The position numbers and the translations under genes were made by a program. A stretch of 64,000 nucleotides of DNA from Anaeramoeba ignava BMAN (taxonomy: Eukaryota > Protista > Anaeramoebae), in NCBI GenBank assembly GCA_028826165.1, contig JAPDFW010000097.1, positions 1 through 64,000 on the forward strand, read 5' to 3'. The notes under the pieces are model-generated. The model ran no database searches. It was given only the letters and a program-made list of their open reading frames with translations, and was not told where the DNA came from. Shown in pieces: positions 1-64,000 of the stretch (positions are counted from its first letter, which is position 1; each line of letters begins with the position of its first letter).

Positions 1-580
1 TATTTTCTTCTACCTAAATCAAAATTAAAATTTTGTATATAACTCTGTAAAAATTCTTCAAGATTAAAATACTTTTTGCCATGATTCAAATACTGTTGGA
101 ATTCCAACAATCTATAAGGATGATGATTAAAAATAGGGGAAACAAAGTTCACTTTACATCCTGGCAGAACACATATAAATAGTATCTGAATCTTTTGATT
201 CTCAATAATTGAATCAATATCATTCAAAAATTTACATTTTCCATGAGTTGCAACATAAGAATTTATTACTTCTTTTTGGAAGTCTTGATCAAGTGGGAAA
301 ATTGGACGACTTGGTTCTCCATAATAAGCTTCTTTGATCAGAAAAGGATCATCTGAATGCTTTTTGATTATTCGATAAATAAATGCCCAATCAGCTCCAT
401 TTCAATTATTTCTTTAAGTGATTTTAAATCGATTGATTTAATTTTAATCTTTGTGTATTTGGATTATTACTGGTATGTGCTTTCTTGATCATTAGCTTCG
501 ATATTTTTATCAAAAATAACTTTTGCTAAATTGAATTTCTCTTTTTGCTAGTTTTCCTGATCTCGAACACACTCCATCAT
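1..580 (-). CDS. Unidentified, frameshifted coding fragment running off the window start
   Basis: Higher-complexity minus-strand sequence gives protein-like stretches (GADWAFIYRIIKKHSDDPFLIKEAYYGEPSRPIFPLDQDFQKEVINSYVATHGKCKFLND) broken by indels; no family recognised. Confidence 0.35.
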
Positions 581-805
581 TTTGTTTTGTTCATTTCATA
601 ATAATAAAGTTGATTAATTTCTTCAGAATTTAAAATTTTTGTTGGTTGTTTTTATTTCAGAAATTATATTATTTAATTTTATATCATCAGAATTTTCTGT
701 TTTAAAATCGCATAGATTAAGATTTTGGAAATTTTAAAAATTCATTTTAATTTTTAATTTAAAAAATGAAAATCAAAAATTGAAAAATCATTTTTCTTTT
801 TAAAA

Positions 806-2057
806 ATGGAAATTAAATCAAAATCTCAAAAAAAGAAGAAAGTAAAAGAGGAAGTATTTTATGAAATTGCAAAATCAAATAAATTGCTTTTTTTAAGAAA
901 TAAACAACCACAACCAGAACCTTTTTCTTTTCTTGGGTTGTTGAAAATAAATTAGCTGGAATGGGTTTTTCCTTGTTTTCTAGAATTTATTACTTTTAAA
1001 AGATACATAAATATGGAGTTGTTTAGTTGTTTCTTGTATTGAAAGGTAAATTAATTTTAATTTTAATTTTAATATTAATTTTAATTTTGATTTAATTTTA
1101 ATTTTAATTTTAATTTTAATTTTTTCTAAATTTAATTTTAATTCCAATTTTAATTCCAATTCTAATTACTATAATTTTAATTTTAATTTTAATTTTAATT
1201 TAATTTTAATTTTAATTTTAATTTTAATTTTAATTATAATTTTAATTTAATTTTTAATTTTAATTTTAATTTTTAATTTTAAATTTTAATTTTGATTTTA
1301 AATTTTTGATTTTTAATTTTAATTTTAATTTTGATTTTAATTTTGACTCTAATTTTAATTTTAATTTTAAACAATAAATAGAATATATGTGTCCTCCACT
1401 TGATATGTTTGAAAAACAAATCTTCAATCAATATTAATTAATTGGGCAGATGAATCTACAATTTCTATTAAACAAATGATTGAACTTACAGATCAAATGG
1501 ATGAAGTAATCCAAAAATGAAGCTGTTGTTGTTCATTGTTTTGGGAGGAAAAGGAAGAACAGAACAAACAGCTTAGGCTTGTTATCTTATTGCAAAACTT
1601 GGATTTGGAGAAAGAAACAGTGAATTAGTTAAGAGAAAAAGAAATGTAAAAAAGCATTAAACAGAAAGTCAAGAAAAATTTATTATTGATTTTTATAATA
1701 AATTAAATCCTGATAAAAAACAAGAATATTTAGTTAATGAAAATCAAAATTTCCTTAAAATTAAACTTCGTCCAATTAAAAAATAAATTCCAAAATAAAT
1801 TTAATAATAAATTTAATAATAATTTAAATAATAGATTTAATAATAAATTTAATAATAATTTTAATAATAAATTTAATAATAATTTTAATAATAAATTTAA
1901 TAATAAATTTAATAATAATTTAAATAATAAATTTAATAATAAATTTAATAATAAGTTTAATAATAATTTAAATAATAAATTTAATAATAGATTTAATAAT
2001 AAATTAAAAAACTTATTTTGTTGTTTTTGTTGTTGTTTTTGTTGTTTTTGTTTTTGA
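806..2057 (+). CDS. Dual-specificity/protein tyrosine phosphatase (DUSP23/CDC14-like), frameshifted, with N-rich repeat and Cys-rich tail
   Basis: At 1520-1595 the sequence reads AVVVHCFG-(G)KGRT--TALACYLIA (HCx5R active-site loop) after indel correction. Repeat-filled intron ~1046-1381. 3' ORF 1737-2057 ends in CCFCCCFCCFCF. Confidence 0.7.
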
Positions 2058-2199
2058 CAGATTTTTTAAAAAAGAAAAAGAAAATAAAAATTTTTTTAAA
2101 TTTAAATTTCATTTTTTTCTTTTTCTTTAAATTTAAATTTACTTTTAATTTCTTTCTATTTTTTCAATTAAATTTATTTTCTTTAATTTTATTTGTTAA

Positions 2200-5100
2200 A
2201 TGAGCAAACATATTCGAGGTTTATTTTCTTATTCTATTCTAATTTTCTATTTTATTAATTTAAATTTTATTTTATTAATTTAAATTTTAGTTGTGAAAAA
2301 AACAAAATCAGTTCAAAAGAAAAAAAAACTAGTTGATGTTGATTGGAATCAAGTTGGAGAAAAATATGATCCTATGAATGTAAAACCAAAACTAAAAATA
2401 ATATAATTTATAATATTTTCTTTATTTATTTTCTTTAATTTATTCTTGTTTATTTTTTTTTAATTAAATTTTTTTTTTTTTATAAAATTTTTAAAAATAA
2501 AAATTAGTTTGAAAATAAAGAAAACTTACAAAAAAAACTAGATGAATTTTATCAAAACTTGCAATCAAACGATTGGGAAACAAGAAAACATAATATCCTT
2601 CAATTCCACAAAATTTTAAACGGAAATACAATTACGGATTTTAGCGAAACATTAATAGAAACATTAGGAAAATTCAAAAGTATATTTGCAACTTATTAAA
2701 GGAAGAATTGAAGGGAATTGTGAAGCACACATGTTTTTAATATCGCATTTCGCGCGCAAGTTTGAGGAAGACTTTGCGCCGATTGTTGAGATGAGATTTT
2801 CTTTGTCTTATTTGAAATTCTTTTTATCAACAAACCCAGTGATTTCTGAATGCGCGCAGATAGCGCAATTAAACAAGTAGTGAATAAAACAATATCAATT
2901 GAAATCACGTCAATTTTAATATAGAAATTATATCGAAAGAAGAAGACGGGCCGTTGAAGGAATTCTGCGCAGAATACAACAGAGTGATCATCAAAAACTA
3001 TTCAAAAGAGGATCTCGCCAAAGTGCAAGAAATTGAAGACTCAATTATTATCTTGGTTTCAAGTAATTCGGAAAAATTAGTGTTTTGGGAGAAGATGCTT
3101 TTGGGAATTCTCCAAGCATTTTCCACAGCGATCCAAGGAAATCTTCCTCAAATTAAAGCAGAACTTACGTTCCACAATCCTTGCTCCAAAAACACCCCTG
3201 AAATAACCCAAGAAACAAGTTTTTCACTTTGATTGAACCGCTTCAAAATCTTCGACCCAAAAACCTGATCCAAAAGAAGTCGAAGTTTGGTCAACAAACA
3301 GTCTGTTTCCGTCTGCAAACAAAACAAAACTCGGCGCCTTCAATACAAAAACCATTGAATGCGCCAACAACTACTTTGCGTCCGTTCTAAAAACTGTCAA
3401 AATCCAAAAAGAAGGTTTCGACTAAAATTTATTAACAAAAACAAATTTGGAAAATTGACTGAAAAAGAAAGAGAATCCAAAAGCAGAAATCAAAGATCCT
3501 AAAACCGACAATCCAAAAATCACTGAAAAGCGACAGTTCTTCTGGAAAAACCGTAAATACCAAGCCAGAAAAAGGACATGAAGACCTTTGATAACGCAAT
3601 TGAACTCTCGGGATTGGCCAACAAAAAGCAATGCTTTGCATCAACTGCTTGAGATTTCCAAGCAAGACGATCGTCCCGAGCTCACAAACAAAAATATTCA
3701 AAAATGTCACTGCTATTTTCAAGAATGTTTCAGAGATTCTAACTCAAAATTAAAGGTTCTGTCGCTCCAAGTTCTCAAGGAATTGATCGACAATTATACA
3801 CTTAATTTTGATCAATATTTGGTCTCCATTCTGGTCATATTGATTCCGTTAAACACAACAAAGGAAACTGAGAAGGAAAAAATAACAGAAAATATGGACA
3901 TGATCCGTTCTTGCTTTTCAAACTCGGTTTTAATTCCCGCGCTAACAAAAGCATACGAAAAAATACCCTCAAATTATAAGCCAAATGTTGTCCAGGAAAT
4001 GATTCTTAGTCTTCGTTCTAACTCAGATAACTGCTTCGAAGAGCAAAATACAACAAAGGATGTCATCCTCATGATCAAGTCCCTTCTCAAGACAAAATCA
4101 ACTAAAGCAAAACCAAAATGCAAAAAACTCCTCCAAATAATTCTTGAAAAAAACGAACCTGATTTAATGAAACAAATTAAATCTCAAAATAATCAAACTC
4201 AGAAATTGTTTTTGCCTTTGATTGAGGAAATTAAATTGGAAAAATCAAAACTCAAAACAAAATCAAATTCTCAAGTAAAATTAAAGCAAAAATTGAAATC
4301 AAAATCAAAATCAATATCAAAATCAAAACCAAAACTAAAATCAAAACCAAAATCAGTTGAAATAATTGAAAATATAAATGATAATGAAAATGAAAATGAA
4401 AATGAAAATGAAAATGAAAATGATAATGAAAATATAAATGAAAATGAAAAAGAAAAAGAAAAAGAAAAAGAAAAAGAAAACGAATTTCGTGAAATTGATT
4501 TGAAAGTGCAAAAAATTATACTTGCATTATCAAATCCTGATCAACACAAAGAATCTCTTGATCAAATCATTCAATATTCAGAATCAAATACTGAGGAGGT
4601 TTGGAGTCGAAGTTTTACAACAATTTTATTCCAATTGATGAATTCCTTCTTAGCATCAAAATCAGATCAAAATTTCCAACAAGAAATTCTAACAGTAATA
4701 ACAAAATTAGCAAAAAATCAATTAACATATTTCCAATTATGCACTGGAGATCTTCTTCGAGAGTTTTTCAGGGCTTGCAAAGGTTTGGATGAAGAGAACT
4801 TCGCAGAAAATAACAGAATTATTTTATCAATGTTTCCTGCTTTCGAACCTTCACAAATCGCATTGTTATCAAACCTTATTTATCAAGTAATGATAACCAT
4901 GTTTTATTATCAAGCATCACTTTTTTTGGCAAATTAAGCACTTTGATTTCTAAAGAACAACTTGAGGAAAAATTGAATGATGTTTATTCCACTTTAAAGG
5001 ATTATTTGGACCATTCAAGTCCGTTGGTTAGAAAAGCTGTTGTTTTCACTTTTATTGATATCTATAAAGTTTTAGGTGATAATTTTATTCGAAATCGTTT

Positions 5101-5275
5101 GGCGAAAACTTTGAAAATGGGTCAACTAAAGTTAATTGTACAATATATTCAACAAGAACAATCAAAGAAAATGAAAAAGCAAAAAGTTTTTAATAAAAAA
5201 GAAATCCCTAATTCCTCTTTTTCTTTTTCTTTTTTTTCTTTTTGTTTTCAAGAAATTAATTTTGAAGAATCTTAA
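2200..5275 (+). CDS. CLASP: CLIP-associating protein (CLASP/Stu1-like TOG/HEAT microtubule regulator), multi-exon, frameshifted
   Basis: N-terminal LQSNDWETR TOG start; middle QLNSRDWPTKSNALHQL; C-terminal LDHSSPLVRKAVVFTFIDIYKVLGD...QLKLIVQYI is typical of the CLASP CLIP-binding C-terminus. Introns at 2219-2290 and ~2379-2507. Confidence 0.8.
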
Positions 5276-5372
5276 TTTTTCCTAAATAAAAATAACTTGA
5301 AAACAAGTAAAGATAATAAAATTTATTTCTTTATTCTTTATTTCTTTATTTCTTTATTTGATTTATTTTTTA

Positions 5373-8300
5373 TTATTTTTGTTTTGATTTGGTTTTTCTT
5401 TTCTTTATATCTTCTTCATCTTGATTTTCAATTTCAAAAAGCAACTCTTTATTAATTAATCTATCAATAGAATTTTGTTTTTGAAGATATTCTTTGAGCT
5501 TTATTAAAAGCAATTCTTTGTTTTCTTGTCATAACAGCTTTAGCTAATTGAGTTTTTCTCATCATTTTGATCAAAACAGATGTTTTTGGTTGTTTATTTC
5601 GGATTTGATTTTCTAATCGAGTTTTAGATAAATTGATTTTTCATTTCCTTCAATTTCAACTTCTTGAAAGTTTGTTTTGTTCTTTTTGTTCTTCAAGTTG
5701 AGAATAAGTAATTCCTTTGAATTCATTTTCTAATTCTTGAGCGTAATTTTTCAAGTTCTTCTTGATTTTGATTTTGATTTTGATTTTGATTTTGATTTTT
5801 AAGATTTGATTTTTGGATGAATTTCTAAATGATTTTTTAATGAAATTAGTTCTTCTCTTCTTTTTGGAATATAACCGACAATATGATCTTTAACAAAGGA
5901 GATAAATGGTGAGGGAGGCTTTACTTCTGGAGCATAATCCTCAACAGGAAGTAAGATGAGCTCATTAACACTATCAAAAGCCCATTGTGGTTGGATATAA
6001 GCTCTTGAAATGAATCTTCTATCAATTCTTTTACGATCCACAATTTGATGTGTTATTTTTCATCATTTTCCCAAATTCACTTCCTTCTCCTTGCCAACCA
6101 ACTTTACCACCAAAACTTCTGATAACAAATTCAAGCGGAAGTCTTTGGAACCCTTTTGTTAATTTCAAAGAAATAAAACAAATGAATTATTTTTCCATAA
6201 CTTTCCTCTTTTTCTTTTTTTTTTTTAAAAAAAAATTACTTCTCTATTCAAATAAAAAATTTTTCCTTCAAATAAATTCCCATAAATAACTTTTTCTTTC
6301 TTTGTTTTTGTGCTTGTTTGTATTGTTTTCTTGTTGATTCATCTTCATCTTCTTCCATTTTTTGGAAAAATTTTGTTCAACTTCTTGATCTAAACCTTGA
6401 TTTTCTTTTTGATTTTTCTCTTCATTTTGTACATTTATCGCTTCATTTTTTTCGACTGAGATTAATTTTTGTTCAAGAGTTTTAATTCTTTCTCTCATTA
6501 ATTTTTGATTTTCAATTTGATTTTCATTTTCATTTTCAATTTCATTTTGATTTTGATTTTCATTTTCATTTTGATTTTGATTTTCATTTTCATTTAAAAG
6601 AATTAATGCTCCTAAAAGATCTCCATTTGAAAGTTTTTCTTGATCGAATTCAGGAGGATATCGAAGATTAATTGAATAAAATAGTTCATGATTCACAAAT
6701 TTTAAAATGGCTTCATAAAGTTCCAAAAAAGTAAGCATTACTCTAAAATCAATATTTTTAGGAGGATGTTGAGTAAATTGATGAGGAGTAATCCAAGTTA
6801 TTAATTGGCTTTTAATTTCCACTTGAAAATAGATGCCTTTGATTGATACAAAGACTTTTCTTAAAGAATGTGTTTTGATGATATAATTCAAAAATTCGCA
6901 ATAAAGTTTTTGACAGTTTTGTGTTCGATTTGCTGGAACCATTGAACTAGATGGAAGAATTGCGAATAACGAAATCAATGTTATGCAATCGTCTAAATCA
7001 CGAAGTGCGTCAATGAATGTTGGATATCTTTCCTTTACAATGTGATGCAATGTGTATGTTGGTAAATTAGATTCCATCGATTTAATTTTTTGAAATTCTT
7101 TTTTTCCAATTGCTTTTTTAATTTTCTTGTAAAAACTGTTGAATTCTCGAAATTTTTTAATGATTGGTTCGTGCGATAAAAATTTGATATCTTTAATACT
7201 ATAATAAACTTTTCCTGATCCTTTTTTCTTTGGTTGTCTTGGGAATATTCCTTTTAATATGCATAATCGACTAATAATTTTATAAATAATTTTATAAATA
7301 ATTTTATAAATAATTTTATATATAATTTTATAAATAATTTTATATTTAATTTTATATATAATTTTATATTTAATTTTATAAATAATTTTATATATAATTT
7401 TATAAATAATTTTATATTTAATTTTATATTTAATTTTATATTTAATTTTATATTTAATTTTATATTTAATTTTATAAATAATTTTATAAATAATTTTATA
7501 AATAATTTTATAAATAATTTTATAAATAATTTTATAAATAATTTTATAAATAATTTTATAAATAATTTTATATTTAATTTTATAAATAATTTTATATTTA
7601 ATTTTATAAATAATTTTATATTTAATTTTATAAATAATTTTATATTTAATTTTATATTTAATTTTATAATTAATATTATAAATAATTTTATAAATAATTT
7701 TATAAAATAATTTTATATTTAATTTTATATTTAATTTTATAAATAATTTTATAAATAATTTTATAAATAATTTTATATATAATTTTATAAATAATTTTAT
7801 AAATAATTTTATAAATAATTTTATAAATAATTTTATATTTAATTTTATATTTAATTTTATAAATAATTTTTATAAATAATTTTATAAATAATTTTATAAA
7901 TAATTTTATAAATAATTTTATAAATAATTTTATAAATAATTTTATAAATAATTTTATAAATAATTTTATATTTAATTTAATAATTAATTTTATAAATAAT
8001 TTTATAAATAATTTTATATTTAATTTTATATTTAATTTTATATTTAATTTTATAAATAATTTTATAAATAATTTTATAAATAATTTTATAAATAATTTTA
8101 TAAATAATTTTATATATAATTTAATAAATAATTTTATATTTAATTTAATAAATAATTTTATAAATAATTTTATAAATAATTTTATATTTAATTTTTATAA
8201 ATAATTTTATAAATAATTTTATAAATAATTTTATAAATAATTTTATATTTAATTTTATATTTAATTTTATAAATAATTTTATATTTAATTTTATAAATAA

Positions 8301-9040
8301 TTTTTATAATTAATTTTATAAATAATTTTATAAATAATTTTATATTTAATTTTATAATTAATTTTATAAATAATTTTATATTTAATTTTATATTTAATTT
8401 TATAAATAATTTTATAAATAATTTTATAAATAATTTTATAAATAATTTTATAAATAATTTTATATATAATTTTTATATTTAATTTTATATTTAATTTTAT
8501 ATTTAATTTTATATTTAATTTTATATTTAATTTAATATTTAATTTTATAAATAATTTTTATATATATAATTTTATATAAATAATTTAATTAATTAATTTT
8601 ATAAATAATTTTATAATTTAATTTAATAAATAATTTTATAAATAATTTTATAAATAATTTTATAATTAATTTTATATTTAATTTTATAAATAATTTTATA
8701 AATAATTTTATAAACAATTTTATAAATAATTTTATAAATAATTTTATAAATAATTTTATATTTAATTTTATAAATAATTTTATATTTAATTTTTATATTT
8801 AATTTTATTTTTAATTTTATTTTTAATTTTATAAATAATTTTATATTTAATTTTATATTTAATTTTATAAATAATTTTATTAATAAATTTATCAATAATT
8901 TTATAATTAATTTTATAATTAATTTTATTAATAATTTAATACCGAAATTCTGTTAAAGATAATTGTAATTTTCTAAGTGCTTGTCCTCTTGTAAGATATT
9001 TTGATTCAATAACTGGTTTTTTCTGTTTTCTTCTTCCCAT
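5373..9040 (-). CDS. PES1: Pescadillo/Nop7 ribosome biogenesis protein (BRCT domain)
   Basis: [19 protein letters not shown]|[15 protein letters not shown] spliced across intron 7271-8942; [24 protein letters not shown]; [12 protein letters not shown]. The 3' part is frameshifted. Confidence 0.95.
7271..8942 (-). repeat. 1672-bp GT-AG intron of PES1 made almost entirely of a ~12-bp tandem repeat (ATTTTATAAATA and variants)
   Basis: Splicing restores the conserved FRRLCILKG motif; the repeat is directly visible. Confidence 0.9.
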
Positions 9041-9331
9041 TTTTAATTTCTATTTTAAATGTAAATGTAAATGTTTTATATTCAATTTTATCTATTTTAA
9101 AAGGAAAAAGAAAAAAAAAATGAAAAAAAAAAATAAAAAAAATTTTTTTTAAATAAATAAAAAATAAAAAAATGATTCATTTTTCTAAAAGATTATTTCA
9201 ATATTTTTTTTTTAAATAAAAGAATAAAAAAAACGTTTTTTTTCTTTTTCATTTTTTTCATTTTTCCCTTTTATTCTTCTTTTCATTTTCCATTATAAAT
9301 TGAATTAAAATTAAATTTAAAATTAAATTAC

Positions 9332-11663
9332 ATGACAAGAGATATTAATGAAGATGAATTAAAAAGAGTTTTTTTCTTTTCAAAATTTGATCTTTTAAAT
9401 GCTTCAAAATCTCAACAACAAAACAATCAAAATCAAAATTTTAATCAAAAAAGACAACAAGAATTTGTAAATGAAAATTTATTTGAAGAACTTCCTGATG
9501 AAAGTAGATTAAAATTAAAATTAAAATTAAAATTAAAATTAAAATTAAAATTAAAATCAAAAATTAAAATTAAAATTAAAATTAAAATTAAAAATAAAAT
9601 TAAAATTAAAATTAAAATTAAAATTAAAATTAAAATTAAAATTAAAAATAAAATTAAAATTAAAAATAAAATTAAAATTAAAATTAAAAATAAAATTGAA
9701 ATTAAAATTAAAATTAAAATTAAAATTAAAATTAAAATTTAATATTAAAATTAAAATTAATATTAAAATTAAAATTAAAATTAAAATTAAAATTAAAATT
9801 AAAATTAAAATTAAAATTAAAATCAAAATTAAAATTAAAATTAAAATCAAAAATTAAAATTAAAATTAAAATTAAAATCAAAATTAAAATTAAAATTAAA
9901 ATTAAAATTAAAATTAAAATTAAAATTAAAATTAATATTAAAATTAAAATAAAAAAAGTTGTTCTAGAAATTTTTTCATACCTTTTACCCAAAAATTTAA
10001 TAAATTGTGCTTTTACATGCAGAAACTTTAATCGTATTCATGATGATTGGCAACTTTGGAAAAATATAATAAGGAATCATGGATCCGAATTAGATTTTCA
10101 AACAGTAACAAAGGATTATCAAAGTGGTTATTATTATTATTCTCCATATACAACAACCAACTTCAAACTATCAGGAACTTTAGGAATCCAAGAACATTTT
10201 CGAAGTATTGAAAAAGATGAAAATTATCATCCAAATTCAAATATTTCAACTTCAATTTCAAAAAGAACTATTGATAAAATTAATAAAGAACCAAAAAAAC
10301 TTGTTGTTGATCAAATGAAGAAATATATTCAAGCACAAAAAAATTATCTTCGTCAACAAAAAGCAGAAGAATTCAAAAGACAAATAAGAACAATTAAAGA
10401 CGATTATGCTATTAAATTAATTGAGAAAACTCTTGTTTTATCACTATTAGTATTACCTTCTTTATTTTTTGCTCTTAAATTTGATGTTTCATATTCTATT
10501 TTTAATTGGAAATTTTGCTTTTTTCCTTGGCTTTATTCTTCTCTTTTGTTTTTTGTTTGGAGTTCAATGGAATATTATACAAGTTATTCAAGAAATACTG
10601 AAAAATATCTTTTACAAGGAATAATTACTTGTTCAGGATTTTTAACTTTATTTTTTCTTTTTATTTCATTGAAATTGGATCAAAATTTCTCAATTTCAAA
10701 ATGGTGGATATTAAGCCCTTTTGGATTGGCTACATTTACTTTAATAATTTTATGGTCAATATTTTTATACAATGAACCAAGTAAGGAAATGAAGAAAAAT
10801 TAAATATTTATTTAAATATTTATTTTAATATTTAATTTAATATTTATTTTAATATTTATTTTAAATATTTAATTTAATATTTATTTTAATATTTATTTTA
10901 ATATTTAATTTTAATATTTAATTTAATATTTATTTTAATATTTATTTTAATATTTATTTAATATTTAATTTAAATTTTATTTTAATATTTAATTTAATAT
11001 TTAATTTAATATTTATTTTAATATTTATTTTAATATTTATTTTAATATTTATTTTTAATATTTATTTTAATATTTATTTTAATATTTATTTTAATATTTA
11101 TTTTAATATTTATTTTAATATTTATTTTAATATTTATTTTAATATTTATTTTAATATTTATTTTTAAATTTTATTTTAATATTTATTTTAAATTTTATTT
11201 TAAATTTTATTTTAATATTTATTTTAATATTTATTTTAAATTTTATTTTAATATTTTAGATATTTTCGAAAGAGACATACATATTTTCGTATTATTTGTT
11301 TTTTATGTAATGGCTGGACTTTTGCTTGTTTTTATTTCAATTATTAAAGCATTTTCAATTTATGAATCACAAGCAGAAAACCCATCATATAAAGGAGTAT
11401 TTATTCCACTTATATTTCTATCAATTTATCCGATAATTGGTACAATTTTTGTTTGTATTATTCGCCATTCTTCATATTTTTCTCGCACAGATTATTTAGT
11501 TTTTATCATTTCTTGTTCTGTTGGAATTGCTTTTGGATTGTTCTCCTTAATTTTATATCTTAGAATAAAAGGAATTTTTCATATTTATACTTCTATTGTC
11601 TCTTCTTTTGTTTTCTTTCCTTCTTTATATTTACAATACTTAATTTTAGCCAGAAAACTTTAA
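9332..11663 (+). CDS. F-box protein with a multi-pass TMEM185/FAM11-like transmembrane C-terminus
   Basis: Removing intron 9504-9958 gives LFEELPDEIVLEIFSYLLPKNLINCAFTCRNFNRIHDDWQLWKNI (F-box). Removing intron 10781-11259 keeps the frame through several hydrophobic helices with LKLD...WWILSPF-type motifs. Confidence 0.8.
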
Positions 11664-11842
11664 ATAATAAAAACGTCAAAATCTCTTCTTGTTTTTTTTT
11701 TTTGTTTTAAAATTAACTTTTTTACATTCGACTTTGAAAAGATTTGTTTTTTGTTTTGTTTTGTTTTTTGTTTGTTTGTTTTTTGATCAAAATTTTTTGT
11801 TTTCTTTGTTTTCATTTTTTATTCCAAATTTTTCTTTTTTAA

Positions 11843-14683
11843 ATGTCAAAAAAATATTTTCAAGAAATGAATCAAGAAATAAATCAAGAAAATTTGAAAA
11901 AGAAAAACAAAATAAATCAAAATTTAATTGAAAATAAATTTCCAAAATTCTCAAAAAAAAACATTAATCCATTTGATAATAAAAATAAGAAAGTTTTCTC
12001 TCAAAAAATCAAGAAAACAATTATAAATCAAGAAAATAATTTAGATAAAAAACAAAATTTAGAAGAAAATCAAATCAAAAACAAATTTGAACCTCAAAAC
12101 AAAACAACTTTTTCAAGGCTTTGTAGAATTTATCAACCTCGGTTTAAAGTTAAAATAAATCAAAATAAATTGAATCCAAATAATCAAAATAAATTTAATA
12201 AAAATAATCAAATTAATCAAATTAAATTCAATCCAAATAATCAAATTAAATCAAATAAAAATAATCAAAATAATCAAAATAAATTAAATAAAAATAATCA
12301 AATTAAATTGAATCAAAATAATCAAAATAAATTCAATCCAAATAATCAATTTAATCAAAATCCAAATAATCAAAATAAATTCAATAAAAATAATCAAAAT
12401 AAATTTAATAAAAATAATCAAAATAAATTCAATCCAAATAATCAAAATAAATTGAATCCAAATAATCGAAATAAATTGAATCCAAATAATCAAATTAAAT
12501 TTAATCCAAATAATCAAATTAAATTGAATAAAAATAATCAAAATAAATTGAATCCAAATAATCAAATTAAATTGAATAAAAATAATCAAAATAAATTGAA
12601 TAAAAATAATCAAAATGAATTGAATCCAAATAATCAAATTAAATTGAATAAAAATAATCAAAATAAAAATAAAAATCAAATTAAATTGAATAAAAATAAT
12701 CAAAATAATCAAAATAAATTTAATCCAAATAATCAAATTAAATTCAATAAAAATAATCAAAATGAATTGAATAAAAATAATCAAAATAATCAAAATAAAT
12801 TGAATAAAAATAATCAAAATAAATTGAATAAAAATAATCAAATTAAATTAAATAAAAATAATCAAATTAAATTCAATAAAAATAATCAAATTAAATTGAA
12901 TAAAAATAATCAAAATAATCAAAATAAATTTAATCCAAATAATCAAATTAAATTCAATAAAAATAATCAAAATGAATTGAATAAAAATAATCAAATTAAA
13001 TTAAATCCAAATAATCAAATTAAATCAAATAAAAATAATCAAATTAAATTCAATAAAAATAATCAAATTAAATTGAATAAAAATAATCAAATTAAATTTA
13101 ATCCAAATAATCAAATTAAATTCAATAAAAATAATCAAATTAAATTGAATCCAAATAATCAAATTAAATTAAATAAAAATAATCAAAATAAATTGAATAA
13201 AAATAATCAAATTAAATTGAATAAAAATAATCAAAATAAATTCAATCCAAATAATCAAATTAAATTGAATAAAAATAATCAAAATAAATTCAATAAAAAT
13301 AATCAAAATAAATTCAATCCAAATAATCAATTTAATCAAAATCCAAATAATCAAAATAAATTGAATAAAAATAATCGAAATAAATTGAATAAAAATAATC
13401 AAATTAAATTCAATAAAAATAATCCTTGTATTGTGGCTCACAAAATTAATCTTATAATCCCTTCCAAAAAAGAAAATAATCAAAATCAAAATCAAAATCA
13501 AAATCAAAATCAAAATTTAAATCAAAATCAAAATCAAAATCAAATTCAAATTCAAACAAAATTTCGAAAACCAATATTGACAAGTAAACAAAAACCAAAT
13601 ATAAAAATATTAAATCAACTTACAGAATTTGAAAAACATGAAATAATTCAATACTGCAAGGTTTATTTCTTGGGAAATAAATTAATGAAGATGGAAAACA
13701 ATTTCAATGATTCAAAGGGATTTTACAAATGTATAATTGGAGATCATATTTTTTATCGATATGAAATTTTGAAAATTCTTGGAAGAGGAGCATTTGGACA
13801 AGTTATTTTATGCAAGGATCACAAAATTTATAATTCACAAGTTGCAATCAAAATTATTCGCAATAGAAAAAAATTATATAATCAAGGCAAAATTGAAATT
13901 GAGATATTAAAATACATCAAATCTTGTGGGAAAGGAAGTAACAAAAACATTGTTGAAATTTATCATTCTTTCAATTTTCGAGGTCATTTATGTATTGTAT
14001 TTGAACTTCTTGGACCAAATTTATTTGATATTATTAAACAAAATCATTTTAGAGGATTAAATATTCAGTTTGTAAAAGAAGTCGCAAATCAACTTTTAAA
14101 ATCAATGAATATTCTTTCAAAAGAAAAAATAATACATTGTGATATAAAACCAGAAAATGTATTGATAAAAAATGTGAAAAAAAATAATGAAATTAAATTG
14201 ATTGATTTTGGAAGTAGTTGCTTTGAAAATAACACAATTTACACTTATATTCAATCCAGATTTTATCGTTCTCCTGAAGTTATTTTGGGGATGAAATATG
14301 GACTTCCTATTGATATTTGGTCTTTAGGATGTTTACTTGTTGAACTTTTTACTGGTTTACCACTTTTTCCAGGAGAATCAGAACAAGAACAACTACTTCT
14401 TATTATGCAAGTAATTGGTGTTCCTTCAAAAGAATTTATTCAAAAAGGAACCCGTAGCAAATATTTTTTTAACGATGATTATTCTCCAATTATTTTCCCT
14501 AATTCAAGAGGATTACTTCATAAACCTTCTTCGAAAAAACTTTGTTCTATTCTCCATCTTCCTTCTGATTCTCTTTTTCTTCATTTTGTTTCTTCTTGTT
14601 TGGAATGGGAACCTGAAAAAAGAATTACTCCAGAAAATGCTTTAAAGCATATTTGGTTTAAATTTCATGAGAAGAGTCAATAA
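11843..14683 (+). CDS. DYRK-family (DYRK2/4-like) dual-specificity kinase with long N/Q-rich N-terminal repeat
   Basis: DH-box-like FNDSKGFYKCIIGDHIFYRYEI, GRGAFGQV, HCDIKPEN, DFGSS, YTYIQSRFYRSPEVILG. Confidence 0.95.
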   Translation: MSKKYFQEMNQEINQENLKKKNKINQNLIENKFPKFSKKNINPFDNKNKKVFSQKIKKTIINQENNLDKKQNLEENQIKNKFEPQNKTTFSRLCRIYQPRFKVKINQNKLNPNNQNKFNKNNQINQIKFNPNNQIKSNKNNQNNQNKLNKNNQIKLNQNNQNKFNPNNQFNQNPNNQNKFNKNNQNKFNKNNQNKFNPNNQNKLNPNNRNKLNPNNQIKFNPNNQIKLNKNNQNKLNPNNQIKLNKNNQNKLNKNNQNELNPNNQIKLNKNNQNKNKNQIKLNKNNQNNQNKFNPNNQIKFNKNNQNELNKNNQNNQNKLNKNNQNKLNKNNQIKLNKNNQIKFNKNNQIKLNKNNQNNQNKFNPNNQIKFNKNNQNELNKNNQIKLNPNNQIKSNKNNQIKFNKNNQIKLNKNNQIKFNPNNQIKFNKNNQIKLNPNNQIKLNKNNQNKLNKNNQIKLNKNNQNKFNPNNQIKLNKNNQNKFNKNNQNKFNPNNQFNQNPNNQNKLNKNNRNKLNKNNQIKFNKNNPCIVAHKINLIIPSKKENNQNQNQNQNQNQNLNQNQNQNQIQIQTKFRKPILTSKQKPNIKILNQLTEFEKHEIIQYCKVYFLGNKLMKMENNFNDSKGFYKCIIGDHIFYRYEILKILGRGAFGQVILCKDHKIYNSQVAIKIIRNRKKLYNQGKIEIEILKYIKSCGKGSNKNIVEIYHSFNFRGHLCIVFELLGPNLFDIIKQNHFRGLNIQFVKEVANQLLKSMNILSKEKIIHCDIKPENVLIKNVKKNNEIKLIDFGSSCFENNTIYTYIQSRFYRSPEVILGMKYGLPIDIWSLGCLLVELFTGLPLFPGESEQEQLLLIMQVIGVPSKEFIQKGTRSKYFFNDDYSPIIFPNSRGLLHKPSSKKLCSILHLPSDSLFLHFVSSCLEWEPEKRITPENALKHIWFKFHEKSQ

Positions 14684-14759
14684 GAAACTATATTAGATTA
14701 AAAATTATCGATTTAATTTATTTGAATTTTTCATTTTGCATTTTGCATTTTGCATTTTA

Positions 14760-15290
14760 AATATTGAATTGAATTGAATTAAATATTGAATTGAATTAAA
14801 TTGAATTAAATATTGAATATTGAATATTGAATTGAATATTAAATTGAATTGAATATTAAATTGAATTGAATTGAATATTGAATTGAATATTAAATATCAA
14901 ATTGAATATTGAATATTAAATATTGAATTGAATTGAATTGAATATTAAATATTAAATATCAAATTGAATTGAATATTGAATATTGAATTGAATTGAATTG
15001 AATTGAATTGAATTGAATTGAATTGAATATTGAATATTAAATATTGAATTGAATTGAATTGAATAAATATTAAATATTGAATTGAATTGAATTGAATTAA
15101 ATATTAAATTGAATTGAATATTGAATATTAAATTGAATTGAATTGAATTGAATATTGAATTGAATTGAATTAAATTAAATATTGAATTGAATTGAATTGA
15201 ATTAAATATTAAATTGAATTGAATATTGAATATTAAATTGAATTGAATTGAATTGAATTAAATATCAAATATTGAATTGAATTGAATCAA
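14760..15290. repeat. (ATTGA)n-type intergenic microsatellite between convergent genes
   Basis: Visible degenerate 5-7 bp tandem repeat. Confidence 0.9.
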
Positions 15291-15337
15291 CTTTTTGGAA
15301 AAAAAATATTTAAAAATAAATTCATTTGGAAATGGAT

Positions 15338-15811
15338 TTATTGAATAAATTGATTTTGAAATTGATTTTCAGATTTCTTTTCAGATTTCTTTTCAGATTT
15401 CTTTGGTTCTTCCTCTATTTTAGTTGATTCCATTGATTCCATTTCAGAAATAACAGATATTCTTTGACCAAAATGAATTATAGTTTTTGAAAAATCATAA
15501 AAATCAAAATTTGGAGCTAATTCATAAGCCCAATCTTGATAAAATTTAAGAAAAATTTGTAAATCCTCTTTTTCATTTCCTTCACCTTCAAGTTTTGGTT
15601 TGATTTGATTTGGAAAATTTCTTTTAATATAACGAATTCCTTTTGGACCTGTTATTAAAGTTGGAATTGGAGTTTTATTTCTTTTTTTTTTTGAATTTGA
15701 TTCAACTCCATATTGTTTTAAAAAATTTTCAGTTTTTTCTGGAATTTTTGATAATTCAAATGTTTCTTCATTTAAATTAAAATCTAAATTTGAATCTAAA
15801 TTTGAATCCAT
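15338..15811 (-). CDS. TIPIN: Replication fork protection factor Tipin/Swi3/Csm3
   Basis: LITGPKGIRYIKRNF...GEGNEKEDLQIFLKFYQDWAYELAPNFDFYDF matches the Swi3 domain pattern. Confidence 0.85.
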   Translation of the reverse strand: MDSNLDSNLDFNLNEETFELSKIPEKTENFLKQYGVESNSKKKRNKTPIPTLITGPKGIRYIKRNFPNQIKPKLEGEGNEKEDLQIFLKFYQDWAYELAPNFDFYDFSKTIIHFGQRISVISEMESMESTKIEEEPKKSEKKSEKKSENQFQNQFIQ

Positions 15812-15854
15812 TTTTTAAAAAAAAAGAAAATTGAAAATTGAAAATTTAAAAAAA

Positions 15855-18159
15855 TTAAAAAAAAAAGGAATTTTTTAACGAACATTCCAAAAAAAAAAAA
15901 TTTATTCTCTTCTTTTTAATTTCTAATTTAAAATTATCATTATCATTATCATTGTTGTTATTTTCTTGTATTAAATTATCAATTTGTGGAAATTCTTCAT
16001 TTAAAGATTGAATAAAATTCAAAAAATCTAAATCTAAATTTAAATTTAAATCTAAATCTAAATTATTTGGTTCTTGAGTAACAAATTCATAAGGAAAAGA
16101 ACAAGTTCGATTTGACATTATAAGATAATGAAAAGGTTTTTGTTTCTCAATTTGTTCAAAAACTTCCAAAATTTGTGAAAAATTTTTACTCAAAACTTGA
16201 TTTTTTGTTTTTCCATTAAATTTCATTGCAATTTCCCAAGCATTCCTTCCAATCCACGAAGAAATTGTCTCAACTTTTTTGTTTGAAGAATTTTGTTTGA
16301 CCAAATGCAAAGGTTTTGTTTTCCAAAAATGATAATTTCTTTCCACATAAAAATCAATAATAGAATTTAAAGTGCGATTTTTATTCCAAATTTCAGAATT
16401 TTTCAAAGCATTGCTAAAATAATCAGAGCAAATAATCTCTTCCCATGTTACAGCTTGAAGATTGCTTTCCTCGAGAAAGATACTCCCTGAATATTGGCAT
16501 TTTTCTTGGATTTTCAGAAGTATAATAGGATATTTCAAAAGACAATCTTGGATCATTTCATCACAAGTCACCATTTCATCAACAATCCAGTTATCAAACT
16601 CTAATTCCTGATTACCAGAATTAACCAAATTAATATTCGGAAATTTCATTCTTCCTTTCAAGTCTTTTTTTTCCTGTTCCATTTGGAAACATGCTAATGC
16701 CCTTGTGAATATTAAAGATGGAAGCAAAAAAATTGGAATTTGTTTATAATTTGCAAAAAATTGAGGAAATTGAATAAAAAAATCATAATTCTTTGAATAT
16801 ATTCCTGGGAAATCAATAAATAATAAGGAATTCATTGGATCCTTTTCTGGATTAAATGAGAATAAGAGCTTGAATAGATTGAAAGATGTTTCATAACATC
16901 CTTTTCTTGTAGTCATATGAGCAAGTTGGAAAATTGCTCGGAAAATTATTCTTTAATAAAATTTAATAAAATTTAATAAAATTTAATAAAAAGCTTGTTA
17001 TTATTATTTTTTTTTGAGTTTTCATTTCTATTTTGCTTGATAATTTACGAGTTATTTGCGTTGTATTCAAATCTATTATTTCCTTTCCCAATTTTTAAAT
17101 CTTCACAAAACTTTTTTTCAATTGATAAAGCTGCACAACTTAACCAATCAATATATGATTGAATTTCTCTGTTTAAAAGTGAAATCTCAGATATTTGAAG
17201 ACAAGTATCTATTAAATTGATAGTAAATATAGTTGGATTTTAAATGAAAAAAAAATTTTAAATAAAGAAAAATCAATCCAAAAATTTTCTTCCGTTTTTC
17301 TTTTTTCGTTTTTCTTTTTCTTTTCTTTACCAATATGATCAGGTATTTTTTGTAAAATTAATAATAAATTTTGAGGATCAGCTCCATTTCTAAGAATTTG
17401 TTCAAATTCATTTTGAATACTTGAATAAAAATCATTGTGAATGAAATCAAACCAATTTTCTTTAAAAAGAATGAAATATTTAAAAAAGGAATCATTTTGT
17501 TTTTTTTTTATAAAATAAATTCCAACAATTTAACCATTAAATATGATATAAATCTTGATAATACCTCCATTTTTATTTTCAGATAAAATCATATATAATC
17601 CTGATGGAATATTTGGGTTCCATTTTGGATTTGGATTTACAAATAATCCTTCTGTTTCTTGAATATGTCTTATTATTTGTCTTCTTGGTTTTTGTTTTTG
17701 TTTTTGTTTTTGTTTTGATTTGTTTATTATTCTGGATTTTGAAACGATTTTTTTACCAAAAATTTTTTTTAATTCATTTTCATAATTTAATTTTGATGGA
17801 TTAACTGATAAAAATTGGAAAAGTAAATTATTTTGATTTTGATTTTGATTTAGATTTTGATTTTGATTTTGAATTTGATTTTGATTTTGATTTTGATTTT
17901 GATTTTGATTTTGATTTTGATTTTGATTTTGATTTTGATTTTGATTTTGATTTTGAATTTGATTTTGATTTTGATTTTGATTTTGATTTTGATTTTGATT
18001 TTGATTTTGATTCTTTTTCTTATTTTTGTTTTTATTTTTGTTTCTATTTTTGTTTCTGTTTTTATTTTTGTTTTTATTTTTGTTTTTATTTTTGTTTCTG
18101 TTTTTATTTTTGTTTCTGTTTTTATTTTTGTTTCTGTTTTTATTTTTATTTGAATGCAT
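15855..18159 (-). CDS. TCF25: TCF25/Rqc1 (Nulp1) ribosome quality-control factor, multi-exon
   Basis: ATG at 18159; LSVNPSKLNYENELKKIFG; WFDFIHNDFYSSIQNEF...ADPQNLLLILQKIPDHID (intron 17460-17564); RKGCYETSFNLFKLLFSFNPEKDPMNSLLFIDF. Confidence 0.88.
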
Positions 18160-18308
18160 TTTATAAAAATGAAAAAATGGGCCAATTCCATCCTCATTTG
18201 CCACACGAAAAAAATAAAATTTTTTATATAAGAAATTTTTTTTTGTTTTTTAAAAATAATAAAAATTTCTTTTTGAGGATTTTAATTTTGATTTTGATTT
18301 TTATTTAT

Positions 18309-20579
18309 TTAAATCCTCTTTTCAACAAAATTATGAAAAGGAAATGATTCCCAAAAAAAAATCTCACGGAATTTTAAGGAGATTGTATTTAGGATTGCTC
18401 TCAAATTTGGGTCTTCTTTCCCTTTTTCTTCTAACTTATTCTTAAGAAATTGAATTTGTTGATACAACCTTCTTATTCTAAAATGGATTGTTTGAACTTC
18501 TTCTCTTTCTAGAAGAAATGCAAGCATATATCGAGTTTTTCTTCCATGTTTTTTTTGAATAAAATTAACAATTTGAGGGCATTCCCATCTTAAAAAGCAT
18601 CTCAAAAATCCAAATAAACATATGAAAGGTCCACAATCGTTGCTATTTTTTTGTAACTCTTTTTGCTTCCATTTAATAACCTTCAATTTTGCCTTCAATA
18701 ATGAATTAAGCTGATTTATTCCTCTAGAGTATATTTGATGTGGTTTACTATTAAAGATCTCCAATTCATTCTTATTTCGATGAAAAACTGCTAGAATCCA
18801 GTGATGTTGATAAAATAAGGGAATAATCCATTCATTTTTTATTGCAAGAAGCTCACTATTTTGGATTATTTGAGATCTAATCATTTCCAAATTTCCTGAA
18901 TCAAAAATAAAAAGATGTTGGGGTCGTTTGTAGCAGTAAAGAATTTGAAAAAAATTATCAATATCAGAAGTGGAAAACCAATTTTTAGTTGGGATCCAAG
19001 ATAAAATTCGATCTCTCCAAGTTGTAAATCTTCCAGGATCTAGACTTTCATTAATTCTCAGTGTTTCAATAATTTGATCTATGTTTTCCAGATTGTAAAT
19101 AAGATCCAAATTTTGTTGCATATTTTGTTGTTTACCTATCTCTTCTTGTATATTTCGTTCATTCTTTTCTGATTCCTTTTTTTCTTTCTCTGTTTGTTTT
19201 GACTTATGTTTTGACTTATGTTTTGATTTATGTTTAGATTTATGTTTTGACTTATGTTTTGATTTATGTTTAGATTTATGTTTAGATTTATGTTTTGATT
19301 TATCTTTAGATTTATGTTTTGATTTATGTTTAGATTTATGTTTAGATTTATGTTTTGATTTATCTTTAGATTTATCTTTAGATTTATCTTTAGATTTATG
19401 TTTTTGTTTATCCTTTTTTTTTGAAATAGGTTCTGAATTTGAATTATTTCTATCACAACTTGCTTTTTTCTCATCATTTTGAATAATATTAATTTTCTTT
19501 TCCTCATTTAACTTTCCTTTTTTTGTTGTTTTCCTTCTTTTTCTTTGTTGTTTATTCTCCATTTTGCTTTTGTTTTTTTCTTCCTCTTTTTTTAGCTTCT
19601 CTTCTTTTTGTGCACGTTTTATTTCTTTGATTACTTTTTTGTTTTCTTGTTTTTTTTCATATATCTTTGTTTCTTTTTCATTTCTAGTTGTTTTTCTCAA
19701 AGTACGTCCTTTTGCTGACAAATTATAAAGTGCAGCACAAACCAAAATGACTGCTTTATGTAAATGAAGATTGAGCCGCACTTTTTCTCTCAGAATTCTT
19801 TTCACCTTTAATATGGAGAAAACATTTTCTATAATAGATCTTTCTTTATTAATCAAATCATTTCTATCCTTTTGTTCTTTTGTAAAACCTTTTTTTCTTT
19901 TTTTGAATGGAGTGATAGAATATGAATGATGGAATGCCTTATCTCCTAAGACTTTATAAGGTTTTAATTTTTTATCCAAATCACATGCATAAACAGCAGG
20001 AGAATCATGCATAGATCCCTCAAAACCAACTGCAAAAAAAATTATGACTCCTTTTCGATCACAAACAACTATTGCTTTCATACAGCTTGTTCCTCTCTTC
20101 ATACTATACCAAGCTTTTTCATCTTTCAAAATTCTGCTTCGAGGAAAATCAGTCCCGTCAATTACACCAATAACAGAAGGAAGACCTACTTGATTCCATT
20201 CCGCTTCCAATCTTATAAGTTCTTCTCTTGGAGGAAATTGAATCTGGTTTTCCAGAATAGTTTTTAATTGTGTTAACACTTCTTCAATATATCTCTTCAC
20301 TGTTGTTGTCCCAATACGCCAAATCACTGCTAAAAAAGAATAAGAACAATAATGTTTTATCCAAGTTAATAGGATTAATAAACGATTGGGAAGATCCACT
20401 AATTTCTCGTTTCGAGAAGGACTATTAGGAGGACTTGAATTTTGCTTATTTGGAAATGCAGTTTGAATACCATTAATAAGAAATTCAATTGTTTGTCTTT
20501 TTTCTCCAGTAAAACTGAGCAAACTTTTTGGATCGTTTTTGATTTCTTCCCAAACATCTCTGTAAAGTAGATTTTTCAC
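18309..20579 (-). CDS. DDE transposase (HTH_Tnp_4 + DDE_Tnp_4) fused to a C-terminal Ulp1/SENP (C48) cysteine protease
   Basis: HTH: RLLILLTWIKHYCSYSFLAVIWRIGTTTVKRYI. DDE: VIDGT, GSMHD, LGDKAF, RSIIENVFSILK. Protease: WFSTSDID, IIPLFYQHHWILAV, IFNS, QKNSNDCGPF. The listed start is GTG; the frame stays open upstream to ~20699. Confidence 0.92.
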   Translation of the reverse strand: MKNLLYRDVWEEIKNDPKSLLSFTGEKRQTIEFLINGIQTAFPNKQNSSPPNSPSRNEKLVDLPNRLLILLTWIKHYCSYSFLAVIWRIGTTTVKRYIEEVLTQLKTILENQIQFPPREELIRLEAEWNQVGLPSVIGVIDGTDFPRSRILKDEKAWYSMKRGTSCMKAIVVCDRKGVIIFFAVGFEGSMHDSPAVYACDLDKKLKPYKVLGDKAFHHSYSITPFKKRKKGFTKEQKDRNDLINKERSIIENVFSILKVKRILREKVRLNLHLHKAVILVCAALYNLSAKGRTLRKTTRNEKETKIYEKKQENKKVIKEIKRAQKEEKLKKEEEKNKSKMENKQQRKRRKTTKKGKLNEEKKINIIQNDEKKASCDRNNSNSEPISKKKDKQKHKSKDKSKDKSKDKSKHKSKHKSKHKSKHKSKDKSKHKSKHKSKHKSKHKSKHKSKHKSKHKSKHKSKQTEKEKKESEKNERNIQEEIGKQQNMQQNLDLIYNLENIDQIIETLRINESLDPGRFTTWRDRILSWIPTKNWFSTSDIDNFFQILYCYKRPQHLFIFDSGNLEMIRSQIIQNSELLAIKNEWIIPLFYQHHWILAVFHRNKNELEIFNSKPHQIYSRGINQLNSLLKAKLKVIKWKQKELQKNSNDCGPFICLFGFLRCFLRWECPQIVNFIQKKHGRKTRYMLAFLLEREEVQTIHFRIRRLYQQIQFLKNKLEEKGKEDPNLRAILNTISLKFREIFFWESFPFHNFVEKRI

Positions 20580-20824
20580 AATTTGAGACTGAAATTGTGA
20601 ATTCTGACTTGAAGATTGTGAAGAAATTGGAGAATTGGAATTTTGAGATGAAATGATTTTTGATTTATTGAGTGTGTCTTTTGATAAAGAAAAAATCTAT
20701 AGACTTCAATCATTTCTTGGATTAGTTCATCATAAGTGAGCGTGTTTTTGAGCTGCTTTAATTGATCTACAGTGTTTTTACTCACTTTAATTGTGGTATT
20801 TTTTGATTTAGAATTGTTATTCAT
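20576..20824 (-). CDS. Ribbon-helix-helix-like DNA-binding module; probably the true N-terminus of the transposase (joined by a -1 shift at a T6 run near 20692-20697)
   Basis: TTIKVSKNTVDQLKQLKNTLTYDELIQEMIE has the beta-alpha-alpha pattern of CopG/VapB-type RHH proteins. Confidence 0.6.
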   Translation of the reverse strand: MNNNSKSKNTTIKVSKNTVDQLKQLKNTLTYDELIQEMIEVYRFFLYQKTHSINQKSFHLKIPILQFLHNLQVRIHNFSLKL

Positions 20825-21187
20825 TTGTGTTGAGTTGAAAAAAATATTTAGAAATGAAAATAAAAAGAAAAAAATGAAATTGGATTGTTTATTTTTGGAT
20901 TAAAAAAAAAATTTTAGTTAAACATTCACTATTTCAATCTTAACTGGGTATACCTAAGTGTCGAAAATTTTCTTTGAGTATAATTTGAGTATTGGAATCG
21001 TTTTATTTTAAATAAATGAGGAGTTGAAATTTTGAAATTTTCCTTAGGAATCTCCCCAATGAAAAAAATGAAAAAAATGAAAAAATTATTTTGAAAAGAA
21101 ATTTTATTGAGAATTTATTATTTAAGAAAAAAAAAAATTATTTTCATCTAAATTTCGAAATTTCTTTTTTTGAAATTGATTTTCTAG

Positions 21188-24100
21188 TTAGACATACATC
21201 AATTTTGTAGTCAAAGAAGGATTATATTTATTTTGAATAAGTTTTACTAAATATAAAGGTAAACAACTAACAAGAGTTATTGAAGAAACTTTCCATAAGA
21301 AATTGATTGATAAAATTAAGTTCATATCAAAATAATTCTTGAGCATAAACATACTAAAAATATAAACAGCAACTGAAATTAATTCTGCATAAATCATATA
21401 AGTATGCCATTTTTTAATTTCTAAAGCAACCATTATCCATTCAGTAATAATTAAAGAAGTAAAAGTTATTGCCATTAAATGTAAAAACATATTTTCAAAA
21501 ACAATAACAGAAATTAACATTATAGCTGATCCTTGATAAATTGCAATAAAAACCCAAGTGAAAAATGTTTTTTTTGATAAAGCTCTTCCCTTTTGATTAT
21601 TATTAATTTTAATATTAAATTTAATTTTAATTTTAATTTTAATTTTAATTTTAATTTTAATTTTAATTTTAATTTTTAATTTTAATTTTAATTTTAATTT
21701 TAATTATAATTTTAATTTTAATTTTAATTTTAATTTTAATTTTTAATTTTAATTTTAATTTCAATTTTAATTTTGATTTTAATTTTAATTTTAATTTTAA
21801 TTTTAATTTTAATTTTGATTTTTAATTTTTAATTTTAATTTTAATTTTAATTTTAATTTTGATTATAATTTTAATTTTAATTATAATTTTGATTTTAATT
21901 ATAATTATAATTTTAATTATAATTTTAATTTTAATTTTAATATAAATTTTAATTTTAATATAAATTTTAATATAAATTTTAATTTTAATTTCAATTTTAA
22001 TTATAATTTTAATTATAATTTTGATTTTAATTTTGATTTTAATTTTAATATTAATTTTGATGTTATGGATAAAAAACTTTTTGTGTTTCTCGATATAATT
22101 CTGGAAAAGAAAAAACTATTCTCTCATCTGTATCATAATCGAGAATTAATGAAATAACAGGAAGAACAGTAAAAATAGTACTATAACCAGCAACTAAATA
22201 TCCACAAAAAATAGGAAGAGGAGAAAAATAAAACAAGGAACTAAAAACAGCCTGAATAACGGAAATAACCAATCCTCTATGAATAACAAACTGGGCGAGT
22301 CTAGCACTTTTTTTATAAGAATGAGCACCATGCCAGAGAATAAGACGGGGAAGATAGTTGAATTGGTTGATTGAATAATCAGCAGCAAGAGAAGCTTGCA
22401 TGCCTTCTTTCCCAACAATTCCAACACCAACATCAGCCTCATTGATCATACTAACATCATTCCCTCCATCTCCAACGGCGCAAGTGCGTTGGGTTGCTCG
22501 CTTTGAAATCAATTTGACGATTTCAGCCTTTTGAGTTGGGGAGCATCGGGAACATATTACTGTTGGTGCGGATAACGCCAAGTCTACAAACATAGAAGAA
22601 AAATTATCCAAACAAAACTGGAGTGTTAATCCATCAATAACAAGACTAGTTTGTCCCGCATTCCGCATTTGGAAACGAGAAAACTGGTTTAGTTTCTCAA
22701 AAGTTTGTTCTTCGGAATCCGCTATTAAACGAAATATTGATTGATTTCTTGATATTAAATGTGAACTAATTCCAATGCATATTGCGGTTTCCACTTTGTC
22801 TCCTGTAAGCATCCAAATTTTTATTCCTGCGTTTGTCAGGAGCTCAAGTGTTTCTCGAACTCCGTCTTGAAGTTTATCTTCCACTCCTGTGAGAGAAAGA
22901 AGCTCCATTTTCGAAGAATTTTCGAGCTGAGAAACAACAGACTCAATCTTCTTTTCTCGATCTTGAATAGATATTCTTGCTTCATGAAAATTCTTGCTGA
23001 AATCTGCGTATTCTTGTGGTTCTATTATTCTTCGCGCATAAACTAATGTCCTTAATCCTTCACGGGAAAAATTCTCGCATTGTTCAGTTAGCCAATGCGA
23101 TGGGTTGATTAATTTTTCAATTGCCACATCTGCTCCTTTAATATAAAATATAATTTCTTTTGTTTCCCGATTTTTCACAATAATCCCCATTCGTTTTGCT
23201 TTTGAAGTGAACGGGAAGATGTTTAAAATATCATATTCAAGTGTTTCTCCTGCTGGTGTTGTTAGCTGCATTGATTTTGTTGTTCTTTTTTGCAGAATAA
23301 TTCCCAGTGATTCTGCAAATTTGATAAGTGCCACTTCATCTGGACTTGATGCTTGATAATTTCTTCCAGTTGAGGAATTTAGTGTCTCATCTTCATCCGA
23401 TGAAACAACAGAAACGTTGTGACATAATGCTATTGCAAGTATTGTGTTAATAAATTGAGTTTGCGAATTTTGCGTATATAGAACATCTCTAGCGAAATTT
23501 TCTTGGTAATCTTCAATTTCAATCTCAAGGTCACTATTTTCATTTAATTCATTTTCATTTAATTCATTTCCATTTAATTTATTTCCATTTAATTCATTTC
23601 CTTTTAATTCATTTCCTTTTAATTCATTTCCTTTGTGAATTGTTTGCAAATTAATACTTTCGAACTCTGATTCTGAACTTTCCAAATTAATTGTAATTTC
23701 CTTTTCTTTTGAATCATCCATAATGTTTTTGGATGAGAAACAATGAAGTGCAAATTTTCTGTTTTGTTCATGATTTTCTGAGGAAATGATATTATTGGAT
23801 CCCAAACATAATTTTTTGAAAACCATGTCATTTTTTGTTAAAGTTCCTGTTTTGTCTGTGAAAAGTAATTGGATTCTTCCTAATTCTTCAGGGATCATAC
23901 TTGTACGAGCAATTGTTTCAGGTATTTTCTTGTCTTTTTCAATGCAATGAGAAAAATATGTTTTTGCAATATCTAAATTCACTTTTAAACTTATGGGGAT
24001 AATAGAGCAAAATAAAATGAAAAATCTAAATGAATAAACAACCCAATCTCCATGGAAACCCTTGAGAAACATCATCATAATCGAAAGAAAAATCATTAAA

Positions 24101-25659
24101 ATAAACAAAAGTTTTGAAATGTGATTGATTTCAAGATCTAATTTGCCAATTTTTGTGCGAGGAACATTGGTGTTCATCACAGATCGTGTGTCTTTTCCTG
24201 TATAAAGAACAACTCCTATTACAGTTCCCGAAGCTATAACAGTATTAGCCCAAAGAGTATTATCAATACCCAAAGGAAATGATTGTAAATCATTATCATT
24301 ATTATCTTGTTCAATTTTTGTGTTTGATTCGGGATTTCTTTGGATTGTTGATTTTTTGAATTTTGGGTTTTTGATTTTTGGGATAAAATGACTTGACTCG
24401 TTTTCATTTAAAATATCACCATCCAAAAGATTATCGCCATTATCGTTATCATTATTTTTTGCTGTAAAATCATCGGCAATTCTTGGTATAAAAGTGATCA
24501 TAAAATTATCATCCGATTCACTTTCCAAAATTTGAATTTCAACTTTATTATCATCACTATCATTTTTTAGTCTTTGATTTGGTGAATATTTCCCAATAGA
24601 AAATTGATATTCCAAATGCTCTTCATCAGAAAAAATATTATCGTCTCTTTCGATATTTTTGGTATTGCTTTGGTTGATATAAGCAGCTCTTGATTGCTGA
24701 ATTGGTTTGATATAAAAGGTTCCACTGAAGTTATGAATATCCTTTATTGGAGAATCAACAATGAGCCTTCCATAGGCATCAAGAACGTCTTCATCCTTTT
24801 CAAGACTTTGAGTTTGCGAGAAAGCACGGCGGAGTTTCCAGTCTGTTTCTCCATCAAGTTGATCTGTTCGTATAAAAGAAGCACCGGATTTTTCTGTTGT
24901 CCGCAATAGAACCATATCTGCAGGAACACGTTGGTTTGGATACAAACGGATAAGATCCCCCACTTTGATTTCTGAGCTTGGAATCAGCATTGTGGAATAT
25001 TCCGTCTCTTTGTCGGTTTTTTTTCCCGATTTTTGATCTGAATTTTCTTTATGTTTTGCTTGTTCATATTTTTTTGAATATGTTTTTTGCTTTTTTTTCG
25101 AGTCGAAAAATCTTGAATCTTTGCTTGTAAAATTGATTTTCTCAAAAACTTGACTGTTTGCTTCTTTATCTCTTCTAAAACGTTGGAAATCATCATATGC
25201 TTCTTTAAAACATGAGACAGTTAATACAAATACAAGTGGCGTTATATAAGTTGAAGTGAAACCTATTTTCAATGAAGGAATGAATTGCGAAAGTGCTGTT
25301 AAAAGAAAATAAAGATTGAAAAAGTATTTGAATTGATCATAAAAAAACCAAGGGAAAAATGTGAATAAATTGTATTTTTGATTTTTGATCACATTTGCCG
25401 GAAATTTGTTAATGTCCTGTGTATTTTGAGGAAAAGTTATTGTTCTTGGCTGTTTTTGTTCTTGTTGTGATGTTGTGCTTTGACTTTTACAACAGAAAAA
25501 TTGTGCAAATGATACCAAAAAGTTTTTGTGTTTTTTATTCTGTTGTTTAATTTCAAAGTCAATTTTGTTTTTTTTCTTAGGTTTTGTTTCTTGATTTTGT
25601 TCTTTTGTTTCTTTATCAAAATTTTCAAAATCAAAAAACGTTTGTCTTCTTCTACTCAT
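21188..25659 (-). CDS. ATP9: P4-ATPase phospholipid flippase, ATP9/Neo1 subfamily
   Basis: DQLDGETDWKLR, DKTGTLT, TGDKVETA, GDGGNDVSMI; PELYRETQK|GRALSKKTFFTW across intron 21590-22077. Confidence 0.95.
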
Positions 25660-25789
25660 TTTTTTTTTAGATTGAAATAAAAATGAAAAAAAAAAAAGAA
25701 AAAAAATGAAAAATTTTTATTTTTTTTAATTTCCATTTTTTTTTTTCTTTTTTTTCCTATTTATATTTATTTATTACAAAAACAAAAAA

Positions 25790-28677
25790 ATGAACGAAAA
25801 AAACGATCCAAAAACTATTTTTCTTTATGATCTTCCTTTTTCTCCAACACATCTTATTCAATCATTAACAAAATCACACAAAATTTTTCAATTAAATCCA
25901 TTTAAAAATACAAAACTTGGATTTTCTCTATTGCTTCCAAATAATTGGAAAACAAAAAAAGATATTCAAGAAGAAAAGAAAGAATTTCCTTCTTGGAGTT
26001 TGGTTGGTAGTTTTTCTGCAAAAAAAGAAAAAGAAACTCCAGGAATTAAAGTTTTTACAACAATTCTTGGATTTGAATCAAATCTTGTGGATATTTTATC
26101 ACTTTTTTGTTTGTATAAAGGTTGGAAATTATTTGCTTTTCGAATTTGGAAAAAAAATTCTTTTCAATTTGTTATTGATGGCGGTGCTTTGTTTTGTATA
26201 TTAGTTTTACTTTAATTTGATTCTCATCGTTTTAAATTTCATTCCAACAAAAAAAACCATTTTTTATATTTTGATTTTAGATGAAAATGATATTTTATAT
26301 TTAGCAAGGATAATGGTTTTTGATTATTCAAAACACATTTTTTTAGTTGTGTAATTCAATTCAATATTCAATTCAATATTTAATTCAATATTTAATTCAA
26401 TATTTAATTCAACATTTAATTCAATTGAAAAAATTTTAATCTAAAAAGTGGTATTTGTAAAGCTACAAGATGGGATGTTTATAAAAATATTTTTTTAGTT
26501 GGTTGCTCTTCTTTTACATTCCAAAATAAATCAGAAAATCAACCAATTCAGCCATTTCAAATATTTAAAGGTGGAGATCCTTTTCTACAACTTAAAATCC
26601 CAAAAAATTGGACTGTAAAATTTAAAATTAATTTAAAAAAAATCAGAAGAAAAATTCATTTCCTTGTTTTGTTGTTGTTGTTTTTATTATTTTTTTTTTG
26701 GAAATAAATCATTTAATCAAGATTGAGGAAGAAAGAGAAACACCAAAAGGAATATCAGCATTTCAAGTTGAATTATTGCATAAAGAAGATGTACTTGGTT
26801 ATATTTTTGTCAAATCAAGTTTAATTAATTATGAAAAAAGAATAGGATTTCAAGATCTTTTAAATGAAGCATTAGAAGAACTAACAATTTCAGGATTTAA
26901 AATTTATGGAATTCCAATATTTATTCCTGGAAAAGTAAAAAAAAAAACAATAAGAATAAGAATAAGAATAAGAATAAGAAAAACAAACAACTTATTTTTT
27001 TTTTAATCAGGCTTTTCTTGGATCTTTTGCTTTAAAAGGTTGGGTTAAAGGTGAACAAAACTTTGACCCATTTGCGTTATCAATCGAAAATTATATTGGA
27101 ACAGCAATTATTCCTGGAATAATTGGTGAACAAATTGTTGAGGCAAGATTAGGGTTTAGATATTTAGAAACTGTGGCTTGTTCCATTTATCTCATTTCAT
27201 CAACTCAATATAATTCAAATATTTTGTGGTTACTTTCTAAAAAAGCATTTGAAATTATTAGAGAAAATCTATGGGATGACGAAGATAGTCATAAAAATAG
27301 AAATAAATATAAATATAAATATCAATATCAAAATCAAAATCAAAATTGGGATGAAAATTTAGATGAAAAAATTATTATAAAATTAGAAAAAGGATTAAAT
27401 GGTTTTTATCTTTATCAAAACAAAACAAAAAGCAAAATATCTTTTTATTTTTATGCTCATTGAATATATATATATATATATTTTTTATGTTGATTAAATT
27501 CATTTTTAGGACTTGGATGGGAAATGATTAGTGAAAATTCTATAATTTCACATTCAGATTGTAAATCATTTGGAATTAAAAATCTTCAACAACCAAAATG
27601 GCTTAATGATCAAGGAACAAAAGTTTGTATGAATTGCAAAAAAAAATTCACAGTCAGAAGAAGAAGACATCATTGCCGGCATTGTGGATTGATTTTTTGC
27701 AAAAAATGCTCAACCAAAAAGCAAATTATCCCAAAATTTCATTTGGAAAAACCAGTTAGAGTTTGTGATAATTGCTTCAAAATTCTTGAAGAAGGAGATT
27801 CATTTGCAAATATTATTATCAATCAAAATGACCAAAAAAATCAAAAAAATGCAAAAAGTAAAAAGAAAATTAAAAACAATTTTCGTTGGAAAAATTGTGG
27901 AGATGGAACTTTTATTGAACTTGAAGAATGGATTGATTCTGATGTTAATTTATCAACTAAAATCACTAAAACATTAGAAAATCAATCCAAAAAAAAAGTT
28001 ATTCGAGTGGAAAAGGTTAACTCATCTCAAAAAGAAAATCCAAATATTGAAGTTTTGGATTTGAAGCAAGAGGAAGAAAATGAGCATATTATTTATAAAT
28101 TAAATCAGGATAAAGTACTTTTAATATTTATTCAAAATATTTATTTAAAAATTATATTCCAAAAAATTTATTTATAAATTTTCTAAGATGAAAATCGGAA
28201 CTCAATTAATTAATGTTGAAGGTCGTTGGTACGATTGTGTTGTTTGGAAATCTTCTTCCTTAAATTCATCTCAAATATATCAATGGATAAATGATAGTAT
28301 TCCATTTCCAATAAAAACTTTTAAAGCAAGTCAAGAATCATATGTTTTTAAGGAAATTGTAAAAAATTTAATTTTTAATTTTTAATTTTTAATTTTTAAT
28401 TTTTAAATTTCATTCATTTCCATTTTAGATTCTTACAAAAATTAAAGAGGAATTAAAAATTGCAAAAAAAACATTAATTTGCTTAAAATTTGAAGGAATT
28501 TATCAAAATGAAAATGGTGAAAAATTTAATGATATTATTTGGGTTTCAGATAAAGTACCTGGAGGTATTGTAAAAGAACAAAAACAACTTGCTAATAATC
28601 GATTATTATCAATTGAAATGAAAAATTTCAAAATAATTTATCCAGAAAAACAAGAAAAATTTAATTCTGAAAAATAA
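25790..28677 (+). CDS. Multi-exon FYVE zinc-finger protein with unassigned N- and C-terminal domains
   Basis: WLNDQGTKVCMNCKKKFTVRRRRHHCRHCGLIFCKKCS...VRVCDNC (27598-27775). Successive exons are separated by short GT-AG introns. Stop at 28675-28677. Whether all exons form one gene is inferred. Confidence 0.75.
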
Positions 28678-28719
28678 ATTTATTATTCCACTTTTTTTAT
28701 TCCACTTTTTTATTTTTTA

Positions 28720-30119
28720 TTAAAAAAATTTTTTTGGATTTTGAAAACCTAAATATTCTAAATCGAATAAAAGAAAAGAATCGATGATAAAAGAACACAA
28801 TATAAAAATTATAAAAGAAAGGAGAACATTTTTAAATTGATTTTCATTTTGATTTTCAAATTGATTTTGATTTTCATTTTGATTTTGATTTTCAAATTGA
28901 TTTTGATTTTCAAATTGATTTTCAAATTGATTTTGATTTTGATTTTCAAATTTTGATTTTGATTTTGATTTTCATTTTGATTTTGATTTTCAAATTGATT
29001 TTCGATTTTGATTTTCAAATTGATTTTGATTTTGATTTTGATTTTGATTTTGATTTTGATTTTGATTTTGATTTTGATTTTGATTTTCATTTTCAAATTG
29101 ATTTTGATTTTGATTTTTAAATTGATTTTGATTTTTAAATTGATTTTCATTTTCATTTTTAATTTTAAATTGATTTTGATTTTGATTTTCAAATTGATTT
29201 TGATTTTGATTTTTAAATTGATTTTGATTTTGATTTTGATTTTGATTTTGATTTTGATTTTGATTTTGATTTTTAAATTGATTTTGATTTTGATTTTTAA
29301 ATTGATTTTGATTTTGATTTTGATTTTCATTTTGATTTTTATTTTGATTTTGATTTTGATTTTGAAATTTTGATTTTGATTTTGATTTTGATTTTGATTT
29401 TCATTTTCAAATTGATTTTGATTTTGATTTTCATTTTTAAATTTATTGATTAAATAAATTACTTTTTTTGTTAAAGAATTTTTCTCTTCTTTTAAATTAT
29501 TTATTATCTCAATTTCATTCTTAATTTTTTCATTACAAAACATTAAGAATTGATTATCTTTTTTAATTTTAGAATTTTTTTTAATTTTTTGAAAAGTTGA
29601 CAATTTTGTTTCAATAATTTCTTTTTCTCTTTTTAAATCTGAAATTAAATTAGTCTTTTTCTTTAAAAGAATTTTTTTATTTTCAATTTCTTTCTCTTGA
29701 TTTGAAATGTAAGTTTCCAATTTATTAATTTCATTTTTTAAATCATTAAGTGATTTATTTTGTTCCACTTTTTGATTTTCAATTTTTTCATTTTGAATTT
29801 GATAAATTTTTTCTTCAATTTTAAAATTTTTTTCTTTTAATTCTAAACTTTTTTTTTCATTTAATTCAATTTCTTTTTTTAAAATTTGAATTTCTTGAGT
29901 TAATTTTCTAAATTTTTCAATTGGAATTTTTTCTTCTTTTTTTTCTTGTTTTTTTAAACAAAAAGTTACAAATTTAGAAAATTTTAATAAAATTTCTTTA
30001 AAAAAAAGTTGAACTCTTTCTTTTTCTTCTTGATTTGAATTTGGAATTTGATTTGAATGTTCAATAAAAGCTTTTAAACTATTTTCAATTTCTTTTTTTA
30101 AAGTTAAAATTTGATTCAT
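28720..30119 (-). CDS. Coiled-coil protein with ENQNQ repeats and a probable C-terminal membrane anchor
   Basis: K/E-rich heptads at 29400-30119. After indels in the repeat, an alternative frame reads NVLLSFIIFILCSFIIDSFLLFDLEYLGFQNPKKFF* ending at 28720. Confidence 0.55.
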
Positions 30120-30552
30120 TTTTTAATAAAAAAAAAATGAAAAAAAAAATTTTTTATTATTCCACTTTTTTTATTCCACTTTTTTTATTTTTTTTTTTGG
30201 CATTGAAAATAAAAATAAAAATAAAAATAAAAATAAAAATAAATTTAAATTTCTTTTTTGACATTGAAAAAAAAAAAAAACAAGTTTAAATGAAAAAAAT
30301 TTTATTATTTTTTGATCTATTTTTTTTTTTTTTGAGTTTAAGGAATATTTATTTTGATTTTTCCAAAAAAAAAAAAGAAAAGAAATCGAGAAATTCTTCA
30401 TTAGATTTCTGATAACGAAAGAGAAAAAAAAAAAAAAAAAAAAAAGATAATTGATTGAAAGAAAATATTAACAATCAAAATGAAAAGTTTTTCTTTTTAG
30501 TAAAAAAAAAAAAAAAAGAATAAAGTATGAAAGAGATTTAAATAGGATAAAA

Positions 30553-31923
30553 TTAACCACAACATCCTCTTCTTTCAGATTTAGAATTGTTATTTTGAAT
30601 ATTAATTTTTGGACTAACAGCTCTTGTATTTGGAGATTGAATTGAGGGTAAAGAAGAATCATTTTTTGTTAATTTTGTCATAACTGATTTAGCCATTCCC
30701 ATAAAACAATCTTCAACTCCCTCTCCACTTTTTGCTGAAGTCTAATTCAAATAACAATAAAATTGAAAAGGAGAATAAATAAATGAGAATAAATGAAAAT
30801 GAAAATAAAAATGAAAATAAAAATGAAAATGAAAAATCTCACTTCATAAAATGGCATTCCATATTCTTTTGCCAAATCAGCTCCTTGTTGAGGAGAAACC
30901 AACTAAAAAGAAAAAGAAATCAAAATGTATAAATATAAATATTTTTTGAAGAAAATTGTATTAAAAGTACTCTTTCTGAATCTCGGTCAGCTTTATTTCC
31001 AACAAGAACTTTAAGCACATTTTCAGTTGCATGAGTTTCAATAATTTCAATCCATTGTTGAACTTCTTTAAATGATTTTTCATCTGTTATATCAAAAACA
31101 AGGAAAATCCCCATTGCTCCACGATAATAAGCTTTTTTATATAATAACAAAAATAAGAAATTTATTAATCAAAAAACAAAAAAGAAAAAGAAAAAGATAA
31201 ACAAAAAGAAAAACAAAAAGATACCTGCAGTAAAATTACGAAATCTTTCTTGTCCTGCAGTATCCTGTTTGCAATAATATAAGTTAAAGGGTTTAAATTT
31301 TGATAGTAAAAATTTTAATTATTTTGATTCTTTATTATTCTCAACTTTTTTATTTATTTATTTATTAATTTATTTATTAATTACCCAAATTTGAAGTTTA
31401 ACATTATGCCCATTGATTTGAACAACTTTGTTTTTATAATCAATTCTGGAATTATTTTAAAAAGTTTTTTGAATTTTTTTTATTTTGTTATTTTCAAAAT
31501 TTTCAAAATTCCAATTATTTATATAATTATTTTTCAAATTTTTTACCCCATTGTTTGAATCATAGATAAAGAAAATTGATCATCCTTTAAAATTGAAGTA
31601 TTATTTTTATTATTATTAATTGAAAAAAAATTATTTAATGTTGATATATTATATAAAATATATTTTTTAAATTTTTAATTTTAATTTTTATTTAATGCAA
31701 ACCACAAAACGAGAAAGAAGACTACTTTTTCCAACACCTAATTTTTAAAATTAAAAAAAATATAAAAATATAAAGAAATTAAAAAATAAAAAAAGATTAT
31801 GTAATTCAAAATAATTTTAAATTTTTTAATTAGATTTTTTTAATTATTTTTTTAAAAAAAAAAACCTGAATTTCCAATTAAAAGAAGTTTAAGAAGAAAT
31901 TGATAATTGTCGTCTTCAGCCAT
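30553..31923 (-). CDS. Rab8/Sec4-like small GTPase, 8 exons
   Basis: [57 protein letters not shown] and C-terminal GCCG, assembled over 7 short introns. Confidence 0.92.
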
Positions 31924-32164
31924 TAAATTTAAAAAATTTTTAAAAAATTTTAATAAAAAAAAAAATAATTAATTAATTAATTAATGAAAAACGTTTTGTT
32001 TTTAAAAAATGAAAAAAAATGAAAAATGAAAAAAATGGAAAAAAAAATTTTGAAAAATAAAATAAAAGACGAAAAAAAAGAAGAAGAAAATTTTATTTTT
32101 CATTTTTTCATTTTTATTTTTCCTTTTTTTCTTATTTTTCCTTTTTCCGTTTTTTTATTTTGAA

Positions 32165-32563
32165 ATGGAAAGACCCAAACATAAAAAATCACCAAGAGAT
32201 AAAACACCAAAAAAATCACATTCAAAAACACCAAGAAAATCTCATTCAAAATCACATTCAAAAACACCAAAATCACCAAGAGATAAAACACCAAAAAAAT
32301 CACATTCAAAAACACCAAAAAAATTAAGAAATAAAACTCCAAGAAGATCACATTCACATAAAAAATACTATTCATATTCAACTTCAACTTCAACTTCAAG
32401 TTCAAGTTCAAGTTCAAGTTCAGATTCTGAAACTGATTTTTTTCCACTAAATTATGATTATTCAATAAAAGAAAAAATAATATTAAAAAAAGAAAGAATT
32501 GCTTGGGTTTTTTTTCTTAGAGAAAAAATTCAACAAGTACAAAATTCTTATTACCAAAATTAG
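32165..32563 (+). CDS. Small basic K/S/H-rich protein with repeated S/T-P-K/R-K motifs
   Basis: ATG follows TTTTCATTTT motifs; SPRDKTPKKSHSKTPRK repeats, a poly-Ser tract and a short non-repetitive C-terminus. Confidence 0.55.
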   Translation: MERPKHKKSPRDKTPKKSHSKTPRKSHSKSHSKTPKSPRDKTPKKSHSKTPKKLRNKTPRRSHSHKKYYSYSTSTSTSSSSSSSSSDSETDFFPLNYDYSIKEKIILKKERIAWVFFLREKIQQVQNSYYQN

Positions 32564-32936
32564 TTTAAATTTAAATTTGAAAGATTTTTAAAATGATATT
32601 TTTTTCCTCTTTTTTTTTTTTTGAAATCAAAATTAAAATTATCAAAAATACTTCAATTAATTTTACTTATTTTTTTTTGGTTTTTTAAAAAAAAAAAGGA
32701 AACAAAACAAAAAAAACAAAAAACAAGAAAACAAAAAATAAATTTGTTAATTAATTTCTTCATAAAAACAATTTTGGAGAATAATTTAGAAGAATTAATC
32801 ACAATTAGCCTAAAAAAAAAAATAAACTTTTTCCAATAACAAAAATCAAATATCAAAAATCAAATATCAAATATCAAATATCAAAAATCAAAAATCAAAA
32901 ATCAAAAATCAAATATCAAATATCAAATATATTGTG

Positions 32937-34680
32937 TTATTTTTCTTCAGTTTCTTTTTTTGGATCTTTTGGTGTTTTGTTTTTTTCCTAATTAAATAAA
33001 TTAAATAATAAATAAAATTAAAAATTTTTTTTCCGATTTTTTTAATTTAATTTAAAATAATACTTTAAGTTTTGTATTTTGTTTTTTTAATTGTTTCAAC
33101 TTCTTTTCAAGTTTACGATTTTTCTTTTTCATTCTTTTTAAGTTTTTTTCATAATTTGCAAGTCTTCTTTTTGTTCTTTCTCTACTTTTTTGGGCACTAG
33201 TTCTGTTTTTCATTAATCTACGTTGTTTTTTCTGTTCAGGAGAAAGAGATCTCAATTGTTCTCTTGTTAATTTTCCACCCAAATCAAAGGGTAATTTTTC
33301 TGAATTTTTAATTCGATTTTTATCCGTTTTTTTTTCTTCTTTTGATTTTTTTTCTTCTTCTTTAGAAATTTCTTCTTCTTCTTTAGAAATTTCTTCTTCT
33401 TCTTTAGAAATTTCTTCTTCTGAAATTTCTTCACTTTTTTCCATTTCATTAAATTCTCTTATTAAATCTTCTGGTAAATAATCTGTAAAATCGAAATTGT
33501 TTTTGGATTTCTTTTGGGAATTTTTCAACTTTCTGGTTTGTTTGTTCAAATAAAATTCTTTTTTCTCAAATTCTTCAATAACTTCTGCAATAGTATTTAA
33601 TTTTGTATCTGCAGTTAAATCTTCATTATAATTGACATTTGCATTAACTTTTTTATTCATATTGGCATTAACATTAATATTTGGATTGACATTAATATTT
33701 GAATTGACATTAATATTTGGATTGACATTAGTATTTGGATTGACATTGAAATTATTTGGATTGACATTGAAATTATTTGAATTGACATTAGTATTTGGAT
33801 TGACATTAGTATTTGAATTGACTTTAATATTTGAATTGACATTAATATTTGAATTGACTTTGAAATTAATATTTGGATTGACATTGACATTCGAATTACC
33901 ATTAATATTTGGATTGAAATTGACATTTCGGATACTGTTAATGCCCAAAATGTTTTTGTTTCGAATTTGATCTTGATCTTGATCTTGATCTTGATCTGCT
34001 GTAATTAATTTGATATATTTATTCTTGCTTTTTGACTTGGAATCAAGTGAAGATTCATAAGGAAATGAAATTGTGGAAAAAAAATTCGGTTGACTTGGAT
34101 CTGATGAAAATCTAAATTGTGAATTATCGTCTATTTTAAAATTTCCAAAAAAATTATAGAAAAACAAAATGAATAAATTAAAAAGAAAAGAAAAAGGTGA
34201 AAAAAAAAAAATTGTGGAAAAATAATTATTGAAATGCAAAGAAATAATAAAATAATGAAGAAGAAAAATGATTAAAAAAAAATTTAAAAAAAAAAAAAAA
34301 AGTTTAAATAAAAGATTTTGAATAAAAAAATGATCAAAAAAAAATGTTTAAAATTAAAAAAGAAACAAGAAAATAAATAAGTCTTCTCATTTAAAAAAAG
34401 AAATAAATTAGGTGACTTGAAAAAATCAATATTTGTTTAAACAAAATAAACATTAACAAAAACATTTAACAAAAGAATCTCTTCCAAAAATAAATTTTTC
34501 AAAATAAATTAAATAAGATATAAGTTATAAAAATGAATTAAAATAAATTAAAAAGCCGGAAAACAAGACTCAAACAAAAAAAAATAATTGAACACCAAAG
34601 CAAGAGAAATAAAATTAACAATCTGACTTACCTTTTGAATACATTTCCAAATAATCCTCATAACTTGAAGAAATTATCAT
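32937..34680 (-). CDS. bZIP transcription factor, 3 exons
   Basis: KKQRRLMKNRTSAQKSRERTKRRLANYEKNL...L...L. Introns 34131-34631 (GTAAGT donor) and 32988-33063 preserve the frame. Confidence 0.88.
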
Positions 34681-35910
34681 GACAACAAAGAAAAAACAAA
34701 GAAAAGAATGAAAATTGAGTTTTCTTGATTTAAAAAAAAATTAAAAAAAAAAAAAATTTTAATTAATTAAAATAAAAAAAAAATTAATTATTTTATAAGA
34801 TCATTGTTATGCCCACAAGAATTTTGACTTTAGATAAAATTAAATTGAAAATTTTATAATAAGATCACAATTAATTTATTTTTTATTTTTTCATTTTAAT
34901 TTTGCTTTTTTATTTTGGTTTTATTTTTCTTACTTTTATATAGTTATAATAAATAAAATTTGTTTTATTAAATGATTATTTTTTATTTACTCTTTTAGAT
35001 GCAATACTTTTTTTATTTTTGGAGGGATTTTTTTCAACTCAAAAAAAATGGCAAAACAGAAACAAATTTTAAATCTATTTCCAAAAAAAAAAATCAATTC
35101 AAAAAAATTATTCGCTTTTGAAATCAAAACTAAAATAAAATTAATTCAAAAATCTTTATTTATCAAAAATAAGACAAAGAACAACTCTCAATTATAACAA
35201 TCAAATTGATCATCAAACAAAAAAGTTTTGCCAACAATTTTTTTAATTCAAATTTTAATTAAAGATGTTAAATTTCAATTAAAATGATGACGAAAGCATT
35301 TTCTTTCTTTTATAAAGAATTTTGATTTAAATAAGAATCATAAAAATGTTATCTATTTATTTTATAGTAAAATAATTCCTTTGTTTGGATCGAATTTTGT
35401 TTAACCATTTAATATTTAAGAATGAAAACAAAATTGAAAATATTTAAAAAAGGAATTCTTATTTATTTTTTTTCCATTCGCCTTTTTTTGTTTTTTTATT
35501 TAAAATTTTTTTTCTTTTCCTTTTATCTTTTTTAGAGTAATAAATGAATAGGTATTAAATTTAAAAAATGAGCGATCAAAAGTAATATAAGAAAAAATTA
35601 TGAAGAGAAAATTTATAAAAGAGAATTTTTTTTTGATAATTTATTTGAGAGAAAATTTTAATTGAATTTTTTTTTTATAATAAGGAAAATGGAGAAAAAA
35701 AAAATTATTCTTCTTTTTAATTTTTTTTTAATTAAATTTCTTTTTTAATTTTTTGACACATTTAATTTTGGATTTTTTATTTTTAATTTTTTTTTTTTAA
35801 TTGGAAAAAAAATTTATTTTTTCTTTCTTTTGATCAATTTTTTTTTTTCTTCATTAAATAATTTAAATTGAAAAAAAAAGAAGTTTTAAAGAGAAGAAGA
35901 AGAAGAAAAA

Positions 35911-36784
35911 ATGCAAGAAAACGAAACAAAACAAAGAAAAGGAAAAGAAACAAAAATAATTGAAAAAAATAATAAAGAAAAAGTTGAAAAAATTGAAAAA
36001 ACGAAAACACAATTCAAACATGCAAAATTTATAAGAATATCAGGAATAGTATTAGGGATATATTACATATTAGCCATAGGGGTATCAAGATATATAACAA
36101 GAGGACCTGATAGTTTTTATGATAATTGGTGGGTTTGTAATGCAGGAATGATTCTTGGAGTTATTGGTATGCTTACATTAAAATTGCAAATGGTTGGTGG
36201 AGCTTGTTTGCTTATTTTCTTTCCAAGTATATTTTGGTGTATTGATGTTGTTAGTTATTTAGTTGCTGGAAAATTACCACTTGGTTCTGCTAGTTATATG
36301 TTTAAAGATGATACACCATTTCTTGAAATTGCATCAACTACTCATCATCTTTGGTATCTTCCTTTTGCTTTGTTTATTATTTCTCTTGAAACTAGAATCA
36401 ATATTAATAGTTGGTTGATCTCAAATGTTTTTGTTACTTTTATTGTTGTTGGTGCTCGTATTTTTACTCCTAAATACACTCTTCTTCCTGATGGAAGAAA
36501 TTTCCTTTTGAATATTAATATGGCTTATAATTTTTGGGGTAAAACAAATCTATTTTTATTTCAAAAAAAATTTATCCGATTTCAAAAAATTTATCCGATT
36601 TTAAATTAAATTATTTCTAAATTATTTAGATGATTGTCCAATTAAATTTATGCATTATTTTGATGATTGGCATCCTGTTGTTTATCTAACTTACATGAAT
36701 TTTATTGGTTATTTTGGTTTTCATTTAGTCGCTTTTATAATTTGTCGTACGATTTCAAGATTAATTTCAAGATCAAAAAAATAA
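35911..36784 (+). CDS. Polytopic membrane protein of unknown function, copy 1
   Basis: About 7 hydrophobic helices with WWVCN and STTHHLWYLP motifs; intron 36539-36629. Confidence 0.8.
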
Positions 36785-37123
36785 TTTCAAACAAAAATAA
36801 CTAAAATTTTTTAATTTCCAAATTTAATCAAATTCAAAAGATTTCTTTAATTTCTTTTTAATTTCTTTCCTTTTTGACTTTTTGACTTGGAAAATAAAGT
36901 GATTTAAATCGAATTTCAAATTGGGAAAATTTTTTGTTCCACTTTTTTTATTTAAAAGGGAAATGAGAGATAAAAAGTAATAGAAGAAAAAATTATGAAG
37001 AGAAAATTTATAAAAGAGAATTTTTTTTTGATAATTTATTTGAGAGAAAATTTTAATTGAATTTTTTTTTTGTAATAAGGAAAATGGAGAAAAAAAAAAT
37101 ATTCTTCTTTTTAGATTAAATAG

Positions 37124-37154
<31 letters not shown>

Positions 37155-37205
37155 TTCCGTTATAAAAATTAATAAATAATTTTAAAAGAAGAAGAAGAAG
37201 AAAAA

Positions 37206-38059
37206 ATGCAAGAAAACGAAACAAAACAAAGAAAAGGAAAAGAAACAAAAATAATTGAAAAAAATAATAAAGAAAAAGTTGAAAAAATTGAAAAAACGAA
37301 AACACAATTCAAACATGCGAAATTTATAAGAATATCAGGAATAGTATTAGGAATATATTACATATTAGCCATAGGGGTATCAAGATATATAACAAGAGGA
37401 CCTGATAGTATTTATGATAATTGGTGGGTTTGTAATGCAGGAATGGTTCTTGGAGTTATTGGTATGCTTACATTAAAATTGCAAATGGTTGGTGGAGCTT
37501 GTTTGCTTATTTTCTTTCCAAGTATATTTTGGTGTATTGATGTTGTTAGTTATTTAGTTGCTAGAAAATTACCACTTGGTTCTGCTAGTTATATGTTTAA
37601 AGATGATACACCATTTCTTGAAATTGCATCAACTACTCATCATCTTTGGTATCTTCCTTTTGCTTTGTTTATTATTTCTCTTGAAACTAGAATCAATATT
37701 AATAGTTGGTTGATCTCAAATGGTGTCTTGACTTTTATTGTTGTTGGTGCTCGTATTTTTACTCCTAAATACACTCTTCTTCCTGATGGAAGAAATTTCC
37801 TTTTGAATGTTAATATGGCTTATAATTTTTGGGGTAAAACAAATCTATTTTTATTTCAAAATTAAAATTAAAATTAAATTAAAAATTAAATTAAAATTAT
37901 TTAGATGATTGTCCAATTAAATTTATGCATTATTTTGATGATTGGCATCCTGTTGTTTATCTAACTTACATGAATTTTATTGGTTATTTTGGTTTTCATT
38001 TAGGCGCTTTTATAATTTGCCATCCAATTTCAAGATTAATTTCAAGATCAAAAAAATAA
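37206..38059 (+). CDS. Polytopic membrane protein of unknown function, copy 2 (tandem duplicate)
   Basis: Near-identical to copy 1 with the same intron position; an upstream ~120-bp block is also duplicated (35590-35710 vs 36983-37110). Confidence 0.8.
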
Positions 38060-38252
38060 TTTCAAACAAAAACAAAAACTAAAATTTTTTAATTTCCAAA
38101 TTTAATCAAATTCAAAAGATTTCTTTAATTTCTTTAATTTCTCTTTAATTTCTCTTTAATTTCTCTTTAATTTCTTTTTAATTTCTTTCATTTGGAAAAT
38201 AAAACAAATTCAATCTCAAATCCTTATTTAATTTATTTAATTAATTTATTAT

Positions 38253-39482
38253 TTAATAAAACCAAGTTTTTGTTTTATGAATTGGAATATGTTGCATTTC
38301 TTTATGATGTTTCTTTGCATAATCATATAAGAAAAAATCAATTAAAACAGAATTCAAATGATAATTTTGTAAATTTGGATCTTTTTCAATTAATTTTAAT
38401 GTTTCATTTTTAAGTAATTCAACTCCCCAAACAGAATTTCCTTTTTTTTTTTTTTAATGAATTTAAAATTAAATTAAATTCTTTTTTTTTTTTTTGAGAT
38501 TAAATTTTTACCTCGAATTTCAATTTCATATTCACTATTTTGTTCAATAAAACAATCTTCTTTTTTAAGTAAATCCATTAATTCATCTGAATATTCAATA
38601 ATTCCTAAATAATTTAAACATTGAGGAACCTAATAAAAAATCAAAATTTAAATCAAAATTAAATCAAAAATTTAAATCAAAAATTAATATTTACTCTATA
38701 ATCAGGAAACATTGTAAGATTATCAATTCCATCTAATTTCCCAATTCCTTTTCCTTCAAAACAACCCCATCTAAAATAATAAAAATTGAATAAAAATTTT
38801 CCCGAAAAGTAAAAAAAAAAAAATTTTAATTTCTTATACAAATAATTATTTACATATCTGCAACTAAAATTTGTGCGCGTTTATAAAAAAATACAGGTTG
38901 ATTTTTATAAACAGATTCATCTCGAAAAGAAGGAAAATTTTCAATAATCAAATCAAGTAATTTTTCAGCATCATTTTGAGCATTTCGAACAACATTAATA
39001 AATTTTCCGTTGAATTTTTTCAAAACAACTTGACCCAGTTGATTCATAAATTCACATCTTTTATCAATTAATAAAATCTGTTCTGATTCGCTATGAAAAA
39101 TTTTTTCAACATCAAGCAAAGTGATTTTTGATAAAAATTCAGGTTGAGTTATTGGAATTGTATTATCAATAGCACGATTTATTGCAGCAAGAAGAGCACT
39201 ATAACCTGAGTATTGATTTTCTTTATATTTAACTATGAAATTTGACCAGAAAGCAAAATTAAGTGTGTCAACTAGAAAAATCCAATCAAGTGTTTTTTCA
39301 TTTGATTCTGATGGATGTAATGGATGATTATGCCAATTACTAATATCTAATTTTTTTTCTTTAAGAAAAGAAAGCAAAAAAGTGGAACAATTTTGGATTT
39401 TTTCCAAATTTATTTTGACATGTTTGCTATTTTCAGAAATAAATTTAGCAGAATTTTTAACTTTATTTGTTTTTGATTCCAT
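38253..39482 (-). CDS. QNG1: Queuosine salvage protein (DUF2419, queuosine 5'-phosphate N-glycosylase)
   Basis: WIFLVDTLNFAFW, FRDESVYKNQPVFFYKRAQILVAD, LTMFPDYRVPQ, EIEIR and HKTKTWFY*, across 3 introns. Confidence 0.93.
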
Positions 39483-39763
39483 TTCTAAAAATGAAAAATG
39501 AAAAAAATGAAAAAAATGAAAAATTAAAAATGAAAAAAATGAAAAAAAATTTTTTAATTTAAGGGTTTCATTTGAAGTTTTGTGGTTTTATTTACCACAA
39601 AACAAACATTAGTTTTTTTTTGTGTTAATTCTCTTTTTTTTTTTGAAAGAAAAAGAAGAAAAGAAAGAAGAAGATGAAAGAAGAAAAAAAAGATTTTGAT
39701 TATTTTTTTTTTGATTGAATTTTGATCCAGAAAAAAAAATTATTAGATTTTTCAACAGTAATT

Positions 39764-42523
39764 TTAATTTGTTTTCTTTTCTGAATTATCACCAGAGATT
39801 TCTGTTTTAATTCTGTGAGCTAAAACGTTAGCAAAATCAACCTTTGTTCCAGTATAAGGTAATTTTTTTCTTAAACTTTTGAAAGTTGTATCTCCCATTT
39901 GTATGTAATTTTGAACAAGGGATTCATGGAATTGATTTTCTAAATTTTGAATCAATTCCACAACTTTTTTTGCAGTTGTTTGAGGATCCTTAATTTTCAA
40001 ATAAGTTTTCAAATAAATTTTCAATTCAATTTTCAAATAAATTTTCAAATAAATTTTCAATTCAATTTTCAAATAAATTTTCATTTCAATTTTCAAATAA
40101 ATTTTCAAATAAATTTTAATTTTAATTTTAATTTTCATTTTCAAATAAATTTTAATTTTCATTTTAATTTTAATTTTCATTTTAATTTTAATTTTCAAAT
40201 AAATTTTCAAATAAATTTTCAAATAAATTTTCAAATAAATTTTCAAATAAATTTTCAATTCAATTTTCAAATAAATTTTCATTTTAATTTTCAAATAAAT
40301 TTTTAATTCAATTTTCAAATAAATTTTTAATTCAATTTTCATTTCAATTTTCAAATAAATTTTAATTTTAATTTTAAAAATTATTTACTGTAACTTGAAG
40401 ATCAGCTTTAAATTCTTTATAAGTAGTAAGTTGTACATTTCCATCTTCATAATAATGAGTATTAACTTTAATTTCACCTTTAAGTGTAGTAGAAGTATTT
40501 GGAGTTCCATTCATTTCCCAAACACTTCTCCAACGACCATTCCTAAATTAATTTTAATTTTAATTTTAATTTTAATTTTTAATTTTTATTTTTATTTTTA
40601 TTTTCAATTTAATTTCAATTTAATTTTTAATTGAAAAATACCAGAAATTAGAAGGACTAAATCTAGCTCCAGTGATACAAATAACAATCTTATTATCCTC
40701 ATCATCATAAACAGAACTTGCTCCTTCTACAAAATAAGTTTCACCATATTTTTGAATTTCTTTTCCAATTACTTCTCGAAGTTCAGTTCCTTTTTCTCCT
40801 TCTTTTTTATCACCTGTAAATTTTGCTGAAAAATGATCAAAACGAAACATCTAAAAAGAAAATTTTTTTAAATCAATTTCGAAATTAAATAATAAATTAA
40901 ATTATAAATAAAATTATAAAATAAATTATAAATAAAATTATAAATAAAATTATAAATTAAAATATAAATTAAATTATAAATTAAATTATAAATTAAATTA
41001 TAAATAAAATTACAAATAAAATTATAAATTAAATTATAAATTAAATTATAAATTAAATTATAAATAAAATTATAAATAAAATTATAAATAAAATTATAAA
41101 TAAAATTATAAATAAAATTATAAATAAAATTATAAATAAAATTATAAATTAAATTATAAATAAAATTATAAATTAAATTATAAATTAAATTATAAATTAA
41201 ATTATAAATAAAATTATAAATAAAATTGTAAATTAAATTATAAATAAAATTATAAATTAAATTATAAATTAAATTATAGATAAAATTATAAATTAAATTA
41301 TAAATTAAAATTATAAATAAAATTATAAATTAAATTATAAATAAAATTATAAATTAAATTATAAATTAAATTATAAATTAAATTATAAATTAAATTATAA
41401 ATAAAATTATAAATTAAGAAATTATAAATTAAATTATAAATTAAATTATAAATTAAATTATAAATAAAATTATAAATTAAATTATAAATTAAATTATAAA
41501 ATAAATTAAATTATAAATTAAATTATAAATAAAATTATAAATTAAATTATAAATTAAAATTATAAATTAAATTATAAATAAAATTATAAATAAAATTATA
41601 AATTAAATTATAAATTAAATTATAAATTAAATTATAAATTAAATTATAAATAAAATTATAAATAAAATTATAAATTAAATTATAAATAAAATTATAAATT
41701 AAATTATAAATAAAATTATAAATAAAATTATAAATTAAATTATAAATAAAATATAAATTAAATTATAAATTAAATTATAAATTAAATTATAAATAAAATT
41801 ATAAATTAAATTATAAATTAAATTATAAATAAAATTATAAATAAAATTATAAATAAAATATAAATTAAATTATAAATTAAATTATAAATAAAATTATAAA
41901 TTAAATTATAAATTAAATTATAAATAAAATTATAAATTAAATTATAAATAAAATTATAAATAAAATTATAAATTAAATTATAAATAAAATTATAAATAAA
42001 ATTATAAATTAAATTATAAATTAAATTATAAATTAAAATATAAATTAAATTATAAATAAAAATATAAATAAAATTATAAATTAAATTGAAAAATAACGTT
42101 TAGAAAATAAATTCGAAATTTTTCAATTAAAATTATTAAAAAAAAAAGCAAAAAAAAAAATTATTACCATTCCCGAAATTGGATCAAGATAATAATCAGG
42201 ATTCTCTTGTGATTCTGAATATTCTGTAACAAGAACAGGATAACCAAGCTCTTCTATAGTATCAAAAACCATTTGGTCTTCATTATATTCCTTCAAACAA
42301 GCGATTATAACCTTATTAACAATTGGATTATCACCCAAAATTGATTTGACATCTATTTATTAATAATAATTAATAATAAATTATTTTTATTATTTTTATT
42401 TAATAAATAAATTAATTTTCTTCTTTTAATACCTGTTAAAACTTCTTTAAATTCTCCAGGAGGTGAAGAGAGAAGAAATTTACTTATAATTCTAATTATT
42501 TCTTCTTCTGAAAGATTTTCCAT
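39764..42523 (-). CDS. CAPZA: F-actin capping protein alpha subunit
   Basis: FLLSSPPGEFKEVLTDV, FSPSNFWNGRWRS, THYYEDGNVQL, TTFKSLRKKLPYTGTKVDF; introns include 40851-42167 and 39989-40388. Confidence 0.95.
40851..42167 (-). repeat. 1317-bp CAPZA intron filled with a ~12-bp (AAATTATAAATT/A)n repeat
   Basis: GT-AG boundaries join PISGM|MFRFDHF; the repeat is visible. Confidence 0.88.
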
Positions 42524-42738
42524 TTAAATTATTAAAAAAAATTTTTTTTATTTTTTGTTTTTTGTTTTTTAAAAAGAAGAAAAAAAAAAAAGAAGAAAAA
42601 TGAGAAAATAAAATAAAAACAAAAAAAATTTTTCGTTTAATAATTTTGAGTAATAATTATTAATTTTTTTTAATTTTTTTTAATTTTTTTAATTAATTTT
42701 TTTCATTTTTTTCTTTTATTTTTAATTAATTTAAACAA

Positions 42739-43848
42739 ATGAATTTTTCTTTTAAAAATGATTTGGATTTAATTTGTGAAAGAATTGATGCTAAAATAAT
42801 TGAATGTTTTCAAATTTATGGAGAAATGAATAGTTTTATTGGAGAAAATATGAAAGTTTTAAAAGATGGTTTTTTGGTTTTGAGTCAAGCTCAATTATCA
42901 ATGAGAACATCAGATAGACATCGTTTAACTGTTATTAAAAATAGTAAATTAGAAGCTTTAGCACGAATTTATGTTGAAAATCATGAAGAAGAAGATTTAT
43001 TTTTTTTACAAGCTAAAAATGAAAAAGAAAATGATAAAGAAAATGAAAAAGAAAATGAAAATGATAAAGAAAATGATAAAGAAAATGATAAAGAAAATGA
43101 AAAAGAAAATGAAAAAGAAAATGAAAAAGAAAATGATAAAGAAAATGATAAAGAAAATGAAATTGACAATAAAGAAAATGAAAAAGAAAATGATAAAGAA
43201 AATAATAAAGAAAATGAAATTGACAATAAACAAAATGAAATTGACAATAAAGAAAATGATAAACAAAATGATAAACAAAATGAAATTGACAATAAACAAA
43301 ATGATATATCAGAAAATATACCAAACCAAACAATAATTCAATCAGAAATTAGATATAGAAAAAGAGGTGGGAAAATAGATTCAAAAATAGATTCAAAAAT
43401 AGATTCAAAAATAGATTCAAAAATAGATTCAAAAATAGATTCAAAAATAGATTCAAAAATAGATTCAAAAAAAGATTCAAAAATAAATGAAAAAAATGAT
43501 GAAAAAAATGATGAAAAAAATAAATTGAATTCTCATCTTTTTGGTGGTAAAAATGACCCTATTAGATTTTTTGGTTTATTTGCTCCTCAAAATTTAAAAG
43601 TTGCTCAATTTAAATTTTGGGATTCTTTAGAATTAATTACTAAAATTGCACAAAAAAAGAAAAAAATATTAAAATTAATTCCTGAAATTGAAAAATTAAT
43701 TCAAAAAAAAGAGGAAATTTTAAAACAACAATTAAATCAAAATGAAAATCAAAATGAAAATCAAAATCAAAATCAAAATTTAAATCAAAATGAAAATGAA
43801 AATGAAAATGAAAATCAAAATGAAAATCAAAATCAAAATCAAAATTAA
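42739..43848 (+). CDS. CCDC115: V-ATPase assembly factor CCDC115/Vma22 with low-complexity inserts
   Basis: LKDGFLVLSQAQ...; DPIRFFGLFAPQNLKVAQFKF matches the DPLxWFGxLVPxxLRxAQxxF motif. Confidence 0.85.
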   Translation: MNFSFKNDLDLICERIDAKIIECFQIYGEMNSFIGENMKVLKDGFLVLSQAQLSMRTSDRHRLTVIKNSKLEALARIYVENHEEEDLFFLQAKNEKENDKENEKENENDKENDKENDKENEKENEKENEKENDKENDKENEIDNKENEKENDKENNKENEIDNKQNEIDNKENDKQNDKQNEIDNKQNDISENIPNQTIIQSEIRYRKRGGKIDSKIDSKIDSKIDSKIDSKIDSKIDSKIDSKKDSKINEKNDEKNDEKNKLNSHLFGGKNDPIRFFGLFAPQNLKVAQFKFWDSLELITKIAQKKKKILKLIPEIEKLIQKKEEILKQQLNQNENQNENQNQNQNLNQNENENENENQNENQNQNQN

Positions 43849-44125
43849 AACCAAAATCAAAATTAAAATTAAAATGAAAATCAAAATTAAAATCAAAATT
43901 AAAATTAAAATTAAAATTAAAATGAAAATCAAAATGAAAATCAAAATCAAAATGAAAATTAAAAATCGGAAAAAAAATGAAATAATTGAATATCAATTGT
44001 TTTTTTCTTTATTTTTTGTTTAAAAAAATAACGTTTTTTTTTTAAAGGGATAATTAAAAATAAAAAAATTGAAAAAAAAAAAATGAAATAGAAAAAGTTG
44101 TTTTTGAAGTTTATTTTTACTTCAC

Positions 44126-45216
44126 ATGAATTTTTCTTTTGGTTTAAGTGATATTTATGGTATTAGTCCAGTGCACAAAAACTCAAACGCATTAGAATTA
44201 TTTCAAGAGAAACAATCAACAAAACAACAAAGAAAAAGAAGTAAAAGAGCAAAAAGATTCACATATGATGAAGATCAAAGGATTTTAGAAGTAAATTAAA
44301 TGCCAAAAAAAAAATAAAAAAAAAAGAAAAAATTTTAAGTTAAATTTATTTAAAAAAAAAAGGGATTTCAAAAATTTGGAAAAGATTGGAAGAAAATTGC
44401 AGAATGGGCTCAATTAGATCGAACAACCTCTCAAATTTCATCGAGATTCTCAAGGAAATTAAAGCATAGAACGGAGCGTTCAACTGAAAATTCAAATCAT
44501 CAATCAGATCTTAATTCTTCAATTCCAAATTTAAATATAAATGAAAAAGTTGAAAATAGTGATGTTGAAAAACTTATTGAAACAGAACAAGAAACAACTA
44601 TTGATAATGAAAGTATTATTGAAGCTGATTTATATCCAAATTCTTTTGTTGATGCTACTACTCAAACTGATTATCCTGATCATGAAGATTTGCAAGATAA
44701 ACTTGTTGATCAACAAACTAGAATTGAACAACTTGAAGCAGAAAATGCTGAAATGCGTAAAAAACTCGCTGAATTACAAACTGTAATTTAAATTAAAATT
44801 AAAATTAAAATTAAAATCCAAATTCAAAAATTAAAATCAAAATTAAAATCTAAATTAAAATCAAAATTAAAATCAAAATTAAAATCAAAATCTAAATTAA
44901 AATTAAAATTAAAAAATGAAAGAGTTTTGAAGAAGAAATTGAAAGAGAAAAAGAAATTACAACAAAAGCAAAAAAAGAACTTCTAAGAGTTCTTCAAAGA
45001 GAATCTTTATTACAAAAACAAAGAAGAAGAGAAGAGGCACAAAAAAATAAAGTAAATTTAGGTTATTTCTCATCACAAAGAACAAAAACAGGTTATGAAG
45101 AGTATTGGATTAACGGAGAAGAAATTATTGAATTTGATGAAAAATATGTAAATAAATAAATAAATAATATAAATAAAAAAAAAATTTTTCACCTTTTGAT
45201 CATTTTTGGATCAAAA

Positions 45217-45248
<32 letters not shown>

Positions 45249-46389
45249 GGAATTTGTTCGAATCGAAGAAGAAGATGTCAGAAGTAAAAAAAGAGAATCA
45301 CAAAGAAGAAAAAACGAGCTTTTAGCAATCAAACAAAGAACAAAAGAGCAAGATCTCGAAATTACTGATTTAATTGATCAAGATCAAATGTATCAACTTC
45401 GGTTAATATCATTGAAAAAACAAAAAACGGATTTAGAGCGAATAAGGGAAAGACTTTTAGCAGAAAAACAAACGCACATGAAAAACTTAATAATGATTGA
45501 GAACGAAGAAGTTTCGAAGTTTCGAGATGTGCCTGTATTAAACGGAGGAAGATATTTGATTCGTTCGTTGATTGGCAAAGGAGGTTTTTCTGAAGTTTTT
45601 ATGGGATATGATCTTGGTGAATTAAGGGATGTTGCTTGCAAAATTCATCAAGTAAATCCGTTATGGACACACGAGAAAAAAAAGAACTACATTCGGCACT
45701 CAATTCGCGAATACGATATCCACAAAAACTTGAATCATCCTCGTGTTGTCAAGCTTTATGATGTTTTTGAAATTGACGAAAATTCGTTTTGCATTATAAT
45801 TGAATACTGCAGTAAAGGCGATCTTGAAAGTCTTCTTAAAACTCGAGGAAAGCTGTCAGAAAGAGAAGCAAGATCAATCATAACTCAGATCTTTTTTGGA
45901 CTTGAATACTTGAACAAACAAAAGCGAAAAATTATTCACTATGATCTCAAACCAGGAAATATTCTTTTTTCTGATGAAGGAATAAAAATAACGGATTTTG
46001 GATTGTCAAAAATTGTTCAAGAAGAAAGTGAGGCTACAGAACTGACTTCTCAAGGTGCAGGAACATATTGGTATCTTCCACCAGAATGTTTTACTTCCTT
46101 AAAACCCAAAATTTCCTCAAAAGTGGATGTTTGGTCTGCTGGCGTTATTTTCTTTGAAATGCTTTATGGTCATCGTCCTTTTGGTGATAATTTGTCTCAA
46201 ACTGAAGTCTGGAATTCAAGAATTATTTCAAATGCTCGATCTGTTGTTTTTCCTAAAAGACCCGTTGTTTCTCAAGAAACACAAGACTTTATTCGTCTTT
46301 GCTTGACTTATGAACAAAGTGAAAGGCCTGATGTTCTTTCTATTTTTAAAAGGCCTTATTTGAAAAGAGAATTCCAAAACAAGAAATAA
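44126..46389 (+). CDS. TLK: Tousled-like kinase with an N-terminal Myb/SANT domain, 4 exons
   Basis: Exons 44126-44290, 44363-44782, 44923-45147 and 45250-46389 join in frame. TLK motifs: LGYFSSQR...EYWING, LIGKGGFSEV, ACKIHQ, HYDLKPGN, LTSQGAGTYWYLPPECF. Confidence 0.93.
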
Positions 46390-46556
46390 GATTTTGTTTT
46401 TTTGTTTGATTTTTTTTTTTTCAAAAATAAAACAGAAATTTGATTAATTTTTTTCTTTTTTTTTTTGGATCAAATTTGATCAAATTTATTTCAAATCTTT
46501 TTTTATTTCAAATCTTTTTTTTTATTCCATTTTTTTATTTCAAATTAAATTCTAAA

Positions 46557-49500
46557 ATGAATTTCCAAGTTTTTCTTTTTCTTTTTTTTCTTCTTTTTCT
46601 TTTTAATTTAAAAATTATTCTTTCTTCTTGTCCATTTTTATCAAAAACTTATCCAGATTCAGGAACAGAACAAATTGCAGGATTTACATTTGAATTAATT
46701 GTTGAATTTAGTGAAACAATATCAATTCAAAATGAAATGGAAGAAAAAATTCCTTTAAGAAATTTAAGTGATGTTGATTTATCTTATTGGTTTTTTACAA
46801 ATAGTAGAACATATGCTTACACAACATTATATCCTATTTTTCTTTTAAATACTCAATCAAATCAAGTGATTTCTCCAGTTACTGTAAATCAAATTGATAC
46901 AATAGGAGATTCATTTCAAGTTACTTTTCCAATTCTTAATGATAATCAAGAGTAATTAATTTTTTTTTTCCTTTTCTTTTTGATCAATTTAATCAAATTT
47001 TTTTTTATAAATTTTAATTTTGGATTTAATTTTGGATTTAATTTTGGATTTAAAATTGATTTAAAATTGATTTAATTTTGGATTTAAAATTGATTTTATT
47101 TTGGATTTAAAATTAATTTAAAATTGATATAAAATTAATTTAAAATTGATTTAAAATTGATATAAAATTGATATAAAATTGATATAAAATTGATTTAAAA
47201 TTGATTTAAAATTGATTTAAAATTGATTTAAAATTGATATAAAATTGATTTAAAATTGATTTAAAATTGATATAAAATTGATATAAAATTGATTTAAAAT
47301 TGATTTAATTTTGGATTTAAAATTGATATAAAATTGATTTAAAATTGATATAAAATTGATTTAAAATTGATTTAAAATTGATATAAAATTGATTTAAAAT
47401 TGATTTAAAATTGATATAAAATTGATTTAAAATTGATATAAAATTGATTTAAAATTAATATAAAATTGATTTAAAATTGATATAAAATTGATTTAAAATT
47501 GATTTAAAATTGATTTAAAATTGATTTAAAATTGATTTAAAATTGATATAAAATTGATTTAAAATTGATTTAAAATTGATATAAAATTGATTTAAAATTG
47601 ATTTAAAATTGATTTAATTTAAAATTGATTTAAAATTGATTTAAAATTGATTTAAAATTGATTAAAAATTGATTTAAAATTGATTTAAAATTGATTTAAA
47701 ATTGATTTAAAATTGATTTAAAATTGATTTAAAATTGATTTAAAATTGATTTAAAATTGATATAAAATTGATTTAAAATTGATATAAAATTGATTTAAAA
47801 TTGATTTAAAATTGATTTAAAATTGATTTAATTTTGGATTTAAAATTGATTTAATTTTGGATTTAAAATTGATTTTAGTACTTTGGTTCTCTACGTATTG
47901 GATAACCTCTTCTTTAGTGAAAATTATCCACAAAATTCTGTTCAATTTCAGGCCAAATCTTGGTTTTATACAGGAACAAATCCAACAAAACCATGTGAAA
48001 ATTTTACAGTTTTAAATCCAATTAAAGAATTCTGCTCAAATTCATCAACTGAACATTATTCACCAGAATCTCAAATAGTTTGGGAACAACAAATATCAAA
48101 CTTCACTCTGAATTTCCCAACTATTTCTTCATGTACACAATTTGATAAAATATCTTGTATGTATAAACTCATGCTCAGAATATATGTTTCCAATCCAGGA
48201 AATTATTCTAATCTTTCTTTGAAAAATATTTCAATCACATATCAAGACATACAATACAAAATCAGCAGTGATTTAAGCATAAACATCTTAAAAAAAGATA
48301 CATTGGCAAAAATTCCAATTCAATCATTCAATGAATCAATTCATAATTCCAAAGAAACCTATATAGCAGGCCCAGATCCTATTTATTTCGTAGAAAGAAA
48401 GACCCAATGGGCTAACCAACAAGAATTCATCACATATTTTGAAAAATGGAAAAGAGGAGAATTAGTGCTTAGTTCAGATCCAAATTTAAACGGTTCTGAA
48501 ACTCTGGAAATGATCGAAAATTTAGATCAATTTATTTGTAGTTTTTTTGATCTCAATGTTTCAACCACTGAATCAATCATAGATTTTCATTGGAATAAAT
48601 CAAGTTATATCTGGCAAAAACAAACTATTGAGTCAAGTGGTTTTGTATGCGATTCATGTAGTTTTCGTGATTATAATTCATTCTACGCAGATTGGACAAG
48701 ACACATTCTCGAAATTGATCAAGATAATCCTTGGAGAATTTTTCGATTCAATACGCTTAGCCAAATGAACCAAGAAATTCAAATAGATAACGGTATCTCT
48801 GTGTTTCTTTTCGAGAACACTAATCAAAGTATTGTTGATATTCTTAATATATCAAAAGAAAGAGCTGACAATTCTTATTTATCGGAAAATTCAACAAGTG
48901 AAATTAAAATCAACTTTGGATTCGATACTTTTGATAAATTATTCTCATCAAGCGAACAAAATTATGTTCTTTTAGTCCCTGATCTTCCAGAAGTTTTGAC
49001 AGAAAACGGTCCACTTTCACCACAAATCACAACAAATATAACAGGATTCGAAAATTGGCTCACAGTTTTGAACACTTTAATTGGTTCTGAATGTGGATTG
49101 CTTGGAATAAGTTACGAATCTTTTTATAACCAAGAAACTAAATGTGAGGTTCCTTATGGAACTTGTGTTGAACAGCAAATAGAAGATTTGCAAAAAAACG
49201 AACTTGGAAAACTTGGTGATTTTCTTCCTTTATTTTCTTCAAGACTTAATGCTACCTTGAAATCTTCTTTTTCTGATCTTGATTCAATTCGAGATCGAAT
49301 CTCAATTGACAACTCAACTTATAATCTTCTTCTCGAATATTCCCAACAAGAAATTCTTAACATGGATCTTTATCTCAATCTTGATTTGATCTCTTTCCAT
49401 CAGCCATTTATTGTTCTTTCTGACCATGAATGGGATGTGCTAAGCGAAGAAGAGAAGCAACAAGCCATTTGCTCTCAAATTGATTTCCAACCAAATTCAA

Positions 49501-51443
49501 CTGTATTCAACGAAGACAAAGGAAGACTCTTTGTGAGCACTTCTAATGGAGGAACAGAGCCTGGAGACTTCTCTGTTTCTGTTTCTTGTGAGTTCGAATA
49601 CGATCCCCATTTTAATCAGATTTCTGGTCTTTTGCCAAGCCAAAGTGTTGAATTTGAATTTGATCTTGAAATCCAGAACCAAACATGGAATTTAACATCC
49701 CAAATCAACAAATCTTGCGTAGTTTCTTTCAATTCAAACAAGAAACTGTTGTGGGATACAAAAGGGAAAAATTTTGCCTGCATCAAAAATTTGACACTTT
49801 TTTTTGGACGGTTTATTCCAGCTTGTGAACTTGAGAGAAACGAAACATATGTGAAACAAAACATCCCAGAAATGCCGTATTTGCTGTTGAATTCTCAAGG
49901 CAATATCAACGTCTCATTTGGATTTGAAAGAAATGAGAGGAATATTGGAGAGCTTGAAGTGATGATAACAAACACAGGAGTTGTTTCAGGAAAATTTGAA
50001 GTGAAAATGGTCTGTGAAAATACATCCTCAATTTCTCCAAAACTAGAATCACAAGAAATTGAAGTGGGATCTTTATCTTCTTCAAACACAACAATCGAAA
50101 TGAAATTTGATGATTTCCCACAAGAAGTGATTTTTTTAGACAATGTTTATTATTCATATTCCTGCAATCTGTCTATTGAAGCTTTAACACCAGCTCGTGA
50201 GTGTTGGAGTTCATTGAACAAATCAGCCGCAGATTCAGTTGTTTTTATAGTTCAAAATGGACTATTTATGAATGATGTTGTGATTGAAAATCAATGGAAT
50301 AACTCAAATACTTCAGTTTCAATCACAAGTTCTCCAGCAAACTCCAAGTTCTTTCTGTTTCTTTCCAAAGTTTATGGATGGAATAACAAATGGGTTCTTC
50401 TTTTGTTCTTTTTTCTGTCCATTTTATCTGTTCCTTTTGTGATTTTTCTTATCATATTTTGTGTTAAAAAAGCAAAAAGAGAAGTTAAAGATTTATCAAT
50501 TACTTTAAGTGATTGGATTCAAATCCAAAATTTAAATAAGACAATCCAAGAAAAGAAAAAATCCAAAACACAGAAAAAACAAACAAACTCATTTCTCTGG
50601 ATTGGAGAAAATGAAATACACGAGGAAACATTGATTAACTTAAGAAATCGAAAGAAAAAAAAAGTGGATCAAAATTCGCTTGATGAAGTTACATTTAATT
50701 ATCATAAAAAAAAATCAAAAGAAGATCAACAAGAACAAGAAGAAGAATCAGTTAGAATTCTTCATAATTTTTGGATAGGCTTGGGTTACAAATCGTTTGT
50801 TTTTCTTGATAATCCAGAAATATGGAAAAAATGTGTTGTTCATGGTGATCTTTTTTTACCTGAAAAAAATTCATTTGAAAATTCAAATCAAATTACAGTT
50901 GAGTTCGAAGGTTTTGATGATGTTGAAGTAGAAATTGATTGGGATAATAATCCCCAAGATGATTCTGATGTGATTGTGAAACTAGTCAGAAAGGAATTTG
51001 TTCAAGATTCTTTAGAAAATGTAAAGAAACTCAAAATCATCCGTTATTTTCTTTTAACTCCTTCTAAATTATATCATCAATTTTGGGATGTTTTTATTCA
51101 TAATGTTAAAAAAAATGTATCTGATGATATTATCTCTCAATTTACTTTTGGCAAAACTGGATATTCTTTTTCTCAAGAAGACAATTTACTAAATGAAAAA
51201 AATCCTATTCAAAAAAATTCAATTTTTGATTTTGATTCCAATTCAAATCCAAATCAAATTAGTGATTTTTCTACAAGTGAAATTTCTGATGAAGATTATT
51301 TGGATTCTGATGATCTTTTTTTGGATAATCAAAGATCCTTTTCTCTTTTGGAAAACTCAAATGATAAAAGTTTTAATCAAGATTTTGGAAAAGAAAATTT
51401 TGAAATGAGTGATTCTTTAGAAATTGAATATGAAGAAAAATAA
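46557..51443 (+). CDS. Divergent HAP2/GCS1-like (fusexin, class II fusogen) type I membrane protein, 1319 aa
   Basis: Signal peptide; in-frame intron 46952-47878; HAP2-GCS1 signature ECGLLGISYESFYNQETKCEVPYGTCVEQQIEDL (49089-49190); two domain-III-like Ig motifs; one TM helix (~50391-50465); long acidic cytoplasmic tail. Confidence 0.78.
46952..47878 (+). repeat. 927-bp intron filled with an 11-bp (AAAATTGATTT/ATA)n repeat
   Basis: GT...TAG boundaries join NDNQD|TLVLYV in frame. Confidence 0.88.
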
Positions 51444-51531
51444 TAATAACAATGAAAATGATTTTTAAATTTAATTTTTTTTTCATTTTTTTTCATTTTT
51501 TTCATTTTAAAATTAAAAAAAGAAAAAGAAA

Positions 51532-53703
51532 ATGGGAATTATTTTTGCACTTTTAAGAGATTACTTTTATCCTTTCTTAGTTTTCCTTTTAATGTTGATG
51601 ACTTTTTTAATACCTCCAGCAATAAAACCAAAACAAAAAGATTTTGATGAGATGAATATGCATTATCCAGAAAATTCAAGTACAGGAAGTTTAGATAACA
51701 CAATTGATAGACTTTTTTGGTTTGTTCAAATTTCTGATCTTCATTTAAATAAATTCAAAGAAAATTTTGGATCACAATTTGAAAGAGTTTGTACAAATTA
51801 TATTGGTTCAATAAATCCAAAATTTGTGATTGTAACAGGAGATATAACAGATTCAAAGGAAAATGGAAAATATCCACAAAGAAGTAAACATTATATTGAA
51901 GAATGGGAAAAATATCAAGAAATTTTGAATAATTGTGGTGTTAATAATTCTTCTTTTTGGTTTGATATTAGAGGAAATCATGATAATGCAGCTGTTTTGA
52001 AAAAATATGCATCAGATAATTATTTTTATGATTACTCTCCACAATCTCCTTTTCTTAATTCATTAGATAGACCTTCTATGTATAGTTTTGTTCATCAAGA
52101 ACCATATGGAAATTATCAATTTGTTGGAATGGATCTTGGTACTTATCCACTTATTTCTGGACCTTTGGATTTCTTTATGTTTATTGATAAAGATAAATTA
52201 GATGAATTGGAAGAAAATTTTGAATTCAATAAAAACAATTATGATATTAATCAAACTATTGTTTTTACTCATTCACCTTTAACAACAGTTCAACGCCCTT
52301 TAACAAAATCTTCATCAGGAAAAAATCTTGATAAGATTCTTAAGGATAATCGAGTATTAAGTGTTATTGATGGTCATTTTCATAGTAAAGAAATGTATTC
52401 ACGTTTATTTTCGAAAAAAGATACAATTTTTGATTTACAAGTAAATGATGTTAAATCAGATGGAGCAATTAGAATATTTGCAATTGATAATGATTTATTT
52501 TCTTTTACAGATACAGATACAACTGATAAAGATGATCCTATAATTGTAATTACAAATCCAAAAGATAGTAGATTTATAAGTCAAAAAGAACCACTTTACA
52601 AAATCAAACAATCAACTTTTATCCGAGTTTTAATTTTCCATTCATCAACATTTGATCCATTAAGAATATCAACAGTTAGTTGTGATATTGATGGAGAAAC
52701 AATATCTTATTCAATGACAAGAGTTAATCCAACTGAACCACTTTGGGTTGCAGCATGGAATCCAAATGATTATTCTGATGGAATTCATGAAATTACAATC
52801 ACAATCAAAGATCTTGGTGGAAATGAAGTTATTACTCAAACACAAGATTTTTCAGTTGATAAAACACCTTCTTTTATTGGATATAATTTCTTTGAAATTG
52901 TTCAAAGACACAATCTCTATAGTTTTATGGTTGGATGGGATGTTGTTCTTATTTTTATTTATGTTATTCAATTTGGAACACTTCCAAAAATTATCAAGAA
53001 AATTATGAAAAGAACACCAACAAAATTTGAAATGTTTTCAGAACAATTTGAAGATAAAACAACTAAAATTACATTTTTATCATTTTTTGGATATACTTAT
53101 AAATCAATGATTTGGAAATTTTCAATGATTCCAACATTTAAATGGATATTAATTTGTACTGTTGGATGGCTTTTTGTTTTTGGACCTAATTTCGCAGATT
53201 TTGCTGATGGAAAATGGGGAGCATCTTTTATGTTTGGAGTTGCTTTTGATGGTTCAAAACATCTTTGTTCGATGTTATTTTGGTATGCAATGATTGGTTT
53301 TGGAGGAATTTTCTTACCAACTTTAATTATGATTTCACTTCCTGTAATTGAACCACCAAGATCAAGTAATTACAAATTAAGATTATTAATTCATCCTGAA
53401 ACTTTAATAGCTTTAACTGGAGTGATTGGATTTCTTGAATATTTTTCTTATAATCTTTTCACTGGTTATAAAGGATCTTCTTTAATTCTTAGTTTTGGAT
53501 TATGGTGGCCTACTATGATTTGTTTTGCTCTTATTGTTACAACCATTATTCAAGATTATAGAAAGATTATCAAACTTAAAAGAGAAGAACAATCTGGAGA
53601 TTCTGAGAATAGTTATCTTAATAATGATATTGAAAAAGTGCAATCAAATCCAAATTCTGATTCAAATTTGGAAGGTTCAGATTCTACAAAAGATTTACTT
53701 TAA
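51532..53703 (+). CDS. TMEM62-like calcineurin-like metallophosphoesterase membrane protein, copy 1
   Basis: QISDLH, GDITD, DIRGNHD, GHFH; N-terminal anchor, Ig-like middle region, C-terminal TM helices. Confidence 0.9.
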   Translation: MGIIFALLRDYFYPFLVFLLMLMTFLIPPAIKPKQKDFDEMNMHYPENSSTGSLDNTIDRLFWFVQISDLHLNKFKENFGSQFERVCTNYIGSINPKFVIVTGDITDSKENGKYPQRSKHYIEEWEKYQEILNNCGVNNSSFWFDIRGNHDNAAVLKKYASDNYFYDYSPQSPFLNSLDRPSMYSFVHQEPYGNYQFVGMDLGTYPLISGPLDFFMFIDKDKLDELEENFEFNKNNYDINQTIVFTHSPLTTVQRPLTKSSSGKNLDKILKDNRVLSVIDGHFHSKEMYSRLFSKKDTIFDLQVNDVKSDGAIRIFAIDNDLFSFTDTDTTDKDDPIIVITNPKDSRFISQKEPLYKIKQSTFIRVLIFHSSTFDPLRISTVSCDIDGETISYSMTRVNPTEPLWVAAWNPNDYSDGIHEITITIKDLGGNEVITQTQDFSVDKTPSFIGYNFFEIVQRHNLYSFMVGWDVVLIFIYVIQFGTLPKIIKKIMKRTPTKFEMFSEQFEDKTTKITFLSFFGYTYKSMIWKFSMIPTFKWILICTVGWLFVFGPNFADFADGKWGASFMFGVAFDGSKHLCSMLFWYAMIGFGGIFLPTLIMISLPVIEPPRSSNYKLRLLIHPETLIALTGVIGFLEYFSYNLFTGYKGSSLILSFGLWWPTMICFALIVTTIIQDYRKIIKLKREEQSGDSENSYLNNDIEKVQSNPNSDSNLEGSDSTKDLL

Positions 53704-56245
53704 ATTTTATTTCAAAATATTTTTAATTAATATTTAATAATAAAAATTAATAATAAATTATTTTATTATAATTTGGAATATTTTTTAAATACATTTTTAA
53801 TACATTTCTAATATATATTTAATTAAATTATTATTAATATTTTTATTAATTTTATTTCAAAATATTTTTAATTAATATTTAATAATAAAAATTAATAATA
53901 AATTATTTAATTATAATTTGGAATATTTTTTAAATACATTTTTAATACATTTTTAATATTTATTTAATTAATTTATTATTAATATTTTTATTAATTTTAT
54001 TTCAAAATATTTTTAATAAATATTTAATAATAAAAATTAATAATAAATTATTTAATTATAATTTGAAATATTTTTAAATACATTTTTAATACATTTTTAA
54101 TATTTATTTAATTAATTTATTATTAATATTTTTATTAATTTTATTTCAAAATATTTTTAATTAATATTTAATAATAAAAATTAATAATAAATTATTTAAT
54201 TATAATTTGGAATATTTTTAAATATATTTTTAATACATTTTTAATATTTATTTAATTAATTTATTATTAATGTTTTTATCAATTTAATTTCAAAATATTT
54301 TTAATTAATATTTAATAATAAAAATTAATAATAAATTATTTTATTATAATTTGGAATATTTTTAAATACACTTCTAATACATTTCTAATATTTATTTAAT
54401 TAATTTATTATTAATATTTTTATTAATTTTATTTCAAAATATTTTTAATTAATATTTAATAATAAAAATTAATAATAAATTATTTTATTATAATTTAGAA
54501 TATTTTTAAATACACTTCTAATACATTTCTAATATATATTTAATTAATTTATTATTAATATTTTTATTAATTTTATTTCAAAATATTTTTAATAAATATT
54601 TAATAATAAAAATTAATAATAAATTATTTAATTATAATTTAGAATATTTTTAAATACATTTTTAAATACATTTCTAATATTTATTTAATTAATTTATTAT
54701 TAATATTTTTATTAATTTAATTTCAAAAATATTTTTAATTAATATTTAATAATAAAAATTAATAATAAATTATTTTATTATAATTTAGAATATTTTTAAA
54801 TATATTTTTAATACATTTCTAATATTTATTTAATTAAATTATTATTAATATTTTTATTAATTTTATTTCAAAATATTTTTAATTAATATTTAATAATAAA
54901 AATTAATAATAAATTATTTTATTATAATTTAGAATATTTTTAAATACACTTCTAATACATTTCTAATATATATTTAATTAATTTATTATTAATATTTTTA
55001 TTAATTTTATTTCAAAATATTTTTAATTAATATTTAATAATAAAAATTAATAATAAATTAATTAATTATAATTTAGAATATTTTTAAATATATTTTTAAT
55101 ACATTTCTAATATTTATTTAATTAAATTATTATTAATATTTTTATTAATTTAATTTCAAAATATTTTTAATTAATATTTAATAATAAAAATTAATAATAA
55201 ATTATTTAATTATAATTTGAAATATTTTTAAATATATTTTTAATACATTTCTAATATTTAATTAATTAAATTATTATTAATATTTTTATTAATTTTATTT
55301 CAAAATATTTTTAATAAATATTTAATAATAAAAATTAATAATAAATTATTTTTATTATAATTTAGAATATTTTTAAATACATTTCTAATACATTTCTAAT
55401 ATTTATTTAATTAATTTATTATTAATATTTTTATTAATTTTATTTCAAAATATTTTTAATTAATATTTAATAATAAAAATTAATAATAAATTATTTAATA
55501 ATAATTTAGAATATTTTTAAATACATTTTTAATACATTTCTAATATATATTTAATTAATTTTATTATTAATATTTTTATTAATTTAATTTCAAAATATTT
55601 TTAATTAATATTTAATAATAAAAATTAATAATAAAAATATTTTATTATAATTTAGAATATTTTTAAATACATTTTTAATACATTTTTAATATATATTTAA
55701 TTAATTTATTATTAATATTTTTATTAATTTTATTTCAAAAATATTTTTAATTAATATTTAATAATAAAAATTAATAATAAATTATTTTATTATAATTTAG
55801 AATATTTTTAAATACACTTCTAATACATTTCTAATATATATTTAATTAATTTATTATTAATATTTTTATTAATTTAATTTCAAAATATTTTTAATAAATA
55901 TTTAATAATAAAAATTAATAATAAATTATTTAATTATAATTTGGAATATTTTTAAATACATTTTTAATACATTTTTAATATTTATTTAATTAATTTATTA
56001 TTAATATTTTTATTAATTTTATTTCAAAATATTTTTAATAAATATTTAATAATAAAAATTAATAATAAATTATTTAATTATAATTTGGAATATTTTTTAA
56101 ATATATTTTTAATACATTTCTAATATTTATTTAATTAATTTATTATTAATATTTTTATTAATTTTATTTCAAAATATTTTTAATTAATATTTAATAATAA
56201 AAATTAATAATAAATTAATTAATTATAATTTGGAATATTTTTTAA
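53703..56245. repeat. Tandem satellite of ~17.5 copies of a 144-145-bp almost pure AT unit
   Basis: The TTTCAAAA marker recurs at 53713, 53858, 54003, 54147, 54291, 54435 ... 56025, 56170 (18 occurrences). Confidence 0.95.
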
Positions 56246-56519
56246 ATTATTGGAACTTAATAATTTTACAATCTAAATTTATTAAATTCTTTCAAAATTT
56301 TTTTTTGCTTTTTTTTATTTTGATCAATTTTATTGTTTATTTTTTAACAATAAAAAAAAAAGAGATAAAAAAGAAAATTAAGAAAAATTGATTTATTGAA
56401 GCTTTTTTTATTTTGAAAAGGTAAACAAAAAAAAAACAATAAAAAAAAATTGTTCCAAAAAAAACTTAATAAACAAAATTCATTTTTTTCCATTTTAAAA
56501 TTAAAAAAAGAAAAAGAAA

Positions 56520-58691
56520 ATGGGAATTATTTTTGCACTTTTAAGAGATTACTTTTATCCTTTCTTAGTTTTCCTTTTAATGTTGATGACTTTTTTAATA
56601 CCTCCAGCAATAAAACCAAAACAAAAAGATTTTGATGAGATGAATATGCATTATCCAGAAAATTCAAGTACAGGAAGTTTAGATAATACAATTGATAGAC
56701 TTTTTTGGTTTGTTCAAATTTCTGATCTTCATTTAAATAAATTCAAAGAAAATTTTGGATCACAATTTGAAAGAGTTTGTACAAATTATATTGGCTCAAT
56801 AAATCCAAAATTTGTGATTCTATCAGGAGATATAACAGATGCGAGAGAAAGCGACGATTATCCAGTGAGGAATAAACAGAATATTGAAGAATGGGAAAAA
56901 TATCAAGAAATTTTGAATAATTGTGGTGTTAATAATTCTTCTTTTTGGTTTGATATTAGAGGAAATCATGATAATGCAGCTGTTTTGAAAAAATATGCAT
57001 CAGATAATTATTTTTATGATTACTCTCCACAATCTCCTTTTCTTAATTCATTAGATAGACCTTCTATGTATAGTTTTGTTCATCAAGAACCATATGGAAG
57101 TTATCAATTTGTTGGAATGGATCTTGGTACTTATCCACTTATTTCTGGACCTTTGGGCTTCTTTATGTTTGTTGATAAAGATAAATTAGATGAATTGGAA
57201 GAAAATTTTGAATTCAATAAAAACAATTATGATATTAATCAAACTATTGTTTTTACTCATTCACCTTTAACAACAGTTCAACGCCCTTTAACAAAATCTT
57301 CATCAGGAAAAAATCTTGATAAGATTCTTAAGGATAATCGAGTATTAAGTGTTCTTGATGGTCATTTTCATAACAAAGAAATGTATTCACGTTTATTTTC
57401 GAAAAAAGATACAATTTTTGATTTACAAGTAAATGATGTTAAATCAGATGGAGCAATTAGAATATTTGCAATTGATAATGATTTATTTTCTTTTACAGAT
57501 ACAGATACAACTGATAAAGATGATCCTATAATTGTAATCACAAATCCAAAAGATAGTAGATTTATAAGTCAAAAAGAACCACTTTACAAAATCAAACAAT
57601 CAACCTTTATTCGAGTTTTAATTTTCCATTCATCAACATTTGATCCATTAAGAATATCAACAGTTAGTTGTGATATTGATGGAGAAACAATATCTTATTC
57701 AATGACAAGAGTTAATCCAACTGAACCACTTTGGGTTGCAGCATGGAATCCAAATGATTATTCTGATGGAGTTCATGAAATTACAATCACAATCAAAGAT
57801 CTTGGTGGAAATGAAGTTATTACCCAAACACAAGATTTTTCAGTTGATAAAACACCTTCTTTTATTGGATATAATTTCTTTGAAATTGTTCAAAGACACA
57901 ATCTCTATAGTTTTATGGTTGGATGGGATGTTGTTCTTATTTTTATTTATGTTATTCAATTTGGAACACTTCCAAAAATAATCAAGAAAATTATGAAAAG
58001 AACACCAACAAAATTTGAAATGTTTTCAGAACAATTTGAAGATAAAACAACTAAAATTACATTTTTATCATTTTTTGGATATACTTATAAATCAATGATT
58101 TGGAAATTTTCAATGATTCCAACATTTAAATGGATATTAATTTGTACTGTTGGATGGCTTTTTGTTTTTGGACCTAATTTTGCAGAATTCACAGATGGAA
58201 AATGGGGAGCATCTTTTATGTTTGGAGTTGCTTTTGATGGTTCAAAACATCTTTATTCCACAATGTTTTGGTATGCAATGGTTGGTTTTGGAGGAATTTT
58301 CTTACCAACTTTAATTATGATTTCACTTCCTGTAATTGAACCACCAAGATCAAGTAATTACAAATTAAGATTATTAATTCATCCTGAAACTTTAATAGCT
58401 TTAACTGGAGTGATTGGATTTCTTGAATATTTTTCTTATGATCTTTGGTCTGGTTATAAAGGATCTTCTTTAATTCTTAGTTTTGGATTATGGTGGCCTA
58501 CTATGATTTGTTTTGCTCTTATTGTTACAACCATTATTCAAGATTATAGAAAGATTATCAAACTTAAAAGAGAAGAACAATCTGGTGATTCTGAGAATAG
58601 TTATATTAATAATGATATTGAAAAAGGACAATCAAATCCAAATTCACAGAATTCTGTCCAATATGCTGATTTGACAAAAGATTTGAATTAA
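56520..58691 (+). CDS. TMEM62-like metallophosphoesterase, copy 2 (tandem duplicate)
   Basis: Same length (723 aa) and motifs as copy 1. Confidence 0.9.
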   Translation: MGIIFALLRDYFYPFLVFLLMLMTFLIPPAIKPKQKDFDEMNMHYPENSSTGSLDNTIDRLFWFVQISDLHLNKFKENFGSQFERVCTNYIGSINPKFVILSGDITDARESDDYPVRNKQNIEEWEKYQEILNNCGVNNSSFWFDIRGNHDNAAVLKKYASDNYFYDYSPQSPFLNSLDRPSMYSFVHQEPYGSYQFVGMDLGTYPLISGPLGFFMFVDKDKLDELEENFEFNKNNYDINQTIVFTHSPLTTVQRPLTKSSSGKNLDKILKDNRVLSVLDGHFHNKEMYSRLFSKKDTIFDLQVNDVKSDGAIRIFAIDNDLFSFTDTDTTDKDDPIIVITNPKDSRFISQKEPLYKIKQSTFIRVLIFHSSTFDPLRISTVSCDIDGETISYSMTRVNPTEPLWVAAWNPNDYSDGVHEITITIKDLGGNEVITQTQDFSVDKTPSFIGYNFFEIVQRHNLYSFMVGWDVVLIFIYVIQFGTLPKIIKKIMKRTPTKFEMFSEQFEDKTTKITFLSFFGYTYKSMIWKFSMIPTFKWILICTVGWLFVFGPNFAEFTDGKWGASFMFGVAFDGSKHLYSTMFWYAMVGFGGIFLPTLIMISLPVIEPPRSSNYKLRLLIHPETLIALTGVIGFLEYFSYDLWSGYKGSSLILSFGLWWPTMICFALIVTTIIQDYRKIIKLKREEQSGDSENSYINNDIEKGQSNPNSQNSVQYADLTKDLN

Positions 58692-59491
58692 AATCAATTC
58701 ATTCCACTTTTTTTTCTTTTCTTTTCTTTTCTTTTCTCAATGAGAAGAATAACAAAAAAAGATTTTTGAAGAGAATAAAAACAGAGATTAAATTAAAAAA
58801 ATTATTTTATAAATCAAAATATTAAATTAAAATATTAAATTAAATTATTAAATTAAATTATTATTTGCTTTAATTTAAATAAAGAAAGGCAAAATTATTA
58901 AATTAAAAATATTAAATTGAAAATATTAATTATTATTTGCTTTAATTTAATTTAATTTAATTAAAATAAATTAAAATATTAAATCAAAATATTAAATTTA
59001 ATTAAAATATTAAATCAAATTATTATTTGCTTTAATTTAATTTAATTAAATAAAGGAAGGCAAAATTATTAAATTAAAATATTAAATTAAAATATTAAAT
59101 TGAAAATTATTTGCTTTAATTTAATTAATTAAATAAAATAAGGCAAAAATATTAAATTAAAATATTAAATCAAAATATTAAATTAATTAATTATTTGCTT
59201 TAATTTAATTTAATTAAAGAAGGCAAAATTATTAAATTAAATATTAAATCAAAGAAGGCAAAATTATTAAATTTAAATATTAAATTAAAATATTAAATTA
59301 AAATATTAAATTAATTAATTATTTGCTTTAATTTAATTTAATTAAATAAATTTAAACAGCTGGCATTTTTTTTTTGTTGTTTTTTTTTTTTGCTTTTTTT
59401 TGCTTTTTTTTTTTGCTCTTCTTTTAAATTAAAATAATTTTTTTTTTTTCATTTTTTTCCTTTCAAAAAAACAAAACAAAACAATAAAAAA

Positions 59492-60463
59492 ATGAAAGCA
59501 GTAGTTGTAAAAGAATACGGAGATAAAGAAAAACTTCTTATTGAACAAAAAGAAATTCCAAAACCAGTTTCAGGTCAAATTTTAGTAAAGAATTTAGTTT
59601 TCGGAATTAATTTTATGGATCTTTTTCAAAGAAAAGGGATTTGGAAACCACCACTTCCATTTACACCAGGAGCAGAAGCAGCAGGAATAGTTGAAGCAGT
59701 ACCAGAAGATTACAAAGAAGAAGAATTCAAAGTTGGAACAAGAGTGGCATATTTTGCAATGGCAGCACAATCATATGCAGAATACTCACTTATCCCAATT
59801 ACATCATTAGTAGCAATTCCTGAGAAAATTTCCTTTGAAGATGCCTGCGCAGTTTCAGTTCAAGGATTAACAGCTCATTATCTTTGCCATTCAAGTTATG
59901 CAGTGAAAAAGGGGGATACAGTTCTTATTATGGCAGGAAGTGGAGGAGTTGGAGGTTTGCTAGTTCAAATGTGTCATATGATTGGAGCAACTGTAATAAC
60001 AACAGTTTCATCAGAAGAGAAAATGAAAATTGCTAAAGAATTTGGTGCTGATCATGTTATTAATTATACTGTTTCTGATTTCAAAGAAGAAGTTCGCAAA
60101 ATTTTCCCTAATGGTGTTGATGCTGTTTTTGATGGTGTTGGAAAAGCTGTTTTTGATAAAGCTCTTGAATGTCTTAGAATGAGAGGAAACTATGTTGTTT
60201 TTGGATATGCTTCTGGTCAAGTTGAAAACTTTGATATAATGAGATTGGGATCTTTAGGTTCTCTTAATTTGACTGTTTGTGTTTTGTTCCATTTTATTTC
60301 CCCTCCTGAAGTTTATAAGAAGAGAATGACTGATTGTTTGAATTGGGTTCAAGAAGGCAAAATTAAACCTAAAATTACTGTTGTTCCTTTTGAGAAAGTT
60401 GCAGATGCTCATGATTTGGTGGAAAGTAGAAAATCAACAGGAAAAGTTATCGTCAAATTTTAA
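59492..60463 (+). CDS. NADPH:quinone oxidoreductase (Qor/zeta-crystallin, MDR family), copy 1
   Basis: GINFMD, PFTPGAEAAG, QGLTAHYL, AGSGGVG, GADHVINY, ESRKSTGKVI; intronless. Confidence 0.93.
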   Translation: MKAVVVKEYGDKEKLLIEQKEIPKPVSGQILVKNLVFGINFMDLFQRKGIWKPPLPFTPGAEAAGIVEAVPEDYKEEEFKVGTRVAYFAMAAQSYAEYSLIPITSLVAIPEKISFEDACAVSVQGLTAHYLCHSSYAVKKGDTVLIMAGSGGVGGLLVQMCHMIGATVITTVSSEEKMKIAKEFGADHVINYTVSDFKEEVRKIFPNGVDAVFDGVGKAVFDKALECLRMRGNYVVFGYASGQVENFDIMRLGSLGSLNLTVCVLFHFISPPEVYKKRMTDCLNWVQEGKIKPKITVVPFEKVADAHDLVESRKSTGKVIVKF

Positions 60464-60723
60464 TTCTTTTCTCAAAACAAAACAAAACAAAACAAAACAA
60501 AACAAACTTAATTTCTTTTTTCTTAATTTCTTAATTTCTTTTTATCGAACGATCAATTAAAAGTTTAATTTAAAAGAAAAGAAAAACTTTTTTTTGCTTT
60601 TTTTTATTATTTTTAAAACAAAAAAAAAGGAAAAGCAAATAATTTTTTGCTTTTCTTTTAAATTAAAATAATTTTTTTTTTTCATTTTTTTCCTTTCAAA
60701 AAACAAAACAAAACAATAAAAAA

Positions 60724-61695
60724 ATGAAAGCAGTAGTTGTAAAAGAATACGGAGATAAAGAAAAACTTCTTATTGAACAAAAAGAAATTCCAAAACCAGT
60801 TTCAGGTCAAATTTTAGTAAAGAATTTAGTTTCAGGAATTAATTTGATGGATATTTTTCTAAGAAAAGGATTTATGAATCCACCACTTCCATTTACACCA
60901 GGATCAGAAGCAGCAGGAATAGTTGAAGCAGTACCAGAAGATTACAAAGAAGAAAAATTTAAAGTTGGAACAAAAGTTGTTTATGCTTCAATGACATCAC
61001 AAACATATGCAGAATACTCACTTGTTCCAATTGATTTTTTAGTAGCAATTCCTGAGAAAATTTCCTTTGAAGATGCCTGCGCAATTCCAGTTCAAGGATT
61101 AACAGCTCATTATCTTTGCCATTCAAGTTATGCAGTGAAAAAGGGGGATACAGTTCTTATTATGGCAGGAAGTGGAGGAGTTGGAGGTTTATTAGTTCAA
61201 ATGTGTCATATGATTGGAGCAACTGTAATAACAACAGTTTCATCAGAAGAGAAAATGAAAATTGCTAAAGAATTTGGTGCTGATCATGTTATTAATTATA
61301 CTGTTTCTGATTTCAAAGAAGAAGTTCGCAAAATTTTCCCTAATGGTGTTGATGCTGTTTTTGATTCTGTTGGAAAAGCTGTTTTTGATAAAGCTCTTGA
61401 ATGTCTTAGAATGAGAGGATATTATGTTGTTTTTGGATATGCTTCTGGTCAAGTTGAAAACTTTGATATAATGAGATTGGGATCTTTAGGTTCTCTTAAT
61501 TTGACTGTTTGCATGTTTACTGACTTTGTTAATTCTCCTCAAATTTATCAACAAAAAATGGCTGATTGTTTGAATTGGGTTCAAGAAGGTAAAATTAAAC
61601 CTAAAGTTACTACTTTCCCTTTGGAAAAAGTTGCAGATGCTCATGAATTTATGGAAAGTAGAAAATCAACAGGAAAAATTCTTCTTAAATTTTAA
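60724..61695 (+). CDS. NADPH:quinone oxidoreductase, copy 2 (tandem duplicate)
   Basis: Same length and motifs as copy 1; the 5' flank is also duplicated. Confidence 0.93.
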   Translation: MKAVVVKEYGDKEKLLIEQKEIPKPVSGQILVKNLVSGINLMDIFLRKGFMNPPLPFTPGSEAAGIVEAVPEDYKEEKFKVGTKVVYASMTSQTYAEYSLVPIDFLVAIPEKISFEDACAIPVQGLTAHYLCHSSYAVKKGDTVLIMAGSGGVGGLLVQMCHMIGATVITTVSSEEKMKIAKEFGADHVINYTVSDFKEEVRKIFPNGVDAVFDSVGKAVFDKALECLRMRGYYVVFGYASGQVENFDIMRLGSLGSLNLTVCMFTDFVNSPQIYQQKMADCLNWVQEGKIKPKVTTFPLEKVADAHEFMESRKSTGKILLKF

Positions 61696-61704
61696 TTCTT
61701 TTCT

Positions 61705-62692
61705 CGAATCAAATTAAATCAAATTCAAATTCAAATTCAAAATCAAATTAAATCAAATTAAATCAAATTAAATCAAATTAAATCAAATTAAATTAAATCA
61801 AATTAAATCAAATTAAATCAAATTAAATAAAATTAAATCAAATTAAATTAAATCAAATTAAATCAAATTAAATTAAATCAAATTAAATCAAATTAAATTC
61901 AAAATCAAATTAAATCAAATTCAAAAAAATTCAAAATCAAATTAAATCAAATCAAATTAAATCAAATTAAATAAAAATCAAATCAAAATCAAATTAATTA
62001 AATCAAATTAAATTCAAATTAAAATCAAATCAAATTAAATCAAATTAAATCAAATTAAATTAAATCAAATTAAATCAAATTAAATCAAATTAAATCAAAT
62101 TAAATCAAATCAAATTAAATCAAATCAAATTAAAAAAATTAAATCAAAATAAATTAAATTAAATTAAAATCAAATTAAATTTAAAAAATTTAAATAAATT
62201 AAAATCAAAAATTCAAATCAAATCAAAAATCAAATCAAATTAAATCAAATTAAATCAAATTCAAAATCAAAATTAAATCAAATTAAATCAAAAAAATCAA
62301 ATTAAATCAAATTCAAATAAAATCAAATTAAATTCAAATCAATTCAAATTAAATCAAATTAAATCAAATTAAATCAAATTAAATCAAATTAAATCAAAAA
62401 TTAAATCAAATCAAATTAAATCAAAAATTAAATTCAAATTAAATCAAATTAAATCAAATTAAATCCAAATCAAATTAAATCAAATTAAATCAAATTAAAT
62501 CAAATTAAATCAAAATTAAATCAAATTAAATCAAATTAAATCAAATTAAATCAAATTAAATCAAATTAAATCAAAAATTAAATCAAATTAAATCAAATTT
62601 AATCAAATTTAATCAAACCAAATTAAATCAAATTAAATCAAATCAAATTAAATCAATTCAAATTTAATCAAAATTTAATCAAAATTTAATCA
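61705..62692. repeat. (AAATTAAATC)n decamer intergenic repeat
   Basis: Directly visible. Confidence 0.9.
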
Positions 62693-62806
62693 ATTTTTTC
62701 TTTCATTCCATTTTCTCTTTAAAATTCTTTTTCCATTTTCAATCAAAAAAAAAAAAAAAAAAGAAAAATTTTTTTTCATTTTTTTATTTTTTAAAAATAT
62801 TTTTAA

Positions 62807-64000
62807 ATGGGTCAACTTTTAACAAGAAAAGAAATTGAAACTTATTTAGAAACAGATTTTAACAATCTTATACATTTTCATTATTTAAAATCTAGTCATA
62901 ATTATGGAAATTTAATTGTTTGTCATACAACTTTACAAAATTACATAAAAATTACACAAAAACCAGAAGAATCTTTAAAAAATATTGATTCTAAAAATAA
63001 TAAAGAATCAATATTCTCATTTATTATTCAAATAATCCCAAAGAAAGCAAAAGCAAAAGAAAATCAAAAAGAAAATGAAAATGAAAATGAAAAAGAAATT
63101 CAACCAAATTTTTCAAATAAAAAGAAAAAAAATAAAAAGAAAATTAATTTAGAACAATATATACACAAAATTAAAATCATCAAAAGAAAAACTGATCCAA
63201 TTCAAGAATATAAAAACATATTCGAAGATGAAACAATTCTATTCAAGAAAATTCCAGAAATTAATTCAAATGGAAAATATTTATCAGTTCAACCAAATCA
63301 AATTTCGAAATCTTGGGTTGATAAAATAACAAGAATTCTTAATAAGCATTCAGGTATTTTTGAAGTGAAAGATGTTATTGAAACGAACCAAGCAATCTAT
63401 CTATTTTATTCACACTCAAGCTATAATTTACAAAATATTTTGCAATACAATCAAGTTTTGATTCAATCAATTATAAAAAAGCTTTTCATTGTGTATCAGC
63501 TATTCAAATCATTATCATATTTGCAGTCAAACAATATCTTGCATGGATTTATCAACCCTTCAAATATTCTAATCACTTCTTCAAAGGATTTATGGGTTAA
63601 AATTGTTGGATTTAATTTATCACCAATTACTTCCGATGAATATTATATTCACGATCACAAATCTATTTTTGAAAAGTGGAATTTGCATGAAATTTCGAAT
63701 TTTGAGTATCTTCTACATCTCAATAATTTTGCTGGTCGCAAAATGGGAGATCCAAATAATCACCCTATATTTCCCTGGCTCTTTGATTTTTCTCAAGATC
63801 CCCGAATATGGATCTCATATTATTCAAATAACAAAGAATCAAAAGAATCAACAACTCAAAATGATGATCTCAAGGAAAATGTGGAGAATTCAAGAAAATC
63901 CTTCAGGAATTTATCCATTTCAAAATTTAGATTAAATAAAGGAGATGAAATGCTGGATTATTTTTTCAGGGCATATGGCTATCACATATCAGAAGGATTA
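62807..64000 (+). CDS. WDR81: WDR81/GFS12-like pseudokinase-BEACH protein, 5' part (runs off the window)
   Basis: KLFIVYQLFKSLSYLQSNNILHGFINPSNIL; ISNFEYLLHLNNFAGRKMGDPNNHPIFPWLFDF; FRNLSISKFRLNKGDEMLD. Confidence 0.9.
   Translation, partial: MGQLLTRKEIETYLETDFNNLIHFHYLKSSHNYGNLIVCHTTLQNYIKITQKPEESLKNIDSKNNKESIFSFIIQIIPKKAKAKENQKENENENEKEIQPNFSNKKKKNKKKINLEQYIHKIKIIKRKTDPIQEYKNIFEDETILFKKIPEINSNGKYLSVQPNQISKSWVDKITRILNKHSGIFEVKDVIETNQAIYLFYSHSSYNLQNILQYNQVLIQSIIKKLFIVYQLFKSLSYLQSNNILHGFINPSNILITSSKDLWVKIVGFNLSPITSDEYYIHDHKSIFEKWNLHEISNFEYLLHLNNFAGRKMGDPNNHPIFPWLFDFSQDPRIWISYYSNNKESKESTTQNDDLKENVENSRKSFRNLSISKFRLNKGDEMLDYFFRAYGYHISEGL

Follow-up and report, generated by a model that had tools for sequence, protein, structure and literature searches.

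Enzymes that remove ubiquitin-like proteins are fused to, or carried by, several kinds of DNA transposons. Ginger1 transposases end in a C-terminal Ulp1 or OTU domain, the two alternating in one slot (PMC2836005), and C48 proteases were gained several times by cut-and-paste transposons, as plant MULE and CACTA elements with ULP illustrate (PMC2528002, PMC12903978). According to the section of PMC2836005 that draws on Gladyshev and Arkhipova 2009, Trichomonas vaginalis encodes an IS5-like (pfam01609) transposase fused to C19 (XP_001314237.1). DUBs carried by Helitrons show activity in vitro and have been proposed to shield transposition proteins from the proteasome (PMC9741609). In rust fungi, TET/JBP genes have been exchanged among DNA transposon superfamilies, one PHIS lineage included (PMC12730594). 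Ever since the papers on plant MULEs and Ginger, it has been a standing question why so many DNA transposons bear Ulp1, OTU or USP; our literature search found no functional test of any transposase-fused C48.

We analyzed a window of 64,000 nucleotides, the start of contig JAPDFW010000097.1 of Anaeramoeba ignava BMAN. Positions 18179-21057 (minus strand) are a 2879-bp IS5-like (PHIS) DNA transposon, here called family A, that is filled by one ORF. Its features, in window coordinates, are as follows.

18179-21057, minus strand: whole family A transposon, 2879 bp, delimited by a second copy with identical ends and new flanks
21058-21060, unstranded: target-site duplication, AAT on the plus strand, ATT in element orientation
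18176-18178, unstranded: other copy of the target-site duplication (ATT/AAT)
21047-21057, minus strand: 5' imperfect TIR, 8/11 match with the 3' end
18179-18189, minus strand: 3' imperfect TIR, pairing with the 5' TIR
18195-18202, minus strand: subterminal GGCAAATG motif, 14 nt ahead of the terminal CC, common to families A, C and D
20695-20823, minus strand: ATG and short N-terminal module, possibly ribbon-helix-helix-like
20679-20682, minus strand: A-run, A4 against A5 in the second copy; a 1-nt deletion that shifts the ATG out of frame
20259-20405, minus strand: HTH_Tnp_4 helix-turn-helix, 28.8 bits (cut-off 27)
19722-20162, minus strand: DDE_Tnp_4 catalytic domain, E 1e-25; D 20159, D 19943, E 19829
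19100-19700, minus strand: charged linker with KHKS/KDKS repeats at about 19415-19197
18495-19025, minus strand: core of the CE-clan (C48) protease domain; His 18803, Asn 18752, Gln 18653, Cys 18635
18309-18494, minus strand: C-terminal helical hairpin with an aromatic-W motif at its end, common to pogo-borne proteases; stop codon 18311-18309

The termini (GGGGAGATTCC / GGAATTGGCCC) agree at 8 of 11 positions, which is weak if taken alone. The ends are nonetheless fixed, because a second copy (G000:C35:574107-576950) starts and stops at identical bases amid unrelated flanks. It too is bordered by ATT/AAT, in keeping with the imperfect TIRs and AAT duplication described in an earlier note on this DNA. 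In-silico excision of the window element together with one ATT leaves an uninterrupted CATTTTTT microsatellite. ATT duplications were found at both family A loci and likewise for families B, C and E of this genome and a JGI element. With a near-identical copy elsewhere in new flanks, family A is a recently mobile transposon. A further contig (C8:1-2000) was rejected as a third insertion: it lies between the same flanks as the window element and, at about 70% identity and with numerous deletions, is thus a low-quality duplicate of the window locus. Many other DNA matches to family A covered the KHKS-type repeat only and are no extra copies, and a search for related loci returned at most one weak locus.

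The second copy differs from the window element by one substitution, two in-frame repeat deletions that change the number of KHKS/KDKS repeats, and one extra A. It encodes an intact single chain of 826 amino acids comprising HTH, DDE_Tnp_4, the K-rich linker and the CE-clan (C48) protease domain, the last at about residues 578-826. In the window copy, the open frame spans 795 codons (20696-18312, minus strand) and holds the HTH, intact DDE triad, K-rich KHKS/KDKS linker and protease that the earlier note had placed in one frame. Its ATG (20823) lies in another frame, because the A-run near 20680 is one A short of the five in the second copy; the first in-frame ATG, at 20102, is downstream of the first catalytic Asp. 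The short run is either a mutation or an assembly error. We rejected programmed -1 frameshifting at 20680, since the N-terminus is in frame in the second copy and in families B, C and D. The N-terminal module itself scored 24.9 bits against DUF7557 (cut-off 25), with a weak match in three of four families; its monomer model has two helices and gave no fold match.

Family A belongs to PHIS, a group defined at its ends by TIRs together with an AT-rich duplication of 0-3 bp at the target: it has an IS5-like DDE signature, TIRs and a 3-bp AT-rich duplication. The D-K-D-D-P-R-E residues are all present, at spacings of 19, 30, 20, 10, 22 and 3, two of which differ by one from the published ranges of 19-29, 29, 18-40, 11-19, 18-28 and 3 (PMC4122938). 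The earlier note's assignment to a Harbinger/ISL2 type held at the level of PHIS and no further; by defining features family A is neither PIF/Harbinger nor ISL2EU, although it resembles both in DDE_Tnp_4, HTH_Tnp_4 and TIRs starting GG. PIF/Harbinger duplicates a TWA target and has a second ORF with Myb/SANT, whereas family A duplicates ATT/AAT, has one ORF and gave no match to Myb/SANT. ISL2EU duplicates the 2-bp AT in A|AT|T and combines a THAP-bearing transposase with a YqaJ ORF; family A, flanked by CATT| and |ATT, has a duplication of 3 bp, and a domain scan found neither THAP nor YqaJ. The GenBank label 'THAP domain protein' on sister proteins is without Pfam backing.

Pangu/Harbinger2 of PHIS (PMC4482050; PMC12730594) shares the ANT duplication and the IS5-like DDE with family A, whose TIRs also conform to the 11-40 bp starting GG or AG of that group. 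In that group two ORFs are usually present and the transposase lacks further recognisable domains, whereas family A has one ORF with HTH_Tnp_4 and C48. This likeness is judged by described features, as our transposase tree contains no named Pangu sequences and its backbone is without resolution; within the tree, family A lies apart from prokaryotic ISMae4 and from the THAP-bearing P0138. Family A also falls below the prokaryotic IS5 models (best, NF033581, 47.5 bits against a cut-off of 140) and is 22-29% identical to plasmid IS5.

The C-terminal domain has a CE-clan (C48) fold. The Peptidase_C48 profile scored 20.8, barely above its cut-off of 20.7, but the predicted structure (pLDDT 80.6; Foldseek E 1e-7) decides the matter; a PDB sequence search gave no match. 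The model best matched NEDP1/SENP5 (VIA Z 16.9 over 172 residues, rmsd 2.9), with XopD at Z 16.6 and viral pS273R at Z 13.6. Its fold and the positions of His, Gln and Cys are as in SENP8/NEDP1, SENP5, Ulp1 and bacterial CE-clan deconjugases (Z 15-17), from which it differs in being only 12-21% identical, in having Asn for Asp and in its extra C-terminal helical hairpin. The order His, Asp/Asn, oxyanion Gln, Cys is kept, as the earlier note had read it, and Asn as third catalytic residue also occurs in the CE-clan-like pS273R (PMC9866604). Despite only 21-26% identity, His, Gln and Cys are invariant among the proteases compared; among foreign homologues they are kept in two of three, P0067 being without His and Cys. 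SUMO, NEDD8 and ubiquitin proteases fit the model about equally (within 1-2 Z units), and the term 'SUMO-type' is best taken as a fold label, not a substrate assignment.

A direct protein search with family A returned nothing useful, which reflects a sensitivity limit, since a profile search did recover relatives; the same one-chain layout is present in two further public samples. Within the A. ignava genome, the sister families bear a different, insert-bearing C48, as found on Kolobok-type elements, and families E and F have USP/C19 fused to an IS5-like transposase in the C-terminal position occupied by C48, so different deconjugases fill one slot. Further pogo and IS5-like families here have no protease, which is therefore dispensable. 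The carriers of the insert-bearing C48 outside the IS5-like group were not Mutator-like, as a weak match to Pfam PF20700 had suggested, given their TTAA duplications and AG..CT ends; these we take to be Kolobok-type features.

In the transposase tree, family A nests inside families B-D (support 100/99 and 99/89), with E and F on another branch. For the proteases, a single clade for A-D was rejected (AU p 0.004 for the core, 1.4e-7 for the whole domain), and those of B-D grouped with Kolobok proteases (99/98). The family A protease scored 51-76 bits against pogo proteases and at most 24 against all others, and has the C-terminal tail of the pogo-borne enzymes. A grouping of family A with pogo was not rejected (p 0.33), yet had no supported node in a comparison of 13 proteases only, with long branches; in one protease tree, the two pieces of family C's protease, and likewise the two exons of the SENP8-like host gene, were joined with X at the break. 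Unrelated transposon groups in this genome appear to trade such proteases. The protease would be a swappable module, most likely acquired by family A through exchange with pogo-type elements in the same genome, and would have replaced the insert-bearing C48 that its sisters have in common with Kolobok-type elements.

We give about an even chance (roughly 0.5) to an autonomous IS5-like element with one protein, whose protease shields the transposition complex and was swapped with pogo. A cut-and-paste PHIS element inserting at ANT would encode a DNA-binding N-terminus, a DDE transposase, a flexible charged linker and a putatively active CE-clan isopeptidase, in that order. By binding the element ends, the transposase would keep the protease tethered to the transposition complex, and there the protease could strip ubiquitin-like marks (SUMO, ubiquitin or NEDD8) from the transposase and neighbouring proteins. 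The complex might then escape extraction or degradation through the SUMO-to-ubiquitin-to-proteasome route that clears DNA-stuck proteins. In favour, the host genome has an SP-RING domain and its own SENP- and SENP8-like genes. Against it, no host SUMO gene was singled out among ubiquitin matches, a Uba2 domain search gave no match, SUMO consensus sites were no more frequent than in shuffled sequences, protease-free families show the domain to be dispensable, and P0067 has lost His and Cys.

The same tethering could serve expression of the element instead of survival of the complex, if the protease desumoylated chromatin repressors at element DNA, as the earlier note suggested. Animals and fungi are known to silence transposons in a SUMO-dependent way, and both the SENP/Ulp1 fold and the host SP-RING domain accord with this proposal; we nonetheless consider it unlikely, and one option among several, because the fold matches tie, with SUMO specificity not indicated, and related families use USP in the same slot. 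Quite unlikely, in our estimate, is an action on repair factors at excision and integration gaps that favours clean repair. This role was proposed for Ginger1 (PMC2836005), fits tethering at DNA breaks and agrees with the deneddylase NEDP1 being among the closest folds, but it overlaps the shielding explanation and sequence alone cannot tell the two apart.

That the protease is a captured host fragment with no part in transposition seems very unlikely, even though protease-free families exist alongside and the catalytic residues of P0067 are gone: in-frame fusion and catalytic residues are kept in four IS5-like families, in pogo and Kolobok-type families and in foreign samples at 20-27% identity, and similarity to the host SENP8-like gene is weak (14 bits). 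Least probable of all is that the domain, in the manner of viral CE-clan proteases, cuts its own chain at the linker, which would free or switch off the transposase. A single chain with a long exposed linker, and a fold common to viral processing proteases such as pS273R, would suit it; the proteins of families A and B, and both pogo fusions examined, however, contain no Gly-Gly at all, and a USP replacement would not fill such a role. Beyond the shielding explanation for family A, a wider proposal is possible but doubtful: an undescribed PHIS lineage with one ORF, ANT targeting and C48 would extend across distant microbial eukaryotes, while three or more unrelated superfamilies of Anaeramoeba (PHIS, pogo, Kolobok-type) would share an exchangeable ubiquitin/SUMO-removing pool, because Ub/Ubl-based clearance of transposition complexes would be the host's main brake on DNA transposons.

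The earlier note knew of no such single-chain architecture, and our literature search, Repbase being outside its scope, likewise found no description of C48 and a transposase in one PHIS chain. The broader form of that claim does not stand: given the reported C19 fusion of the metamonad T. vaginalis, fusion to a ubiquitin protease has a precedent in the IS5-like group, and only the C48 form is new. As described in that source, the T. vaginalis protein has the domain content of families E and F and differs from family A in bearing C19/USP where family A bears C48. PHIS joins the superfamilies known to bear C48, as do pogo and Kolobok-type elements, within the literature searched. Being compact (2.9 kb), single-gene and recently mobile, with an intact copy, family A makes the protease's role directly testable. 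A natural experiment is also at hand in this genome: related transposases variously bear C48 type I, C48 type II, USP or no protease, and these proteases recur on transposases that are unrelated.

Ginger1 resembles family A in joining a DDE transposase and a C-terminal Ubl protease in a single chain, but its transposase is Gypsy-integrase-like, its duplication is a 4-bp CCGG/CCGT and its superfamily is unrelated. Plant MULE and CACTA elements belong to other superfamilies again, and their ULP is often a separate or reverse-oriented gene. The TET/JBP genes of rust fungi offer the parallel of an accessory anti-host enzyme crossing superfamilies within one host; there it is a separate gene acting on DNA methylation, whereas in family A it is an in-frame protease domain.

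The family A element spans 2879 bp (window 21057-18179, minus strand) on an AT-rich eukaryotic contig, with a gene for a P4-type ATPase on one side and repeat-rich DNA on the other. Its terminal repeats match at 8 of 11 bases and thus prove little by themselves. A genome search with the element recovered one further full copy, on contig C35 of the A. ignava assembly, which has identical start and stop bases and unrelated flanks, with ATT bounding each side at both loci; the copies differ by one substitution, two in-frame repeat-tract deletions and one extra A. Family A has therefore transposed recently with a 3-bp ATT/AAT duplication, so that the element with imperfect TIRs and an AAT duplication described in an earlier note now has its ends fixed by a copy in different flanks. 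A third candidate, at the start of contig C8 (G000:C8:1-2000, L077), was rejected as an insertion: this degenerate match carries the window's own flanks, and is a low-quality assembly duplicate of the locus in unpolished sequence. Several other elements (flanks of L055, L056, L058, L060 and L061) lie within extended AT-rich tandem-repeat tracts, a pattern that suggests either preferential insertion into satellite-like DNA or persistence of copies there. The window also contains the following genes.

Other genes in the window
47850-51443, plus strand: HAP2/GCS1 gamete-fusion protein (Pfam E 2e-19)
51517-53703 and 56505-58691: tandem duplicate pair, metallophosphoesterase/TMEM62-like
59438-60463 and 60667-61695: tandem duplicate pair, probable quinone oxidoreductase
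35890-36609 and 37176-37865: tandem duplicate pair, membrane protein without a name

The C35 copy encodes 826 aa from an ATG corresponding to window 20823, in the order short N-terminal module, HTH_Tnp_4, DDE_Tnp_4, charged KHKS-repeat linker and C-terminal C48. The N-terminal module matches DUF7557 weakly and is at most a candidate for that fold. The A-run at 20679-20682 is one base shorter in the window copy (four A, against five on C35), through mutation or through a homopolymer error of long-read sequencing, and the first ~50 codons are thereby cut off; apart from this the long frame stays open over 795 codons, and its first ATG lies past the first catalytic Asp. Transposase, HTH and protease do share one reading frame, as the earlier note had claimed, and from this genomic ORF we infer a single transcript across transposase and protease.

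Profile scanning identified both transposase domains, while Peptidase_C48 barely passed (20.8 bits against a cut-off of 20.7). The predicted structure of the protease (pLDDT 80.6) matched SENP5, Ulp1 and NEDP1 in Foldseek at E about 1e-7 and aligned to NEDP1 in VIA-align with Z 16.9 over 172 residues (rmsd 2.9); nearly all of the top 28 match rows were CE-clan enzymes. The proposed C48-type assignment thus held, with catalytic residues in the expected order (His 18803, Asn 18752, Gln 18653 and Cys 18635). Most transposon-borne relatives, and the ASFV protease too (PMC9866604), likewise have Asn as the third residue, and so it is no argument against activity. In structural fit to the model, SUMO, NEDD8 and ubiquitin proteases tie, so that the fit favours no one specificity.

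The transposase had been called Harbinger/ISL2-type. Its PHIS signature is present, but the features that define PIF/Harbinger (TWA duplication, Myb/SANT ORF) and ISL2EU (2-bp AT duplication, THAP, YqaJ) are absent (definitions in PMC4482050). Family A fell far under the cut-off of prokaryotic IS5 models and did not group with ISMae4. Because the backbone of our transposase tree lacks resolution and the tree included no named Pangu, Harbinger or ISL2PR references, we label family A conservatively, as an IS5-like PHIS lineage that has an ANT target and one ORF.

Three sister families in the same genome, B, C and D (41-44% transposase identity to A; GG ends; ATT flanks, imperfect on one side in D), all terminate in a second type of C48 with an insertion of ~100 residues. 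This type is also fused to transposases that are Kolobok-type by their TTAA duplications and AG..CT ends. The best relatives of the family A protease are not those of families B-D but those on pogo-type (DDE_1) transposases, with which it scores 51-76 bits (≤24 bits against everything else) and shares a C-terminal hairpin. Two more distant IS5-like families, one with a 16-bp TIR and an AAT duplication, carry a USP/C19 domain in place of C48; one IS5-like family and the other pogo families have no protease. IS5-like transposase-USP/C19 fusions lie at L056 (C91), L043 (C67) and L057 (C134), and GenBank names the C91 protein ubiquitin hydrolase only. The protein P0153, derived from a EukProt transcript of the pogo-C48 family, ends at 476 aa, within the K-rich linker and before the protease; an assembly error, a different copy or an isoform with the transposase alone may account for this.

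C48 fusions related to family A
Family B: contig C117; C48 type II
Family C: contigs C126, C134 and C137; C48 type II
Family D: contig C74; C48 type II
Pogo-type: G000:C1:784884-787721, C41, C114 and C20 (L051-L054, L060, L061); perfect TIRs, TA duplication; C48 Pfam 30-33 bits
Kolobok-type: L062-L065, L082, L083 (C89, C75, C69, C68); frameshifts in several copies
P0073, other sample: 831 aa; JGI contig
P0018 and P0067, other sample: 676 and 673 aa; run SRR25885108

In the transposase tree, family A nests within B-D (support 100/99 for A+B+C+D, 99/89 for A+B+C). The protease trees reject an A+B+C+D clade (AU p 0.004 for the core, 1.4e-7 for the whole domain) and group B-D with Kolobok proteases (98/98 and 99/98). 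Together, these topologies indicate exchange between superfamilies: at least one event, of the B-D/Kolobok type, is well supported, and a second, A/pogo, is likely, its grouping being not rejected (p 0.33) yet without a supported node. The comparison comprises 13 sequences with long branches and is unrooted, and so gives no direction of exchange.

When 1.84 billion proteins were searched with a profile, the best 150 matches included at least three foreign proteins with both domains, a lower bound on the range of such proteins. The P0073 element (2875 bp, 17-bp TIR, AAT duplication) lies in 60% GC DNA and adjoins an F-box/ankyrin gene, so that its host is quite different from A. ignava, probably an amoeba. 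The full catalytic set (His, Asp, Gln, Cys) is present in both P0018 and P0073. In P0067 (L070) the C48 domain is full-length but has lost His and Cys, and is possibly a pseudo-protease that only binds modifier. The three group together (96/94) close to A. flamelloides transposases and, like families A-D, are two residues shorter after the first Asp; the tree gives no resolved union of the two groups. The annotation of a related A. flamelloides transposase (P0155/L071) joins it, across inserted repeats, to a domain further downstream whose Cys and His boxes resemble those of USP; this join is doubtful.

Cut-and-paste transposition at ANT is established for families of this kind, and two insertions document ANT targeting by family A. 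Lying in the transposase chain, as seen in the C35 copy, the protease would be carried to the element's ends. Since two C48 types and USP interchange in one slot, the selected function is probably a general removal of ubiquitin-like marks near the transposition complex. SUMO and ubiquitin acting in series to clear DNA-bound proteins would explain the benefit of either enzyme, and we give a probability of about one half to the protease countering such clearance.

An anti-silencing role seems unlikely, and the steering of repair more doubtful again. Carriage of the protease as passive cargo we consider quite improbable; self-cleavage of the chain, which contains no Gly-Gly, is the least credible. 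The host genome has an SP-RING domain; a SUMO gene was not singled out among its 127 ubiquitin-like domain matches, many of which are diverged units in tandem arrays, besides polyubiquitin genes.

The earlier note considered the architecture new to Harbinger/ISL2. For the C48-PHIS pairing this held in the literature searched, which yielded no description of it and left out most subscription papers and Repbase. The theme is already known: Ginger1 transposases with Ulp1 or OTU, Mutator elements with Ulp1, OTU in Helitrons and an IS5-like (pfam01609) C19 fusion in Trichomonas vaginalis (PMC2836005), CACTA elements with ULP (PMC2528002), active Helitron DUBs (PMC9741609), and exchange of an accessory enzyme between transposon superfamilies (PMC12730594). 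What looks new is PHIS as the carrier superfamily, a lineage with one ORF and an ANT target, and protease exchange among three superfamilies. Family A agrees with Pangu and bacterial IS5 in its ANT duplication and GG/AG ends, whereas Pangu has two ORFs and family A one.

What the first reader, a model, noticed from the sequence alone, without database searches (positions are those of the whole stretch)
46557..51443. Large, divergent HAP2/GCS1-like fusexin with extra Ig-like domains
Seen, in HAP2 order: CMYKLMLRIYV (cf. CxxKxVxxL), INILKKDTLAKIP...SKETYI (cf. ITxxKS...KPxE), SGFVCDSC (cf. QGFCCxC), RHILEIDQDNPWRIF (cf. AHCLR...W..F), ECGLLGISYESFYNQETKCEVPYGTCVEQQI (cf. ECxKIGVxYxAFxxQ...C..P.xSCLxNQL), then domain-III-like GRLFVSTSNGGTEPGDFSVSVSC. 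Unusual features: a second such Ig repeat (GELEVMITNTGVVSGKFEVKMVC), an N-terminal extension resembling a bacterial Big_5 Ig domain (TYPDSGTEQIAGFTFELIVEFSETI) and a ~320-aa cytoplasmic tail. Known: HAP2/GCS1 is the ancestral gamete fusogen with a class II viral fusion fold, and archaeal Fsx1 has an additional domain IV. Inference: evidence of cryptic sex or cell fusion in this protist, or a new multi-Ig fusexin subfamily.
Basis: partly seen in the sequence, partly recalled or inferred. Interest (0 to 1): 0.85.

Follow-up and report, generated by a model that had tools for sequence, protein, structure and literature searches.

The report
Second, divergent four-domain HAP2 fusogen
This gene of the anaerobic amoeba Anaeramoeba ignava encodes a second, very divergent copy of the ancient gamete-fusion protein HAP2, with an extra domain next to the membrane; it belongs to a little-noticed HAP2 subfamily also found in other protists and in close relatives of animals.

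Summary
Window 46557-51443 (+) is a two-exon gene whose 1319-aa product is identical to the GenBank protein 'protein hapless 2 [Anaeramoeba ignava]'. It passes the Pfam HAP2-GCS1 cut-off (70 bits against 27.4). Its AlphaFold model matches solved HAP2 ectodomains best (Foldseek E 1e-17, VIA Z 15.5), then archaeal Fsx1, phlebovirus Gc and EFF-1. So it is a true fusexin, already named as such by automatic annotation.

New here:
- The genome also has a canonical 761-aa HAP2 on another contig (441 bits), so this gene is a paralogue.
- A tree test rejects a recent Anaeramoeba-specific duplication.
- It shares rare features with proteins of A. flamelloides (misnamed Nop52), Paratrimastix, Mayorella and a metagenomic eukaryote: a shortened, cysteine-poor fusion-loop region and a roughly 150-aa beta-rich fourth domain between domain III and the membrane anchor.
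- The linker and fourth domain also occur in holozoan HAP2-like proteins.

The fourth domain resembles domain III only weakly (P about 1e-4 to 1e-3, low-confidence fold). The 'Big_5' N-terminal domain is an unconfirmed lead. The 326-aa tail is real.

Function is inferred: cell or gamete fusion, probably alongside the canonical HAP2. No expression data could be obtained.

The parts
46557..46951 (+). Exon 1: start codon, signal peptide (aa 1-24) and first part of the N-terminal extension (aa 25-131, plus two bases of codon 132)
   Evidence: ORF and splice donor GTAATT at 46952. The translation equals P0001 1-131.
46952..47878 (+). Intron (GT..AG, 927 bp, 9.7% G+C), filled by an 11-bp minisatellite (47023-47875, 77.5 copies)
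   Evidence: The splice is inferred from sequence and from identity with the annotated protein; no reads could be laid.
47879..51443 (+). Exon 2: the rest of the protein (aa 132-1319) and the TAA stop
47879..48128 (+). Second part of the N-terminal extension (to aa 215), which precedes domain I. The whole extension (aa 25-215) is shared with A. flamelloides and weakly with Mayorella.
   Evidence: phmmer gives 2e-20 to P0002 and 0.007 to P0003. It is beta-rich in the model at pLDDT 60-73. There is no Pfam family.
48129..49403 (+). Domains I and II of the class II fold (aa 216-640)
   Evidence: Pfam HAP2-GCS1. VIA-align to 5mf1 gives Z 13.0, rmsd 5.7, 282 residues aligned, model range 185-611.
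48639..48710 (+). Shortened fusion-loop (cd-loop) region, aa 386-409: signature G-F-x-C-x-x-C-x-x-R followed by an aromatic-rich loop. It lacks about 20 residues and three of the five cysteines of canonical HAP2.
   Evidence: Alignments; motif scan.
49089..49181 (+). HAP2 hallmark motif of domain II (C..GISYxxF....C..P.GTC), aa 536-566
49404..49808 (+). Domain III (aa 641-775), an Ig-like beta-sandwich
   Evidence: Model pLDDT is about 90. VIA Z 9.5 to P. berghei HAP2 domain 3, 7lr4.
49809..50258 (+). Linker (G-x-F-x-x-x-C-x-L) and extra fourth domain (aa 776-925) with conserved cysteines and an E-C-W-S motif; absent from canonical HAP2
   Evidence: The fold model shows seven strands but low confidence.
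50259..50390 (+). Stem (aa 926-969)
50391..50459 (+). Single transmembrane helix (aa 970-992)
   Evidence: Hydropathy scan and position.
50460..51440 (+). Cytoplasmic tail (aa 993-1319): basic near the membrane, acidic at the end, with a short motif shared with relatives
   Evidence: It has no family assignment.

Best explanation
The gene encodes a type I membrane glycoprotein of the HAP2/GCS1 (fusexin, class II fusogen) family. It is the second of two HAP2 genes in Anaeramoeba ignava. It belongs to a distinct, old HAP2 subfamily marked by three features: a shortened, aromatic-rich fusion-loop region with fewer disulfides; an added beta-sandwich domain, probably a diverged copy of domain III, between domain III and the stem; and a long cytoplasmic tail. 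Anaeramoeba adds an N-terminal beta-rich extension. Shown: family membership, fold, gene structure, paralogy and subfamily signatures. Inferred: like other HAP2 proteins it inserts the tip of domain II into the opposing membrane, trimerises and folds back to merge two cell membranes. It most likely does this during gamete or cell fusion together with, or on the partner cell of, the canonical HAP2, as with the two HAP2 proteins of Dictyostelium and Leishmania. The extra domain would lengthen the membrane-proximal arm that zips along the trimer core. My odds: HAP2-family member 0.97; member of a separate subfamily rather than a recent duplicate 0.8; acts in cell-cell fusion 0.6; is itself an active fusogen 0.4.
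For: - Family: Pfam PF10699 70.2 bits, above the 27.4 cut-off; sequence hits to solved HAP2 of C. merolae, T. cruzi, Arabidopsis and Chlamydomonas.
- Fold: for the AlphaFold model (core pLDDT 70-95), the eight top Foldseek rows are HAP2 chains (E 1e-17 to 1e-12), then Fsx1, RVFV Gc and EFF-1. VIA-align gives Z 15.5 (7s0k, 394 residues aligned), 13.4 (5ow3), 13.0 (5mf1) and 10.9 (Fsx1).
- Annotation: the product is identical to the GenBank 'protein hapless 2'.
- Paralogy: a canonical HAP2 lies at C137:94145-96644, P0022, 441 bits over the whole profile. Only these two loci appear in four genome-wide searches.
- Orthologues: A. flamelloides (31% identity over the full length) and Paratrimastix.
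- Subfamily signatures.
- Tree: the protein is placed apart from P0022. The AU test rejects one Anaeramoeba clade (delta lnL 121, p 4e-52).
- Precedents for two cooperating HAP2 proteins: PMC10630298 (Leishmania HAP2-1 and HAP2-2, Plasmodium HAP2p) and PMC8784728 (Dictyostelium HgrA and HgrB).
- Other sex genes: HOP2 and MND1 are present in the genome.
Against: - No expression, splicing or localisation data.
- The region that carries the fusion loops in canonical HAP2 is cut down, and three conserved cysteines are missing.
- The A. flamelloides orthologue has also lost two of the three cysteines of the hallmark motif and no longer hits Pfam. This could mean relaxed constraint on the fusogenic tip.
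- The tree has few rows, long branches and skewed composition, and the clade tested was named after the tree had been seen.
- SPO11 was not detected and DMC1 is reported absent (PMC12722695), so a standard meiotic cycle is not assured.
Confidence: 0.6

Rival explanations
1. It is a HAP2-derived protein that no longer fuses membranes. It could be an adhesion, recognition or regulatory partner of the canonical HAP2, or a scaffold that co-trimerises with it.
For: The fusion-loop region is shortened and has lost cysteines. The hallmark cysteines are further eroded in A. flamelloides, whose protein falls below Pfam detection. The Pfam score is only 70 bits against 441 for the canonical copy.
Against: The whole DI-DII-DIII fold is kept. 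The loop that remains is aromatic-rich, with an invariant Arg and Tyr in all three aligned orthologues, as expected for a membrane-insertion surface. HAP2 insertion motifs are known to differ widely between lineages (own knowledge: Fedry et al. 2018). In Leishmania the divergent paralogue HAP2-2 is the one most needed for mating (PMC10630298).
Confidence: 0.27
2. It is a fast-evolving recent duplicate of the canonical Anaeramoeba HAP2, and its likeness to Paratrimastix, Mayorella and holozoan proteins is long-branch attraction.
For: Long end branches and composition bias were flagged by the tree tool. Only 18 sequences were available.
Against: The AU test rejects that clade (p 4e-52). Independent rare characters, none of them in the canonical copy, are shared with the other lineages: the roughly 20-residue deletion in the cd-loop region, the linker motif, and the extra domain with its conserved cysteines and E-C-W-S motif.
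Confidence: 0.08
3. It is a class II fusion glycoprotein captured from a virus or mobile element, not a cellular HAP2.
For: Class II viral proteins appear among the fold matches. A transposon was noted elsewhere in the window (scan note s1-692253, not tested here).
Against: All best sequence and fold matches are eukaryotic HAP2. The gene has a host-type intron with the same kind of minisatellite as the canonical HAP2's introns. Its neighbours are ordinary cell genes: a Tousled-like kinase and a TMEM62-like phosphoesterase. Orthologues exist in two further protist genomes.
Confidence: 0.02
4. It serves non-sexual cell-cell or intracellular membrane fusion, for example somatic fusion of amoebae or handling of the symbiont-bearing membrane system.
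For: EFF-1/AFF-1 show that fusexins can serve somatic fusion (PMC9259645). Sex has never been seen in metamonads (bioRxiv 10.1101/2021.03.14.435266). SPO11 was not detected here.
Against: There is no direct evidence for it. Every characterised HAP2 acts in mating. HOP2, MND1 and a canonical HAP2 are present.
Confidence: 0.1

Closest known systems
Canonical HAP2/GCS1 (Chlamydomonas 5mf1/6e18/6dbs, Arabidopsis 5ow3, C. merolae 7s0k, and A. ignava's own P0022)
   Same: Pfam family. Class II DI/DII/DIII fold (Z 11-15.5). Hallmark domain II motif. Domain III motif G-x-L-x-V-x-x-x-N-x-G...C. Signal peptide plus one membrane anchor.
   Different: Only 26% identity to P0022 over 224 aa. The G-F-C-C-x-C ... 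R ... C ... A-H-C-L block is replaced by a short G-F-x-C-x-x-C-x-x-R block. It has a 190-aa N-terminal extension and an extra roughly 150-aa domain between DIII and the stem, where canonical proteins have a short Cys-rich stem. The tail is 326 aa.
Second HAP2 paralogues of other protists (Leishmania HAP2-2, Plasmodium HAP2p, Dictyostelium HgrA/HgrB)
   Same: Two HAP2-family genes in one genome, one of them divergent. In Leishmania and Dictyostelium both are needed for mating (PMC10630298, PMC8784728).
   Different: Those duplications are described as lineage-restricted (for example, to the Leishmaniinae and Strigomonadinae). No extra ectodomain domain is reported in the papers I read. None of them was among the 21 sequence hits, so homology to this particular subfamily is untested.
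Holozoan HAP2-like proteins (Capsaspora P0005, Sphaeroforma P0009, Creolimax P0018, sponge Corticium P0007)
   Same: They share the DIII end motif (L-W..G-K..C), the G-x-F-x-x-x-C-x-L linker and a second beta-rich domain before the membrane anchor. They fall on the same side of the tree.
   Different: They lack the E-C-W-S motif, the N-terminal extension and the G-F-x-C-x-x-C signature. Their tails give sub-threshold DNMT1-RFD hits that the Anaeramoeba tail does not.
Archaeal Fsx1 (7p4l), the only fusexin described with a domain IV
   Same: Class II fold plus a fourth ectodomain domain stacked after domain III (PMC9259645). Fold match Z 10.9.
   Different: The match to Fsx1 ends at model residue 751, before the extra domain. 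Fsx1 domain IV is a small chitin-binding-like fold (PMC9259645). Here the extra domain is a larger beta-sandwich with a domain III-like motif, so the two fourth domains look independent.

Membership tests
HAP2/GCS1 (Pfam PF10699; fusexin superfamily) | Profile match above the curated gathering score | tested here: met
   70.2 bits against 27.4, covering profile positions 119-457 of 515; 66.9 bits in the six-frame genome search.
HAP2/GCS1 (Pfam PF10699; fusexin superfamily) | Three-domain class II fusion-protein fold (DI beta-sandwich, elongated DII, Ig-like DIII) | tested here: met
   Predicted model only. Foldseek E 1e-17 to 7s0k, with all top hits HAP2. VIA Z 15.5, 13.4 and 13.0 to three HAP2 structures. 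Best ESM Atlas match is a plant HAP2 cluster.
HAP2/GCS1 (Pfam PF10699; fusexin superfamily) | Hallmark domain II motif C-x-K-I-G-V-S-Y-x-A-F...C..P..S-C | tested here: met
   Present with all three cysteines at aa 536-566. Two of the three cysteines are lost in the A. flamelloides orthologue.
HAP2/GCS1 (Pfam PF10699; fusexin superfamily) | Canonical cysteine block G-F-C-C-x-C ... R ... C ... A-H-C-L-R that frames the fusion loops | tested here: not met
   It is replaced by G-F-V-C-D-S-C-S-F-R plus a 13-residue aromatic loop. Three cysteines and about 20 residues are missing. All seven canonical sequences that span this region keep the block. This is a variant within the family, not grounds for exclusion, given the profile and fold results.
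HAP2/GCS1 (Pfam PF10699; fusexin superfamily) | Type I topology: signal peptide, large ectodomain, one membrane anchor, cytoplasmic tail | tested here: met
   There are only two hydrophobic segments, aa 2-28 and 968-998, by hydropathy window. The exon-2 part of the ectodomain has 29 N-x-S/T sites and 18 cysteines.
HAP2/GCS1 (Pfam PF10699; fusexin superfamily) | Trimeric post-fusion hairpin and membrane-fusion activity; expression in gametes | not testable with these tools
   A trimer of the ectodomain exceeds the 1000-residue limit of complex prediction.
Four-domain HAP2 subfamily (proposed here) | Linker G-x-F-x-x-x-C-x-L after DIII, followed by an extra beta-rich domain with conserved cysteines | tested here: met
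   It is present in P0001, P0002, P0004, P0005, P0006, P0007, P0009 and P0018, and absent from the canonical sequences.
Four-domain HAP2 subfamily (proposed here) | The extra domain is a duplicate of domain III | tested here: inconclusive
   BLASTP E 5e-4; Pfam DIII part E 0.0015; hhalign P 2.5e-4 at 43% probability. Foldseek's best hit is HAP2 DIII at E 5e-3, on a model of pLDDT 50. VIA wide gives only generic beta-sandwiches, with HAP2 DIII at rank 48, Z 4.9.
Big_5 / SbsA bacterial Ig-like domain (PF13205) | Profile match to PF13205 in the N-terminal extension | tested here: not met
   No Pfam family at E up to 10 for the N-termini of P0001, P0002 and P0004, and no PF13205 hit for P0003. All listed family-bearing top hits of the ESM Atlas feature search carry Big_5, but at score 0.89 with 142 shared features, which the tool rates as a lead only.
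Fsx1-type domain IV | The fourth domain is structurally like Fsx1 domain IV | tested here: not met
   The alignment to 7p4l covers model residues 190-751 only. The profile of the extra domain finds no PDB sequence at E up to 10.

The most novel reading that the evidence does not exclude
Eukaryotes have two ancient HAP2 lineages. One is the canonical three-domain form. The other is a four-domain form with its own short aromatic membrane-insertion loop and a duplicated domain III. It is retained in metamonads (Anaeramoeba, Paratrimastix), amoebozoans (Mayorella) and perhaps holozoans. Anaeramoeba keeps both, which would point to an ancestral two-fusogen (bilateral or sex-specific) gamete fusion system dating back to near the last eukaryotic common ancestor.
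Probability: 0.25. Interest if true: 0.75.

Novelty: new variant of a known kind. Interest (0 to 1): 0.5.

Why it matters
HAP2 is the one gamete fusogen traceable to the root of eukaryotes, and the only fusexin reported with a fourth domain is archaeal Fsx1. A conserved eukaryotic HAP2 subfamily with a fourth ectodomain domain and a rebuilt fusion-loop region, coexisting with a canonical HAP2 in one genome, has three uses:
- It gives a natural experiment on which parts of the class II machine are needed for fusion.
- It bears on whether early eukaryotes used one fusogen or two.
- It adds fusion genes to the case for a hidden sexual or cell-fusion cycle in Anaeramoeba, an organism whose meiotic toolkit is reported as unusual and in which sex has never been seen.

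It also corrects annotation. The A. flamelloides orthologue is misnamed as a nucleolar protein, and the Paratrimastix one is 'hypothetical'.

Tried and rejected
- The three word-indexed homologue searches returned only the query's own record. The AT-rich low-complexity words saturated the candidate list. Relatives came only from the exhaustive phmmer search, which gave 21 hits, so the alignment used for AlphaFold was shallow (17 rows).
- Expression and splice check failed. The only run holding the gene is not on record as RNA.
Locus L007, which a tool created and which contains them, was not used.
- The extra domain folded alone gave pLDDT 49.9, so its fold searches are weak evidence. Its profile finds nothing in PDB sequences.
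- The tail has no Pfam family and no ESM Atlas hit. Sub-threshold DNMT1-RFD hits occur in the tails of four relatives (E 0.004-0.04). The Anaeramoeba tails match those only over a 24-column motif (hhalign P 0.0037 at 9% probability), so I do not claim a shared domain.
- Big_5 was rejected as a tested assignment.
- A recent lineage-specific duplication was rejected. A viral origin was rejected.
- Complex prediction was not used. A trimer of DI-DIII is over its size limit, and I claim no specific protein pair.
- I did not build or send a joined spliced sequence. Exons were searched by reference, and the full-length protein was used only as the database record P0001.
- Two further 'HAP2-like' notes of this scan on other pieces of the genome could not be located. 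Four genome-wide profile or protein searches find only the C98 and C137 loci.


Full report
GENE AND ORGANISM

The window is extremely AT-rich eukaryotic DNA.
- Exon 1 is 46557-46951.
- The intron is GT..AG, 46952-47878. It has 9.7% G+C and is almost wholly an 11-bp minisatellite of 77.5 copies.
- Exon 2 is 47879-51443 and ends in TAA.

I searched the exons by reference and did not build a joined sequence myself. The word-indexed search returned a database protein, P0001 (1319 aa), named 'protein hapless 2 [Anaeramoeba ignava]' by NCBI. Exon 1 equals its residues 1-131, the split codon GA+T gives Asp132, and exon 2 equals residues 133-1319. So the organism is Anaeramoeba ignava, and the gene model and its HAP2 name already exist in public annotation. 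I found no paper that discusses the gene: only three papers in the library hold both 'Anaeramoeba' and 'HAP2', and in those I saw neither treats it.

IS IT A HAP2?

Yes.
- Pfam HAP2-GCS1 scores 70.2 bits (E 1.8e-19) against a cut-off of 27.4.
- phmmer finds solved HAP2 proteins from C. merolae, T. cruzi, Arabidopsis and Chlamydomonas.
- An AlphaFold model of the ectodomain (17-row alignment, mean pLDDT 64.6, core 70-95, domain III about 90) has HAP2 chains as its eight best Foldseek rows (E 1e-17 to 1e-12). These are followed by archaeal Fsx1, Rift Valley fever virus Gc, EFF-1 and alphavirus E1.
- VIA-align gives Z 15.5 (7s0k, 394 residues aligned), 13.4 (5ow3), 13.0 (5mf1, rmsd 5.7), 11.6 (5ow4), 10.9 (Fsx1), 8.8 (EFF-1) and 9.5 (isolated P. 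berghei domain III).
- The best ESM Atlas shape match is a plant HAP2 cluster.

IT IS A PARALOGUE

A six-frame search of the whole assembly (42.8 Mb, 147 contigs) with PF10699 finds a second locus, C137:94145-96644 (-), in at least three exons that score 181, 181 and 41 bits. Its product is P0022 (761 aa), also named 'protein hapless 2'. It matches the whole profile at 441 bits and has the classic cysteine block, one domain III, a short Cys-rich stem and a membrane anchor. The two proteins share 26% identity over 224 residues. Three more genome-wide searches, with a general HAP2 profile, the DIII-DIV profile and the DI/DII part of this protein, find only these two loci.

RELATIVES AND SUBFAMILY

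The exhaustive search of 1.84 billion representatives gave only 21 hits at E 1e-3 or better.
- The best hit is a 1353-aa A. flamelloides protein (E 9e-80, 31% identity), colinear from signal peptide to tail. It is misnamed 'Nnp-1/Nop52'.
- Next come a Mayorella transcript (E 1.5e-13) and a 1203-aa 'hypothetical' Paratrimastix pyriformis protein (E 7e-12), followed by proteins of Capsaspora, Sphaeroforma, Creolimax and the sponge Corticium, and metagenomic proteins.
- Several of these (A. flamelloides, Paratrimastix, Mayorella, Sphaeroforma, Creolimax) do not reach Pfam's HAP2 model at all.

Four shared, rare characters set this group apart from canonical HAP2.
1. Canonical proteins have G-F-C-C-x-C, about 20 residues with a conserved Arg and Cys, and then A-H-C-L-R. 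The A. ignava, A. flamelloides, Mayorella, Paratrimastix and metagenomic P0006 proteins instead have W-x-K...G-[FY]-x-C-x-x-C-x-x-R and a short loop. In A. ignava the loop is rich in Phe, Tyr and Trp.
2. Domain III ends in L-W..G-K..C.
3. A linker G-x-F-x-x-x-C-x-L follows.
4. After the linker comes an extra beta-rich domain of about 150 residues with conserved cysteines, plus E-C-W-S in the protist members, before the stem and anchor.

Characters 3 and 4 also occur in the holozoan proteins. Character 2 is seen in Capsaspora, Sphaeroforma and Creolimax but not in the sponge protein.

A quick maximum-likelihood tree splits the 18 sequences into a canonical half, which holds P0022, and a half that holds this protein (SH-aLRT 97). 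The AU test rejects a tree in which the three Anaeramoeba proteins form one clade (delta lnL 121, p 4e-52). There are caveats: few rows, long branches, skewed composition, and a clade named after the tree had been seen. The shared insertions and deletions are the stronger argument.

THE EXTRA DOMAIN

- Between the two Anaeramoeba species it is the best-conserved part: 36% identity, against 27% for domain III and 33% for DI/DII.
- Its likeness to domain III rests on one motif, G-x-L-x-V-x-x-x-N-x-G...V-x-x-C. BLASTP to the protein's own domain III gives E 5e-4. The DIII part of the Pfam profile gives E 0.0015. Weak phmmer hits fall on the DIII of many canonical HAP2s, all in register. hhalign against a canonical DIII alignment gives P 2.5e-4 at 43% probability.
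- Folded alone it is a seven-strand beta structure, but at pLDDT 49.9. Foldseek's best hit is P. berghei HAP2 domain 3 (E 5e-3). VIA-align over 48,161 chains gives only generic beta-sandwiches (Z up to 6.9), with HAP2 DIII at rank 48.

I conclude that a fourth domain is shown and that 'duplicated domain III' is likely but not shown. It is not like Fsx1 domain IV: the Fsx1 match stops before it, and Fsx1 DIV is a small chitin-binding-like fold that its authors described as found only in archaeal fusexins (PMC9259645).

N-TERMINUS AND TAIL

- The 190-aa N-terminal extension is shared with A. flamelloides (2e-20) and weakly with Mayorella. It is beta-rich in the model.
- No Pfam family matches the extension at E up to 10. 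A language-model feature search puts Big_5 clusters on top, but at 0.89 with 142 shared features, which the tool calls a lead only.
- The 326-aa tail is basic next to the membrane and acidic at its end, and it matches no family. A short Y-F-L-x-x-P-x-x-x-Y motif is shared with relatives whose tails give sub-threshold DNMT1-RFD hits, but the support is weak.

FUNCTION

Nothing here measures function. By homology the protein should insert the tip of domain II into a target membrane, trimerise and fold back. The short aromatic loop with its invariant Arg and Tyr is the candidate insertion surface, and the fourth domain would lengthen the arm that packs against the trimer.

Two HAP2 proteins acting together have precedents in Dictyostelium (PMC8784728) and Leishmania, where the divergent copy is the more important one and is needed on both partners (PMC10630298). 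Against an active fusogen stand the loss of cysteines around the loop and the further decay of the hallmark motif in A. flamelloides.

The genome has HOP2 and MND1. I detected neither SPO11 domain, and DMC1 is reported missing (PMC12722695). Sex in Anaeramoeba is therefore plausible but not standard, and a somatic fusion role cannot be excluded.

I worked beside those places and sent none of their letters to any search afterwards.

VERDICT

The gene's identity as a HAP2 homologue is already in GenBank. What is new is that it is a paralogue belonging to a conserved four-domain HAP2 subfamily with a rebuilt fusion-loop region. Interest is moderate.

Noticed in passing
window 47023-47875 (intron); also L005 3283-3523 and 4308-5677: The introns of both HAP2 genes of this genome are filled with short-period minisatellites. 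Here the unit is 11 bp (GATTTAAAATT) in 77.5 copies. In the canonical gene's introns and flanks the repeats read as long Leu-Ile or Asp-Phe-Asn runs in the frames where they stay open. Such introns break six-frame searches and read-laying.
   Followed up: partly
P0002 (A. flamelloides KAJ6254940.1): The full-length orthologue of this HAP2 paralogue is annotated 'nnp-1 protein putative nuclear protein 1 nop52', which looks like a misannotation. It has also lost two of the three cysteines of the HAP2 hallmark motif and gives no Pfam hit.
   Followed up: partly
G000:C98:157337-157516 (-) and G000:C13:289140-289322 (+): The meiosis-associated genes MND1 (73 bits) and HOP2/TBPIP (60 bits) are present. 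MND1 lies on the same contig as this gene, about 100 kb away. Neither Pfam domain of SPO11 (TP6A_N, Toprim) was detected in the assembly.
   Followed up: partly
window 45196-46389 (+) and 51532-53703 (+): The flanking genes are a Tousled-like protein kinase (Pkinase, 206 bits) and a TMEM62-like metallophosphoesterase with an Ig-like domain. They are ordinary cell genes with no evident link to HAP2.
   Followed up: partly
tails of P0004, P0005, P0009 and P0018: The cytoplasmic tails of four HAP2-like relatives each give a sub-threshold hit (E 0.004-0.04) to the same part of the DNMT1-RFD profile (positions 74-112). A conserved cytoplasmic module in this HAP2 subfamily may be worth folding.
   Followed up: partly
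L006 4056-4985 and 5001-6665: On a compact metagenomic eukaryotic contig, the HAP2-like P0006 (554 aa) is preceded, 15 bp upstream on the same strand, by a 309-aa gene with no family. The pair may be one split gene call of a full-length four-domain HAP2.
   Followed up: no
window 8001-10000, 40001-42000 and 54001-56000: These stretches have only 4-8% G+C with strong negative GC skew. They are presumably long AT-only intergenic or intronic repeats.
   Followed up: no
The tool itself says this is no evidence of anything. They were left out of all later searches.
   Followed up: no
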